Below, in pieces: positions 1 to 41,714 of a stretch of 41,714 nucleotides of DNA; the stretch's first letter is position 1, and each line of letters begins with the position of its first letter. The translations under genes and the position numbers were made by a program. The notes below the pieces were generated by a model that made no database searches, was not told the DNA's origin, and saw only the letters and a program-made list of their open reading frames with translations. Source of the stretch: Deltaproteobacteria bacterium. Lineage in GTDB: Bacteria > Desulfobacterota > GWC2-55-46. The stretch is taken from NCBI GenBank assembly GCA_016234955.1, contig JACRNN010000045.1, positions 1 through 41,714 of the forward strand, in the 5' to 3' direction.

Positions 1-673
1 ATACCCTCTTCTCTTTAAACCTCCCACCCCATACCTTGGATAGTTGGCATTTAGCGCCGTCCTTGAAACTCCTCTGCGCGGGGCAGTCGTCACAGGCCTT
101 GTCCGCCTGCAGATATACCTCGTAGCACTTCCTGCCTAGAACATCCAAAAAATTCTTTTTTTTGAATATGCGCAGTATCTCACTGTTTACCCTTTTGATG
201 TTAAAGTCCCTGTCGATGCCGGATATGCCGTCTCCTATGCCGTCGAATACCGCCTGCAGCCTGTCTCTGTGTTCCTTAAGCTGGTCCTCCACCTCGACAT
301 TAGGAGTGACGTCGCAGTAGATCTCGGCTACCGCGACCACCTCCCCCTTTTTGTCAAAAACAGGAGACGCCGTAAGCTCAATGTACTTCCCTCCGCCATT
401 TGTGTTGCAGGCATGAATGCGTGTCCTCTCGACATCCCCTGTCTTAAATGCCTTTTCAGACGGACATCCCTTGCAAGGGCCGCGGCCTTTATTCAGCAGG
501 TCGTAACAGTATGAACCTTTGACGCGCTTATGCCTGCCGGCCAATGCCGCGCCGGCATGATTAGCCCAAAGGACTTTCATATCCCTATCGATTATGACAA
601 TGCCGACGCCAATGCCTTTGATCAGAGCTTTCAGTTCCTGGCTCGGCGTAAAGAGCGGCTTGATCTTTTCCAC
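1..673 (-). CDS. PAS-domain sensor protein, N-terminal ~224 aa (3' end runs off the window)
   Basis: My own minus-strand translation from GTG 673..671, with an in-frame TAA at 721..719 just upstream: VEKIKPLFTPSQELKALIKGIGVGIVIIDRDMKVLWANHAG... There are two PAS-like modules, each with C-x10/11-C-x2-CP (CYDLLNKGRGPCKGCP and CYEVYLQADKACDDCP). It is absent from the ORF track because it is open at the window edge. Confidence 0.6.
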   Translation of the reverse strand, partial: MEKIKPLFTPSQELKALIKGIGVGIVIIDRDMKVLWANHAGAALAGRHKRVKGSYCYDLLNKGRGPCKGCPSEKAFKTGDVERTRIHACNTNGGGKYIELTASPVFDKKGEVVAVAEIYCDVTPNVEVEDQLKEHRDRLQAVFDGIGDGISGIDRDFNIKRVNSEILRIFKKKNFLDVLGRKCYEVYLQADKACDDCPAQRSFKDGAKCQLSKVWGGRFKEKRV

Positions 674-891
674 GATATCTCTTAATACGAGGGTTATTAG
701 GCGAGCAACAACTGTCCGTTATTTTTTTTGAAAGGGTAGAATCGCGGGAGAAAAACAGGATGGGTTGCTGATCTTTGTATTTACGCCATCAACTCAGTGG
801 AGAGTGCCTATGCAAAGCTGAACAGAATTGATTAAACTGGTAAACCCTTTTAACAGGATATGTTCAATGCATTATAGCATTATAAAAAACG

Positions 892-930
892 AAAAGCCCG
901 CTTCGGTTCATGAAGTGGGCCTTTTTTCTG
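892..930. terminator. Bidirectional rho-independent terminator-like hairpin
   Basis: GCCCGCTTC (896-904), a 7-nt loop, then GAAGTGGGC (912-920). It is flanked by an A-run (892-895) and a T-run (922-927), so it reads as a hairpin plus U-tract on both strands. Confidence 0.55.
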
Positions 931-1382
931 GTTGATTTTCTATAGTGCGTCTATTTTTAGAAAATGGCAAAGGCCACACTGATAGAACAAGCGCCGTACT
1001 CTAAACTGAAAGGACTTTGTGACGCAATTGATTTTCTTACTTCCCGAATTCAATATAACATATACAGGAAAATTGTCAATACCTTGCAGCTGTGGCACAC
1101 GCGAAGGAGACGGCTATTAACCTCAAGAGGGAGGCTGTAAGGCAGGGCGTAGAAGGAGTGAGCCACACTAAACCCGGAAGACCCTAAAAAGAAAGCACCC
1201 GAGGGCACTTATTTTGAAAAAGGCTTTATTCGTGGTCTACTGAAAGTAATACCTATATACGTATTACTTCAAATCAGCAGACTCCGTCTTTAAATGGTTG
1301 AGCGTTTTCGAGAATCACGACCTTCTTTTAGTAACGGTAAAAGTAAAAATAATTCAAGATCGGTTCCTGCCAAAATCAAAAA

Positions 1383-1409
1383 GGGGAGGCCTGTTGCCTC
1401 CCCTTTTTT
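1383..1409. terminator. Bidirectional terminator-like hairpin
   Basis: GGGGAGGC ctgtt GCCTCCCC followed by TTTTTT and preceded by AAAAA. It lies in an ORF-free region. Confidence 0.5.
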
Positions 1410-1576
1410 GTGGATAACCGCCGCAATTTTGCCGCAATCCGCTCTTGAATCGTGTTTGTTTTCGATTCAGCCCGATTAAGGTTGATTCGGCCGGATTCAG
1501 GTTAATCCGTTGATACGCTTATGGAATTGGGTTTGATGAAGTCGGAGTGTTTTTTGATTCAGGCTTCCAGGTATCA

Positions 1577-1615
1577 TCCCGAACGCGGTGCTCTACCAGG
1601 CTGAGCCACGCCCCG
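1577..1615 (-). pseudogene. Orphan 5' half of a tRNA-Pro(CGG)-like gene
   Basis: The minus strand reads CGGGGCG TG GCTC AGCCTGGTA GAGC A CCGCG TTCGGGA. That is acceptor 5' strand, D-arm, anticodon-stem 5' strand and a loop with CGG. The next bases (TGATACC...) cannot pair with CCGCG. I found no T-arm or acceptor 3' strand downstream. Confidence 0.6.
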
Positions 1616-1621
1616 ATCTTT

Positions 1622-1660
1622 GAAGCTCCCCGCTGGCCTAAGCCGCGGGGAATCTTCGAC
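1622..1660 (+). repeat. R1-family repeat, partial (hairpin + GGGGAAT)
   Basis: gaagctCCCCGCtggcctaaGCCGCGGGGAATCttcgac shares the hairpin-GGGGAAT core with the copies at 4709, 7757, 19269, 25494, 31410 and 39559. Confidence 0.6.
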
Positions 1661-1705
1661 ATATAAGGAAGTATCTAAGGAAGCTCTGATTAATTATGTT
1701 TTTCT

Positions 1706-1792
1706 GTCATTCTGAGGAAGCGTAGCGACCGAAGAATCTCGTAACTTATTGATTTTATAGACGTTGAGATTCTTCGCTTTGCTCAGAATGAC
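1706..1792. repeat. Long imperfect inverted repeat (GTCATTCTGAG...GAAGAATCTC / GAGATTCTTC...CTCAGAATGAC)
   Basis: The left arm (1706-1740) and right arm (1766-1792) are reverse complements apart from a few indels. A related GTCATTGCGAGC motif occurs at 7072-7083. Confidence 0.6.
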
Positions 1793-1949
1793 ATGCTATT
1801 GCGAATTAATCATATAGTATCGGTTTTATATCATATCTTAATGCGCCAGGCAAGCCATTATTTCATTAACGTCAATGTACCGCCTAACCCTCTGCCCCAA
1901 GGGTGCGTCTTATCCTCAAGGCGCGGGCTTTTCCCCAATCCCGAATGAG

Positions 1950-1980
1950 AAAATAAAAACCCCCTGACGTGGAGGGGGCT
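1950..1980 (-). terminator. Rho-independent terminator downstream of the MCP gene
   Basis: The minus strand reads CCCCCT ccacgtc AGGGGG followed by TTTTTATTTTC, about 50 nt after the MCP stop at 2032. Confidence 0.6.
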
Positions 1981-2031
1981 GAGGCCGGGACTGAGGTTCG
2001 GCTTAAGGCCGGCGGTGGGGGTGCGTGCGCA

Positions 2032-4125
2032 TCAAACGCTTTCGCCTGAAACCAGGCGGGGCTTAAACCCCGGCCTCTTCCCTCCATCCGTCAGGTCCAA
2101 TAGCGGCCCCCCGGAGATAACGGACGGGGCCGCGGGCGGGCCGTCGCGCGATATATTGAAGTTTGACACAAGGTCTTTGAGCTCCGCTGCGAGACGCGCA
2201 AGGTCGTCTGTGGACTTTGCGACCTCTCCTATCGTCGAGACGTTCGATTTGGCGACATCGGCGATCGCGTCCATGTTATGCGCTATCTCATCGGTGGTGG
2301 CGCTCTGCTCCTCGGCGGACGTCGCTATCCGGCCTATCATATCGGTGACGCCGCCGACGCCGGTCACTATCCGGTTGAGGGATTCTCCGGCCTGGTGCGC
2401 GAGCCTCACCCCGTTATCGACCTTGACGGCCCCCTGGCCCATCGCCGTAACCGCCCTTGAGGTCTCATTCTGTATGGACGTTATCATGCCGCTTATCTCT
2501 TTGGTGGCCTTTGTGGTCCTTTCGGCGAGCTTCCTCACCTCGTCGGCCACCACGGCGAAGCCCCTGCCCTGGTCCCCGGCCCTGGCCGCCTCTATCGCGG
2601 CGTTGAGGGCCAGTAGGTTGGTCTGGTCCGCGATATCATTTATCACGGAGACTATGGCGCCTATCTCCTCGGAGCTCTTCCCGAGCCTCTTTATCGTCTC
2701 GGCCGTGACCGAGGCCGAGTCCGCGACCTCCTGCATCGCCGAGACCGCCTGGGAGACCACCGCTCCGCCGTTTTCAGCTATCTCCTGGGCCTTTTCCGCC
2801 GCTTCAACCGCCTGCTGGGAGTTCTTCGCAACATCCACCACGATTGCGTTCATCACCTCCATCGCCGCCGCCGCATGGGCCGTCTGTGAGGACTGCCTGC
2901 CGGCGCCGTCGGATATCTGGGTGGAGGACGTCGACAGCTCCTCGGAGGCGGACGCGAGGCGGTTGGATGATTCGGTAATCCTGCCTATCACCGTGGACAT
3001 CCGGGACGCCATGGCATCGACGCTATGACCGAGGCTTGTTATCTCGTCCTCTATCTCCCTGCCGAAAAACCTTATCTTTATACCCGCCCTGCCGGTCAGA
3101 TCTCCCCTGGCAAAGGCCTCGACCGTCTCTTTGACCCTCGTTATCGGCTCCAGGACCCGTCTCTTCGCCGACCACATGAAAAGGACCGCTATCACCGACG
3201 AAATAAGGGCGGATACGGCCATTATCAACACGCCCCTTAAGGCCCCGGCCCGCGCCTTGTCGGTTATAAGCCTCGTGAACCCGTCCGCGGCCGCCACAAG
3301 CCCCGGCGTATGGGTATCCACCAGGGCGTTGAACTGCGCGCTGTAGCTCTCTATCGACCGCATACCCGTCAGGATGCTCTCTTTTCTCGATTGCCAGGCA
3401 TTGTCGGCCTTTTTAACGGCCACGACCACCCTCGCGCCGGAGGCGCCCCTGCCGGCAACGGACGCGGAGACGGTCTTCAACTCCTTGAGCGTCCCGTCAA
3501 AATCCGCAACCGTCTGTTTTATTTCCTTTGAAACCTCGTCCTTATCGCCGTACGAGATGAAGTAACGCTCGAAAAGATAGCTCAGCTTCGCGGTCCTCAT
3601 CCTCTGAAAGCCCGATACGTTTATGTACTTGACGTAGGCGGGGTCTTTGAGCCTCTCTATGGACGAGATCATATCGTTCAGCGTCTCCACCATCGGCGAC
3701 GTCGAGCTTTCGACCTCGGCCTTGCTCTTCCTGAAGGCGCCTCCGCTTTCCATGGCCTTGTCAAGGACCGCGCGCATCGCGCCCCACTTCATATCGACTT
3801 CGTCAAGCCTCGCAATCAGGTCAGGGCCGGTCACCGCCGGCGACTCTCCGGTGCCCGCGCGGAATTCACCGAGTATCCTGCCGAACTCGACTTTTTTCGC
3901 CTGGAATTGGGCCTCGAGGGATTCATTCCCGGTGGCGATGCGTCTGTTGAGGACTTCGGCAAGCTCGACGGCCCTCTTCCTCAAGGACCCGGCCCTCTCG
4001 ACCTGTCCGTACTTATCGCTCATCCCGCCGACAAGCACGTAGACGACCGGTATCTGGACGATAAATAATATGAGGAGCAGGATATAGCTCCCCATGAACC
4101 TCGCTTTAACCGACTGGATATTCAT
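2032..4125 (-). CDS. Methyl-accepting chemotaxis protein (TM, ligand-binding region, HAMP, MA signalling domain)
   Basis: Track ORF 2032..4272, trimmed to the ATG at 4125 ([23 protein letters not shown]...), which has GGAG 6 nt upstream. The conserved MCP hairpin-tip region is present: [47 protein letters not shown]. Confidence 0.9.
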
Positions 4126-4150
4126 GAAAAACTCCGTTGAAGAAAGACCC

Positions 4151-4519
4151 TCAGGAATTAAGCAACCCGACCACATCCAGGAGCTGCTCCGCCGCGAATG
4201 GCTTGAATATCCAGCAGACGGCCCCCGCCTCCCTCCATTCCATCTCCCTGCCTGAAAGGCGCTCATCCGCAAGGACTATGACGGGCGTGAACCTGCATTG
4301 CGGCAGAGACCTTATATTCATTATGAATTCGCAGAAATCGGCGCCCGCGATATCGGCCCCGGCTATTATAAGCTCCGGCCTGACCCCCTCTTGAAGTCTT
4401 TTGAGGGCCTCTGAAACGTCAAAAGCCTCGAAAACAACGCATGACTCCAGGGACAGGGTAAAGCTTGCCATTGACCTTACGGCCCTATCGTTATCCACTA
4501 TCAGTATCGTCTTGCCCAA
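4151..4519 (-). CDS. CheY-like receiver domain protein, degenerate (phospho-acceptor Asp position is Gly)
   Basis: TTG start with GAGG upstream. ILIVDND and IFKPF match receiver landmarks. The beta3 end reads [13 protein letters not shown] where CheY has FVISDWNMPNMDG, and the T87 position is Ala (VIVLADE). The stop lies 26 nt before the MCP start. Confidence 0.75.
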
Positions 4520-4708
4520 GTGTCCGCCTCTTTTGCCTGCATTAACTAAAACTTGATTCCACGGTGTCCCGCAATATAAGGGGCAAACGCCTCCTTGTTT
4601 GCATAATCATATTAATCGGCACACCGGTAAATATCTTAATCGGTAGAGGTCTGTATTCTGGGGGGGTGCCGAGGGATGATTTTTTGAGTAGCCGAAAGGA
4701 TGAGCGTT

Positions 4709-4825
4709 TAAAATTTTCCGCGGCAAGTTGCGGAAAATTTTCAAGTAAGGAATTTATCGTTTGTAATTCGCTCGCTCCTCCCCAAAGCCAAGCCGCGGAG
4801 AATCCGCTCGCTATGCTTGTCAAAC
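4709..4825 (+). repeat. R1-family repeat, long (double-module) copy A
   Basis: AAAATTTTCCGCGGCAAGTTGCGGAAAATTTTCAAGTAAGGAATTTATCGTTTGTAATTCGCTCGCTCCTCCCCAAAGCCAAGCCGCGGAGAATCCGCTCGCTATGCTTGTCAAAC. It aligns along its whole length with 7757-7875 and 39559-39674. Confidence 0.85.
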
Positions 4826-4832
4826 GAAACGG

Positions 4833-5492
4833 CTATTCCGGGTTCACTATCCCTTTACGGATAGCGGCCCTGATCATGCCGGCCATATCATTGATCTTGA
4901 GTTTCTTCATGATGTTGTTCCTGTGGGTCTTTACGGTGGCCACGGATATGAAGAGCTTTTCCGCTATCTCCTTGCTGGTCCTGCCGTCCGCGATCTGCCT
5001 TATGACCTCTCTCTCCCGCTCGCTCAACGCGTCGAACGGGTCATGGGACGCCTTTTCCTTCTTTATCATGTCGACGTAATCGTCGAGGAATTCGCCGGCT
5101 ATCTCCTTGCTTACGTATTTGCCCCCGCCCAGCACCCTTTCAACAGCGCTTACGAGCTCCTCCGTTGGCGAGTCCTTCAGCACGTAGCCGAGCGCCCCGG
5201 CCCTGAAGGCGTCTATCGCGTGATATACGTCCGAATGCATCGAGAGCATCACGACCCTGGCCTGCGGGAACTGCTCGATGATCCGCTTTGTGACGGTTAT
5301 CCCGTCGAGGTCCGGCATGGTTATATCCATGACTATCACGTCCGGCCTGAGCGAGAGCGCGCCCCTTATGGCGTCGGCGCCGCTCCGCGCCTCTCCGACC
5401 ACCGTAAAGCGCGCGGTCTTGGAGAGCACCGACCTTATGCCGTCTCTGAATACCGGATGGTCGTCGGCTATGAATATCCGTGTCTTTTTCAT
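4833..5492 (-). CDS. NarL/LuxR-family two-component response regulator
   Basis: Track ORF trimmed to the ATG at 5492 (MKKTRIFIADDHPVFRDGI...). The receiver has DVIVMDITMPDLDG. The C-terminal LuxR HTH reads LSEREREVIRQIADGRTSKEIAEKLFISVATVKTHRNNIMKKL. Confidence 0.9.
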   Translation of the reverse strand: MKKTRIFIADDHPVFRDGIRSVLSKTARFTVVGEARSGADAIRGALSLRPDVIVMDITMPDLDGITVTKRIIEQFPQARVVMLSMHSDVYHAIDAFRAGALGYVLKDSPTEELVSAVERVLGGGKYVSKEIAGEFLDDYVDMIKKEKASHDPFDALSEREREVIRQIADGRTSKEIAEKLFISVATVKTHRNNIMKKLKINDMAGMIRAAIRKGIVNPE

Positions 5493-5635
5493 GTGATATG
5501 CCCAGGGGGCCGTCAATTGATGGGATGGAACCGCATGGCAACGGCCTTGACCAGTCATGTGCCCCCGGCATAGCCGGGGGTTTACACATGATTAATTATA
5601 TTCCCAATCCCGGAAGTTTTCAAGGGGCCGTGCGA

Positions 5636-6736
5636 TCACTTCCTGAAGAATACCAGGAACATCTCCACGACGATGAGGAGGAAGATGCCGAGCTCGACGG
5701 CATACGCCCTCTTGGCGGATATCTCCTCGTGGAGCATCTTATAGGTGTTCATCACTATATCGAGCTTTTCCTTGATGCTCTCCTCCCAGTCCCCGCTCCG
5801 CAGGAGCGACATGAACGTGCTGTATATCCTCGCGTAATATACGTCTTCGGTCACCTTGAGCGCGTTGTCGACCTTTCCCGTCACCTCGGTCATGTCGGTC
5901 ACTATCCGGGTTATCTTCCTGGCGAGCCTCTCGTACTCCCTCAGCCTGAAAAATGACACCCCGCCCCCGGCTGAAAGCTCGCCGTATATCGCCTTGAGCT
6001 CGTTGTCCATGACGTTGTCGTAGTACCTGAGCTCGAATATCTGGGCGTTTGCGAACTCGAGTATGTCGGGGAGGTCGGAACTGCCGGAGGGGTCTATTAT
6101 GAAGGCGTTGTCGATGTGGACTATGATGAGGTCGTCGGGATAATAGCTGAACCTGTGCTTGAGCGTCTCGTTCTTCGTGGATTCGCTCAACTCCCGGCCC
6201 TCGTACAGGAGGAGCCTTGAAGGGTCGTAGAGGCTCAGGAACTCCGAGGCGCATAGCCCGCCGCCCAATCCCTCCACGTAGATTACCATGTAATCCTCTA
6301 CGAACCCCTCCTTTATCTCCGGGCTTATCACGGCGTCACCGAGGCTTGCAAGGAGGCGCGTGACGTACTCAAGCGCCCTGGCCTCTATCGACCTGTCGGC
6401 GTCGAGCTCCCTGGTGACCTCCTCGAGTTTATTCAGCGTCGTGCCCGGAGGGATAGGCACGTCAAAGGCGATGGATACGACCCCAAGGTCGTAGGCCTTG
6501 GCTATGACGCCTACCTTCGTATCCTTTTCAAACAGCGGTACGGTGAACGGGCTCAGTTCGAAGGAGATGGGAGGGTTGGCGAACTGAAGGGCCTTCATGT
6601 AGGTGGTCCTGGAGAACCGGAGCCTTTTCGCGCCTTCCCCCGCCGTCCGCTCTATCATCGACAGGTCTATCTCGTGGGCGACGTCGAAAAGCCTGTAAAT
6701 CAGGACCCTGCCTTTATCGATGGTAATGGTATCCAA
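5636..6736 (-). CDS. DUF155 / RMD1-like family protein with C-terminal TM helix
   Basis: A 366-aa ORF with a TTG start. The overall pattern (LIYRLFDVAHEIDL..., AYDLGVVSIAFDV..., C-terminal hydrophobic helix AVELGIFLLIVVEMFLVFF) recalls COG1723/DUF155. The family assignment is from memory only. Confidence 0.5.
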   Translation of the reverse strand: MDTITIDKGRVLIYRLFDVAHEIDLSMIERTAGEGAKRLRFSRTTYMKALQFANPPISFELSPFTVPLFEKDTKVGVIAKAYDLGVVSIAFDVPIPPGTTLNKLEEVTRELDADRSIEARALEYVTRLLASLGDAVISPEIKEGFVEDYMVIYVEGLGGGLCASEFLSLYDPSRLLLYEGRELSESTKNETLKHRFSYYPDDLIIVHIDNAFIIDPSGSSDLPDILEFANAQIFELRYYDNVMDNELKAIYGELSAGGGVSFFRLREYERLARKITRIVTDMTEVTGKVDNALKVTEDVYYARIYSTFMSLLRSGDWEESIKEKLDIVMNTYKMLHEEISAKRAYAVELGIFLLIVVEMFLVFFRK

Positions 6737-6796
6737 GCGTCGTCTTTGCGGCCCCCTGTATTTAAGCTGTGCTTGATTATACCAGAAGGGAAGATT

Positions 6797-7110
6797 AAGG
6801 AAGCTCTGATTAATGTCTCACAATGGGATATAAAATCCCTCGCCTTCCAGGCGAAAACTTCCAGTGCGGGTTAGAGAGTTTTTATAGGCATCACCCTCCC
6901 CGACCCATCCTTCGGATGGGCGCCCCGCCCCTCCCATCGAGGGAGGGGAAGGGTGAGGGGTTTTAGTTGAACCTGTAAAAAATGAGCGATTAAGATTCAG
7001 GTCGGGCTTTCAGCCGACCAAAACTTTGAACCTACCGCCTTCCAGGCGGTAGTGATTCAGTTCCTTGGTTCGTCATTGCGAGCCCTTCGCTCCGCTCAGG
7101 ATAAACTCCG
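6797..7110. repeat. Mosaic of REP-like hairpin modules
   Basis: A 19-nt identity TAAGGAAGCTCTGATTAAT occurs at 6805-6823 and 1676-1694. Nested hairpins include CCCATCC ttc GGATGGG and CCCCTCCC atcga GGGAGGGG (6891-6960, related to 41173-41258), CTACCGCC ttcca GGCGGTAG (7032-7052), and GTCATTGCGAGC (7072-7083). Confidence 0.7.
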
Positions 7111-7271
7111 CGAAGCAGGCTCATCTTCAGGTAAATCGACGCCCTGGATGCTTTGTCGCGTAAGGCCGCACAGGTGGCGGCAGGAGTTTCCTCCCGCCGC
7201 ATCCGAGGCTGATGCTGTCAGGAGGAAACTCCTGACAGACGGAACGCTAAAAAAAGACGTCTGAGACAAGC

Positions 7272-7308
7272 AGGCCCGTTCCACCGCTGAACCGGGCGGA
7301 ACGGGCCT
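7272..7308 (-). terminator. Hairpin downstream of the rhodanese gene
   Basis: An 11-bp stem, AGGCCCGTTCC with GGAACGGGCCT, lies 7 nt after the TAG at 7315-7317. The T-run is about 15 nt further on, so it may be a REP-type stabiliser rather than a classical terminator. Confidence 0.4.
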
Positions 7309-7314
7309 TATATC

Positions 7315-7722
7315 CTACTTCGGCTCTACCGGATAACCGGCTCTTACCCAGGCGTCAAAGCCTCCCTTGAGCGCCTTGACCCTCTGAAAGCCCTTTGACT
7401 GAAGTATCAGCGCCGCACCGGCGCTGGAGGCCTCGTCCGGTCACGTGCAATAGGTGATTATCTCCTTGCCCATCGGAAGCTCCGCGGACTTTTCGTCCAG
7501 GTCGCTGTAGGCCATCCTTACGGACCCCTTTATCCTGACCTTGCTCGACCTGTACGAGCCGCCGGAGCGCACGTCGAGTATGACGATGCCTTCGCCGCTG
7601 TCGATCTTTGCCTTGAGTTCGTCAACCGTTATCCTCGGCACCCGGGAAGAATCCGCGGCATAGACACGCGCCGAAAAGATTACAAACGCCACGGCCGCAA
7701 GTACGAAAAACAGTCTGCGCAT
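7315..7722 (-). CDS. Exported single-domain rhodanese (sulfurtransferase) with predicted selenocysteine at the catalytic position (135 aa, U94)
   Basis: Track ORF 7441..7722 ends ...KEIITYCT at TGA 7443..7441. The same frame continues for 41 codons (PDEASSAGAALILQSKGFQRVKALKGGFDAWVRAGYPVEPK) to TAG 7317..7315, completing the rhodanese fold. The TGA aligns with the catalytic Cys of GlpE (CYHGNSS versus UPDEASS). The signal peptide is MRRLFFVLAAVAFVIFSARVYA. Confidence 0.75.
7409..7425 (-). promoter_or_regulatory. Candidate bacterial SECIS hairpin
   Basis: The minus strand reads UGA, 15 nt, then AGCGCC-GGUGC-GGCGCU. The perfect stem can extend to CAGCGCC/GGCGCUG, and the apical loop contains GU. 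Confidence 0.55.
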
Positions 7723-7756
7723 CCGTTACCCCCTTTTTTTGTTTTTACCGGCCGGT

Positions 7757-7875
7757 TAAAATTCCCCGCAACTTGGGCTTAGGAAAATTTTCAAGTAAGG
7801 AATTTATCGTTTGCAATTCGCTCGCTCCTCCCAAAAGCCCAAGCTGCGGGGAATCCGCTCGCTATGCTTGTTGAC
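7757..7875 (+). repeat. R1-family repeat, long copy B
   Basis: TTAAAATTCCCCGCAACTTGGGCTTAGGAAAATTTTCAAGTAAGGAATTTATCGTTTGCAATTCGCTCGCTCCTCCCAAAAGCCCAAGCTGCGGGGAATCCGCTCGCTATGCTTGTTGAC. The first hairpin is degenerate compared with copies A and C. Confidence 0.85.
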
Positions 7876-7936
7876 ACCCCCGGCGGGCGGCGTAAAGTCC
7901 GTCCAAGCCTATTTCCCATGCCCGCCCTGACGCGGG

Positions 7937-8046
7937 CTAACAGGTCGCTGAAAAAGCCCCATCTGCTTTGTCGTCATCGTCGCTCGTCACTGCGGCGTAC
8001 ATAAGAAGTACGCCTTTCTCACTTCTCGACTCCTCGCATCTGTAAC
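7937..8046 (+). repeat. R2-family repeat, copy 1
   Basis: Modules AACAGGTCGCTGAAAAAGCCC, the hairpin GGCGTAC-N7-GTACGCC and CTCACTTCTCGACTCCTCGCATCTGTAA recur in reverse orientation at 25531-25648. Confidence 0.7.
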
Positions 8047-8088
8047 TTTTTGAGCAACCTGTCCTATTTTGAGTTTTTCCGCATCCTG

Positions 8089-11025
8089 CTAAATGATGAG
8101 CTTTGCTATGATATCATTGAGCTGGCCGACTGTAAAAGGCTTTCTGATGTGCAGGTTTCCGGTCTGGCGCAGGAACTTCTGCGTCTCCGGGTTCTTGCTG
8201 TCCCCCGAAATGAAGATTATCCTCCCGGCAACGCGGGGCTTTATCCTCTTGACGTGCTCGTAGAAGGCCTTGCCGTCCATGCCCGGCATCTTTATGTCGC
8301 TGATTATCAGGTCATAGTCGCTTTCCTCTATCTTTTTAAGCGCCTCATCCGCGGACGAGCACATTTCCACTGTGAACCCGGAAAAACTCAGAGCCTCGTT
8401 CAGGAGGTCCCGCACAAGGGGCTCGTCGTCGAGGACAAGGGACTTGAGGCCCCTGGCCCTGGACTTGAGCGAATTCGCGCGGGGCCCGGCCGAGGCCGCG
8501 GCCTCGCTTTTCTCCGTCCCTGCGGTAATCGGCAGTTCGACGAAGAATTCCGTGCCGCCGGACGGGCGGCTTGAGAAGTAGATATTGCCCCCGTGCTCCC
8601 TTATTATGCCGTAGGAGATGGACAAGCCGAGCCCGGTGCCCCTGCCGACGTCCTTTGTGGTGAAGAACGGGTCGAATATCTTGCCGGCGACGTTCTGGGG
8701 GATGCCCTTGCCCGTGTCCTCGAACCTTACTACTATCCTGTCGCCGTTTTTGCGGCTCGTGATCCTGATCCTGCCCGGTTTTCCGGTATCGTGGATGGCG
8801 TCCCTCGCGTTGTTCAAGAGGTTCAGGAAGACCTGGAGCATCTGGTTGTCGTCGATCATCGTATAGGGAAGGGGCTCTTCGAGGTCCGTCTCCACCTCTA
8901 TGTTCTCCACCTTGAGCTGATAAGCCCGCAGGTCGACGCAGTTCTCTATCACCCTGTTCACGGACTCGTACCTCTTCTCCGGCCTCTTCCACCGCGCGAA
9001 CGTCAGGAGGTTGTCGATGATCTTCTTGCACCTGTGGGAGGCTTCGTTTATCTTCCTGATCTTCGAGGAAGCGTCCTCGTCCAACCCGCCCTGTTCGAGC
9101 ATAAGCTCGGAGAAGCACATGATGCCGGTGAGCGGGTTGTTGATCTCGTGCGCGACGCCGGAGACGAGCTCCCCGAGGGAAGAGAGCTTCTCGGACTGCA
9201 TGAGCCTGCCCTGGAGGTTCCTGTGCTCGGTGACGTCCCTTATGTAGACGACCGCCATGCCCGGTTCGGCCTCCGTGCTCAAAAAGGGGAAGGCCCGCCA
9301 CCGGAGGATGCTGCCGTCCGCGGCAATCAACTCGGCGTCCGCGGGCTTGCCGGTCCTGACGGCCGCCTTTATCGGGCAGTCCTCCGGCGGCTCTATCCCG
9401 AAAAAGCCGTAGATGTTCCTCCCAACCGCCGCCGGTTCGCTCACCTTGAACCTTTCGGTGAAATGCCTGTTGGCCTCCATCACGCCGTAGTCATGGTCCA
9501 CAAGGAGGATATACTCCGTTACGCTGTCGTAGATGAGCCTGAGCTTGTCCTTCGCCTCCTTAAGCTCATGCTCCTCCATCGTTATTATGGTATTCGCCTT
9601 TTTCAGCTCCGCGTTCTTCCTGTCGAGGTCCTCGTTCAGAAGCCTCAGTTCCTCGTTGATTGCGTGCAGTTCCTCGGTCTGGCTCTGGGTCTCCTCGTAT
9701 GCGACCTCGAGTTCCTCGTTGGTCTTCTTCATCTCCTCGTTGAGCCCGGCCAGCTCCCTGTTCTTGACCTCTATCTGCTCGAGGTGCCTGCGTCCGTCCT
9801 CCTCGCGCCTTACCACCTCGTCCATCATGGAGTTGAACGTGACGGCGAGCCTCTTCACCTCGTCCCCCGTATCGAAGGGCGGGACGACGCCGGCCCTTGC
9901 CAGCCTGTCCCCCCCGGCGAAAGAGGCGACCTTGCCGCTCAAGGACCTTAGCGGGCTCGTTATCCTGGCCTTTGAGATGAGGGCGCTGATAAAGGCGATG
10001 GCGAGCCCCACGGCCGTGATGACGATGATGAGGCGCTGGTTCTCCTTCTGTATGACCCAGAGGCTCTCCCTCGGTATGCTGGCGTCCAGCGTCCCTATTA
10101 CGTCGCCCCTGTTGTCCCTTATGGCATCGAATATGGAGATATACGACATGCCGGGCGAGCCCCACTCCAGGAAGAACGGCCCCCCGGAAGAGACCCCCGC
10201 GAGGGCCTCGACCGGCACCGCCGTCCATTTAAGGCTGACGCCGGACTTGTCCATCAGGTTGGTCGAGACGCGGGCGCCTTTCAACGAGACGGTGGCGAAG
10301 AAGTCCGGGAACCTCTGCGCCACGGCCTCAGGCAGGTGGTTGTCGTTATTGAGCACGTCGCCGGTCACTATCGCCCCCACGGGTCCGTTGCGCTCGCTCA
10401 GCACCGGGGTCACCACCATCAGGGCGATAGCCTCGTCAGGGGGGCGCCTCAAGTCTTGCGCCCCCTCCGCCCAGTTGGACGCGGCGGGCTTTGGAAAGAT
10501 GCCGTCCATAAGCTCGTTGCCTTCGAGCCTCAGCACCTCCCTGCCGAGTATCTCCGTGGATATCTTCGGTTCGGCGCTCTTAAGGGCGTAGGAGACAAGG
10601 CCGTTTAACGGAAGCGCGTCCCCCGAGTAATCGCCGTTCAGGCGCGCTATAACCACTCCGTCGCCGTCGACGACGTACCATACGTCCACGTATGGGCGCA
10701 TCCGCTTCCAGGTGGACATCATCTTCTTGAGGTATGTCTTATCGCGCCGGGCCACGGCGCCCTTGATATCTTCCATGGACGCGGCCTGCAGCATCCCGTA
10801 GCGCATCTGCTCGCCCCTGGCGTAATACTCGGTCCACGCGGCCTTGAGCCCCATGGACGCCTTGTCACGCGCCTCCTTCATCAAACGCGCGTTGATGACC
10901 TTGTACGACGCGTAGGAGAGGATCGCCATGGGCACTAATATCACGGCGAGGAACGCCACCGTGAGCTTGAAGCCGAGCGTCATATCGTAGTAGTACTTCA
11001 TCATCAAGCGGCCCATGGCTCTCAC
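8089..11025 (-). CDS. Hybrid sensor histidine kinase (TM, periplasmic sensor, TM, HAMP, long coiled coil, PAS, HisKA, HATPase, receiver)
   Basis: A 978-aa ORF. The H-box is VAHEINNPLTGI, the N/G boxes are LLNNARDA, FEDTGKGI and GTGLGLS, and the C-terminal receiver has DLIISDIKMPGMDG and IRKPF. The GTG start 11025..11023 overlaps the cheR stop (GTGA); an alternative ATG is at 11016. Confidence 0.9.
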   Translation of the reverse strand: MRAMGRLMMKYYYDMTLGFKLTVAFLAVILVPMAILSYASYKVINARLMKEARDKASMGLKAAWTEYYARGEQMRYGMLQAASMEDIKGAVARRDKTYLKKMMSTWKRMRPYVDVWYVVDGDGVVIARLNGDYSGDALPLNGLVSYALKSAEPKISTEILGREVLRLEGNELMDGIFPKPAASNWAEGAQDLRRPPDEAIALMVVTPVLSERNGPVGAIVTGDVLNNDNHLPEAVAQRFPDFFATVSLKGARVSTNLMDKSGVSLKWTAVPVEALAGVSSGGPFFLEWGSPGMSYISIFDAIRDNRGDVIGTLDASIPRESLWVIQKENQRLIIVITAVGLAIAFISALISKARITSPLRSLSGKVASFAGGDRLARAGVVPPFDTGDEVKRLAVTFNSMMDEVVRREEDGRRHLEQIEVKNRELAGLNEEMKKTNEELEVAYEETQSQTEELHAINEELRLLNEDLDRKNAELKKANTIITMEEHELKEAKDKLRLIYDSVTEYILLVDHDYGVMEANRHFTERFKVSEPAAVGRNIYGFFGIEPPEDCPIKAAVRTGKPADAELIAADGSILRWRAFPFLSTEAEPGMAVVYIRDVTEHRNLQGRLMQSEKLSSLGELVSGVAHEINNPLTGIMCFSELMLEQGGLDEDASSKIRKINEASHRCKKIIDNLLTFARWKRPEKRYESVNRVIENCVDLRAYQLKVENIEVETDLEEPLPYTMIDDNQMLQVFLNLLNNARDAIHDTGKPGRIRITSRKNGDRIVVRFEDTGKGIPQNVAGKIFDPFFTTKDVGRGTGLGLSISYGIIREHGGNIYFSSRPSGGTEFFVELPITAGTEKSEAAASAGPRANSLKSRARGLKSLVLDDEPLVRDLLNEALSFSGFTVEMCSSADEALKKIEESDYDLIISDIKMPGMDGKAFYEHVKRIKPRVAGRIIFISGDSKNPETQKFLRQTGNLHIRKPFTVGQLNDIIAKLII

Positions 11026-11858
11026 TCCGCCTTCCTGTATACGCTGATCCCTTTGCCCGCGCTTGAATACCTGACGTATCCTGACGCGAACGCGGACGGC
11101 ACCACCTCGGCCTTGCCCAGCACGAGGAGACCCCCGGGTTTCAAGGCGTAGTCGAGCTTTTCAAAGACCTTCTCCTGAAGGGCCTTGTTGAAATATATGA
11201 AGACGTTCCTGCAAAAAAGTATCTTGACCTTTGAGATCGACGGGCTTCCGACTATGTCGAGGGCGCCGAACTTAACCAGGTTCCTTATGTTGTATTTGAC
11301 CTTGCGGCAGCCGTCGTCCCTGAAAAAAAACCTCTCCATGCGCTCCGCGCTTACGTTGGCCACGGACTCTTCCCTGTACCTGGCCCTGCGCGCCGCGTCG
11401 ATGGCCTCGTGGTCGAGGTCGGTGGCGAATATCTTCGTCTGCCTCAGTCCCTCTTCGCTCAGGAACTCCGAAAGGAGGATAGCCAGGGAATACGCCTCCT
11501 CGCCGTGAGCGCACCCGCAGCACCAGGCCCGTATCCCCTCGTCCGGGGAGAACTCCCTCCTTAGCTCCGCGTCCAGGAATTCAAAGACGTTCGGCTCCCT
11601 GAAGAACTCGCTGACCTTGACGGTAAGATTGGAAAAAAGGCGGGTGTATTCGGAGGGGTCTCTGTCGAGGAGGTCGCGGTAGTCGCTGAAGGATGAAACG
11701 CCGGCGGCGCCGAGCCTCTTCAATATCCTGCGCTTCAGGCTCGAACTTTTGTAATCGCGGAAATCCCAGCCGCGCTCGGAAAATATCTTCTCAAGGAGCA
11801 AGGACTGTTCCTCCTCGAAGATGTTGGAGATATGCTCTGTCCCCGATGAATGAGCCAT
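11022..11858 (-). CDS. cheR: CheR-type protein-glutamate O-methyltransferase
   Basis: A 278-aa ORF with FFREPNVFEFL, IRAWCCGCAHGEEAYSLAILL, KIFATDLDHEAI and FCRNVFIYFNKALQEKVF...GGLLVLGKAE, which are typical CheR SAM-MTase motifs. Confidence 0.85.
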   Translation of the reverse strand: MAHSSGTEHISNIFEEEQSLLLEKIFSERGWDFRDYKSSSLKRRILKRLGAAGVSSFSDYRDLLDRDPSEYTRLFSNLTVKVSEFFREPNVFEFLDAELRREFSPDEGIRAWCCGCAHGEEAYSLAILLSEFLSEEGLRQTKIFATDLDHEAIDAARRARYREESVANVSAERMERFFFRDDGCRKVKYNIRNLVKFGALDIVGSPSISKVKILFCRNVFIYFNKALQEKVFEKLDYALKPGGLLVLGKAEVVPSAFASGYVRYSSAGKGISVYRKAE

Positions 11859-12009
11859 AGGCCTGTGTGTGTGATGTTTGTTATATTTTACACCTGAAAA
11901 AACATTAAATCAAGGTTTATCAAACCGATTACAATCTGGAAACACGCGGGAATGACATCGTGGCGCATCTGCTTTTCAACGCCTCTGTTATCTGCTATTA
12001 TCACGCTGT

Positions 12010-15000
12010 ATGGAGATATCAACACATCTTAAAGTCGTCATACCGCTGGTAAAGGCCTCTGACCACGACGGGGTCTTAAGTGAGCTCTACGCGAGTCTTG
12101 AGCTTGCGGCCGGCGCCGACAGGGCCAAGGTAATATGCGATTTCAAGGGCCACGAAAACTCCAACGCGGCGCTCTCGAGGGCGCAAACGGCCATATTCCA
12201 CTGCCTCTCCGAAGAGATAACGGAGCCTTTGATAGCGGTCGCGGTCTCTAAAAAAGGGGTGCCTGAGCCCAAAGGCGGGGGCAGGTTGCATGTATTTTTC
12301 GTGTTGTTATCCCCCATAAGGGACAGCGGAACCCACCTCCAGCTCCTCTCCAGGCTCGAGGGGATAGCCCTGGACAGGGCCTTCCATCACGCCATACTCC
12401 GTACAGGTGATGAGGCCGGGATAAGAAAGGAGATCGAAAAGGCCGAAGGGGCCTCGCGCACCCTGTACATGCCGCTTTCGAGGGAAGAGGTCTTCTCAGA
12501 GCTCGAAACCACTGAAAAGGGGCTGACCGAGGAAGAGGCGAGGAGGAGGCTCAAGACGGCCGGGCCGAACACCCTGAAGAAGGCGGTAAACATATCGCTC
12601 ATAAAGGACTTTTTCTCAAACCTCTTTTTCAACCTCTTCGCCGTGCTCCTATGGGCGGGCGGGTTCATGGCCTTTGCGGCGGACATGGCCGAGCTCGGAT
12701 GGGCCATATTCTCGGTTATAATAATAAACGCCGCCTTCAGCTTCTGGCAGGAGTACAAGGCCGAGCGGGCCGTGGAGGCGATAAAGAGGCTTCTGCCGCG
12801 CAAGGTCAGGGTCGTAAGGGACGGTGAGGTCAAGGAGATAGACGCCTCGGTCCTTGTGCCGGGGGACCTTATCAACCTCTCGGAGGGCGACAGCATACCG
12901 GCGGACGGCAGGCTCGTGGGGGCCCAGGACATGCGCGTGGACAACAGCGCCCTCACCGGCGAGAGCAAGCCCGTATACAAACTCGCCGAGCCTCTGCCGA
13001 GCGAGCGCGGCTTCATCTGGACGGAGGTCCCGAACCTCGTCTTCGCCGGCACCTCGGTGCTCTCCGGCGCGGGCAGCGCGATAGTGACGGCCACGGGGAT
13101 GGATACCGAGATAGGCCGGGTAGCGTCCATGACCGAGGCGATAAGGCCGGAGAAGAGCCCCCTGCAAAAAGAGATCGTCCGCATAACAAAGACCATCAGC
13201 CTCATAGCGGTTTTCCTCGGCGTGGTATTCTTCTTCCTCGGCTACCGCATGGCGGGGCTCACCTTCGCGGAGAGCTTCCTCTTCGCCATAGGCATAATAG
13301 TGGCCAACGTGCCGGAGGGGCTCCTGCCCACGGTATCGCTGTCGCTCGCCATGGCGGTGCAGAAGATGGCCGAGAGGAAGGCGATAGTAAAAAAGCTCTC
13401 CGCCGTTGAAACGCTCGGCTCAGCCACCGTAATATGCACGGACAAGACCGGCACCCTTACCGCCAACCAGATGTGCGTGGCGAAGCTATTCGTGGACGGC
13501 CTTCTGATAGAGGTCACGGGCTCGGGGTACGAACCCGCCGGGGAGTTCGTATTGAACGGGAAGCCGGTCGCCGGGGAGGACTTGCTGGCCCTCGGGGCAA
13601 CGGGGCTTTTGACGGCCTCGGCCCTGTGCAACAACGCATCCTTGCGCCCGCCGTCAAATGAGCGCGGCTACTGGACCATCACCGGCGACCCGACGGAAGG
13701 CGCCCTTGTCGCGGCCGCGGCAAAGGCGGGCCTGCGGCTCGACGACCTCGCCGTGAGGTTTCCGAGGACCGCCCAGCTCCCCTTCGACAGGATAAGGAAG
13801 AGGATGACGACGATCCACTCGGTAAAGGACGCGGGCGCCCTCGGCCTGCGGGGCGCCGACCGGGGGACCGGAGCTATAGCCGTCACAAAAGGCGCCCCCA
13901 GGGAGACACTCGAACTATGCTCGCGGGCGTACCTCGGCGGCAAGGACGTGGAGATGACCGAAGGGTACAGGAATAAGGTCCTCGAAGAGAACGACCGCAT
14001 GGCCTCGATGGGCTTGAGGATACTTGCCGTGGCCGCGCGCGGGGTCGAGGCAAAAAGGTCATACCTGAACGATGAGGTGGAGACCTCCCTCACCTTTATC
14101 GGCCTCGTGGCGATGCTCGACCCGCCGAGGCCGGAGGTGAAAAAGGCTGTCGGCGACTGCAGGGAGGCCGGAATAAAGATAGTCATGGTAACGGGCGACT
14201 ACGGGCTTACGGCCCTGTCGGTGGCCGCTCAGATAGGGCTCGGCCTGAACCCGAGGCTAATAACCGGGGAGGAATTGAGCGCCATGGGCCACGGGGTGTT
14301 GCAGGGGGTGCTCAAGGAAGGCGGGGCGATATTCGCGAGGGTGGCCCCGAAGGACAAACTGAGGGTCGTCACCGCGCTCCAGGACAACGGGGAGATAGTG
14401 GCCGTGACCGGCGACGGGGTGAACGACGCCCCGGCGCTTAAAAAAGCCGACATAGGGGTGGCGATGGGCCTCAGGGGGAGCGACGTGGCGAAGGAGTCCG
14501 CGGAGATAGTCCTTGCGGACGACAACTTCGCCACCATAGTGGAGGCGATACGGGAAGGCAGGGCGGTATTCGCCAACATAAAGAAGTTCATAACCTATAT
14601 CTTCGCCAGCAACATACCGGAGATAGTGCCGTTCATAGCGTTCGTGTTGTTCAGGATACCTCTTCCGCTGACGGTCATGCAGATTCTGGCCGTGGACCTC
14701 GGCACCGACGTCTTCCCCGCGCTCGGCCTCGGCATGGAGCCGCCTGAGGCCGGGGTGATGAAACAGCCGCCCAGGCCTAAGCACTCAAGGCTCCTTGATT
14801 TCAAGACCCTTGTTAGGGCCTATCTATTCCTCGGGCCCATAGAGGCCGCGCTCTGCCTCGGCGCCTTCTTCTTCGCCTACCGGTTGAGCGGCTGGTCCCC
14901 CGGAGAAACGATGTCCGGGAGCGGGGCCGTATATGCCGTCGCCACGACAATGACCTTCGCGGGCATAGTGGCGACCCAGATAGGCAACGTCTTTGCGTGC

Positions 15001-15249
15001 AGGACCGGGAAGGATTCGGTCTTTACCGCTGGCATCTTCAAGAACCGGTTCGTCCTCTACGGCATAGCGGCCGAGGCCGTCATCATGCTCCTGCTCATAT
15101 ACGTACCGCCGCTCGCGCGCGTCTTCGGCTTCGCCCCCCCGGGGTGGAAGGGGTGGGGACTGCTCCTGATATTCCCTGTGGTGATGCTCGCCTCCGACGA
15201 GGCGAGAAAGGCCCTTTTAAGAAAAAAAACGCGGCCTCGGCATGATTGA
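12010..15249 (+). CDS. P2-type cation-transporting P-type ATPase with N-terminal PTS-EIIA-2 (PtsN-like) domain
   Basis: ATPase motifs are present: LTGESKPV, PEGL, ICTDKTGTLT, KGAPRE, MLDPPRPEV, MVTGD and VAVTGDGVNDAPALKKADIGVAMG. The first ~150 aa align with EIIA(Ntr): TAIFHCLSEE against GIAIPHGKLEE, and HVFFVLLSPIRDSGTHLQLLSRLEGIA against DLLFALLVPADQTKTHLHTLSLVAKRL. Confidence 0.9.
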   Translation: MEISTHLKVVIPLVKASDHDGVLSELYASLELAAGADRAKVICDFKGHENSNAALSRAQTAIFHCLSEEITEPLIAVAVSKKGVPEPKGGGRLHVFFVLLSPIRDSGTHLQLLSRLEGIALDRAFHHAILRTGDEAGIRKEIEKAEGASRTLYMPLSREEVFSELETTEKGLTEEEARRRLKTAGPNTLKKAVNISLIKDFFSNLFFNLFAVLLWAGGFMAFAADMAELGWAIFSVIIINAAFSFWQEYKAERAVEAIKRLLPRKVRVVRDGEVKEIDASVLVPGDLINLSEGDSIPADGRLVGAQDMRVDNSALTGESKPVYKLAEPLPSERGFIWTEVPNLVFAGTSVLSGAGSAIVTATGMDTEIGRVASMTEAIRPEKSPLQKEIVRITKTISLIAVFLGVVFFFLGYRMAGLTFAESFLFAIGIIVANVPEGLLPTVSLSLAMAVQKMAERKAIVKKLSAVETLGSATVICTDKTGTLTANQMCVAKLFVDGLLIEVTGSGYEPAGEFVLNGKPVAGEDLLALGATGLLTASALCNNASLRPPSNERGYWTITGDPTEGALVAAAAKAGLRLDDLAVRFPRTAQLPFDRIRKRMTTIHSVKDAGALGLRGADRGTGAIAVTKGAPRETLELCSRAYLGGKDVEMTEGYRNKVLEENDRMASMGLRILAVAARGVEAKRSYLNDEVETSLTFIGLVAMLDPPRPEVKKAVGDCREAGIKIVMVTGDYGLTALSVAAQIGLGLNPRLITGEELSAMGHGVLQGVLKEGGAIFARVAPKDKLRVVTALQDNGEIVAVTGDGVNDAPALKKADIGVAMGLRGSDVAKESAEIVLADDNFATIVEAIREGRAVFANIKKFITYIFASNIPEIVPFIAFVLFRIPLPLTVMQILAVDLGTDVFPALGLGMEPPEAGVMKQPPRPKHSRLLDFKTLVRAYLFLGPIEAALCLGAFFFAYRLSGWSPGETMSGSGAVYAVATTMTFAGIVATQIGNVFACRTGKDSVFTAGIFKNRFVLYGIAAEAVIMLLLIYVPPLARVFGFAPPGWKGWGLLLIFPVVMLASDEARKALLRKKTRPRHD

Positions 15250-15318
15250 CGGTATAAAAAAACTTGAATATCCTCCATAGGTTCTATATCATAAAAGAGT
15301 CAAGGTTCCCTTCAATTA

Positions 15319-15416
15319 CCCCGCCATAAATGGCGGGGATTGTCGGCAAGGTACTTGCCTTTCTTTTATATAGCTCGGCTTTGACCCGCCCTTGAAAGGG
15401 CGGGATTTTCGCCGAG
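15319..15416. repeat. Pair of REP-like hairpins downstream of the ATPase gene
   Basis: CCCCGCC ataaat GGCGGGGATTGTCGGC and CCCGCCC ttgaaa GGGCGGGATTTTCGCCGAG have the same hairpin-GGGGATT architecture as the R1 core. An outer stem CTCGGC/GCCGAG encloses the second one. Confidence 0.6.
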
Positions 15417-15442
15417 CACCCGATTAAAAAGGATGGGTATTT

Positions 15443-15937
15443 ATGTCTGAACAGGCAAATAGCAGGGATTCAGTAACCATCGTCCTATTCAGCGGCGACC
15501 TGGACAAGGCCATAGCCGCCTTCGTGATAGCCACCGCCGCCGCGTCCATGTGTATGAAGGTCAATATTTTCTTCACCTTCTGGGGCTTAAACGTCATAAA
15601 GAAAAAGGGCGGGCTCATAAAGGGGCGCAACTGGATGCAGAAGATGCTCAACATGATGAACTACGGGCACGCGCGCAGGCTCGCCCTCTCGAAGATGAAC
15701 ATGCTCGGCATGGGCCCGGCCATGCTCAAGGCGATGATGGCGCAAAAAAAGGTCCCGGGCATCCATGAATTCATCTCCACGGCCCATGAGCTCGGCGTCA
15801 AGTTCTACCCGTGCGAGATGAGCATGAGCGTGATGGGGCTCAAGGAAGAAGACTTCCTGGACGAATGCCAGGGGGTGATCGGGGCCGTCTCATACCTCGC
15901 GATAGCGAAGGAATCGAACGTAAACCTATTTATCTGA
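15443..15937 (+). CDS. DsrE/DsrF-like (DsrE2-type) sulfur relay family protein
   Basis: A 164-aa ORF: VTIVLFSGDLDKAIAAFVIATAAASMCMKVNIFFTFWGL ... VKFYPCEMSMSVMGL. It has the architecture typical of COG2210 proteins that pair with TusA, and TusA is encoded 83 nt downstream. Confidence 0.7.
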   Translation: MSEQANSRDSVTIVLFSGDLDKAIAAFVIATAAASMCMKVNIFFTFWGLNVIKKKGGLIKGRNWMQKMLNMMNYGHARRLALSKMNMLGMGPAMLKAMMAQKKVPGIHEFISTAHELGVKFYPCEMSMSVMGLKEEDFLDECQGVIGAVSYLAIAKESNVNLFI

Positions 15938-16020
15938 CGCGGCCGCGTCAAGCACGGTTTTCATCCGCGTTGCTTCAAAGGCGCGGGAAGTCCTATTACC
16001 GGTAACAGAGGTGCTTCATA

Positions 16021-16257
16021 ATGTCACAATATCAGGTGGATAAGACCCTGGATGCCCGCGGGCTTTGCTGTCCCATGCCGTCCGTAAAGACCGCCCTGGC
16101 GCTTGAGAGGATGGATTCCGGCAACGTCATCGAGGTGCTTACCGACGACCCGGTGTCGAGGAGGGACCTGCCGGTCTGGGCGCAGAGTACCGGCAACATA
16201 CTCCTGGGCGTGGAAGAGGAAGACAAGACCATCAGAATATATATTCAAAAGGCTTGA
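16021..16257 (+). CDS. tusA: TusA/SirA-family sulfurtransferase
   Basis: A 78-aa ORF with the signature LDARGLCCPMP (CPxP motif), followed by VIEVLTDDP. Confidence 0.85.
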   Translation: MSQYQVDKTLDARGLCCPMPSVKTALALERMDSGNVIEVLTDDPVSRRDLPVWAQSTGNILLGVEEEDKTIRIYIQKA

Positions 16258-16260
16258 GAA

Positions 16261-17055
16261 ATGGCCGGCGTATACCACCTCGACCTTGAAAAGAGAGACC
16301 TCCTGGGGGCCGACACGGCCCTCCTGCCGGGCGACCCCGCCAGGGTCCCGGTAATCGCCTCCCGCATATCAAAGGCCTTCGGCAAACCGTCCTATCTCCT
16401 TGCGTCCAAGAGGGAGTTTACCACCCATATCGCCTCCATAGGCGGGAAAAATATCGTCATAACGTCGACCGGCATAGGCGGGCCGTCGACCTCCATCGCG
16501 GTGGACGAACTCGCCCGGCTCGGCATAACCACCTTCATAAGGGTGGGCACCACCGGGGCCATCCAGGAGAGGATAAGGAACGGAGACTGCGTGATAACGA
16601 CCGGGGCCGTAAGGCTGGACGGCGCCTCGACGCATTACGCCCCCATAGAGTACCCGGCCGTGGCCCACATAGAGGTCGTATGCGCCCTCATAAGCGGCGC
16701 AAGGAAGGCCGGGGTCAGGTGCCATGCGGGCGTCACCGCCTCATCCGACACGTTCTATCCGGGCGAGGAGAGGACCGACTCTTTCATGAAATACAAGCTC
16801 CGGAGGTTCCGGGGCGCGACCGTTGAGTTGAGGATGCTCAACGTGCTCAACTACGAAATGGAATCCTCGACGCTCCTGACCATGACCTCGGCCATGGGGC
16901 TGCGGGGCGGGTGCGTAACCGGGGTGGTCAACAGGGGCTCAACAGGCAGGATCACCGAGGCGGCCCTTAAAAAGGGGGAGGAGAACGCCGTCTCCACCGC
17001 CGTCGCGGCGGTGGAGATACTTTTGAGGGGCGGAGGCGTCTCTCACGGATTCTGA
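16261..17055 (+). CDS. udp: Uridine phosphorylase (PNP_UDP_1 family)
   Basis: Close colinear match to E. coli Udp: ALLPGDPARV, STGIGGPSTSIAVDELARLGITTFIRVGTTGAIQ, GVTASSDTFYPGEER and NYEMESSTLLTM. Confidence 0.9.
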   Translation: MAGVYHLDLEKRDLLGADTALLPGDPARVPVIASRISKAFGKPSYLLASKREFTTHIASIGGKNIVITSTGIGGPSTSIAVDELARLGITTFIRVGTTGAIQERIRNGDCVITTGAVRLDGASTHYAPIEYPAVAHIEVVCALISGARKAGVRCHAGVTASSDTFYPGEERTDSFMKYKLRRFRGATVELRMLNVLNYEMESSTLLTMTSAMGLRGGCVTGVVNRGSTGRITEAALKKGEENAVSTAVAAVEILLRGGGVSHGF

Positions 17056-17067
17056 CCCCGCCGCCTC

Positions 17068-19122
17068 TCACGCCATCCCGAAGTCGCCCTCCTTCTCAAA
17101 CAGGACCATGAACTCGTCCTCCGGCGCCGGCTTTGAGAAGTAATACCCCTGCATCCTGTCGCAGTCGAGGTACTTCAGGAACTTGAACTGCTCGAACGTC
17201 TCCACGCCCTCGGCTATCACCTCGAGCTTCAGGCTGTGGGCGAGCCTTATTATGGCTATGGCTATCGAGGCGTCGTCCTGGCTCTGCGTAATGCCCTGGA
17301 CGAACGACCTGTCTATCTTGAGCATGTCTATAGGCATGCGTTTCAGATAGCTCAGGGATGAAAACCCGGTCCCGAAATCGTCTATCGAGAACCTTATGCC
17401 CGCCGACTTCAGCTCCCGCATCCTCTCTATCGTCTCCCCCGAGTTCTCCATGATGATGGACTCGGTGAGCTCGAGCTCCAGGTACCTGGGCGGCAGGCCC
17501 GTCTCCTCGAGTATCCGCATCACCGACTGGACGAAGTCGGCCTGCTTGAACTGGCGAGAGGAGATGTTAACCGCCATGATTACCGGGCGGCCTGCTTCAT
17601 GGAGCTTCCCGCATTGCAGGCACGCCATGCGCAGAATCCTTTCTCCGAGGTCGATGATGAGGCCGGTCTCTTCGGCCACGGGAATGAACTCCTCCGGGGA
17701 GATAAGCCCGGATTCCATGGACCGCCAGCGCGCCAGGGCCTCCACCCCCTCTATCCTCCCCGTCTTTATCGTCACCTGCGGCTGGTAATGGAGGAAGAAC
17801 TCGTTCCTTTCCAGCCCCTTGCGCATCATGTTCTCGGTATTGAAAAATTTATAGGCCTTTTCGTTCATGAACGGCCTGTATATCCTGTAAGTGCATCCGC
17901 CGTCCTCCTTCGCCTTGTACATGGCGGTGTCGGCGTTGGCCAGCAGCTCTTCGGCGTGCTGGCCGTCATACGGGTATATGCTCACCCCCATGCTCGCCGA
18001 CACATACGTCTCGCGCCCCTCGATGACGAACGGCACGCCGAGGGCGGTGTATATCTTTTTTATCACGTTCACCACGTCCTCCGGCTTGCCTATCTCGTGC
18101 AGGAGCACGGTGAACTCGTCCCCGCCGATCCTCGCGACGCTGTCGGGGCCGACCCTGGCCACGACGTCGCCCTCGAAGAGGCAACCCTTGAGCCTCTGCG
18201 CCACGGCGCTCAAGACCCCGTCGCCGAAGGCGTGCCCGAAGGTGTCGTTGATTATCTTGAACCTGTCGAGGTCGAGGAAGATTATCGCCGAGAACCTGTT
18301 CTTCCACCGGCTGCTCGCTATCATCCGGTTGAGCATGTCCAGGAGCATGCGGCGGTTGGGCAGCCCTGTCAGGAAGTCATAGTACGCCATCTCCCTTATC
18401 GTCTTTTCCGCCCTCCTCCGCTCTATTACGCCGGAGACTATGTCGGCCACGGAGGCCAGGAACTCGACCTCCTTTTCGTCCATCGGATGATCCTCCTCCA
18501 GGTAGAGGTTGATCACGCCGAGGGTCTCCCCCCTGTAGAGCATGGGGACGCAATAGTGTCCGTGGGGAACGATCCCTTCGTATCTGTTCTCATGTCGCTC
18601 ATCAACCAGCGCCGCGTACTCCATCTTGCGGTAGAGAGCCGCCCTCCCGCACAGGCACCTGCCGAAGGGGAGCCTTCCGCACAGGCTCAGCATCGACTCG
18701 GTAAACCCTATCTGCGCCTTGAGTGTCAGGGTGTCCGGCTCATCGACAATCCATATGCCGCCCTTCCTATTGGCGTTCGGGAACGGGGCGGTAATCAGGC
18801 AATCGAGCGTCTTCTCAAGCGTCTCCTCCAGGGGGGCGTCCTCCAGCGATATGGTGAGTATCCTGTTTATCAGCGTCTGATGGCGCAGGCTCTCCTTGAG
18901 CCTCTCATCGGCGTTCAATTTCCTTGAGGAGCTTGAACGCCAGAGGTAGAGCGCCGGGGCGGTGAGAGAGAGCAGGATGGTGGAATGGAGCAGATAATCG
19001 AGCGGGCCGTCGTGGATCGACAGGTACCGCGCTATCCTGTGCGTGGCGTATTCGATGCCGAGCACCATTGGCGTCCACACGGCCAGGGCGGCCCGGGAGT
19101 TTTTCTTAAGTCCTTCCTTCAT
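17068..19122 (-). CDS. Membrane-anchored GAF-GGDEF-EAL protein (diguanylate cyclase/phosphodiesterase)
   Basis: A 684-aa ORF with an ATG start and AGGGGGG upstream. The GGDEF motif is RIGGDEF and EAL motifs are EGVEALARWR...DDFGTGFSSLSYLK. It has an N-terminal hydrophobic segment and a GAF-like region. Confidence 0.9.
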   Translation of the reverse strand: MKEGLKKNSRAALAVWTPMVLGIEYATHRIARYLSIHDGPLDYLLHSTILLSLTAPALYLWRSSSSRKLNADERLKESLRHQTLINRILTISLEDAPLEETLEKTLDCLITAPFPNANRKGGIWIVDEPDTLTLKAQIGFTESMLSLCGRLPFGRCLCGRAALYRKMEYAALVDERHENRYEGIVPHGHYCVPMLYRGETLGVINLYLEEDHPMDEKEVEFLASVADIVSGVIERRRAEKTIREMAYYDFLTGLPNRRMLLDMLNRMIASSRWKNRFSAIIFLDLDRFKIINDTFGHAFGDGVLSAVAQRLKGCLFEGDVVARVGPDSVARIGGDEFTVLLHEIGKPEDVVNVIKKIYTALGVPFVIEGRETYVSASMGVSIYPYDGQHAEELLANADTAMYKAKEDGGCTYRIYRPFMNEKAYKFFNTENMMRKGLERNEFFLHYQPQVTIKTGRIEGVEALARWRSMESGLISPEEFIPVAEETGLIIDLGERILRMACLQCGKLHEAGRPVIMAVNISSRQFKQADFVQSVMRILEETGLPPRYLELELTESIIMENSGETIERMRELKSAGIRFSIDDFGTGFSSLSYLKRMPIDMLKIDRSFVQGITQSQDDASIAIAIIRLAHSLKLEVIAEGVETFEQFKFLKYLDCDRMQGYYFSKPAPEDEFMVLFEKEGDFGMA

Positions 19123-19268
19123 GACCCCCCTGGATAAGACAACACGCCTCCGGGTCTCAGGGTGAGGGCTTTGCAGGGAGCGTTTTTATCATGGTGGAAT
19201 CCCGGGTCAGGGGATGGGGAGGTCCGCGGCATGAAAAATCCCCTGTCAGGGACGCCTTACATGCCTAT

Positions 19269-19320
19269 TTGAACATGCATAGCGAGCGCATTACCCGCGG
19301 CTTGCCGCGGGGAGCTTCAA
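19269..19320 (-). repeat. R1-family repeat, short copy
   Basis: TTGAACATGCATAGCGAGCGCATTACCCGCGGCTTGCCGCGGGGAGCTTCAA lies immediately 3' of the HD-GYP gene stop at 19324. Confidence 0.8.
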
Positions 19321-19323
19321 GCC

Positions 19324-21522
19324 TCATGCGGTAGCGCAGGCAACGGACCCTACAAACACGTCCACTATATCAGGGTCGAACTGGGTGCCGCGGCAACGGT
19401 GGAGCTCATTTACGATGTCGGCCATGGACTTGCCCTTCCTGTAGGGCCTGTCGGCGCCCATGGCGTCCACGGTGTCGGCCACCGCCAATATCCTCGCCAT
19501 GAGCGGTATCGCGTCCCCCTTCAGACCGTCGGGGTACCCGGTGCCGTCATAGGCCTCGTGGTGGTGCCTGATGGCGGGCACGACTTCCTTCATCTGCTTT
19601 ATGGGAGCGAGTATCTCGGCGCCCTTTTTCGGGTGGAGCCTCATGACCCTGCTCTCCTCCGGGGTGAGCTTGCCGGGCTTGTCGAGTATGGCCTCATAGG
19701 TGGCGAGCTTGCCTATGTCGTGCAGAAGCCCGGCAAGCTCGATCGTCTTCAATTCCCCGGCTGTAAAACCGAGACCCTGCCCTATGGACAGGGCGATCTT
19801 CGTAACACGGTCGGAATGGCCGCTGGTCCACGGGCTCTTTGCGTCTATGGCCGCCGAGAGCGTCCTTACGACCCCGATGAAGAGCCCCTCGAGGTCTTCC
19901 ACGAGCCTGGAATTCTCGAGGGCCACCCCTATCTGGGAGGCGAGCTTCTCTATTATCGAGAGGTCTTCAGGGGCATAGGCCGCCTGACGCTTCGCCCCGA
20001 CGGACAGTATGCCCGCGACCTCGCCCTTTATGACGACGGGGACGCGCAGATGGGACAGAAACCCTTCTTCCATTAACATTTTCTCTAAATGCGGCGGGTC
20101 TTTCAACTCCCTGAGGTTGGCTATGAACTGGGGCCTGCGGGTCTTGAGCATATCCGTTGTGTTCGTATCCCTGAAGTCGATAAAGGACCCCTTCTTGATG
20201 CCCTCAATGCCGAACCCGGCGGCGTAATTGAAACCTTTTTTTTCTTCGTCGACCAGGGCTATCGTCGCCCTGTCGCAGGGGATTACCTTCCCCGTCATCC
20301 TCACCGCGGTTTCAAGTATCTCATCCGGCTCTATCATCGATAGTATGCCGACGTCTATCTCGTGCATGGCCTGTATGGTCTCCACCTTGCGCGACAGCTC
20401 CATGGTCTTGTCTATCGAGTCCTTGAAGAGCCGGGCCTCCTCAATGGCTGTGGAGACCTGGCTGGAGATGCCGCGGATGACCTGCCTGTCCCTTTCGGTA
20501 ATCCCCCCTGAGAACCTCCCGGTCTCTTGCGCGTAAAGGCACGCGAGCACGCCGAGGGGGTTCTCCCTGCCCATGAGCGGGATCATGACGCAGGCCTCGC
20601 CCCCCTCAACCCATTCAAACGGCGGGCCCGCCGGCCCACGGCTATCCTCTCCGCCAGTCGAGGGCCGCCCGGAGGAGAGCCTCTCAAGGACAGGCTCCCT
20701 CTTATTAAACGCCTTTTCTATGGAAGGGATATTCACGTCGAGGCTCTCAACCCTGAAAAAGGGGACCTTGTCGCGGGCAAGCCCGGAGGCGCGGCGCGGC
20801 CGGAGCTTGCCCGTCCTGTAGTCGATGGTATAGGCGAGACAGACGTCGCAGGCCATGACCCTGCCGACGCACTCCACGACGTGCTCCAGAAGCCCTTCTA
20901 TGTCGGTGGTCTGGGCCGTGGCGTCCGCTATCATAAGGAGACGCCTGTTAAGCTCCATCTCCGAGCCGATTTTTTCCTCGGCCTTCTTCGACTCGGTTAT
21001 GTCCTCCATGATATGGATGAAGAGGCTGTTCATGGATCCGCCGGCCTTCAACGGATAGCTCCTGACCTTAAAGGTTTTATTGACCGAGGGTACCGCCACC
21101 TCCTCTTCCTCTTCCTCTTCTTTCTTATCCTTGACGGACGCCTCCCACTCCCCGCAGTTCATACATACCTTGAAAGGGCCTTTCATTACAGGGAACACCT
21201 CATGGTAGACCCTGCCGATGATCTCCTTAAATGACAGCCCGGCGCACTCCATGTAGGCCCTGTTGCACCTTGTGACGTGGAAGTCCCTGTCATGGATGAA
21301 GATGGGGTCCGCTATGCTGTCGAAGGTCGATTCCCACTCGGCCTTGGCCCGCGCTATGCCCGTATTTGACTCGTTCAGGTCCTCGAGTATATAGAGCATG
21401 GCCCTGCGCGTCTCGTCAATGTCCCGCTCTCGTTCCCTGAGCCGCTCTATCTCGGAGGCGAGCCTTTTTAGCTGGAGTTCCAGCCCCTCCGCCCTTTTTG
21501 CCTCAACGTCCATTCCCCTCAC
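19324..21522 (-). CDS. PAS-GAF-GAF-HD-GYP domain protein (c-di-GMP phosphodiesterase type)
   Basis: A 732-aa ORF. HD-GYP motifs are LLHDIGKL and HHHEAYDGTGYPDGLKG. The GTG start 21522 overlaps the stop of the upstream PAS gene (GTGA); an alternative ATG is at 21513. Confidence 0.9.
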   Translation of the reverse strand: MRGMDVEAKRAEGLELQLKRLASEIERLRERERDIDETRRAMLYILEDLNESNTGIARAKAEWESTFDSIADPIFIHDRDFHVTRCNRAYMECAGLSFKEIIGRVYHEVFPVMKGPFKVCMNCGEWEASVKDKKEEEEEEEVAVPSVNKTFKVRSYPLKAGGSMNSLFIHIMEDITESKKAEEKIGSEMELNRRLLMIADATAQTTDIEGLLEHVVECVGRVMACDVCLAYTIDYRTGKLRPRRASGLARDKVPFFRVESLDVNIPSIEKAFNKREPVLERLSSGRPSTGGEDSRGPAGPPFEWVEGGEACVMIPLMGRENPLGVLACLYAQETGRFSGGITERDRQVIRGISSQVSTAIEEARLFKDSIDKTMELSRKVETIQAMHEIDVGILSMIEPDEILETAVRMTGKVIPCDRATIALVDEEKKGFNYAAGFGIEGIKKGSFIDFRDTNTTDMLKTRRPQFIANLRELKDPPHLEKMLMEEGFLSHLRVPVVIKGEVAGILSVGAKRQAAYAPEDLSIIEKLASQIGVALENSRLVEDLEGLFIGVVRTLSAAIDAKSPWTSGHSDRVTKIALSIGQGLGFTAGELKTIELAGLLHDIGKLATYEAILDKPGKLTPEESRVMRLHPKKGAEILAPIKQMKEVVPAIRHHHEAYDGTGYPDGLKGDAIPLMARILAVADTVDAMGADRPYRKGKSMADIVNELHRCRGTQFDPDIVDVFVGSVACATA

Positions 21523-22037
21523 CTGCCTTTTGTCCGTTCACAGACGGACCTGAGCCTGCGTACCTCCTGCCTGAGCTCCTCCATCTTCAGCTCCCTGCCG
21601 ACCATCACCTTGTTCATACGCTCCATCTCCGTGAGCCTCTGCTCAAGCTCGTTCTCAAGCCTCCTGCGTATGGTCATGTCCCGTATCACCCCTATGAACA
21701 TCCAGCTCCCGTCGAGCTTTTCCGCCGAAAGGCTCAACTCCACCGGGAACTTCAATCCGTCCTTTCTCAAGCCCTCAAGCTCGACCGTCTTGCCGATGAC
21801 CTTCGTCTCCCCCGTGGCGAGGAACCTCTCCATCCCCTTTCGGTGAGCCTCCCTGTACTCATCCGGTATAATAATCTCAATAGAACCGCCTGCCGCCTCA
21901 GCCTCGGAATAACCGAACATGAGCCCGGCCGCCCGGTTCCACAGGGTAATCCTGCCGCCCTCATCGACCGCCAGTATGGCGTCGAGCGAAATATCGACCG
22001 CAGTCTTGAACTTCTCCAGCTCATTGAGTTCGCGCAC
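21519..22037 (-). CDS. Stand-alone PAS domain protein with C-terminal coiled coil
   Basis: A 172-aa ORF with a GTG start and AGGAGG upstream. PAS features are ILAVDEGGRITLWNRAAGLMFGYSEAEAAG...GLRKDGLKFPVELSLS, followed by a heptad-rich tail. Confidence 0.8.
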   Translation of the reverse strand: MRELNELEKFKTAVDISLDAILAVDEGGRITLWNRAAGLMFGYSEAEAAGGSIEIIIPDEYREAHRKGMERFLATGETKVIGKTVELEGLRKDGLKFPVELSLSAEKLDGSWMFIGVIRDMTIRRRLENELEQRLTEMERMNKVMVGRELKMEELRQEVRRLRSVCERTKGR

Positions 22038-22294
22038 ATGACCTCCTGATTCGAGGGTAGCAACGATAGCTCGATAGCGAACGGAACCAATACCCGGAAG
22101 GCCCGTAAAAACAGGTCCTGCTCCGGATGCCTGCGAGCCAAAGCCGCGGAGCGGTTCATTTGATGTTTATCCGAGATGCTAAAGAGAGATTATACCAAAA
22201 AGACGGGGATGAAATTTCTACGAAGGGTCTTGATGCTCCGGGGTTTTGAAAAGATGTGCTCTTTTAAGCCTGTGGAATATGTGGATGCCTCATG

Positions 22295-22963
22295 CTACGC
22301 CTTTACGCCTGCCGCGCTTATCTCCTCTCTCATCCGGGATATGGTCTTGCCGTAATCCTTTGTCCCGAATATCCCCGAGCCTGAGACAAAGACGTCGGCC
22401 CCGGCGAGCGCTATCTGTCTTATGTTCTCCACCTTCACTCCGCCGTCCACCTCGAGCTCGATGGGACGGCCCGTCTCCTCTATCATCCTTCTTGCCCTGG
22501 CTATCTTCTTAAGGCTCGATTTGATGAAGCCCTGGCCGCTGAAGCCGGGGTTCACGGACATTATGAGCACGAGGTCGACGTCTTCAACGATATCCTCGAG
22601 GCAGCTTACCGGGGTCGCCGGGTTTATGGAGACCCCCGCCTTCACGCCGAGCTCCTTTATCGCCTGGACGGTCCTGTGCAAATGCCTGGTGGCCTCGGCA
22701 TGGACGGTGATAACGGAGCTCCCGGCCTTCGCGAACTCCGCTACGAACCTCTCCGGCGCGTCTATCATCAGGTGGACGTCGAGCGGGATTGAGGTCGCCC
22801 TCTTTATCGCCTCCACCACGAAAGGGCCTATCGATATGTTCGGGACGAAGCGGCCGTCCATGACGTCCACATGGACGTAGTCGGCGCCGGCGTCCCCTAT
22901 GTCCTTGAGCTCCTTCTCAAGCCTTGTAAAATCCGCTGACAGCACTGACGGAGATATCTTCAT
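22295..22963 (-). CDS. rpe: Ribulose-phosphate 3-epimerase
   Basis: Track ORF trimmed to the ATG at 22963 (MKISPSVLSADFTRLEKELKDI...), with GGAAGG upstream. Motifs include HVDVMDGRFVPN, DVHLM, MSVNPGFSGQGF and LEVDGG. Confidence 0.9.
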   Translation of the reverse strand: MKISPSVLSADFTRLEKELKDIGDAGADYVHVDVMDGRFVPNISIGPFVVEAIKRATSIPLDVHLMIDAPERFVAEFAKAGSSVITVHAEATRHLHRTVQAIKELGVKAGVSINPATPVSCLEDIVEDVDLVLIMSVNPGFSGQGFIKSSLKKIARARRMIEETGRPIELEVDGGVKVENIRQIALAGADVFVSGSGIFGTKDYGKTISRMREEISAAGVKA

Positions 22964-23187
22964 CGTTTCTGACCTTCCAATCTCTTTTTTGGGACGCCCG
23001 CTCCAAACCCCGGATGAATAAAGGGCCGGATACTCTATCTTCCTCTCCCGAGGGCCGTGCCCCATGCGCCCCACTCTATTTATTTAACAGATTCAGCCTC
23101 TTTTGTCCATTTTTAAATTCCATTTTTTTAGCGTTGCGAACCCTACCGATGGAGTGGCCGCAAGAGGCGGACTCGGGGGGGGGATGC

Positions 23188-24766
23188 TCAGCAGTAAAGG
23201 GGGCTCTTGCACGTCAAGACCTGCTCGGCCCTGGTCCCGGCCCTGTAGACAGTAATGCCCTTACACCCGAGCTTATAGGCCATGAGGTACGCGTCCCTCA
23301 CCTCCTCCACCGTCGCCCCCGGCGCGAGGTTTATGGTCTTGCTCACGGCGTTGTCCGTATGCCTCTGGAAAGCGGCCTGCATCCTTATATGCGCCTCCGG
23401 GCTTATATCGAAAGCCGTTGGGAAGACGTTTTTGACCGCCTCCGGGACGTCGTCCCTTTTCTTTATGTCCCCGTTGTCCGCCATGTAGCTGATAAGCTCA
23501 GGGGTGTAGAACCCCTCCTCCCTTGCGACCTCTTCCACAAGGGGGTTGACCTCCGGCATCCTGACCCCGTTCAAGACCTGTCTGGTATAGCTCAGGGAAT
23601 AGAACGGCTCTATGCCGGAGGAACACCCGGCTATGATGCTGAGCGTGCCCGTGGGGGCGATCGTCGTAGTCGTGGCGTTCCTCACCAACGCTCCCCCCGG
23701 CTTGTCAAATACGCTCCCCTTGAAGTTCGGGAACCCGCCCCTCGCCTTTGCCAGCGCCCTCGATTCGTCCCAGGACGTCTCCCTTATGAACCCCATCACC
23801 TCTTCGGCCCCTTACCGCGAGCCTGACCGTTGCCCCGAGCCTTTCATAATCGAGCGCCCAGGACCCGCCCTCCCTTTTGAGCATCCTTGAGAGGTTCAAG
23901 GACCCGAGGTTGCACGGCTCGTAGGAGAGGAGCGGCTGCTCCCCGCACGGGTTAGTGGCCTCTATGCCGCCGAGGAGCGGGGTGGGGTTGTCCCTGTTTA
24001 TCCTGTCTATGAAAATGACGCCCGGCTCGCCGTTCCTCCATGCGCACTCTACTATCCTGCCGAACACCTCGGCCGCGTCCTTAATCCCCACGATCATGCC
24101 TGTCCTCGGGTTTACAAGGGGGTAGCCGGCCCCCCTTTCCAGCGCGTCCATGAACTCATCCGTTATCGCCACGGAGAGGTTGAAGTTCGTGAACTCGGCC
24201 GGGTCTTCCTTAACCGTTATAAATGAGATGATGTCGGGATGGTCCACGCGCAGTATCCCCATGTTGGCCCCGCGCCGCGTTCCCCCCTGCTTTATCGCCT
24301 CGGTGGCGGCGTTAAAGACCCTCATGAAGGAGACCGGGCCGCTCGCCACCCCGCCGGTCGAGCCGACGATGTCGTTCGAGGGCCGGAGCCTCGAGAATGA
24401 AAAGCCCGTCCCTCCGCCGGACTGGTGTATTATGGCGGTGGTCTTAACGGCCTCGAATATCGACTCGAGCGAGTCCTCCACCGGAAGGACGAAACAGGCG
24501 GAGAGCTGCTGGAGCCTCCCGCCGGCGTTCATGATGGTCGGGGAATTCGGGAGGAAGCGGAGCGAGGCCATCAACCGGTGGAACTCCTCCTCGTAGCGCG
24601 CAACGTCCGCGTCCCTCGCATATAGCTTCTCGGCAAGGGCGACGTTGGCGGCAACGCGCCTGAACATCTCCTCAGGCGTCTCCGCGACCTTGCCGAACCG
24701 GTCTTTTTTAAGGTACCTGCGCTCAAGCACCGTGAGCGCGCCTGGCGTCAATTCGAGGGCCGTCAT
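23188..24766 (-). pseudogene. nrdJ: Class II (adenosylcobalamin-dependent) ribonucleotide reductase NrdJ, disrupted by an internal deletion plus frameshift
   Basis: Two track ORFs cover it (23705..24766 and 23188..23799). The N-part is colinear with Thermotoga NrdJ up to ...TVRLAVR ([35 protein letters not shown]). The C-part resumes in another frame at [29 protein letters not shown]. About 53 aa are absent (FLDNVIDV...GLGxMGFADLL...). The junction is at about 23805-23812. Confidence 0.8.
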
Positions 24767-24896
24767 GACCGTATTCTATCAGGTATGGACCCGGGGCGCA
24801 ACATGAAGGCCTGTTTAAGGTTTGGCAAAGTCCGCTTCAATATGTTATATAAAGAGCGCTGAATGGACGTGCGGCAAAAAAAGGGGGAATAAGTAT

Positions 24897-25439
24897 ATGA
24901 TCGATATCCGGGGCGCAAGGCCCGTCTATGCGGCCTTGTTTTTAATGATAGCCCTTGCATTGCTCTCCGGGTGCAAGAAGGTTGAAAAGGAAAAAGCCTC
25001 CGTTATGGAGAACCTGCCCGCCGGGGCCCGCGCGGCGGCGCCGCCGTTTACGATAAAGACGCTTGCCGGGAATGAAATCAGCCTTGAGAAGCTCAAAGGG
25101 AAGGTGGTCGTGATAAACTTCTTCGCCTCATGGTGCGGCCCCTGCGCGTACGAGGCCCCCGTGCTCCAGAGGCTCTATCTCAAATACCGGGAGAGCGGGG
25201 TGGAGTTCGTCGGCATAGCCGTGCAGGACAGTCTTGAAGCGGCCTCCGGCTTTGTAAAGGAGCACGGCTGGACCCTGCCGGTGGGGCTCGACAAGAACGA
25301 CGCCATATCCGGCGCGTACAATGTGTTCGGGGTGCCCAAGACCAGCCTGGTGGGAAAAGACGGACGCATCGCTTACGAGCACATGGGCGCCGTCACCGAG
25401 GAAGTCCTCGACGCGGAGATAAAAAAGGCGATGCGATAA
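24897..25439 (+). CDS. TlpA/ResA-like thiol-disulfide oxidoreductase lipoprotein
   Basis: Track ORF trimmed to the ATG at 24897, with GGGGG upstream. The lipobox is LALLSGC and the thioredoxin motif is FFASWCGPC. Confidence 0.85.
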   Translation: MIDIRGARPVYAALFLMIALALLSGCKKVEKEKASVMENLPAGARAAAPPFTIKTLAGNEISLEKLKGKVVVINFFASWCGPCAYEAPVLQRLYLKYRESGVEFVGIAVQDSLEAASGFVKEHGWTLPVGLDKNDAISGAYNVFGVPKTSLVGKDGRIAYEHMGAVTEEVLDAEIKKAMR

Positions 25440-25493
25440 AGGCGGAGCCCCTCCGAAGCGATAGTCCCTTGCCGCGGCCCGAGGGGCCTGACA

Positions 25494-25526
25494 GTTGCGG
25501 GGAATGCGCTCGCTATGCATGTTCAA
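25494..25526 (+). repeat. R1-family repeat, short copy
   Basis: GTTGCGGGGAATGCGCTCGCTATGCATGTTCAA, with degenerate hairpin remains upstream (CCTTGCCGCGGCCCGAGGGG). Confidence 0.75.
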
Positions 25527-25530
25527 AAAG

Positions 25531-25648
25531 ATTAAGATGCAAGGGGTCGAGAAAGTGAGGCAGGGCTCCCATTGCGTCTTTACAATTGCAATGGGAAGGC
25601 GTACAAGGATAGTACGCCGCGGATGGGCTTTTTAAGCGGCCTGTTAAG
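25531..25648 (-). repeat. R2-family repeat, copy 2 (inverted relative to 7937-8046)
   Basis: The reverse complement reads TTAACAGGCCGCTTAAAAAGCCCATCCGCGGCGTAC-N7-GTACGCC...CTCACTTTCTCGACCCCTTGCATCTTAAT. It carries an extra hairpin, CCCATTGC-N12-GCAATGGG, and overlaps the stop codon of the zinc-ribbon gene. Confidence 0.7.
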
Positions 25649-25826
25649 CGTGCCCCCCGCCCTTCTCAAGGTTTTCGATCATATCGGTGAACATCGTCCC
25701 CCTTATCGTGGTCTTCTCCCCGCACTGTGGACACTCTATCACGGCGCCGTCCTTGAGGTCCTTCGCCTTTTTGCTGAACTCCTTGTTGCAGACGGGGCAT
25801 GTTATCTTGATAACCAGATCCGCCAT
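25644..25826 (-). CDS. Small zinc-ribbon protein (CxxC...CxxC)
   Basis: A 60-aa ORF, MADLVIKITCPVCNKEF...VIECPQCGEK, with a strong RBS (AGGAG 8 nt upstream). Confidence 0.7.
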   Translation of the reverse strand: MADLVIKITCPVCNKEFSKKAKDLKDGAVIECPQCGEKTTIRGTMFTDMIENLEKGGGHA

Positions 25827-26010
25827 CTCAATCGCTCCTTACCTGATTTCGTTCCCTTCCCTATCCACGGCCCTTTACGCGAAAAAGCCGCCACATATCT
25901 GTACCACAGAAATAACTTCCGGGCAACCCCGCTCTGAGCGGGCTAATGAACCCTCCGAGGCTTAAAAACCCAGATGGCTTCAGAACGCCAAGGATTATCG
26001 CTCCCATAAA

Positions 26011-27195
26011 CTAATACCCCCTGGCAAGAAGCTCTTTAACCGGGACCTCTCTTCTAAATAACAGATAGCTTGACCCTGACGTATTCTTGAGCGCCTCTTT
26101 GAGTTCCTTTCTCTTCATGGAAGGGTCCCGTCTCTTAACGGCGCTCTCAAAAAAACGGTTATAAAACTCATCAGGGAAGACCCAGACCTCGAAAACGAGC
26201 CGCTCGGCCTTGACAGGGCGCTTGACGCCGTAGTCGAATTCGTGGCTCTTGAACGGCGGGAGCCTGGTGTCGAAAAGTTCCTTTGAAAGGTCCAGGGTTA
26301 CTTTTCTCCCGATTACCGCCTCCTTCAAGGTGCCTTTCAATATCCTTCCCCTCGCGTCAATCAGAAAACCCTTTATTACGACAAGGGGCGTGACGTAAGT
26401 CGGGAAGTAATGGCCCACCCCGGAGTTGGTAATCCTGAGTTTCGCGCCGACGCTGTCATCTCCCACGTTACTTTCCACATCGAAGGTAACCCCGCTTTTG
26501 ACCATATCCGGGTCATGGATGCCTCTGAAAAGATGCCTCCGGCCGGGCATATGGCAGCTCTGACATGCGATATCGCCCTTTCCGTACTCGCTTTCCTTCC
26601 ATTCCATGTAAGTATTTACGAGGAGCTTCCCGTTCAAGTCAAATCCTTCGTCAAGCTGATGGCACGCGGCGCAAAACTCGGCTTTTCCAAAAAATTCGTT
26701 TTGAACCGAAGCGTGATCGGCTTTTACCGTTGCCTTGAGTCCGTCCTGGCCAGGAGAAGCCGGACCGAAGACGCCGCTCCGTCTCACATGGCATACGGCA
26801 CAGCTTACACCCGATAATTTCAGTCTTTCATCAAAAGAGCCGTTGGAAAGATATGCCTTCTCTCCCGGCTCCCGTTCATCAACGATCACTTCATTCTGCA
26901 AAGCAAGGGGCGCATGGCAGTAATAGCAGGAACCGGCTGTTTGCGGGTCGGTCTCCGGGCGTAATTGGGCAAGAAGCCCGGGCCCTACACTCTTACTGTG
27001 AAGCGCCCCTCTCCAGTCCTCGTACTGGTCCCGATGACACTTTACGCATCTCTCCGGGTAGAGGTCTTCCGCGGACCTTGAAGGGCCGGTCTTTACCGGC
27101 CTCAGCCAGTGTTCATGCGCGGCGGCTTCTCCCCCGATGGCGGGCGGAGGAGAAGTCAACGCCAAAAAAATGGTGAAAACGATTAGCTTCAGCAC
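26011..27195 (-). CDS. Periplasmic pentahaem c-type cytochrome
   Basis: A 394-aa ORF with a GTG start 13 nt after the upstream cytochrome stop. It has a signal peptide (MLKLIVFTIFLALTS...) and five CxxCH motifs: CVKCH, CYYCH, CAVCH, CAACH and CQSCH. Confidence 0.85.
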   Translation of the reverse strand: MLKLIVFTIFLALTSPPPAIGGEAAAHEHWLRPVKTGPSRSAEDLYPERCVKCHRDQYEDWRGALHSKSVGPGLLAQLRPETDPQTAGSCYYCHAPLALQNEVIVDEREPGEKAYLSNGSFDERLKLSGVSCAVCHVRRSGVFGPASPGQDGLKATVKADHASVQNEFFGKAEFCAACHQLDEGFDLNGKLLVNTYMEWKESEYGKGDIACQSCHMPGRRHLFRGIHDPDMVKSGVTFDVESNVGDDSVGAKLRITNSGVGHYFPTYVTPLVVIKGFLIDARGRILKGTLKEAVIGRKVTLDLSKELFDTRLPPFKSHEFDYGVKRPVKAERLVFEVWVFPDEFYNRFFESAVKRRDPSMKRKELKEALKNTSGSSYLLFRREVPVKELLARGY

Positions 27196-27208
27196 CTGAA
27201 CGCCCGCT

Positions 27209-27727
27209 CTACTTCATCTTGCAAGGGTTCTTTGCGCCGCACGGGTTTTTCATGCCGCAGGGATTCACAGGCGTTGCGCTCTCCCTTGAATTAGCCGTTA
27301 TATAAGCGGCAAGGGCGGTCATCTCCTGAGAGTTCCAGGCAAGCGGCTTGCCCTTCATTGGGTTTACCATGCAGAAGTTTATCATTTGGTCCATGGTAAC
27401 TATATCGCCTGTCATGTTGATATGCTTCGGGAAAGGCTCCTTTTTCAGTCCCGCTCCTTTCGGGTGGCAGGTGCCGCAGGCCGTGCCGGATGTCCCGAGC
27501 GCGGTATCACCCCACAACTTCTCACCCATCTCCTTGAGCATGGCAGAGTCCTTTATGGGATTCTTTCTGATCGGGATGCCCTTTGAGGCGCATGGATTAC
27601 CGGCCATGCAGGGGTTTTTGGAGCATGGGTTCTTGTCCCTGGCCGCCGCTCCGTCTACAAAACCCAAGGTTATAAGCATAGGGGCTATCAAAAATATTTT
27701 TAAAAGCTTCACGTAAACTGGCCGCAT
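27209..27727 (-). CDS. Monohaem c-type cytochrome with NPC hexapeptide repeats at both mature termini
   Basis: A 172-aa ORF with a strong RBS (GGAGGA) and a signal peptide. The single haem motif is CGTCH. The N-terminal tail is KNPCSKNPCMAGNPCA and the C-terminal tail is NPCGMKNPCGAKNPCKMK. The core (MDQMINFCMVNPMKGKPLAWNSQEMTALAAYI) is reminiscent of SoxA/TsdA-like domains; that comparison is from memory. Confidence 0.85.
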   Translation of the reverse strand: MRPVYVKLLKIFLIAPMLITLGFVDGAAARDKNPCSKNPCMAGNPCASKGIPIRKNPIKDSAMLKEMGEKLWGDTALGTSGTACGTCHPKGAGLKKEPFPKHINMTGDIVTMDQMINFCMVNPMKGKPLAWNSQEMTALAAYITANSRESATPVNPCGMKNPCGAKNPCKMK

Positions 27728-27779
27728 ATTTCCTCCGATTGACCGTAATATAAAACCTGATACGGCTTAAGCAACAGCC

Positions 27780-28106
27780 TTACTTAACCGCGCACGGGTT
27801 CTTCGCGGCGCATGGGTTTTTGGCCGCACACGGGTTCTTTGCCGCGCATGGGTTCGCTGTCTTGTTCATTTTCTTGCTCTTTTTCTTACTCTTCTTTGAA
27901 CAAGGGTTCTTTTTGGCGCAGGGGTTCTTGGCCGCGCACGGGTTTTTGACCGAACAAGGGTTCTGGGCGGCACAGGGGTTTTTTATCGAGCATGGATTAC
28001 CTTCTTTTGCCGATTGAACGCCCTGTGCAGGCTCGATGGCAACAGCCATGGATGCAAAGGCAAAAAAGGCTACAACGGCTATCAAAGCGCCTAATTTCTT
28101 TTTCAT
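27780..28106 (-). CDS. Secreted cysteine-repeat protein: signal peptide + 10 x NPCxx[KQ] hexapeptides
   Basis: Track ORF trimmed to the ATG at 28106, with AAGGAG upstream. The sequence is MKKKLGALIAVVAFFAFASMAVA-IEPAQGVQSAKEG-NPCSIK NPCAAQ NPCSVK NPCAAK NPCAKK NPCSKK-SKKKSKKMNKTA-NPCAAK NPCAAK NPCAAK NPCAVK. The repeats differ at synonymous sites. Confidence 0.8.
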   Translation of the reverse strand: MKKKLGALIAVVAFFAFASMAVAIEPAQGVQSAKEGNPCSIKNPCAAQNPCSVKNPCAAKNPCAKKNPCSKKSKKKSKKMNKTANPCAAKNPCAAKNPCAAKNPCAVK

Positions 28107-28237
28107 TTTGATTGAAATCTCCTTTCGGTTGGAATTAAGGTGCCCGTATTCAACCTCGAAGTGCAACAGAGGGAGAAGCTGCATCGATTCTGCTCTCCCA
28201 AGCGTCGCACTTCATTGTTGAACTGACGGTTGTTTTT

Positions 28238-28396
28238 TCAACAGCACTCAGCTTTTTTCTTGAAGCAACATTCGGCGGCTTTTTTGCCCGAGCCGCAGGA
28301 GCACGATTCATTTCTTCCGCAACATTCGCCGTATTTCTTGCCGGACCCGCAGGGACATGATGTGGCTAGCTTTGTTTTTTTGGTCTGTTCCGCCAT
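28238..28396 (-). CDS. 52-aa Cys-rich miniprotein with two tandem SEC-C motifs (not in ORF track)
   Basis: My own translation: MAEQTKKTKLATSCPCGSGKKYGECCGRNESCSCGSGKKAAECCFKKKAECC*. The RBS GGAGGTG lies 6 nt upstream of ATG 28396..28394. CPCGSGKKYxxCC is the SecA C-terminal metal-binding (SEC-C) signature. Confidence 0.7.
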   Translation of the reverse strand: MAEQTKKTKLATSCPCGSGKKYGECCGRNESCSCGSGKKAAECCFKKKAECC

Positions 28397-28756
28397 GGTC
28401 TTCACCTCCTTCCTGGATTTAATTTTAAAGTCTTTTTTACTTGCAACTATAAGGTTATACCCTGGTATCCTTCGCGCATCAAAGCCGAAAGACCGGGGCG
28501 CGCCATATACTCCCCGGCCATAAATGAAGCCAGAGCTTTTTCACATTCTCCACATCCTGGAGGGCTTTCTCAAAGATGGGCCGGGCCTTTCATCACCGAG
28601 GCGTTCACCCTTTTTCAGGGTGATACATACTACCTTAACCCCTTTTACGGCCCTGCCGGATTCAGGTGACGCCGCTCTTTTGCTTTTCTTCATGGAGGAA
28701 CTATATCAGAAAGATGATAGAAATGATGTAAGGCGGCTTACAAATTGAGAAAAAAA

Positions 28757-29428
28757 TCAGGCGAGATGCTTTGAAGACAGGATAAAATATTTCCCATCCA
28801 TCAGTATGTCGCCGCTCCTCTTAAGGTTGTTTAATTCAAGCGTGACCGTCTCTCTCGTGGCCCCTATAAGGCCGGCTATTTCCTTATGCGTCAGCCGAAG
28901 CTCTATCTTGCTGCCGCCATCGACCGGCACCCCGTACTTTTGGACAAGGTCTCTGAAGATGGTAATAAGCCTGGAGCGGGCATCCTTAAAAAGCATATCC
29001 ATGAAACGGCTCTCGACCCTCCTCAACCGAAGCCCTATCCACTTCGTTATGGTAAGAGACAGGTCCGGCATCTTGCCGATAAAATCCTCGAAGTCCTTCC
29101 GTCTAATGGCGCATATGTAGGAGTCTTCCATCGCCGCCGCGCTCGATTCCCTCACCTGCCCTCCGGCCACGGTCAGATCGCCGAACATGTCACCCGGCTC
29201 AAGGATATCGACTGTAAGCTCCTTTCCATCCGGTGAAAATTGCGTTATCCTGACCCTGCCTTCCTTCAGGATATAAAGAGTCTCGGCCTTATCTCCCGGG
29301 TTATAAACAAGGCCTCTTTTCTTAACATGCCTCTCCGTCAGCCTGGACGCTATCTCGCCCTTATCTCTTTCTGAAAGCCCGGAGAAGATTTTATTCGTAT
29401 TCATGTACCAGAGTCTTGTCTTATCCAT
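28757..29428 (-). CDS. Crp/Fnr-family transcriptional regulator (cNMP-binding domain + HTH)
   Basis: Track ORF trimmed to the ATG at 29428 (MDKTRLWYMNTNKIFSGLSERDK...); an alternative ATG is at 29404. Features include LYILKEGRVRI and RLTHKEIAGLIGATRETVTLELNNLKRSG. There is no N-terminal Fnr-type Cys cluster. Confidence 0.85.
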   Translation of the reverse strand: MDKTRLWYMNTNKIFSGLSERDKGEIASRLTERHVKKRGLVYNPGDKAETLYILKEGRVRITQFSPDGKELTVDILEPGDMFGDLTVAGGQVRESSAAAMEDSYICAIRRKDFEDFIGKMPDLSLTITKWIGLRLRRVESRFMDMLFKDARSRLITIFRDLVQKYGVPVDGGSKIELRLTHKEIAGLIGATRETVTLELNNLKRSGDILMDGKYFILSSKHLA

Positions 29429-29460
29429 TCCAGCCCTTCGCGGGTAGACCAGGCAAGTTT

Positions 29461-29500
29461 TTGAACATGCATAGCGGGCGCCACAGCGTTGAGGCGCTGC
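29461..29500 (-). repeat. R1-family repeat, degenerate short copy
   Basis: TTGAACATGCATAGCGGGCGCCACAGCGTTGAGGCGCTGCGGG retains the GAACATGCATAGCG module and a substituted hairpin. Confidence 0.55.
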
Positions 29501-29543
29501 GGGCCGGCCCCTGGTCCGCCGCCGGATTTTAAAAGAGTCTCCT

Positions 29544-29813
29544 TCACTCCTCCAGGAGCGTGGAAAACGTATTGTGATGCCCTTCCTCTTCCGCGAGGAT
29601 GTCGGTAAAGAGCTTGGAGGTGACCGGGTCCCCCTCCTTTTCACTGAGCGCGATTATCTCCTTGTACAGGGCGATAGCTCCTCCTCGTCCTTCTTGTTTA
29701 TCGCTATCATTTCCTTAGCCTTCTTGCACGTGCCGCCAGATGTACTGGACCGATACCTGTATCTCCCCCGCTATCGCCTCGTTCAGCCTGTCCAGCAGTT
29801 TCCTGCTCGCCAT
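29544..29813 (-). pseudogene. Decayed bacterioferritin/ferritin-like gene remnant
   Basis: My own translation: MASRKLLDRLNEAIAGEIQVSVQYIWRHVQEG, then TAA (29717..29715), then ...AIALYKEIIALSEKEGDPVTSKLFTDILAEEEGHHNTFSTLLEE*. A fragment KKAKEMIAI sits in a second frame. The N- and C-terminal helices match Bfr-like proteins, but about 60 central residues are missing. Confidence 0.6.
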
Positions 29814-29836
29814 GAATTCTACTTTGAGAAAATAAC

Positions 29837-30565
29837 TTATCCCTTCGTCTTTACTTCCGATATCAGCGCGATGAAGCCGTCTATCTTCGCCTTGACCTCG
29901 GGCGATATCTTTTCAAACATCACCCCTATCTTTATCCTGTCCACGTCCTTGCTTATGCTCCTCACCTTCCCCGTAAACCTGAACCTCTCTTCCGTGCCGG
30001 GGAACTGCGCCCGGATATCGAGGTCGGTATCCACACGTATCAGCGCGTTGAGCGCTTCGCCCCTTGCCCCGGAAGCCTTGATAAAGCACTGGCACCCTTC
30101 CCTGCTTATGTCCACTATGACCATATCGAGTATTTCATTATCGAGCATGGCCATCGCCGGCAGGACGCACTCGTGCCTCGAATCGGGCCGCGCCTTGAAC
30201 TCCTCGACCTTCGAGGGATAGGCGAGGAACATCAGCTTGCATGGGTTGGAGACGATATTGAGCACCTCGCTGTTAAAAGAGTAGACCGTGTCCTTGTATT
30301 GGAACTTGACGATGACCGGGCTCCTGGTGACCATCTCGCTCCTGAACGTCCCCATAAGGTCGTTGGGGGATAGTTTGATCAGGAGGAAACGGCCGCCGTC
30401 CATGCCCGCCAGGACGCTCCTTATGCGCAGGTTGAGGTTGACTATCTCGGCTATAAGCTCCGTGCCGAGGGTTATCGGGAGATGGACGGGCGAAGCGGCA
30501 GACCTGTCAACCTGCTGCCTCTCCGTATGTGTTTGAGAAGGCGGATTATTGGATTTGGTCTCCAT
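29837..30565 (-). CDS. YcgR-like / PilZ domain c-di-GMP receptor
   Basis: A 242-aa ORF. PilZ signatures are RPDSRHE (RxxxR-like) and VDISREGCQC (DxSxxG), preceded by a YcgR-N-like beta-barrel region. Confidence 0.75.
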   Translation of the reverse strand: METKSNNPPSQTHTERQQVDRSAASPVHLPITLGTELIAEIVNLNLRIRSVLAGMDGGRFLLIKLSPNDLMGTFRSEMVTRSPVIVKFQYKDTVYSFNSEVLNIVSNPCKLMFLAYPSKVEEFKARPDSRHECVLPAMAMLDNEILDMVIVDISREGCQCFIKASGARGEALNALIRVDTDLDIRAQFPGTEERFRFTGKVRSISKDVDRIKIGVMFEKISPEVKAKIDGFIALISEVKTKG

Positions 30566-30726
30566 ATTTCTCTTGTGTTTTTATTTTTGGATCCCTTGCG
30601 TTAACGTACGACAAAAACACGGAGAAGTAAAGTAAAAGAGGCGGGGGACCAAGCCCGCGCGCGCTCTCAAGCCCTCAATTCCAACATAGGAGGTAGAGCG
30701 GTCCGCTGGGCCGGTATTGCCGACAT

Positions 30727-30790
30727 CGGTTATCGGTTATCAGTTAAGGACAAAGACGTATTTTTACCGATAACAGACAACCGATAACCG
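30727..30790. promoter_or_regulatory. Iteron-like inverted array of GTTATCG/CGATAAC heptamers
   Basis: CGGTTATCGGTTATC (30727-30741) faces CCGATAACAGACAACCGATAACCG (30767-30790). The outer 12 nt are perfect reverse complements. It lies in the AT-rich gap between the divergent PilZ gene and ORF 31035. Confidence 0.35.
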
Positions 30791-30846
30791 AGTATGAGAC
30801 GATTAATAATCTCAGGGAGGTTCATTGTAAAAAAACCGTACATCGC

Positions 30847-30863
30847 TGTAAAGAAACTTTACA
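30847..30863. promoter_or_regulatory. Perfect 17-nt palindrome TGTAAAG-AAA-CTTTACA (operator candidate)
   Basis: Seen directly in the sequence. It is nested within a wider inverted repeat, ATTGTAAA ... TTTACAAT (30824-30866). Confidence 0.35.
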
Positions 30864-31034
30864 ATATTTCAGCTCAAAACGGAGTTTATCTTAAAAAAGA
30901 ATAGGTAAAACAGGTGGATATCAAAACACGGGGATAAGGCATGAAAATTGCTATTATCTATACGCAGACAAACAAAAATCTATGAGACATGAGTACAAAA
31001 AGTCGCTTTACGTATTGGGAAAATTGATAATTTT

Positions 31035-31250
31035 ATGAAATGGCTCTGTCACAATTTAAATAGTTTACATGTCTTCTGCAGGCTCCGTTCTTTAGGGTTC
31101 AGCAAGGAGAGGGCGTTAAGGATGTCGACACTCTGGGAGAAGATGATCCACCCCGGCCTCTATAGCATTGCCTTGAAGAACACAGACCCAATGGACCGCC
31201 GGTTCAAGAAAAAGAGCGCCAGTCTAAAAGACAGGATAAAGTCCGCTTAA
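31035..31250 (+). CDS. Hypothetical small basic protein (71 aa)
   Basis: This is the only ORF in an AT-rich island: MKWLCHNLNSLHVFCRLRSLGFSKERALRMSTLWEKMIHP... The RBS is weak. I recall similar small proteins (xLCHxLNxLHVYCRL) but cannot name a family. Confidence 0.35.
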   Translation: MKWLCHNLNSLHVFCRLRSLGFSKERALRMSTLWEKMIHPGLYSIALKNTDPMDRRFKKKSASLKDRIKSA

Positions 31251-31344
31251 CCGTAACTCCTCCTCTACTAAATATAATCGAAGCTCTCCCATTAGCCATT
31301 AGCCCGGGTCGTTGGGCTCGCGCCTCCATACACTTTCAACCCCC

Positions 31345-31380
31345 AAAAAAAAAGGGGTTGCGGCAAACGCCGCAACCCCC
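31345..31380 (-). terminator. Rho-independent terminator of the PEP-CTERM gene
   Basis: The minus strand reads GGGGTTGCGGC gttt GCCGCAACCCC followed by TTTTTTTTT. Confidence 0.75.
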
Positions 31381-31409
31381 TGATTTACATGACCGGCCCG
31401 CTTACCATG

Positions 31410-31462
31410 TTGAACATGCATAGCGAGCGCATTCCCCGCGGCTTGCTGTGGGGAGCTTCAAC
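31410..31462 (-). repeat. R1-family repeat, short copy
   Basis: TTGAACATGCATAGCGAGCGCATTCCCCGCGGCTTGCTGTGGGGAGCTTCAA lies 13 nt 3' of the PEP-CTERM gene stop. Confidence 0.8.
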
Positions 31463-31474
31463 GGCGGGCGGTGG

Positions 31475-32122
31475 TTATGCCGCCTTTTTACGTCCGGAAA
31501 ACATCTTTTTGAGAACCCCTAAGCCGAACAGACCGCCGCCGAGCAGGAGCAGGGTAGATGGCTCCGGGACCTGGCTGGCTCCGGCGCAGTCCGCGTTGGA
31601 CGTAGAGCCGCCGCTTGCCGTTCCATCGGAAACAAACCCGGAACAGTCGTTCCCGTATCTCACGTGTGCCGCAAATTGAGCGCCTTGACTGTTGGACGTG
31701 AAGGCGGCTGCCCCGCTCAGCACAAATACGATGGAACTCGATATGCCTTGCGTTCCGCCGGGGTCCTTCTCGAATTGAGCAAAAGTGCCGAATCCTGACA
31801 TGTTTTGAGTGCCCTTGTTGCAGCTCCAGCCGGTCGGACAGGTAAGGACCGACGTGGCGCTATTAAATCCGAACATATCTATCCCTATGGCTGTAAGGCT
31901 GTTTGCCGCACCCGGAAGCCACTGTATGGTCAGCGTCGTATTGCCTTGAGCGTCGGCGCCTATTGAGACGTTTATATAATCCCCACTCGAGTTGAGCTCC
32001 GTGACGTTCCAACTCGTCAATGAGACGGCGTACGCATAAGAGCTGAAAAGAAAGAATATACCGAAGAGAAACGCAACAGACATTTTTAAAGAACGTTTTT
32101 GACCCCTCATAGGCGCCTTCAT
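31475..32122 (-). CDS. PEP-CTERM sorting-domain secreted protein
   Basis: The C-terminus VPEPSTLLLLGGGLFGLGVLKK...RKK is the PEP-CTERM motif followed by a TM helix and a basic tail. The N-terminal signal peptide is ...MSVAFLFGIFFLFSSYAYA. I chose the start at ATG 32122 (GGGGG 8 nt upstream); alternatives are 32110, 32083 and 32173. Confidence 0.8.
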   Translation of the reverse strand: MKAPMRGQKRSLKMSVAFLFGIFFLFSSYAYAVSLTSWNVTELNSSGDYINVSIGADAQGNTTLTIQWLPGAANSLTAIGIDMFGFNSATSVLTCPTGWSCNKGTQNMSGFGTFAQFEKDPGGTQGISSSIVFVLSGAAAFTSNSQGAQFAAHVRYGNDCSGFVSDGTASGGSTSNADCAGASQVPEPSTLLLLGGGLFGLGVLKKMFSGRKKAA

Positions 32123-32450
32123 CCGCCAAACCCCCTTCTTTAATAGAGCTTCTAAATATAATATTATTTGCAAATATTATGCCGTCTGACAATATAAATA
32201 CAACCCAGTGATTTTACTATGCTTTTAAATATGCCCTTTTAATCGATAATCGTTATATGTAAAAAATATGGACATCTAAAACTTACGCGCCTTATTGTCT
32301 GACAGGTTACGCGATATATTTTTAGCAGGTTTTTCAATACGTTATCAATAAAACCTGTTATTTTCCGCTATATGTTTTTTTACATACGAAGCCGTCCACA
32401 TTGTCAATAAATAATACACCGTGTATCAGGAGTGAAGGCCATCCGCCGGA

Positions 32451-32486
32451 ATAATAAAAAGGGTTAGCCAAAATCGGCTAACCCCC
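32451..32486 (-). terminator. Rho-independent terminator of tRNA-Phe
   Basis: The minus strand reads GGGTTAGCC gatttt GGCTAACCC followed by TTTTTATTATT, starting 11 nt after the tRNA 3' end. Confidence 0.75.
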
Positions 32487-32495
32487 TGATTTACA

Positions 32496-32571
<76 letters not shown>

Positions 32572-32591
32572 CAAGTCTGAATAAGACAAAT

Positions 32592-32620
32592 AAGTTAATT
32601 TAAAGCACGCTTATTGTCAA
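32592..32620 (-). promoter_or_regulatory. Candidate sigma70 promoter for tRNA-Phe
   Basis: The minus strand has a perfect TTGACA (32620..32615), a 17-nt spacer, and TAACTT (32597..32592), about 20 nt upstream of the mature 5' end. Confidence 0.4.
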
Positions 32621-32635
32621 GAGGTTTTAATGTTT

Positions 32636-32740
32636 CCTTCGGGTATAATTCCTCGAAGCTTGCTTCGCAAGCTATGAACGTGAATTTCTTCGGATACCCC
32701 GGAGCTTGCTCCGGGGTGGTTCATTCCCTTTCGGGTATTG
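32636..32740. repeat. REP-like hairpin cluster (R1-related variant)
   Basis: It contains CGAAGC tt GCTTCG, CCCCGGAGC tt GCTCCGGGG (same GCTTGC-centred hairpin as R1) and three copies of TTCGG(G/A)TA. Confidence 0.55.
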
Positions 32741-32751
32741 TCTCATAACCA

Positions 32752-33489
32752 TCATCCCAGGTCGCCAAGCCTGTGCTGTATTATTGATACGCCCGCTATG
32801 GCGGCAGTCTCGGCCCTCAGTATCCTCCTGCCCAGGCTGACGGGTATGAACCCCTTTTTCACGGCCTCGTCCATATCATCCGCTGAGAAGCCGCCCTCAG
32901 GCCCGACTAAAAGCGCAATCGGGCCGTGGCTGCCCTTGCATCGCTCCAGGATATCCCCGATCCCCTGCGACCGTTCATTCTCCCAGAGGACGACCCTCAG
33001 ACCCTCTCCACGGCCCTTCAACGCAGACGCGAAGTCTACGTAATCTATATGAGGCGCCATTGTCCTGCCGCACTGCTTGGCGGCCTCTATCGCCACCCTG
33101 CGCCACCTCTGTACCCTGTCCCTCGCCTTCCCTTCGTCAAGGGCGGGCACAGTCCTCGGCGCGGAGTAGAAACATATCCTCTTTACCCCGAGCTCCGTCG
33201 TCTTCTGTACTATCATCTCGGGCTTATCGCCCTTCAAAAGCCCCTGGACGAGCGTCAAGTCAAGGGCGCTCTCCCCTTCGTTGAGAGAAGAGCCCTCTAC
33301 CGTCACAACGGCATTGTCCATGCCAACCGACTCTATCCTGCCGGAGAGCTTGAGCCCCTTGCCGTTAAAGACCGACACCGCGCTTCCGGGCTTGAGCCTG
33401 AGCGCCTTTTTAAGGTGCGTGAACTCCGTGCCGGCTATCCGGACGGTAGCGTCATCCGCCTTGATATCTTCAACGAAGAACCATCTCAT
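32752..33489 (-). CDS. rsmE: 16S rRNA (uracil1498-N3)-methyltransferase RsmE
   Basis: Track ORF trimmed to the ATG at 33489 (MRWFFVED...), which overlaps the prmA stop (ATGA). Features include LVQGLLKGDKPEMIVQKTTELGV and LLVGPEGGFSADDMD...SLGRRILRAETAAI. Confidence 0.85.
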   Translation of the reverse strand: MRWFFVEDIKADDATVRIAGTEFTHLKKALRLKPGSAVSVFNGKGLKLSGRIESVGMDNAVVTVEGSSLNEGESALDLTLVQGLLKGDKPEMIVQKTTELGVKRICFYSAPRTVPALDEGKARDRVQRWRRVAIEAAKQCGRTMAPHIDYVDFASALKGRGEGLRVVLWENERSQGIGDILERCKGSHGPIALLVGPEGGFSADDMDEAVKKGFIPVSLGRRILRAETAAIAGVSIIQHRLGDLG

Positions 33490-34160
33490 CTTCTGAATAC
33501 GAGCGCGGCCCACTCCCCCGACAGATAAGACCTGCGCGGCTTGAGCCCCAAAGAGGAGTAAGCGCCCCTGACATTATCCGCCTCTTCCCTGAGGATGCCG
33601 GAGAGTATCAAAAACCCGCCTATCCCCACCTTGGCGCTGATATCCGCCGAGAGCCCTATAAGAGAGCCGGCGAGTATGTTGGCCACGACGATATCAAAAC
33701 TCCCGCGTATTGCGGCAACAGGCCTCCCGGTGAGCTTGAGCGCGGCCCCGTTCCCGCGCGCGTTCTTCCTCGCCACCCTTAACGCCACAGGGTCTATCTC
33801 CGTGCCCACGGCCCTCTCTATCCCGAGTTTCTTTGCGGCTATGGCGAGATTCCTGTCCTTATACGGCGATTTAAGCGTTATCTCCCAGCCGATACCGCGA
33901 AGCCCGGCCTCAAGCCCCTCTATCCCGGACGTCGATGGCCCGTCGATATACGCCCTGTACGATATCGCCCCGTGGGCGCAGGCGTCCTGCGCAATCTCGT
34001 CCTCCCACCTGCTGAACTGGACAAGCCTGCCGACCTCCGTGCCGCCGGGTCCCGCTTCCTCAAGGACACCGGGGCTGCCGGCGCGTATCAGGAGGAGCGC
34101 CGCCTCTTCCTTGCCCTCGCACGGGCCCGTGGCCCTTATCTCCATCCACCCCGCGGCCAC
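33486..34160 (-). CDS. prmA: Ribosomal protein L11 methyltransferase PrmA-like, with in-frame internal deletion removing the SAM-binding motif I region
   Basis: The N-domain (WMEIRATGP...) and the C-terminal part (LAIAAKKLGIERAVGTEIDP..., FDIVVANILAG, GGFLILSGIL) match PrmA. The segment equivalent to E. coli ...DPGLAFGTGTHPTTSLCL...DFGCGSGI (about 75 aa) is missing between ...KSPYKD and RNLAIAA, at about 33850-33860. Confidence 0.7.
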   Translation of the reverse strand: MAAGWMEIRATGPCEGKEEAALLLIRAGSPGVLEEAGPGGTEVGRLVQFSRWEDEIAQDACAHGAISYRAYIDGPSTSGIEGLEAGLRGIGWEITLKSPYKDRNLAIAAKKLGIERAVGTEIDPVALRVARKNARGNGAALKLTGRPVAAIRGSFDIVVANILAGSLIGLSADISAKVGIGGFLILSGILREEADNVRGAYSSLGLKPRRSYLSGEWAALVFRR

Positions 34161-34169
34161 TGTCGCGCC

Positions 34170-34658
34170 CTACGACCTCATGTTCACGTACTGGAGGTTC
34201 AAGTCGAGGTCCTTGCCCTTGAGCATCTGTATGACCTCCTGAAGGTCGTCTATATTCTTGCCGCTCACCCTTATCTGCTCGTCCTGTATCTGGGCCTGTA
34301 CCTTGATCTTGGAATCCTTTATTATTTTGGTTATCTCCTTAGCCTTCTCAACCTGTATGCCCTGGAGTATCTTTATGGACTGCCTCTTCAACCCGCCTGA
34401 GGCCTCCTCCACCTTCCCGTACTCGATCGATTTGAGCGATACCCCGCGCTTGACGAACTTCGTCTGGAGTATATCGATGACGCTCTTGAGCTTGTTGTCG
34501 TCGTCGCCGACCACGGTTATCTCCTCTTTCTTGTCCCACTTTATCTCGCTCTTGGAGCCCTTGAAGTCGTACCTCTGCTGTATCTCCTTGATTGCCTGGT
34601 TGACCGCGTTGTCCACCTCCTGCGTGTCCACCTTTGAGACGATATCGAACGACGGCAT
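34170..34658 (-). CDS. yajQ: YajQ-family (UPF0234) nucleotide / c-di-GMP-binding protein
   Basis: A 162-aa ORF: [35 protein letters not shown]...[27 protein letters not shown], a hallmark YajQ sequence. Confidence 0.9.
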
Positions 34659-34696
34659 GGCTGGAACCTCCGTTTTTATGGTTTAATGTATTAACG

Positions 34697-35362
34697 CTAC
34701 GGCCTCACCACCGTGGCGCCCTTCGGCGCTTTGAACTCGAAGAACGAGTCCTGCCGTGCTTCGCCCGTCTTTATGTTCATGAAGCTCACACGAGTCTCGT
34801 TGCCGAAGCTGTCTTCTATGGCCGTCCTTACGACGAGGAAGGTCGTCCTGTCCACGTCGATGAGTATCCTCATTATGTTCAGGTTCGCCTCCCTGGGGAC
34901 GAGCGAGAGCCTGTAGGAGTCCTTGCCCTGCGAAGTCAGGGATATCTCGAACTGCTGCCTCACCTTTCCGACGCCGGTGAGGAAGTCGGTAGCTATGCTC
35001 GAGGCCGCCGCATCGACGGGCCTTTCCATGACCTGGTTCAGGTCCGGCTGGTATATCCAGACCGTCTTGCCGTTGCTTGCGACCTCGTCCCTTGTCGGGG
35101 CCGAGTATATCCACCTCATCTTGCCCGGCTTTTTGAAGTAGACCCTGCCCCTCGATGTCATCGTCGTTTTTGTCGCCTTCGACGAGAACTCCTGCGTAAA
35201 GTCCGCCGAAAGCGCGGTTATGGAGTCGTACCTGCTCTGGAGGCCGTCGATGACTTTATCAAGCTCCGTAGCCCCCGCTGTTCCGGCAATGGACAGAACC
35301 ATCGCGATGAGCAGTAACTGAAGATATTTTCCGGGGCAGTGCGTGCGTTTTGGCTTTATCAT
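34697..35362 (-). CDS. lolA: Outer-membrane lipoprotein carrier protein LolA
   Basis: Track ORF trimmed to the ATG at 35362; an alternative is 35380. It has a signal peptide. Features include LQSRYDSITALSADFTQE, GRVYFKKPGKMRWIY and VWIYQPDLNQV. Confidence 0.85.
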   Translation of the reverse strand: MIKPKRTHCPGKYLQLLLIAMVLSIAGTAGATELDKVIDGLQSRYDSITALSADFTQEFSSKATKTTMTSRGRVYFKKPGKMRWIYSAPTRDEVASNGKTVWIYQPDLNQVMERPVDAAASSIATDFLTGVGKVRQQFEISLTSQGKDSYRLSLVPREANLNIMRILIDVDRTTFLVVRTAIEDSFGNETRVSFMNIKTGEARQDSFFEFKAPKGATVVRP

Positions 35363-35432
35363 GTCTCCCCTAATGAACATGTCCGAAACAAGCTCCGAGA
35401 TACCCGTGGGAATAAGGCGCGATCCCGCCGCC

Positions 35433-37583
35433 CTATTTTTTGAGGAGCACCTCTCTGGGGCGGCTCCCCTGGGCCGGGCCGACTATCCCCTCCTTCTCCA
35501 TCCTCTCTATTATACGAGCCGCGGTATTGTACCCGATCCTGAAGCGCCTCTGTATGTAGGAGGTCGATATCATCTCGATCTGCGAGGCCATCTCAACGGC
35601 CTCGTAATACCTCTTCATGAACTCCGCGCCTAACTCCGCCTCCTCGCCGTCCGCCGCCTCGTCCAACTCCTCTATTATCATCGTCTCGTCGTAGACCGGC
35701 CCGCCCTGCTTCTTCCAGAAGTCCGTGACCTTCTTTATCTCCGTCTCGGAGACGTAGGCCCCGTGTATCCTCTGAAGTTTGGAGGTGCCCGGCGGCAGGA
35801 AGAGCATGTCGCCCTGGCCGAGAAGCGTCTCCGCGCCGCCCGAGTCCAATATCGTCCTCGAATCCGTCCTCGAAGGGAGCTGGAACGCTATGCGCGCCGG
35901 GAAGTTCGTCTTTATGAGGCCCGTGACGACGTCCACGGACGGCCGCTGCGTGGCTATCATGAGGTGTATGCCGGAGGCCCGGGCCATCTGCGAGAGCCGC
36001 ACAAGGCAGTCCTCGACGTCCTTGCCCGAGGTCATCATCAGGTCCGCGAGCTCGTCTATTATGACGACGATGTAGGGGAGCCTCTTGCTCTCGCCCTCCG
36101 CGCCGTCATCCGTCTCGTTCATCATCTGGTTGTACTTGTCTATGTTCTTGGCCCCCTTCTCGGCCATGAGCCTGTACCGCCTGCCCATCTCAATGACGAT
36201 GCTCCTCAAGGCCCCGGCGGCCTTCTTGGGGTCGGTTATGACCGGGGTTATGAGGTGGGGGATTCCTTCGTACGCGGAGAGCTCGAGCATCTTCGGGTCC
36301 ACCATGAGGAACCTCACCTCCTCGGGCGTGGCCTTGTAGAGGATGCTCAATATCATTGCGTTCACCGAGACGCTCTTTCCGGTGCCGGTGGCCCCGGCCA
36401 CGAGGAGGTGGGGCATGCGGGCGAGGTCGGCCACATAGGGGGCCCCGGAGATGTCCTTGCCGAGCGCGAGGGAGAGGCGCGACCTGCTCCTAACGAACGC
36501 CGGGCACTCCATCATCTCGCGCAGGACTATGGTCTCCCTCTCGGGGTTGGGCACCTCTATGCCGACCACCGATTTGCCGGGTATCGGCGCTATGATCCTT
36601 ATCGACATCGCCTTCATCGCGAGCGCCAGGTCGTCCGAGAGGCTCGTGATCCTGTTCACCTTCACGCCGGGGGCGGGCTCGAACTCGTACATCGTCACCA
36701 CCGGCCCTGGCATCACCTCGAGCACCCTGCCCTCGATGCCGAAGTCCAGGAGCTTTTTCTCGAGTATCTTGCTGGTCTCGATGATCTTCTTGCTGTCGAC
36801 GGAGCCGCCCTTTACAGCCACCTGGTCAAGGAGGCTGAGCGGCGGGAGCCTGAATATACCCTTCGGGGTCGAGAACTCGAGGACCTCAACCGCCTCTTCG
36901 GCCTGCCTCTTGCTGTTGTGTATCTTAGGGGCGGTAACGGCCGTGGCCGCGGCCTTTGCCGATACCGGCCTTTTCACGGCGGCCAATGGCTCCTCCGGCT
37001 CGATGCGCCCTTCGTCCATTGGCTCGATCCGCGAGGTGTCGTCCCCAGGCCTCCTCAACCTCGTTGCTACGGCCTTCAAGGCCCCGCCGGCGCGCGGTGT
37101 CAGCTTCACCCCGAACTGCACTAACGAGAAGCCCGTGGCAATGAGCACGGCTATGAGGATTATGGCGGAGAGTATTATGACCGAGCCGGTGACCCCGAGG
37201 TACCCGGCGAGCACGCGGCTCAAGAACGCGCCTATGACCCCTCCAGGGCCCTCGCCTCCGAGGACCTCGCTCAAGAGCGCGGAAGAGGCCGCGATAAGGA
37301 CGGCGAAGCTTATAGGGACGGCTATCTGAAACCTTACAAGGCGCCTCAAGAGGAACTCTATCGAGACTATGGCGAGGAGGAACGGGAATACGTAGGAGGT
37401 GTAGCCGATGGCGCGCAGGAAGAGCCGGGCCAGACGGTCCCCTACGACCCCGCCCCAGTTCGCGGCGCTGTAGTAGGAGAAGAGGCTCACGGCCGTGTAG
37501 AGCGAAAGGGCCAGCAGGACTATGCCCGCTATCTCCTGGTTGAGCCCCTTGCCGGTATCTTTTGATTTTTTGGGATTGGCCAT
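35433..37583 (-). CDS. ftsK: DNA translocase FtsK
   Basis: A 716-aa ORF with N-terminal TM helices, Walker A (AGATGTGKSV), IVVIIDELADLMM, and a gamma-domain winged helix (YIQRRFRIGYNTAARIIERMEKEGIVG). Confidence 0.95.
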   Translation of the reverse strand: MANPKKSKDTGKGLNQEIAGIVLLALSLYTAVSLFSYYSAANWGGVVGDRLARLFLRAIGYTSYVFPFLLAIVSIEFLLRRLVRFQIAVPISFAVLIAASSALLSEVLGGEGPGGVIGAFLSRVLAGYLGVTGSVIILSAIILIAVLIATGFSLVQFGVKLTPRAGGALKAVATRLRRPGDDTSRIEPMDEGRIEPEEPLAAVKRPVSAKAAATAVTAPKIHNSKRQAEEAVEVLEFSTPKGIFRLPPLSLLDQVAVKGGSVDSKKIIETSKILEKKLLDFGIEGRVLEVMPGPVVTMYEFEPAPGVKVNRITSLSDDLALAMKAMSIRIIAPIPGKSVVGIEVPNPERETIVLREMMECPAFVRSRSRLSLALGKDISGAPYVADLARMPHLLVAGATGTGKSVSVNAMILSILYKATPEEVRFLMVDPKMLELSAYEGIPHLITPVITDPKKAAGALRSIVIEMGRRYRLMAEKGAKNIDKYNQMMNETDDGAEGESKRLPYIVVIIDELADLMMTSGKDVEDCLVRLSQMARASGIHLMIATQRPSVDVVTGLIKTNFPARIAFQLPSRTDSRTILDSGGAETLLGQGDMLFLPPGTSKLQRIHGAYVSETEIKKVTDFWKKQGGPVYDETMIIEELDEAADGEEAELGAEFMKRYYEAVEMASQIEMISTSYIQRRFRIGYNTAARIIERMEKEGIVGPAQGSRPREVLLKK

Positions 37584-37666
37584 ATTCTCAGACCGTTACG
37601 TCAGCCTTTGCAGACTACGCCCCTGCATGCAAATGGCGCCTCAAAGGCCGCGCCGGGCGGAGGGGG

Positions 37667-38818
37667 CTAAAGGTTCCTGAACTGCTTGCTCAAGGTTATC
37701 GACTGGTACTGGTAAGACGACCCGATCTTGGGGCCGTAGACCTTGTCCGGGACCTCCATCATCTTCTCGAAGTGGAGCTTGCAGAAGGTCTGGCCGTCGG
37801 CTATCATGAAGGGCACGTCATGGGCCCTGACCTCCAGGACGGCCTTTGTCCCCTTGACCTCGCCCTTGAGCCCAAAGCCGAAGCCCGGGTCGAAAAACCC
37901 GGCGTAGTGCGTCCTCAATTCCCCGGAGCCGGCCTCGTACGCGACCATCTCGGCGGCGTAGCTCGGGGGCACGCGTATCTTCTCCTTGGAGCTCAATATG
38001 TAGAAGTCCTCGGGCTCGAGTATCAACGTGGACTTGCTGTTCCTGTAGATAGGCTCCCAGAAGTCCGCTATGGAGTAGTGGTTCCTCTTCGTCAGGTCCA
38101 CGACGTGGCTGTTCCTCTTGGACTTGTAGCCTATGACCTTCGTGGAGTCGTCCCCGGCGAGGTCGACGCTCATGTAGAGCCCCTTTGATATCTTTACCTG
38201 CCCGGCGCGAAGAAACTTATCCCCGTCGTATAGCAGGCGCGAGGTCCCGTGGAGCGACTTGAGCCTCGAGTCCGTCAGGGCGCACTCCCCGTTCATGAGC
38301 CTGAGCTGGACGAGGGACTGCCCCTGCCTCACCTTTATGGTAAAGGACCTCGGCATCACCTCGACGAAGAGCCTGCCCCTGTAACCGCTCGCGATGTCGT
38401 CGAAACGGGGGTTGCGGTCGGTCAACACCCTGGCGAATATGTCGAGCCTGCCGGTCGTGCTCTTTGGGTTGGCCCTGCCCTTGACGCCCTCCGGGAGGTT
38501 GAGCTCCTCCATGAGGGGGATTAGGTAGACGTGCCCCTTCTCCAATATCCCGCCGTTCGAGATGTCGGTCTCGTACATGACGAGGTCCGAGCCGTAGGCG
38601 TCCGGGGTGTGTATCTTCTCCACGACGTCGTGGCTCTCCGGCAGGAAGCTTGAGACGAGCCTGAAGGCCCTGTCCCCGAGCCTCAAGTCCATGCTCGCCG
38701 GCTGTATCTGCTCGTCGGCGATAGGGGCGCCTTTTGAGAATATCCTCTTCCTCGACGCCGCTTTTTTGATGAGCTGGCAGGACAAGACCCCGGTGTTTTT
38801 CCGGTTATCCATGAACAT
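37667..38818 (-). CDS. Long-form 2'-deoxycytidine 5'-triphosphate deaminase (DCD family)
   Basis: A 383-aa ORF. IQPASMDLRLG and the duplicated dUTPase-like fold pattern fit this family, as does its length. The family call is from memory of PF06559-type proteins. Confidence 0.6.
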   Translation of the reverse strand: MFMDNRKNTGVLSCQLIKKAASRKRIFSKGAPIADEQIQPASMDLRLGDRAFRLVSSFLPESHDVVEKIHTPDAYGSDLVMYETDISNGGILEKGHVYLIPLMEELNLPEGVKGRANPKSTTGRLDIFARVLTDRNPRFDDIASGYRGRLFVEVMPRSFTIKVRQGQSLVQLRLMNGECALTDSRLKSLHGTSRLLYDGDKFLRAGQVKISKGLYMSVDLAGDDSTKVIGYKSKRNSHVVDLTKRNHYSIADFWEPIYRNSKSTLILEPEDFYILSSKEKIRVPPSYAAEMVAYEAGSGELRTHYAGFFDPGFGFGLKGEVKGTKAVLEVRAHDVPFMIADGQTFCKLHFEKMMEVPDKVYGPKIGSSYQYQSITLSKQFRNL

Positions 38819-39044
38819 ATCCCCTGGTCTGATTCAGGTTATTTCCTCAAGCCTGATATGATACATAAAAAGAGGGCGGATTTAAAGATCTTTTCTTGGG
38901 TTGCGTCCGTGCCGGGAAGAGGCCGGACCCCGGCATCGACGCGAGGGGCAGGCGAGCGAATAGAAAATAGAAATAGATACTTCCTTCTTTCGCGCCCGGC
39001 CGCTAAAAGGTTCGGCTGGCGCCGTAGCCGGGCTCTTTTGATAT

Positions 39045-39073
39045 TTACCGCAGTAAATGTTTTGTGGTATAGT
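39045..39073 (+). promoter_or_regulatory. Candidate promoter of hicBA (extended -10)
   Basis: TTTACC (39045-39050), a 17-nt spacer containing TG at 39065-39066, then TATAGT (39068-39073), 20 nt upstream of the hicB ATG. Confidence 0.35.
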
Positions 39074-39093
39074 GTTGCGTGGAGGTGGCGAAC

Positions 39094-39300
39094 ATGAGAC
39101 AGGTTATTATTTATCCCGGTGAAGACGGCTACTGGGTCGTAGAGTGTCCAAGCCTTCCTGGTTGCATAAGTCAGGGCAAAACAAAAGAGGAAGCTCTCGA
39201 AAATATCAAAGAGGCCATAGCTCTTTACGTCGAGGGGCTTGAAGAAAAAGGCCTGCCGGTCCCTGAAGACCGTTTTGAAACAATCCTCGTCGCCGTATGA
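39094..39300 (+). CDS. hicB: HicB-family antitoxin
   Basis: Track ORF trimmed to the ATG at 39094, with GGAGGTG upstream. The sequence MRQVIIYPGEDGYWVVECPSLPGCISQGKTKEEALENIKEAI is the UPF0150/HicB N-domain signature. Confidence 0.85.
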   Translation: MRQVIIYPGEDGYWVVECPSLPGCISQGKTKEEALENIKEAIALYVEGLEEKGLPVPEDRFETILVAV

Positions 39301-39518
39301 GCAAGCTTCCCGTCATCTCCGGCCGTGAATGCGTCAAAGCCCTTGAAAAGGCCGGATTTAAAGTCGAACGCCAGAAGGGCAGCCACATCCGCCTTTCGCG
39401 CGAAAACCCCTTCGCTCAAACTACAGTGCCAGACCATAAGGAACTCGACAGAGGCACGCTCCGTTCGATCCTGCGGCACTCCGGCCTCTCCGTCGGAGAG
39501 TTCCTAAAGCTCCTTTAG
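39297..39518 (+). CDS. hicA: HicA-family mRNA interferase toxin
   Basis: A 73-aa ORF, ...ISGRECVKALEKAGFKVERQKGSHIRL..., with an ATGA overlap with hicB. Confidence 0.85.
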   Translation: MSKLPVISGRECVKALEKAGFKVERQKGSHIRLSRENPFAQTTVPDHKELDRGTLRSILRHSGLSVGEFLKLL

Positions 39519-39558
39519 CCGTGGATAAGTAGAAAAGGGGATGGAATGAAAGCCGTGG

Positions 39559-39674
39559 TTAAAATTCTCCGCGGCAAGCCGCGGAGAATTTTCAAGCAAG
39601 GAATTCATCGTTTGTAATTCGCTCGCTCCTCCCCGCGGAAATCTGCGGGGAATCCACGCGCTATGCTTGTTGAC
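39559..39674 (+). repeat. R1-family repeat, long copy C (best preserved)
   Basis: TTAAAATTCTCCGCGG caag CCGCGGAGAATTTT forms a 14-bp perfect stem. It continues CAAGCAAGGAATTCATCGTTTGTAATTCGCTCGCTCCTCCCCGCGGaaatCTGCGGGGAATCCACGCGCTATGCTTGTTGAC. It sits between the convergent hicA and LuxR-family genes. Confidence 0.85.
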
Positions 39675-39730
39675 GGGCGGGAAAATTCAGCTTGTTCACG
39701 GCATGGGCCGATACAAAGGCGGCGCATTAA

Positions 39731-40579
39731 TCATCCCTTGCGGCGTCCCGCCCCTATGGCCATCAGCATGGCGGAGGCCCTGTTCTCAACCCCGATCTTC
39801 CGGTATATATTCTCCAGGTGTTTTTTGACGGTGCATACCTTTATATGCATGATGACTGAGATATCATGATTGCCCTTGCCCTGGGCCAGCCAGTACAGGG
39901 CCTCCTTTTCCCTCAAGGTCAGACCGGTTATCCCCCCTTCCCGAGCCTGCCCGGACGCCACGATGTTCCGCTCTATGGCCGATATCGCCTCCGCATTTCC
40001 ATATGCCTGACAGATATGCGGGGAGATGAGATTGAGCATTAATCTATCCCGCTCCGAGAAGTCCCGCCTGTCCCGATGGAACGCGATGCCTTTAAGTCCG
40101 GACCACATGCATTTAAGCGGCGCGCATATCTGGTATTCAACGTCGTATTTCTTGCAGAATTCATTGTAAAGCGCGAGCCTGCGGTACCGTCTGTCGGATA
40201 GGAAGTCGGATATCTTTACCGCCCGGCATTCCGGCGAGGCGGCGAGGGCCGGGTATCTTCCGGACATCTCCTTTTCAATCTCTCTTTTATATGGATGGCG
40301 CGGCATCCGGTCCTTATAGAGAAGGTTCAGGATAGGGTGTTCATGCAGATGCCTGTTTAAAACGGGTATGTCGTGCGGGGAGATGGATTCCGGGAATTCA
40401 ATCTGGGTGACGGTCTGCGGCTGGGGGGATATTTCACTGCAGGCTACGAAATTGGAGGGGACCGCCCTTGAAATAACGGGCAGGAGGCGGCAACGCCAGC
40501 CATCCAACCTCAAATCCGAGTAGATATCCCGGATGCAACCCATGAGAGTCCGCATGTCGCGATGCGAGAGCCATGTCAT
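39731..40579 (-). CDS. LuxR-family transcriptional regulator with uncharacterised N-terminal sensor region
   Basis: A 282-aa ORF. The C-terminal HTH reads LTLREKEALYWLAQGKGNHDISVIMHIKVCTVKKHLENIYRKIGVENR. Confidence 0.8.
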   Translation of the reverse strand: MTWLSHRDMRTLMGCIRDIYSDLRLDGWRCRLLPVISRAVPSNFVACSEISPQPQTVTQIEFPESISPHDIPVLNRHLHEHPILNLLYKDRMPRHPYKREIEKEMSGRYPALAASPECRAVKISDFLSDRRYRRLALYNEFCKKYDVEYQICAPLKCMWSGLKGIAFHRDRRDFSERDRLMLNLISPHICQAYGNAEAISAIERNIVASGQAREGGITGLTLREKEALYWLAQGKGNHDISVIMHIKVCTVKKHLENIYRKIGVENRASAMLMAIGAGRRKG

Positions 40580-40698
40580 AAGAAGCCTCGGAAGCCGGCG
40601 TATATTCGTCTCAAGACGAATTTACATTACAATACTATTGTAGTTATAGTCAACCGGAGAATGTCAACGCGGTTATATATTTCAGGAGGGATATCTTA

Positions 40699-41124
40699 AT
40701 GAAGACGGACCATTTCAGACAGACCCATGACGAGTTGCTTCAGTTAGCGGGGGAGATATCAAAGTTGCTGACCCCGGCCGAGCTACGGAAGGACGCGACA
40801 AAGGCAAGAAGCCTTCTTTCCAAGCTTGCGGGGAAACTCTCTGTTCACCTCCAGATGGAGGACAACTCCCTTTTCCCGAGCATAGAGAAATACAATGACG
40901 CAAGGCTCAATTCAATGCTCAAGGTGTTTGTCAACGAGATGGGCGGGCTCAAGGACGCCTTCACCAAATATACGAACAAGTGGGCGAACCCCGACCATAT
41001 AAAAAATAACGCCGTGGAGTTCATAAACGAGACCAAGTCCATATTTAACGCCCTTGCGAAGAGGATAAAACAGGAGAACACGGAGCTCTATAAGCTTATA
41101 GACGAATTGGCGGTGGGGAAATAA
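40699..41124 (+). CDS. Hemerythrin-like (HHE cation-binding) domain protein
   Basis: A 141-aa ORF with GGAGGG upstream. Features include HDELLQL, HLQMEDNSLFP and KQENTELY, consistent with a four-helix hemerythrin-type His/Glu pattern. Confidence 0.6.
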   Translation: MKTDHFRQTHDELLQLAGEISKLLTPAELRKDATKARSLLSKLAGKLSVHLQMEDNSLFPSIEKYNDARLNSMLKVFVNEMGGLKDAFTKYTNKWANPDHIKNNAVEFINETKSIFNALAKRIKQENTELYKLIDELAVGK

Positions 41125-41172
41125 CGGCGCCTGACGGCATCTCCGTTCGCGCCAAATAATCTGCTTTTAAAT

Positions 41173-41369
41173 CTCCTCCCCCTTGATGGGGGAGGATGGG
41201 TGGGGGTGAAAAGGATATCACCCTCCCCTCAAATCCCCTCCCGTCGAGGGAGGGGAGGTATAAGGAGATACCCCGCGGCTTGCTACGGGGAGTCCTGTAG
41301 GGCGGGTTAGGCGTAAGCCGTAACCCGCCTGGTGTCAGACGACCATTCGGCGGGTGTGACCCGCCCTAC
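41173..41369. repeat. Mosaic of REP-like hairpins
   Basis: It contains CTCCTCCCCC ttgat GGGGGAGGA; ATCACCCTCCCC...CCCCTCCC gtcga GGGAGGGG (related to 6891-6960); CCCCGCGGCTTGCTACGGGG (R1 hairpin); and GTAGGGCGGGT...ACCCGCCCTAC. Confidence 0.7.
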
Positions 41370-41412
41370 GATTGCCGTCAATAAAAGTCAATAAAAAAAA
41401 GAGAGACGCAAC

Positions 41413-41714
41413 TTGAGCCGAACGGTCAATACCATACTGTTTGTCATCGGCGCCCTGTCTCTTGCCGCCCTTTTTTCGTTGCTCTATCTCCCTTCATCCG
41501 TTATCGCCACAGGCGGGGCGTTCCCGTATACAAAACACGGCGCCACGGTCGGAGGCGAGAACAGGACACAGGACGGCGGGGTCGACAGGTCCGTGACGGG
41601 ACAATGGCCCCCGGTCAACGAGGCCGGGACGTATAAAAAGGGCGAGTGCACCCATTGCCATGAGCCTCATGCGAGCTTCGGGGAGAGCGAGCCGTACCCC
41701 AATGCCTCAAGCTA
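41413..41714 (+). CDS. Multihaem c-type cytochrome, N-terminal fragment (runs off window)
   Basis: My own translation from TTG 41413: LSRTVNTILFVIGALSLAALFSLLYL...AFPYTKHGATVGGENRTQDGGVDRS...GECTHCHEPHASFG. It has a TM/signal segment and a CxxCH followed by xxH, as in paired-CxxCH Geobacter-type cytochromes. Confidence 0.6.
   Translation, partial: MSRTVNTILFVIGALSLAALFSLLYLPSSVIATGGAFPYTKHGATVGGENRTQDGGVDRSVTGQWPPVNEAGTYKKGECTHCHEPHASFGESEPYPNASS

Follow-up and report, generated by a model that had tools for sequence, protein, structure and literature searches.

The family closest to the protein described here is represented in NCBIfam by NF041203 ('rhodanese_LYCAU, rhodanese-related (seleno)protein'), a curated equivalog model. 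The 2005 analysis of the Sargasso Sea already counted rhodanese-related sulfurtransferases among its selenoprotein families, a CxU motif is listed for the rhodanese selenoprotein family (PMC13188914, PMC9312934), and a 2022 review refers to the same family as 'COG0607 form 2 (CxU)'. The statement in the preliminary description of this locus that rhodanese-related sulfurtransferases are among the listed prokaryotic selenoproteins agrees with this literature, in which we found no substrate, structure or Se-labelling data for the C-x-U rhodanese family. The other rhodanese selenoproteins (forms 1, 2, 4, UxxS/UxxG; TsoB) likewise have selenocysteine (Sec) at or near the active site, as predicted by the same logic of a Sec/Cys pair, but their motifs and architectures are unlike those of the protein considered here.

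We studied a rhodanese gene on the minus strand of a 41,714-nt (41.7-kb) stretch of DNA, the whole of which is referred to below as the window. The protein obtained by translating this gene through an in-frame TGA, with U written as C, matched NF041203 with 121.6 bits (E 1.5e-35; equivalog cutoff 115), residues 13-135 aligning to profile positions 5-126 of 126. Both have the C-x-U motif, a single rhodanese domain and an N-terminal hydrophobic leader, and they differ in the motif (TYCTU in the window protein, LYCAU in the model) and otherwise in nothing of substance. Acidobacterial, NC10 and DedA-fused relatives scored 77-112 bits against the same model, under its cutoff, which indicated that NF041203 is centred on the window protein's own clade. 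The match of the window protein to TsoB, a rhodanese/DsbD fusion (NF045694), was weak at 18.9 bits versus a cutoff of 805. The window protein is a member of the catalogued C-x-U selenoprotein family and, because this family is already curated as NF041203 and covered in reviews, the finding is a correct rediscovery and not a new one.

The annotated ORF at 7441..7722 on the minus strand is 93 residues long and ends in ITYCT followed by TGA at 7443..7441; coordinates and translation both agree with what the preliminary description had reported. Translation past the TGA showed that the frame is open for 41 more codons (PDEASSAGAALILQSKGFQRVKALKGGFDAWVRAGYPVEPK), up to a TAG at 7317..7315. We consider 7722..7315 on the minus strand to be one gene, encoding a 135-residue exported rhodanese with SelB- and SECIS-directed insertion of Sec at the catalytic UGA, and we put the probability of this reading at roughly 0.88. 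The features of the gene and its immediate surroundings are as follows.

7315..7722, minus strand: full coding sequence of 135 codons, with ATG at 7722..7720, the putative Sec-UGA as codon 94 and the stop TAG at 7317..7315
7729..7734, minus strand: Shine-Dalgarno-like AGGGGG, 6 nt 5' of the ATG, read off the sequence
7441..7443, minus strand: in-frame UGA, very probably coding for selenocysteine (Sec94) at the catalytic position, from alignment with GlpE Cys65, the Cys of 6mxv and Cys-form homologues
7447..7449, minus strand: TGC codon of Cys92, the Cys of the C-x-U motif, which does not vary in alignments A1, A3 and A4
7342..7629, minus strand: rhodanese domain, residues 32-127, lying across the UGA, from Pfam PF00581 and the AlphaFold model of homologue P0006
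7315..7317, minus strand: true stop TAG, homologues sharing the terminal ...YPVEPK
7273..7307, minus strand: strong hairpin 3' of the TAG (GGCCCGUUCC...GGAACGGGCC), starting 7 nt past the TAG, with a U-run at 7255..7249

In searches with the Pfam Rhodanese profile (PF00581), the 93-aa part matched positions 1-68 only, the 41-residue tail alone matched positions 73-101 of 102 (E 3e-4) and the joined protein matched positions 1-101 of 102 (E 1.2e-14). Since the 93-aa part and the tail cover separate stretches of the profile, the rhodanese domain is whole only when the UGA is decoded. The profile search had been proposed as a check on the claim that the 41 codons encode the rest of a rhodanese domain, and the match of the tail on its own upheld that claim. 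Taken alone, an open frame of 41 codons is weak evidence. The hairpin that had been noted after the TAG, at 7307..7273, was not called by a simple terminator scan and was confirmed by folding: it has a stem of ~14 bp, and the 81-nt stretch around it folds at -38 kcal/mol (z = -5.29). This hairpin is probably the end of the transcript. The gene has spacers of 366 nt upstream and 579 nt downstream and appears to be monocistronic.

The TGA position was aligned without gaps to Cys65 of E. coli GlpE (BLASTP, with GlpE taken from the K-12 genome), which confirmed the proposal that it falls exactly on the GlpE catalytic Cys, and phmmer against the PDB placed it on the Cys of CGSGFRS in entry 6mxv. 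Protein searches returned two types of relatives. The first were truncated proteins of 91-93 residues ending in ...ITYCT (P0001-P0005, with 82-90% identity, P0037 and P0039), and the second were full-length proteins with YCTCP[DN]EASS in the corresponding region. The TGA column is an invariant Cys in these Cys-form homologues (YCTCP[DN]E), as anticipated both in the suggestion that relatives carry CxCP(N/D)E and in the proposed comparison with Cys homologues. In alignments of 21-39 homologues, Y91, C92 and C94 were invariant and P95 and E97 nearly so, and the motif of the window protein is YC-T-U-PDE, with the C-x-U opening the rhodanese active-site loop. We also inspected the DNA of all the truncated database entries: in 13/13 metagenome contigs the truncated frame ended at a TGA that was followed by 41 conserved codons ending in ...YPVEPK. 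Homologues thus do not end at the TGA with nothing conserved beyond it, the situation that had been named as one that would count against a selenoprotein. Because databases hold these 91-93-aa versions, it is also clear that gene callers do truncate the rhodanese gene, as the preliminary description had supposed.

When one genome per species was considered, TGA occupied the Sec column in 66 of 80 loci and TGC or TGT in the other 14. The 80 loci span Deltaproteobacteria MAGs, Acidobacteria, NC10, Planctomycetota and others, and the cultured acidobacterium Pyrinomonas methylaliphatogenes K22 carries the Sec form (locus L025, FCT-U-PNEGTSAR). The nearest relative, with 94% protein identity, is from a groundwater Deltaproteobacteria MAG (JACRLF010000021.1), and GCA_040960315.1 is also closely related. 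Past the UGA, frame 0 was free of stops over 38 codons in 73 of 73 sequences, versus stops in 50/73 and 49/73 for the other two frames. These counts bear directly on the possibility that the TGA is a genuine stop, such that the product would be a truncated protein of 93 residues, or the gene a pseudogene created by a TGC-to-TGA mutation with a relic downstream. The annotation by gene callers and the truncated database entries are in keeping with a genuine stop. However, the same "mutation" would have to be present in 66/80 species of several phyla, with the downstream frame remaining open in every sequence, the 93-aa product would be without the active-site loop and two helices of the fold, and the strong hairpin is located past the TAG and not past the TGA. 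Based on these data, we consider a genuine stop extremely unlikely.

The same comparison speaks to whether the TGA could be a sequencing or assembly error, or belong to an alternative code in which TGA is read as Trp or Gly. The source is probably a metagenome-assembled genome, and the window has a mosaic similarity to a related MAG (see below), either of which might favor an error, but an identical TGA is found in independent assemblies from many samples. As to an alternative code, 15 of 29 other window genes end at TGA in the ordinary way, which indicated that the genome is not recoded, and the homologues have Cys at the TGA column, not Trp or Gly. An error or an alternative code is therefore, in our estimation, vanishingly improbable, and we return to the reading of the TGA as a Sec codon.

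Decoding of UGA as Sec in bacteria involves a stem-loop (SECIS) just past the UGA, and the bacterial SECIS model (PMC13188914) has a loop of 3-9 nt in which a G is present within the first two positions, mostly with G or U after it, a stem of 4-16 bp, an MFE of <= -7.5 kcal/mol and a UGA-to-loop spacing of 16-37 nt. The preliminary description had pointed out a perfect stem, AGCGCC-GGUGC-GGCGCU, 15 nt past the UGA (7425..7409) with GU in its loop. RNAfold lengthened the stem of this hairpin to 8 bp, enclosing a GUG loop, with a fold energy of -13.7 kcal/mol, and 0 of 200 shuffles folded as well (z = -3.66). The two descriptions of the hairpin that we use are:

7408..7426, minus strand: putative bacterial SECIS-type hairpin, stem 7426..7419 with 7415..7408, loop GUG
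7424..7420 with 7414..7410, minus strand: family-conserved core of the putative SECIS, with a 5-nt loop at 7419..7415

The window hairpin agrees with the published model in every respect, the loop being 3 nt (GUG) or 5 nt (GGUGC), the stem 8 or 6 bp and the spacing 22 or 21 nt. An MFE of <= -7.5 kcal/mol was found in 69/71 Sec forms versus 3/14 Cys forms. Like the E. coli fdhF-type SECIS and the bSECISearch model, the hairpin is an in-ORF stem-loop just past the UGA with a small apical loop showing G then U and a spacing in the 16-37 nt range; it differs from the fdhF type in that its conserved part is short, a 5-bp core, and neither a conserved lower stem nor a bulged U, as compared with the fdhF-type SECIS, was detected in the hairpin of the window family. 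Because the fold energy of the wider 67-nt stretch was unremarkable (z = -0.29), the case for the hairpin rests on sequence comparison and not on folding energy.

For this comparison we used alignment A2, in which 71 distinct Sec-form sequences are aligned without gaps. RNAalifold on A2 produced the 5-bp core and 5-nt loop, in which the second loop base was G in 71/71 sequences and the third was U in 53 and G in 17. Changes on both sides were seen for 5/7 tested pairs, and in 8 sequences a C-G pair had become U-A because two synonymous third positions had changed together (AGC to AGU and GCG to GCA). The observed covariation was reached by none of 500 column shuffles, and sliding the partner columns destroyed the pairing (83% paired versus 26-52%). 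The strongest control for the hairpin is provided by the Cys forms. Among sequences encoding the same S-A-x-x-A peptide, the 5-bp core was intact in 60/61 Sec forms but in 1/9 Cys forms (p = 8e-9), and the Ala codon in the 5' arm was GCC in 60/61 Sec forms versus 2/9 Cys forms, all of these being raw sequence counts in which shared ancestry is not corrected for. Across phyla, the predicted 5-bp SECIS core and the loop G have been retained and compensatory changes have occurred, and the combination of a conserved TGA, a conserved downstream frame and a covarying hairpin in 70+ independent sequences is far beyond chance.

A covariance model had been suggested as a check on the hairpin, and we built one from 60 species, with the window and its near relatives left out. 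It found a single strong match in the whole window, at 7443..7407 (51.9 bits, E 3.4e-13), the next best window match having 9.7 bits; the homologous sites of Cys forms scored 10-32 bits. Searches of Rfam, at the gathering threshold and at a permissive E-value, returned no SECIS family match and chance matches only. Two of the Cys forms, L082 and L038, have TGC together with an intact SECIS-like hairpin that scores 32 bits with the covariance model, consistent with a recent replacement of Sec by Cys.

We searched for the machinery of Sec decoding in the DNA at hand. No selA, selB, selD or tRNA-Sec was found in the 41.7-kb window, ARAGORN detected no tRNA-Sec in the window, nor in any of 60 related loci, and Pfam searches of 30+ window genes identified no Sec-related genes. 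With tblastn, E. coli SelA, SelB and SelD had a real match in only one of the sequences searched (the window and 93 loci), namely L027; weak SelD-like matches in Blastocatellia loci were rejected as these proteins are ThiL. Inspection of 133 geometric read-through candidates in the window revealed none that was credible beyond the rhodanese gene. L027 (WGEY01000039.1) is from a Deltaproteobacteria MAG and has a Sec-form rhodanese at 4625-5050, 3-5 kb from selD and selB. Its selD (7795-8871, minus strand; TIGR00476, 357 bits) has an in-frame TGA of its own (..SCAG-U-AAK..) and encodes a Sec-containing SelD, while selB (9587-10050, minus strand) runs off the contig, which leaves just its C-terminal end.

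The lack of Sec machinery in the window would fit an explanation in which the UGA is read by a near-cognate or suppressor tRNA (Cys or Trp), or in which Sec decoding has been lost and the gene is turning into a Cys form or a pseudogene. Switches from Sec to Cys clearly do happen in this family, and the Cys forms L082 and L038 keep the hairpin. Against this, selection at synonymous sites maintains the hairpin specifically in TGA forms, seven close relatives (82-94% identity) have all kept both the TGA and the hairpin, and among close relatives the downstream codons have 3-5 synonymous to 0-1 non-synonymous differences, an excess not expected of a decaying gene. Read-through independent of Sec, or a loss of Sec decoding, is in our view very unlikely. 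Together, the comparative sequences contradict all three of the alternatives to Sec insertion considered here, and we infer that Sec is inserted in this organism.

To consider the likely structure of the protein we used the AlphaFold model of the Cys homologue P0006, which is 55% identical and stands in for the window protein. The pLDDT of the model is 95-98 within the domain and ~54 for the first 25 residues, and Foldseek matched it to solved rhodaneses at E 5e-9, including GlpE (1gmx), the rhodanese domains of persulfide reductases and TSTD1. The C-T-C motif is situated between the central strand (residues 87-91) and the next helix (95-109) of the model. As this is where rhodaneses carry their nucleophile, Sec94 is the predicted catalytic residue, and Cys92 is probably its selenenylsulfide partner.

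PspE is the periplasmic single-domain rhodanese sulfurtransferase of E. coli, and it resembles the window protein in being a small rhodanese with a signal peptide. Both PspE and GlpE have the same rhodanese fold, and U94 lies at the position of GlpE Cys65, the first of the six-residue loop. In contrast to GlpE and PspE, the nucleophile of the window protein would be Sec instead of Cys, and an additional invariant Cys precedes it by two residues. The identity between GlpE and the window protein is 43%, over 40 residues only, and their loops differ, P-D-E-A-S being acidic in the window protein where GlpE has the polar Y-H-G-N-S. The active-site loop U-P-D-E-A-S, with the conserved Glu97, is acidic and in this is unlike the loops of thiosulfate-binding rhodaneses, so a sulfurtransferase role is uncertain. 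The fold suggests a sulfur or selenium transferase.

Based on these features, we propose that a ribosome arriving at UGA94 would encounter the hairpin 14-15 nt downstream, acting as a bacterial SECIS with a loop that shows G then U. The hairpin would recruit SelB-GTP with Sec-tRNA(Sec), such that selenocysteine would be inserted in place of termination and translation would run on for 41 codons to the TAG. Sec94 would then occupy the catalytic-Cys position, where the active-site loop of rhodaneses begins, with Cys92, two residues before it, probably serving as the partner for a selenenylsulfide. The signal peptide would direct export through the inner membrane, and the most likely chemistry would be the transfer or reduction of sulfane sulfur (or selenium) in the periplasm via an Se-S or Se-Se intermediate.

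The export signal on which the last of these steps depends is:

7657..7722, minus strand: predicted signal peptide, residues 1-22 (MRRLFFVLAAVAFVIFSARVYA), likely cleavage after VYA (MRRLFFVLAAVAFVIFSARVYA|AD)

The cleavable signal peptide had been noted in the preliminary description, and by inspection its n, h and c regions could be recognized as MRR, LFFVLAAVAFVIF and SARVYA-AD, respectively, with cleavage at the c region a prediction. The peak 12-residue Kyte-Doolittle hydropathy of the N-terminus was 3.21, the signal peptide is conserved in close relatives, and the N-terminus of the Cys homologue P0006 lies outside the folded domain (pLDDT ~54). The window protein is therefore a candidate for export, as judged from its N-terminal sequence. 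Elsewhere in the family there is a longer leader, no leader, or a domain fused after a DedA/VTT membrane domain. Since some members are fused to DedA/VTT or have no signal peptide, export is limited to some clades and is not a property of the family as a whole.

The C-terminal fusions to DedA/VTT occur in many Acidobacteria, NC10 and others, where the rhodanese domain is preceded by a transmembrane helix and an RRRF motif, an arrangement that suggests a cytoplasmic rhodanese. They include both Sec forms (L042, L049, L053, L054, L056, L057, L059-L061, L069, L071, L073, L076, L086, L087, L090 and L091) and Cys forms (L050, L055, L067, L078, L081, L085 and L088). With these fusions possibly cytoplasmic and the window protein having a signal peptide, the family appears to be active on both sides of the membrane.

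The neighbors of the rhodanese gene in the window are signaling genes, encoding a hybrid histidine kinase, CheR, a LuxR-type response regulator and an MCP, and genes for a P-type ATPase, DsrE2 and TusA are found 4-8 kb from it. The latter two are:

15443..15937, plus strand: DsrE2 family protein (PF13686), 7.7 kb from the rhodanese gene
16006..16257, plus strand: TusA, with DsrE2 at the same 7.7-kb distance, four genes lying between the two and the rhodanese gene

DsrE2 and TusA follow the P-type ATPase, which has an N-terminal PTS-EIIA domain. The ATPase-DsrE2-TusA trio recurs near the rhodanese gene in L001 and L016, and DsrE2-TusA directly adjoins the rhodanese gene in L010 only. Clustering of neighbors over the family identified no gene that was conserved family-wide, and synteny was at the level of clades only. 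DsrE2-TusA may represent a clade-restricted sulfur-relay link to the rhodanese. In having DsrE2 and TusA near the rhodanese gene, the window and loci L010, L016 and L001 resemble the Rhd-TusA-DsrE2 relay, but that relay is cytoplasmic while the window rhodanese has a signal peptide, and the linkage is confined to a deltaproteobacterial clade. The window protein does not fit the cytoplasmic Rhd-TusA-DsrE2 relay, given the 7.7-kb distance, the four intervening genes and the signal peptide.

It is conceivable, although we think it rather unlikely, that the exported rhodanese with its C-x-U motif works in the periplasm as a redox or relay module based on a selenenylsulfide, capturing sulfane sulfur or selenium and feeding or reporting to the conserved neighbors of its clade (the hybrid histidine kinase and CheR, the LuxR-type regulator and the MCP, and DsrE2-TusA). 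If true, the protein would not be a housekeeping sulfurtransferase but would provide a chemosensory or two-component pathway with an input from a selenoprotein.

Several other features of the window were observed. A multihaem cytochrome c with an MtrC/MtrF-like domain adjoins a cytochrome with a SoxA/TsdA-type domain (26011-27727, minus strand), and nearby is a gene for a TlpA-like lipoprotein thiol:disulfide oxidoreductase (24822-25439, plus strand) that is thioredoxin-like and has a normal WCGPC motif. The cytochromes and the TlpA-like protein, ~18 kb from the rhodanese gene, hint at periplasmic sulfur and redox metabolism. The gene for the large subunit of ribonucleotide reductase (23188-24766, minus strand) consists of two overlapping ORFs in different frames, of which 23705-24766 corresponds to Pfam barrel positions 1-258 of 523 and 23188-23799 to positions 378-523; this split indicates that the frame shifts near 23,800, through an assembly error or because the gene is a pseudogene, and that its middle region is shortened.

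A repeated intergenic element of ~115 nt, which may be REP- or MITE-like, is present at 4709-4820, 7782-7874 and 39560-39673 of the window and at 11978-12092 of L001, and starts with a perfect palindrome, AAAATTCTCCGCGGC-AAG-CCGCGGAGAATTTT. Upstream of the rhodanese gene is a partial copy in the opposite orientation, its end 60 nt from the start codon, and two copies are directly 3' of the stop codons of LuxR/GerE-family genes. The similarity of the window to L014, the nearest-relative contig JACRLF010000021.1, is mosaic: nucleotide identity is 99.9% over 9573-11594, 97.7% over 8088-9316 and only ~92% over the rhodanese gene, and 9317-9572 is absent from L014. We take this pattern as a sign of population-level recombination or of a chimeric assembly.

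The identification of this gene does not change existing knowledge of selenoproteins. Its value is for annotation, as standard callers end the gene at codon 93 and public collections hold many fragments of 91-93 residues, so that the window offers a clean case of a selenoprotein that needs a Sec-aware pipeline. For the study of the family, the useful comparative points are that in the closest 80 species the Sec form is more frequent than the Cys form, that the predicted SECIS core is common to several phyla and that a cultured host is available.

Follow-up and report, generated by a model that had tools for sequence, protein, structure and literature searches.

Closest described systems

To our knowledge, the characterised enzymes among the matches of the cytochrome core described below (SoxAX and TsdA) all make S-S bonds at a haem with His/Cys ligation. 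In the SoxAX/SoxYZ system, the haem domain of SoxA shares its fold and family (PF21342) with the monohaem cytochrome of the locus reported here, and Cys119 of the latter lines up with the Cys that ligates haem in SoxA. The proposed logic is also alike, namely a flexible Cys arm that would be offered to a His/Cys haem for an S-S bond to be made. Unlike the di- or trihaem SoxAX, however, the present cytochrome is monohaem; SoxX, SoxYZ and the GGCGG arm were not found here, and the putative arm is a multi-copy NPC (Asn-Pro-Cys) repeat borne by the cytochrome itself and by a repeat-only protein. TsdA shares the fold (Foldseek probability 1.0) and is among the profile matches (E about 3e-3), yet it is dihaem, acts on free thiosulfate and has neither Cys-repeat tails nor a pentahaem partner.

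The second cytochrome of the locus resembles MccSep/ExtKL of Geobacter (PMC13510729) and the T. tepidum c552 in its five-haem cap and C-terminal Ig-like beta-sandwich, with detectable homology, but differs from MccSep/ExtKL in lacking the haem-ligating Cys, the defining Sec/Cys and any non-haem Cys. The same parallel with the S-S chemistry of SoxAX and TsdA is drawn in the paper on MccSep (PMC13510729).

Metallothioneins, phytochelatins and the Csp copper storage proteins are, like the NPC protein, small polypeptides dense in Cys thiols. The NPC protein, in contrast, has one isolated Cys per 5-6 residues, without CxC, CxxC or CC clusters, and is periplasmic, Lys-rich, predicted to be disordered and genetically tied to cytochromes. 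Another precedent is MrpX, a Met-rich peptide that, according to what Melnyk and colleagues reportedly described in 2015, scavenges hypochlorite together with YedY and SigF/NrsF. Common to both systems are a small secreted peptide in which one redox-active residue is dominant, a co-encoded recycling redox protein and, in many NPC loci, an ECF sigma/anti-sigma pair; the differences lie in Cys instead of Met, a putative His/Cys cytochrome instead of a molybdoenzyme, a short ZAS anti-sigma, and unrelated sequences.

The operon and its products

The window (the whole stretch of DNA analysed, 41.7 kb) contains an operon on the minus strand, whose gene order, from ORFs and translations, is SEC-C miniprotein, NPC protein, monohaem cytochrome and pentahaem cytochrome. 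An earlier note had described this operon from its letters, and the ORFs and translations bear out every checkable detail. The features concerned are:

7315-7722, minus strand: rhodanese, with an in-frame TGA within
15443-15937: DsrE-like protein, confirmed
16021-16257: TusA, confirmed
24897-25439, plus strand: periplasmic ResA/TlpA-like lipoprotein thiol:disulfide oxidoreductase (LLSGC lipobox, WCGPC), convergent with the operon
25644-25826, minus strand: zinc-ribbon protein (DUF7836) of 60 aa, on the same strand as the pentahaem gene and 185 nt further downstream
26011-27195, minus strand: pentahaem c-type cytochrome of 394 aa, with an N-terminal five-CxxCH domain and a C-terminal beta-sandwich
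27209-27727, minus strand: monohaem cytochrome c, SoxA/TsdA-type, of 172 aa, with a signal peptide and tails of 3 + 3 NPC units
27780-28106, minus strand: stand-alone secreted NPC-repeat protein of 108 aa, with a Sec signal peptide, six NPCxx[KQ] units, a Lys/Ser-rich linker and four further units
28238-28396, minus strand: cytoplasmic SEC-C miniprotein of 52 aa, with 10 Cys
28727-28742: palindrome of 16 bp (TGTAAGGCGGCTTACA) in the gap from the crp stop to the SEC-C gene, overlapping a -35-like hexamer
28757-29428, minus strand: Crp/Fnr-family regulator (cNMP-binding and HTH_Crp_2), likely starting at the ATG of MDKTRLWY

The NPC protein begins with MKKKLGALIAVVAFFAFASMAVA, followed by IEPAQGVQSAKEG. 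Its ten NPC[AS]x[KQ] units fall into a first block (NPCSIK, NPCAAQ, NPCSVK, NPCAAK, NPCAKK, NPCSKK), the linker SKKKSKKMNKTA and a second block (NPCAAK, NPCAAK, NPCAAK, NPCAVK), an architecture common to loci L001, L009, L010 and L012. The 19,331 residues of the other ORFs of the window (at least 100 aa) include 2 NPC tripeptides, about 0.01 per 108 aa, against 10 in this protein. The units vary at synonymous positions (AAT/AAC, CCA/CCC/CCT/CCG, TGC/TGT), and the 18-nt repeats are 72-78% alike by Tandem Repeats Finder. The selection that had been read from this variation holds for the NPC tripeptide, which is constrained, but not for the x positions and the copy number, which drift. Compared with that of L009, the NPC gene differs synonymously at 11 codons and non-synonymously at 7, without indels and with 10/10 NPC kept; such codon differences alone are no demonstration of constraint.

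The monohaem cytochrome gene lies 52 nt 3' of the NPC gene, with GGAGG preceding its start, and its product carries the same repeat at both ends (N-tail KNPCSKNPCMAGNPCA, C-tail NPCGMKNPCGAKNPCKMK). The core (about residues 50-150) holds the single haem site C84-G-T-C87-H88 and Cys119. Its proposed likeness to SoxA/TsdA finds agreement in Pfam (PF21342, 55.8 bits against a cut-off of 27), in a PDB search (SoxA 1H31, E 1e-8 with the single sequence and 1.2e-13 with the A2 profile) and in Foldseek, whose top 13 PDB matches are all SoxA or TsdA (probability 0.89-1.0). C84, C87, H88 and C119 are invariant in 93 homologous sequences. Cys119 aligns with the Cys of SoxA 'QMINAC' (position 114 of 1H31_A), and is thus probably the counterpart of the haem-ligating Cys of SoxA, with His/Cys ligation inferred from the alignment. 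Against TsdA, query residues 98-145 match chain positions 75-122; if ungapped, this places Cys119 at TsdA position 96, presumably a haem ligand. Met120 and Met124 are also conserved and could be alternative haem ligands. In the AF2 model the core is confident (pLDDT > 94) and the tails are predicted to be disordered (39-65).

The best alignment of the core to SoxA falls in the N-terminal (haem 1) domain. Haem 1 is not known to be the catalytic haem of SoxA, although the equivalent domain of TsdA is catalytic. SoxA proper, as part of a thiosulfate-oxidising SoxAX, was rejected: the match to the SoxA equivalog TIGR04484 reaches 54 bits, short of the cut-off of 110, and covers the N-terminal half of the model alone, a SoxY-type GGCGG C-terminus is missing among the ORFs of 89 loci, and no SoxX-like monohaem partner was recognised in neighbourhood clustering. 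TsdA was likewise rejected, for two haem domains in one chain (His/Cys and His/Lys-Met) are expected and the cytochrome has a single CxxCH in one domain of about 100 residues.

The pentahaem gene starts 13 nt past the monohaem cytochrome stop. Its product has no Cys besides the ten that bind haem. In phmmer it matches the T. tepidum c552 (PDB 5ZE8) at E 2.2e-10 in two stretches and MccSep (PDB 9WT9) at E 7e-7. Foldseek aligns it with 5ZE8 over 427 columns (E 4.6e-13) at a TM-score of only 0.42, because AF2 models the haem domain with low confidence; the beta domain (236-385) is confident. Judged from sequence and model, it is a member of the c552/MccSep fold family. An MccSep/ExtKL (seleno)protein was rejected: the haem 2 Cys ligand and the Sec/Cys (U325) are missing, the ExtKL model gives 63 bits (cut-off 250), and MccSep 'QCCTSY' aligns with 'LVNTY', so that C239/240 correspond to Leu/Val. 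A pentahaem gene adjoins the cytochrome in 45/85 loci, mostly directly downstream, and most of these partners (about 45) are without extra Cys. Having neither haem-ligating Cys nor Sec/Cys, the pentahaem protein is more likely an electron wire than a catalyst, and the monohaem cytochrome would therefore carry the only His/Cys haem of the operon.

The regulator upstream had been assigned to the Crp family, and its ORF (28757-29644, minus strand) has the domain match. In 11/85 loci, and likewise in L090 and L096, the gene immediately upstream of the cytochrome operon belongs to the Crp family. The palindrome is a candidate operator of this regulator; it occurs once in the window against 0.04 expected, next to a promoter-like site at 28743-28714, and TGTAAG-N4-CTTACA stands between crp and the cytochrome operon also in L011, L014, L026, L030/L094 (the same place, counted once) and L096.

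The SEC-C miniprotein (MBI5902205.1, 'SEC-C domain-containing protein') matches PF02810 in two stretches (E 2.2e-11) and the zinc-binding motif Cx[CS]GSGxKxxxCC. Its gene immediately precedes the operon in 9 related loci and is missing from that place in the 95%-identical relative L009; it is a lineage-restricted accessory gene. The ResA/TlpA-like protein belongs with AhpC-TSA/Redoxin (E 1e-24; NCBIfam ResA 116 bits, below cut-off). Its convergent arrangement recurs in L009, and in L001 and Motiliproteus L003 a Redoxin gene lies on the same strand, directly upstream of the NPC gene. The DUF7836 protein does not recur in neighbourhood clustering, and its part in the system is uncertain. The rhodanese, DsrE and TusA genes, from which a sulfur role had been argued, are indeed present, but the argument is weak because they lie 10-20 kb away among unrelated genes, without linkage to the operon.

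Spread of the repeat and of its partners

At least 555 loci were found in GTDB species genomes of many phyla; gene neighbourhoods were counted at 85 loci. Of 127 homologues, about 123 have NPC tails on the SoxA/TsdA-like core, as do the cytochromes of nearly all 85 loci; such a constant association speaks for a joint function of tail and haem site. The linkage of repeat and cytochrome is thus strongly conserved among homologues and genomic loci, as the earlier note had anticipated. The stand-alone NPC protein has 238 relatives and is encoded in 23/85 loci only; the universal feature is the cytochrome tails rather than this protein. Each cytochrome homologue carries 0-32 NPC copies, with the tail consensus (K)NPC[AGS]x, rich in Lys.

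In NPC-bearing proteins 85% of non-haem Cys lie within an exact NPC tripeptide, and successive units are most commonly 6, then 5, then 3 residues apart, an isolated spacing on which a metallothionein-like Cys-cluster protein was rejected. NPC is fixed across phyla, while the flanking x positions (Met reaches 19% at one of them) and the copy number vary. The linkers of some stand-alone proteins are His- or Met-rich (HHKKSHHKK, KGHEGHKGHG, QHNHDM). The repeat also occurs on cytochrome P460, YHS, TPR, LysM and PDZ-like proteins, and in one Redoxin fusion (P0098).

The suggestion that the repeat lies outside any characterised family agrees with the searches made. The NPC protein has no Pfam or NCBIfam family above threshold; the repeat itself gives a single sub-threshold, spurious AtDEF-like match in Pfam-A and nothing significant in NCBIfam, and in the searchable literature no paper was found with the repeat strings or with DUF6969, a family present in 41/85 loci. 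The source annotations read 'hypothetical protein' or 'c-type cytochrome' throughout. The NPC/cytochrome system is real, widespread and uncharacterised, and the pairing of NPC protein and tailed cytochrome points to an undescribed periplasmic thiol-based redox system.

Transporters of the YeeE/YedE type, for sulfur or selenium compounds, are encoded in 21/85 loci, and genes for thiol-disulfide oxidoreductases (Redoxin, Trx or CcdA) are often found in adjacent position. Sulfur-oxidising tubeworm symbionts and Sedimenticolaceae are among the hosts.

Proposed thiolate arms at a haem and rival readings

The locus is a periplasmic redox module centred on the SoxA/TsdA-type cytochrome; what the NPC module carries, sulfur or metal, is an inference from homology and gene neighbourhood. 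The preferred reading, given a probability of about 0.35, is that the NPC cysteines are flexible thiolate arms whose S-S(-X) adducts would be made or broken at the His/Cys haem, by analogy with SoxAX and SoxY. The arms would be multivalent, the adjacent Lys lowering the thiol pKa and drawing anions, and might take up a thiol-reactive chalcogen (sulfane sulfur, polysulfide, thiosulfate, possibly selenite) as a covalent S-S(-X). They would then swing to the haem site, where the S-S bond would be formed or cleaved, as by SoxAX on the SoxY Cys arm, or by TsdA and MccSep on free substrates. The pentahaem cytochrome would offer electrons an entry or exit route, the stand-alone NPC protein extra carrier capacity, and the TlpA-like redoxin may restore cysteines from wrong disulfides. 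A more far-reaching proposal, rather doubtful at present, is that (K)NPC is an unrecognised encoded multivalent 'swinging-arm' thiol carrier which, with the His/Cys monohaem cytochrome, would provide self-contained haem-thiol catalysis of covalently bound chalcogen or metalloid in the periplasm, across hundreds of species, both chemolithotrophic and environmental, a SoxAX-SoxY-type reaction compressed to one polypeptide and a repeat-only helper. If true, this would be a new class of periplasmic sulfur-, selenium- or arsenic-handling machinery.

On the side of the thiolate arms were counted the SoxA/TsdA-like core with its invariant Cys119, the near-constant presence on that core of tails predicted to be disordered, the fixed NPC, the frequent neighbouring pentahaem gene, whose product is homologous to MccSep, a polysulfide/selenite reductase, and to the purple-sulfur-bacterial c552, the YeeE/YedE transporters, the adjacent redoxins and the sulfur-oxidising hosts. 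Counted on the other side were the lack of any SoxX, SoxY or SoxZ recognised nearby, a substrate that is hypothetical, the alignment to the haem 1 domain of SoxA, Met120/Met124 as possible ligands, NPC on proteins without sulfur chemistry (cytochrome P460, YHS, TPR, LysM), the unlinked DsrE, TusA and rhodanese genes, and several loci that point to arsenic or other metalloids instead of sulfur.

Metalloid binding and sacrificial thiol buffering are serious rivals. In the former, which is unlikely but the nearest contender, NPC arrays would bind soft metals or metalloids (As(III), Se/Te, Hg(II), Cu(I)) in the periplasm and sequester or pass them on, while the haem chain alters the redox state of the ion or the arrays feed cytoplasmic methylation or reduction. 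In the two independent loci L014 and L094 the cytochrome gene, alone or with the pentahaem gene, is immediately followed by genes for an ArsM-like methyltransferase (231 bits, below the NF008823 cut-off of 263) and a PiT/CysP-like transporter. ArsS was found in 7 loci (TIGR04167, 457 bits, cut-off 300) and an ArsC-like LMW phosphatase in 3, yet arsenic genes are confined to a minority of loci. Of the 85 loci, 20 encode flavoprotein disulfide reductases resembling MerA, in part as DedA fusions, but these fall below the MerA cut-off and miss the C-terminal Cys pair; merR-merT-merP adjoin the P. aeruginosa locus, and MerR-like and MerT-like ORFs, judged by sequence only, lie near L014. NPC-YHS fusions, the His/Met-rich linkers, the Met-enriched x position and the recurrence of the operon palindrome ahead of a Grx-like and PiT pair in L036 would also suit metal binding. 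The repeats, however, are strongly cationic and most units are without acidic or His ligands, an uncommon make-up for a binder of cations. The neighbour clusters inspected or annotated, many of them by eye, yielded no recognisable efflux pump, P-type ATPase, ArsB/Acr3, ArsR or ArsA, and the tie of the repeat to a SoxA/TsdA-type haem is left unexplained.

Distinctly improbable is a sacrificial or regenerable thiol buffer, by tentative analogy with MrpX/YedY/SigF-NrsF, in which NPC peptides would meet oxidants and electrophiles (reactive chlorine, nitrogen, sulfur and oxygen species) and haem and redoxin would recycle the Cys. The ECF sigma factor (TIGR02943 type) of 30/85 loci and the short zf-HC2 (HxxxCxxC) anti-sigma of 17/85 would fit such a response, as would neighbouring peroxiredoxin, AhpD/CMD, Trx + CcdA, glutaredoxin and, occasionally, EgtB (563 bits, cut-off 360), the hybrid-cluster protein and hemerythrin near L096, and NPC tails on unrelated periplasmic proteins; variable copy number fits thiol dosage alone mattering. 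But a simple scavenger needs neither a strict Asn-Pro before each Cys nor an obligatory fusion to a His/Cys haem, and the window locus has a Crp-type regulator and no ECF/ZAS pair. Least probable is that the tails do no chemistry themselves and instead tether the cytochrome, by disulfides or by charge, to partners or an anionic surface such as a mineral or the envelope, or are low-complexity spacers that selection tolerates. Lys-rich, predicted disorder, very variable length, placement at either or both termini and fusions with binding domains (LysM, TPR, PDZ-like) would agree with this, as would a weak trend to fewer tail copies beside a stand-alone NPC protein (median 8 vs 11, p = 0.051, not significant). 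Against it weigh the concentration of non-haem Cys in exact NPC, the invariance of NPC across phyla while its flanks drift, and the ten units kept without indel relative to L009; a dedicated repeat-only gene is also hard to reconcile with a spacer.

The NPC operon and its repeat

ORF calling in the window delineates four minus-strand genes lying head to tail, flanked by a regulator gene upstream and by a convergent redoxin gene downstream:

28757-29428, minus strand: Crp-family regulator, upstream of the operon
28238-28396, minus strand: SEC-C miniprotein, 52 aa, two SEC-C motifs, 10 Cys
27780-28106, minus strand: stand-alone protein of Asn-Pro-Cys (NPC) repeats, 108 aa, Sec signal peptide (…ASMAVA/IEPAQ)
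27209-27727, minus strand: monohaem cytochrome, 172 aa, one haem site (CGTCH)
26011-27195, minus strand: pentahaem cytochrome, 394 aa, five CxxCH and no other Cys
24897-25439, plus strand: ResA/TlpA-like lipoprotein redoxin, downstream of the operon, convergent

A terminator scan of the operon found no terminator-like site between its four genes. The monohaem cytochrome gene, preceded by GGAGG, starts 52 nt past the NPC gene, and the pentahaem gene 13 nt past the cytochrome gene. The mature stand-alone NPC protein has 85 residues and carries two blocks of NPCxx[KQ] units, six and then four, with a Lys/Ser-rich linker between them. The 15-kDa monohaem cytochrome begins, in its mature form, with KNPCSKNPCMAGNPCA and ends with NPCGMKNPCGAKNPCKMK. 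Synonymous codons vary among the units, whose DNA is 72-78% alike, and in the stand-alone NPC protein the tripeptide is about 1000 times as dense as in the window's remaining long ORFs. The ORF layout, the synonymous differences and the NPC density bear out an earlier note, made from the sequence alone, which had described an NPC protein and an NPC-tailed cytochrome in one operon. An Rfam scan of positions 25000-30000 returned a sub-threshold miRNA match only. The exact sequences of the 108-aa NPC protein and the 172-aa cytochrome are absent from a collection of 15 billion proteins, in which the SEC-C protein (MBI5902205.1) and the pentahaem cytochrome (P0212) are present; probably, the depositors' gene calls used other start codons for the two genes or missed both.

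In Pfam and NCBIfam the repeat has no match above threshold, and full-text literature searches on repeat strings, on the NPC motif with cytochrome, on SoxA-like/monoheme and on DUF6969 retrieved nothing relevant; hence, as far as Pfam, NCBIfam and the searchable literature go, the claim of the same note that no characterised family has this repeat stands. A word-indexed search yielded 238 relatives of the NPC protein, falling into two classes, namely secreted repeat-only proteins of 60-125 aa and PF21342 cytochromes of ~170-290 aa. With phmmer, the repeat protein gave only 148 matches at E <= 1e-3 in the whole library, owing to the down-weighting of low complexity, and the chief use of that search was to reveal new fusions. 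Across 199 NPC proteins, the consensus unit is K-N-P-C-[AGS]-[AMV], units are spaced by 6, 5 or 3 residues (commonest first), and exact NPC holds 85% of all non-haem Cys. Close relatives keep the two-block layout and the Lys-rich linker, with 6 to 10 copies. The window contig comes from a groundwater MAG, and its near relative (L009, ~94-95% identity) differs in the NPC gene by 11 synonymous and 7 non-synonymous codon changes and by no indels, 10/10 NPC being kept. Taken together, the architecture of the relatives, the drift in copies and the comparison with L009 indicate that the tripeptide is constrained and the copy number only loosely so.

The repeat is a portable module found on several unrelated periplasmic or membrane domains, NPC tails occurring more rarely on TPR (P0008/L090), Redoxin (P0098), LysM (P0073), PDZ-like, YHS (P0332, P0357), cytochrome P460 (P0341) and DUF6789 (P0358, P0367) proteins. 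Next to the NPC-TPR fusion are a multihaem cytochrome of 591 aa and a regulator of the Crp family. A search for selenocysteine variants (NP-UGA) inside NPC repeats found none convincing. Readings of the motif as a RiPP precursor, a haem-regulatory CP motif or a sorting signal were dropped: the signal peptides are ordinary Sec ones, the motif is Pro-Cys and not Cys-Pro, both ends of the proteins can carry repeats, and a maturase is not linked.

Tailed cytochromes and their neighbourhoods

Searching metagenome protein sets with the cytochrome recovered 109 relatives at 90% clustering, and 127 CxxCH proteins once the tailed cytochromes from the repeat query were added; in 123 of the 127, NPC units stand on one or both sides of the haem site (0-21 copies). 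When one genome of each GTDB species was scanned for the motif M[IV][NQ][FLI]CMxxPM, at least 555 loci were confirmed. Hosts among the best 80 of the 555, in which the tails have 0 to 32 copies, are groundwater 'Deltaproteobacteria', Thermodesulfobacteriota, Nitrospirota, Nitrospinota, Tectomicrobia, Rokubacteria and Methylomirabilota, as well as tubeworm endosymbionts, Sedimenticolaceae, Gallionella, Ferrigenium, Thauera, Azoarcus, Denitromonas, Nitrosomonadales and Oceanisphaera. By type, the hosts include tubeworm symbionts, iron oxidisers, nitrifiers, NC10, Nitrospinota and groundwater Desulfobacterota-like bacteria. Some carriers are cultured, among them Motiliproteus sp. MSK22-1 (L003), Oceanisphaera (L005, L070), Denitromonas iodatirespirans IR-12 (L085) and Ferrigenium sp. 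UT4 (L088). A tblastn search of plasmids gave one unannotated and uninformative match, on a Cupriavidus megaplasmid. Source annotations throughout read 'hypothetical protein' or 'c-type cytochrome', and neither the tailed subfamily nor DUF6969 is described in Pfam, NCBIfam or the searchable literature. In Motiliproteus the cytochrome (L003:6400-7365) has 321 aa and 27 NPC units, mostly in an N-terminal tail of ~130 residues; the public record (P0090, 152 aa) begins past this tail, hence the annotation truncates the cytochrome.

Genes near the tailed cytochrome (85 loci, own ORF calling and clustering)
Pentahaem cytochrome: 45/85, mostly directly downstream of the cytochrome
DUF6969, His-rich, apparently cytoplasmic: 41/85, mostly directly downstream of the cytochrome
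Pentahaem and DUF6969 together: 15/85
Neither pentahaem nor DUF6969: 14/85
Stand-alone NPC protein within 6 kb: 23/85, mainly directly upstream of the cytochrome
ECF sigma factor: 30/85
Short zf-HC2 anti-sigma factor: 17/85
YeeE/YedE-type transporter: 21/85
MerA-like flavoprotein disulfide reductase, some DedA-fused: 20/85
Thioredoxin-like: 19/85
CcdA: 7/85
160-aa periplasmic protein, family unknown: 16/85
CMD/AhpD: 11/85
Crp-family regulator: 11/85
SEC-C miniprotein, close relatives only: 9/85
ArsS: 7 loci
EgtB: 5 loci
ArsC-like phosphatase: 3 loci

A repeat-only protein followed by a tailed cytochrome recurs in distant lineages, namely a delta-type MAG (L001), Motiliproteus (L003), P. aeruginosa (L004), Nitrosomonas (L006) and a metagenome contig (L092); in Motiliproteus, Redoxin, NPC protein, cytochrome and pentahaem are collinear. 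Dosage compensation between the stand-alone protein and tail length was considered and set aside, the trend being weak (p = 0.051). Two independent lineages carry a PiT/CysP-like transporter and an ArsM-like SAM methyltransferase directly downstream on the same strand, after the cytochrome (L094:7899-10038) or after cytochrome and pentahaem (L014:7981-10019), the methyltransferase scoring 231 bits on the arsenite methyltransferase model (cut-off 263).

The beta- and gammaproteobacterial loci (L004-L006, L042-L088, L092) display a second conserved gene set around the tailed cytochrome, none of which is described as a system. It comprises DUF6969, a YeeE/YedE-like transporter, an ECF sigma factor (TIGR02943 type) with its short zf-HC2 anti-sigma factor, a DedA-fused or free MerA-like flavoprotein disulfide reductase, the 160-aa periplasmic protein, DUF302, a C92 amidase-like protein, CMD/AhpD, Trx with CcdA, ArsS and EgtB.

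The haem core and a possible role for the cysteine arms

The suggestion in the earlier note that the cytochrome core is SoxA/TsdA-like agrees with a Pfam match to PF21342 ('SoxA/TsdA cytochrome c domain'), with matches to SoxA structures (E 1e-8 by sequence, 1e-13 by profile) and with Foldseek, whose top 13 PDB matches are exclusively SoxA and TsdA. The window cytochrome is monohaem and far below the SoxA equivalog cut-off; the tailed monohaem cytochromes are a new subfamily, neither SoxA nor TsdA. Only C84, C87, H88, P100, C119 and P123 are invariant in 93 homologues. C119 ('MINFCM') corresponds in the alignment to the Cys of 'QMINAC' in SoxA (1H31_A, residue 114 by count), which is the axial ligand of haem 1 there; arithmetic on a single-sequence match would place C119 on TsdA position 96, the ligand of the catalytic haem. 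The AlphaFold2 model has pLDDT above 94 for residues ~50-150 and 39-65 for the tails, which indicates that the tails are disordered. The NPC module is conserved, secreted, disordered, cationic and poly-Cys, and its fusion to a haem domain of the SoxA/TsdA type, whose ligand position holds a conserved Cys, is near-obligate. Few c-type haems have His/Cys ligation, and every characterised His/Cys haem protein among the matches (SoxAX, TsdA, MccSep) performs unusual S-S bond chemistry, which is central to the sulfur cycle.

Often, the partner is a pentahaem of the c552/MccSep fold without catalytic residues of its own, and thiol-redox neighbours are recurrent. The window pentahaem matches T. tepidum pentahaem c552 (5ZE8) at E 2e-10, and over its full length in Foldseek at E 4.6e-13, and more weakly MccSep, a Geobacter pentahaem selenoprotein that reduces polysulfide and selenite with a His/Cys haem and Sec (PMC13510729). 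The haem cap and beta-sandwich plan are common to this fold and the window protein, in which, however, the position of the MccSep Cys ligand is Leu/Val and the Sec/Cys site is absent; most partner pentahaems likewise have no extra Cys. For lack of these MccSep-defining features, the window pentahaem is best seen as an electron-transfer partner.

The NPC system is real, widespread and uncharacterised, and I would class it with the His/Cys-haem sulfur-type cytochromes, here with built-in poly-Cys arms. As for the function I infer, a SoxAX-SoxY-like reaction is the most economical model (probability roughly 0.35), since making or breaking S-S bonds at a His/Cys haem is what characterised homologues of this core do, with a Cys on a flexible carrier arm as the target in the case of SoxAX. 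In this model the haem site would use the NPC cysteines as substrates or as carriers, the arm being present in multiple copies within the cytochrome itself and the repeat-only protein adding to the arms; the pentahaem would act as electron conduit, the TlpA/ResA-like redoxin would hold the arms reduced, and the flanking Lys would suit anionic chalcogens (polysulfide, thiosulfate, selenite). No SoxY-like carrier was found in any neighbourhood locus examined. That the system constitutes a new class of periplasmic carrier system is a tentative proposal, slightly less probable than the model itself.

Arsenic-, selenium- and mercury-flavoured neighbours, YHS fusions and His/Met-rich linkers would fit arrays that bind a metalloid or metal, a somewhat unlikely alternative with about one chance in four. 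Mercury on its own was discarded, the MerA-like neighbours being below the MerA cut-off and without the C-terminal Cys pair, and the P. aeruginosa mer genes looking like island neighbours; it is retained only as part of the metalloid alternative. The context of ECF/anti-sigma pairs, peroxiredoxin, AhpD and EgtB is what a regenerable thiol buffer might be expected to keep, a reading to which I would give rather long odds, and the invariance of NPC makes a mere tether or spacer the least likely of all.

Whatever the arms do, a large unannotated sister family of SoxAX/TsdA/MccSep-type haem proteins is tied, in every member, to a conserved Cys-repeat that databases do not describe. Were the arms covalent carriers, as in the SoxAX-SoxY-like model, they would be a second, independent answer to the Sox problem of 'carrier-arm plus His/Cys haem', and could supply the periplasmic sulfur-transfer component that the authors of the MccSep study consider possible (PMC13510729). 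Were they to bind metalloids, they would represent a new periplasmic arsenic/selenium-handling module.

A putative operator and other genes of the window

The palindrome TGTAAG-N4-CTTACA (16 bp) has a single occurrence in the window, at 28727-28742, against an expectation of 0.04. Both there and in five other distinct loci (L011:563-578, L014:5426-5441, L026:6475-6490, L094:6280-6295, L096:6690-6705), it is situated between the gene of the Crp-family protein and the NPC-cytochrome operon. It is a candidate regulon operator, and its recurrence at this place in six loci suggests that the adjacent Crp-family protein is the likely regulator of the operon. Another copy (L036:3134-3149) is upstream of a glutaredoxin-like and PiT transporter pair. 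A generic search for short inverted repeats upstream was uninformative, the palindrome emerging only from the cross-locus comparison.

The earlier note had also invoked a rhodanese, DsrE and TusA as context for the operon; these genes are real, yet unlinked to it.

7315-7722, minus strand: rhodanese-like ORF, periplasmic, single-domain, with signal peptide
12010-16257, plus strand: stretch with a P-type cation ATPase with N-terminal PTS EIIA-like domain, followed within it by the next two genes
15443-15937, plus strand: DsrE_2-family protein
16021-16257, plus strand: TusA
23188-24766, minus strand: ribonucleotide reductase, as two overlapping ORFs (23705-24766 and 23188-23799)

The rhodanese-like ORF contains an in-frame TGA at 7441-7443 and reads …EIITYCT[TGA]PDEASSAGAALILQSKGFQRVKALKGGFDAWVRAGYPVEPK, the rhodanese-like sequence going on past the TGA; the ORF may encode a selenoprotein, with C-T-U in the loop of its active site, or else be a pseudogene. 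A downstream hairpin is present and is not significant against shuffles (z = -0.6). The ribonucleotide reductase is a single 576-aa gene in L001, and its split in the window is probably due to a frameshift or to faulty assembly.
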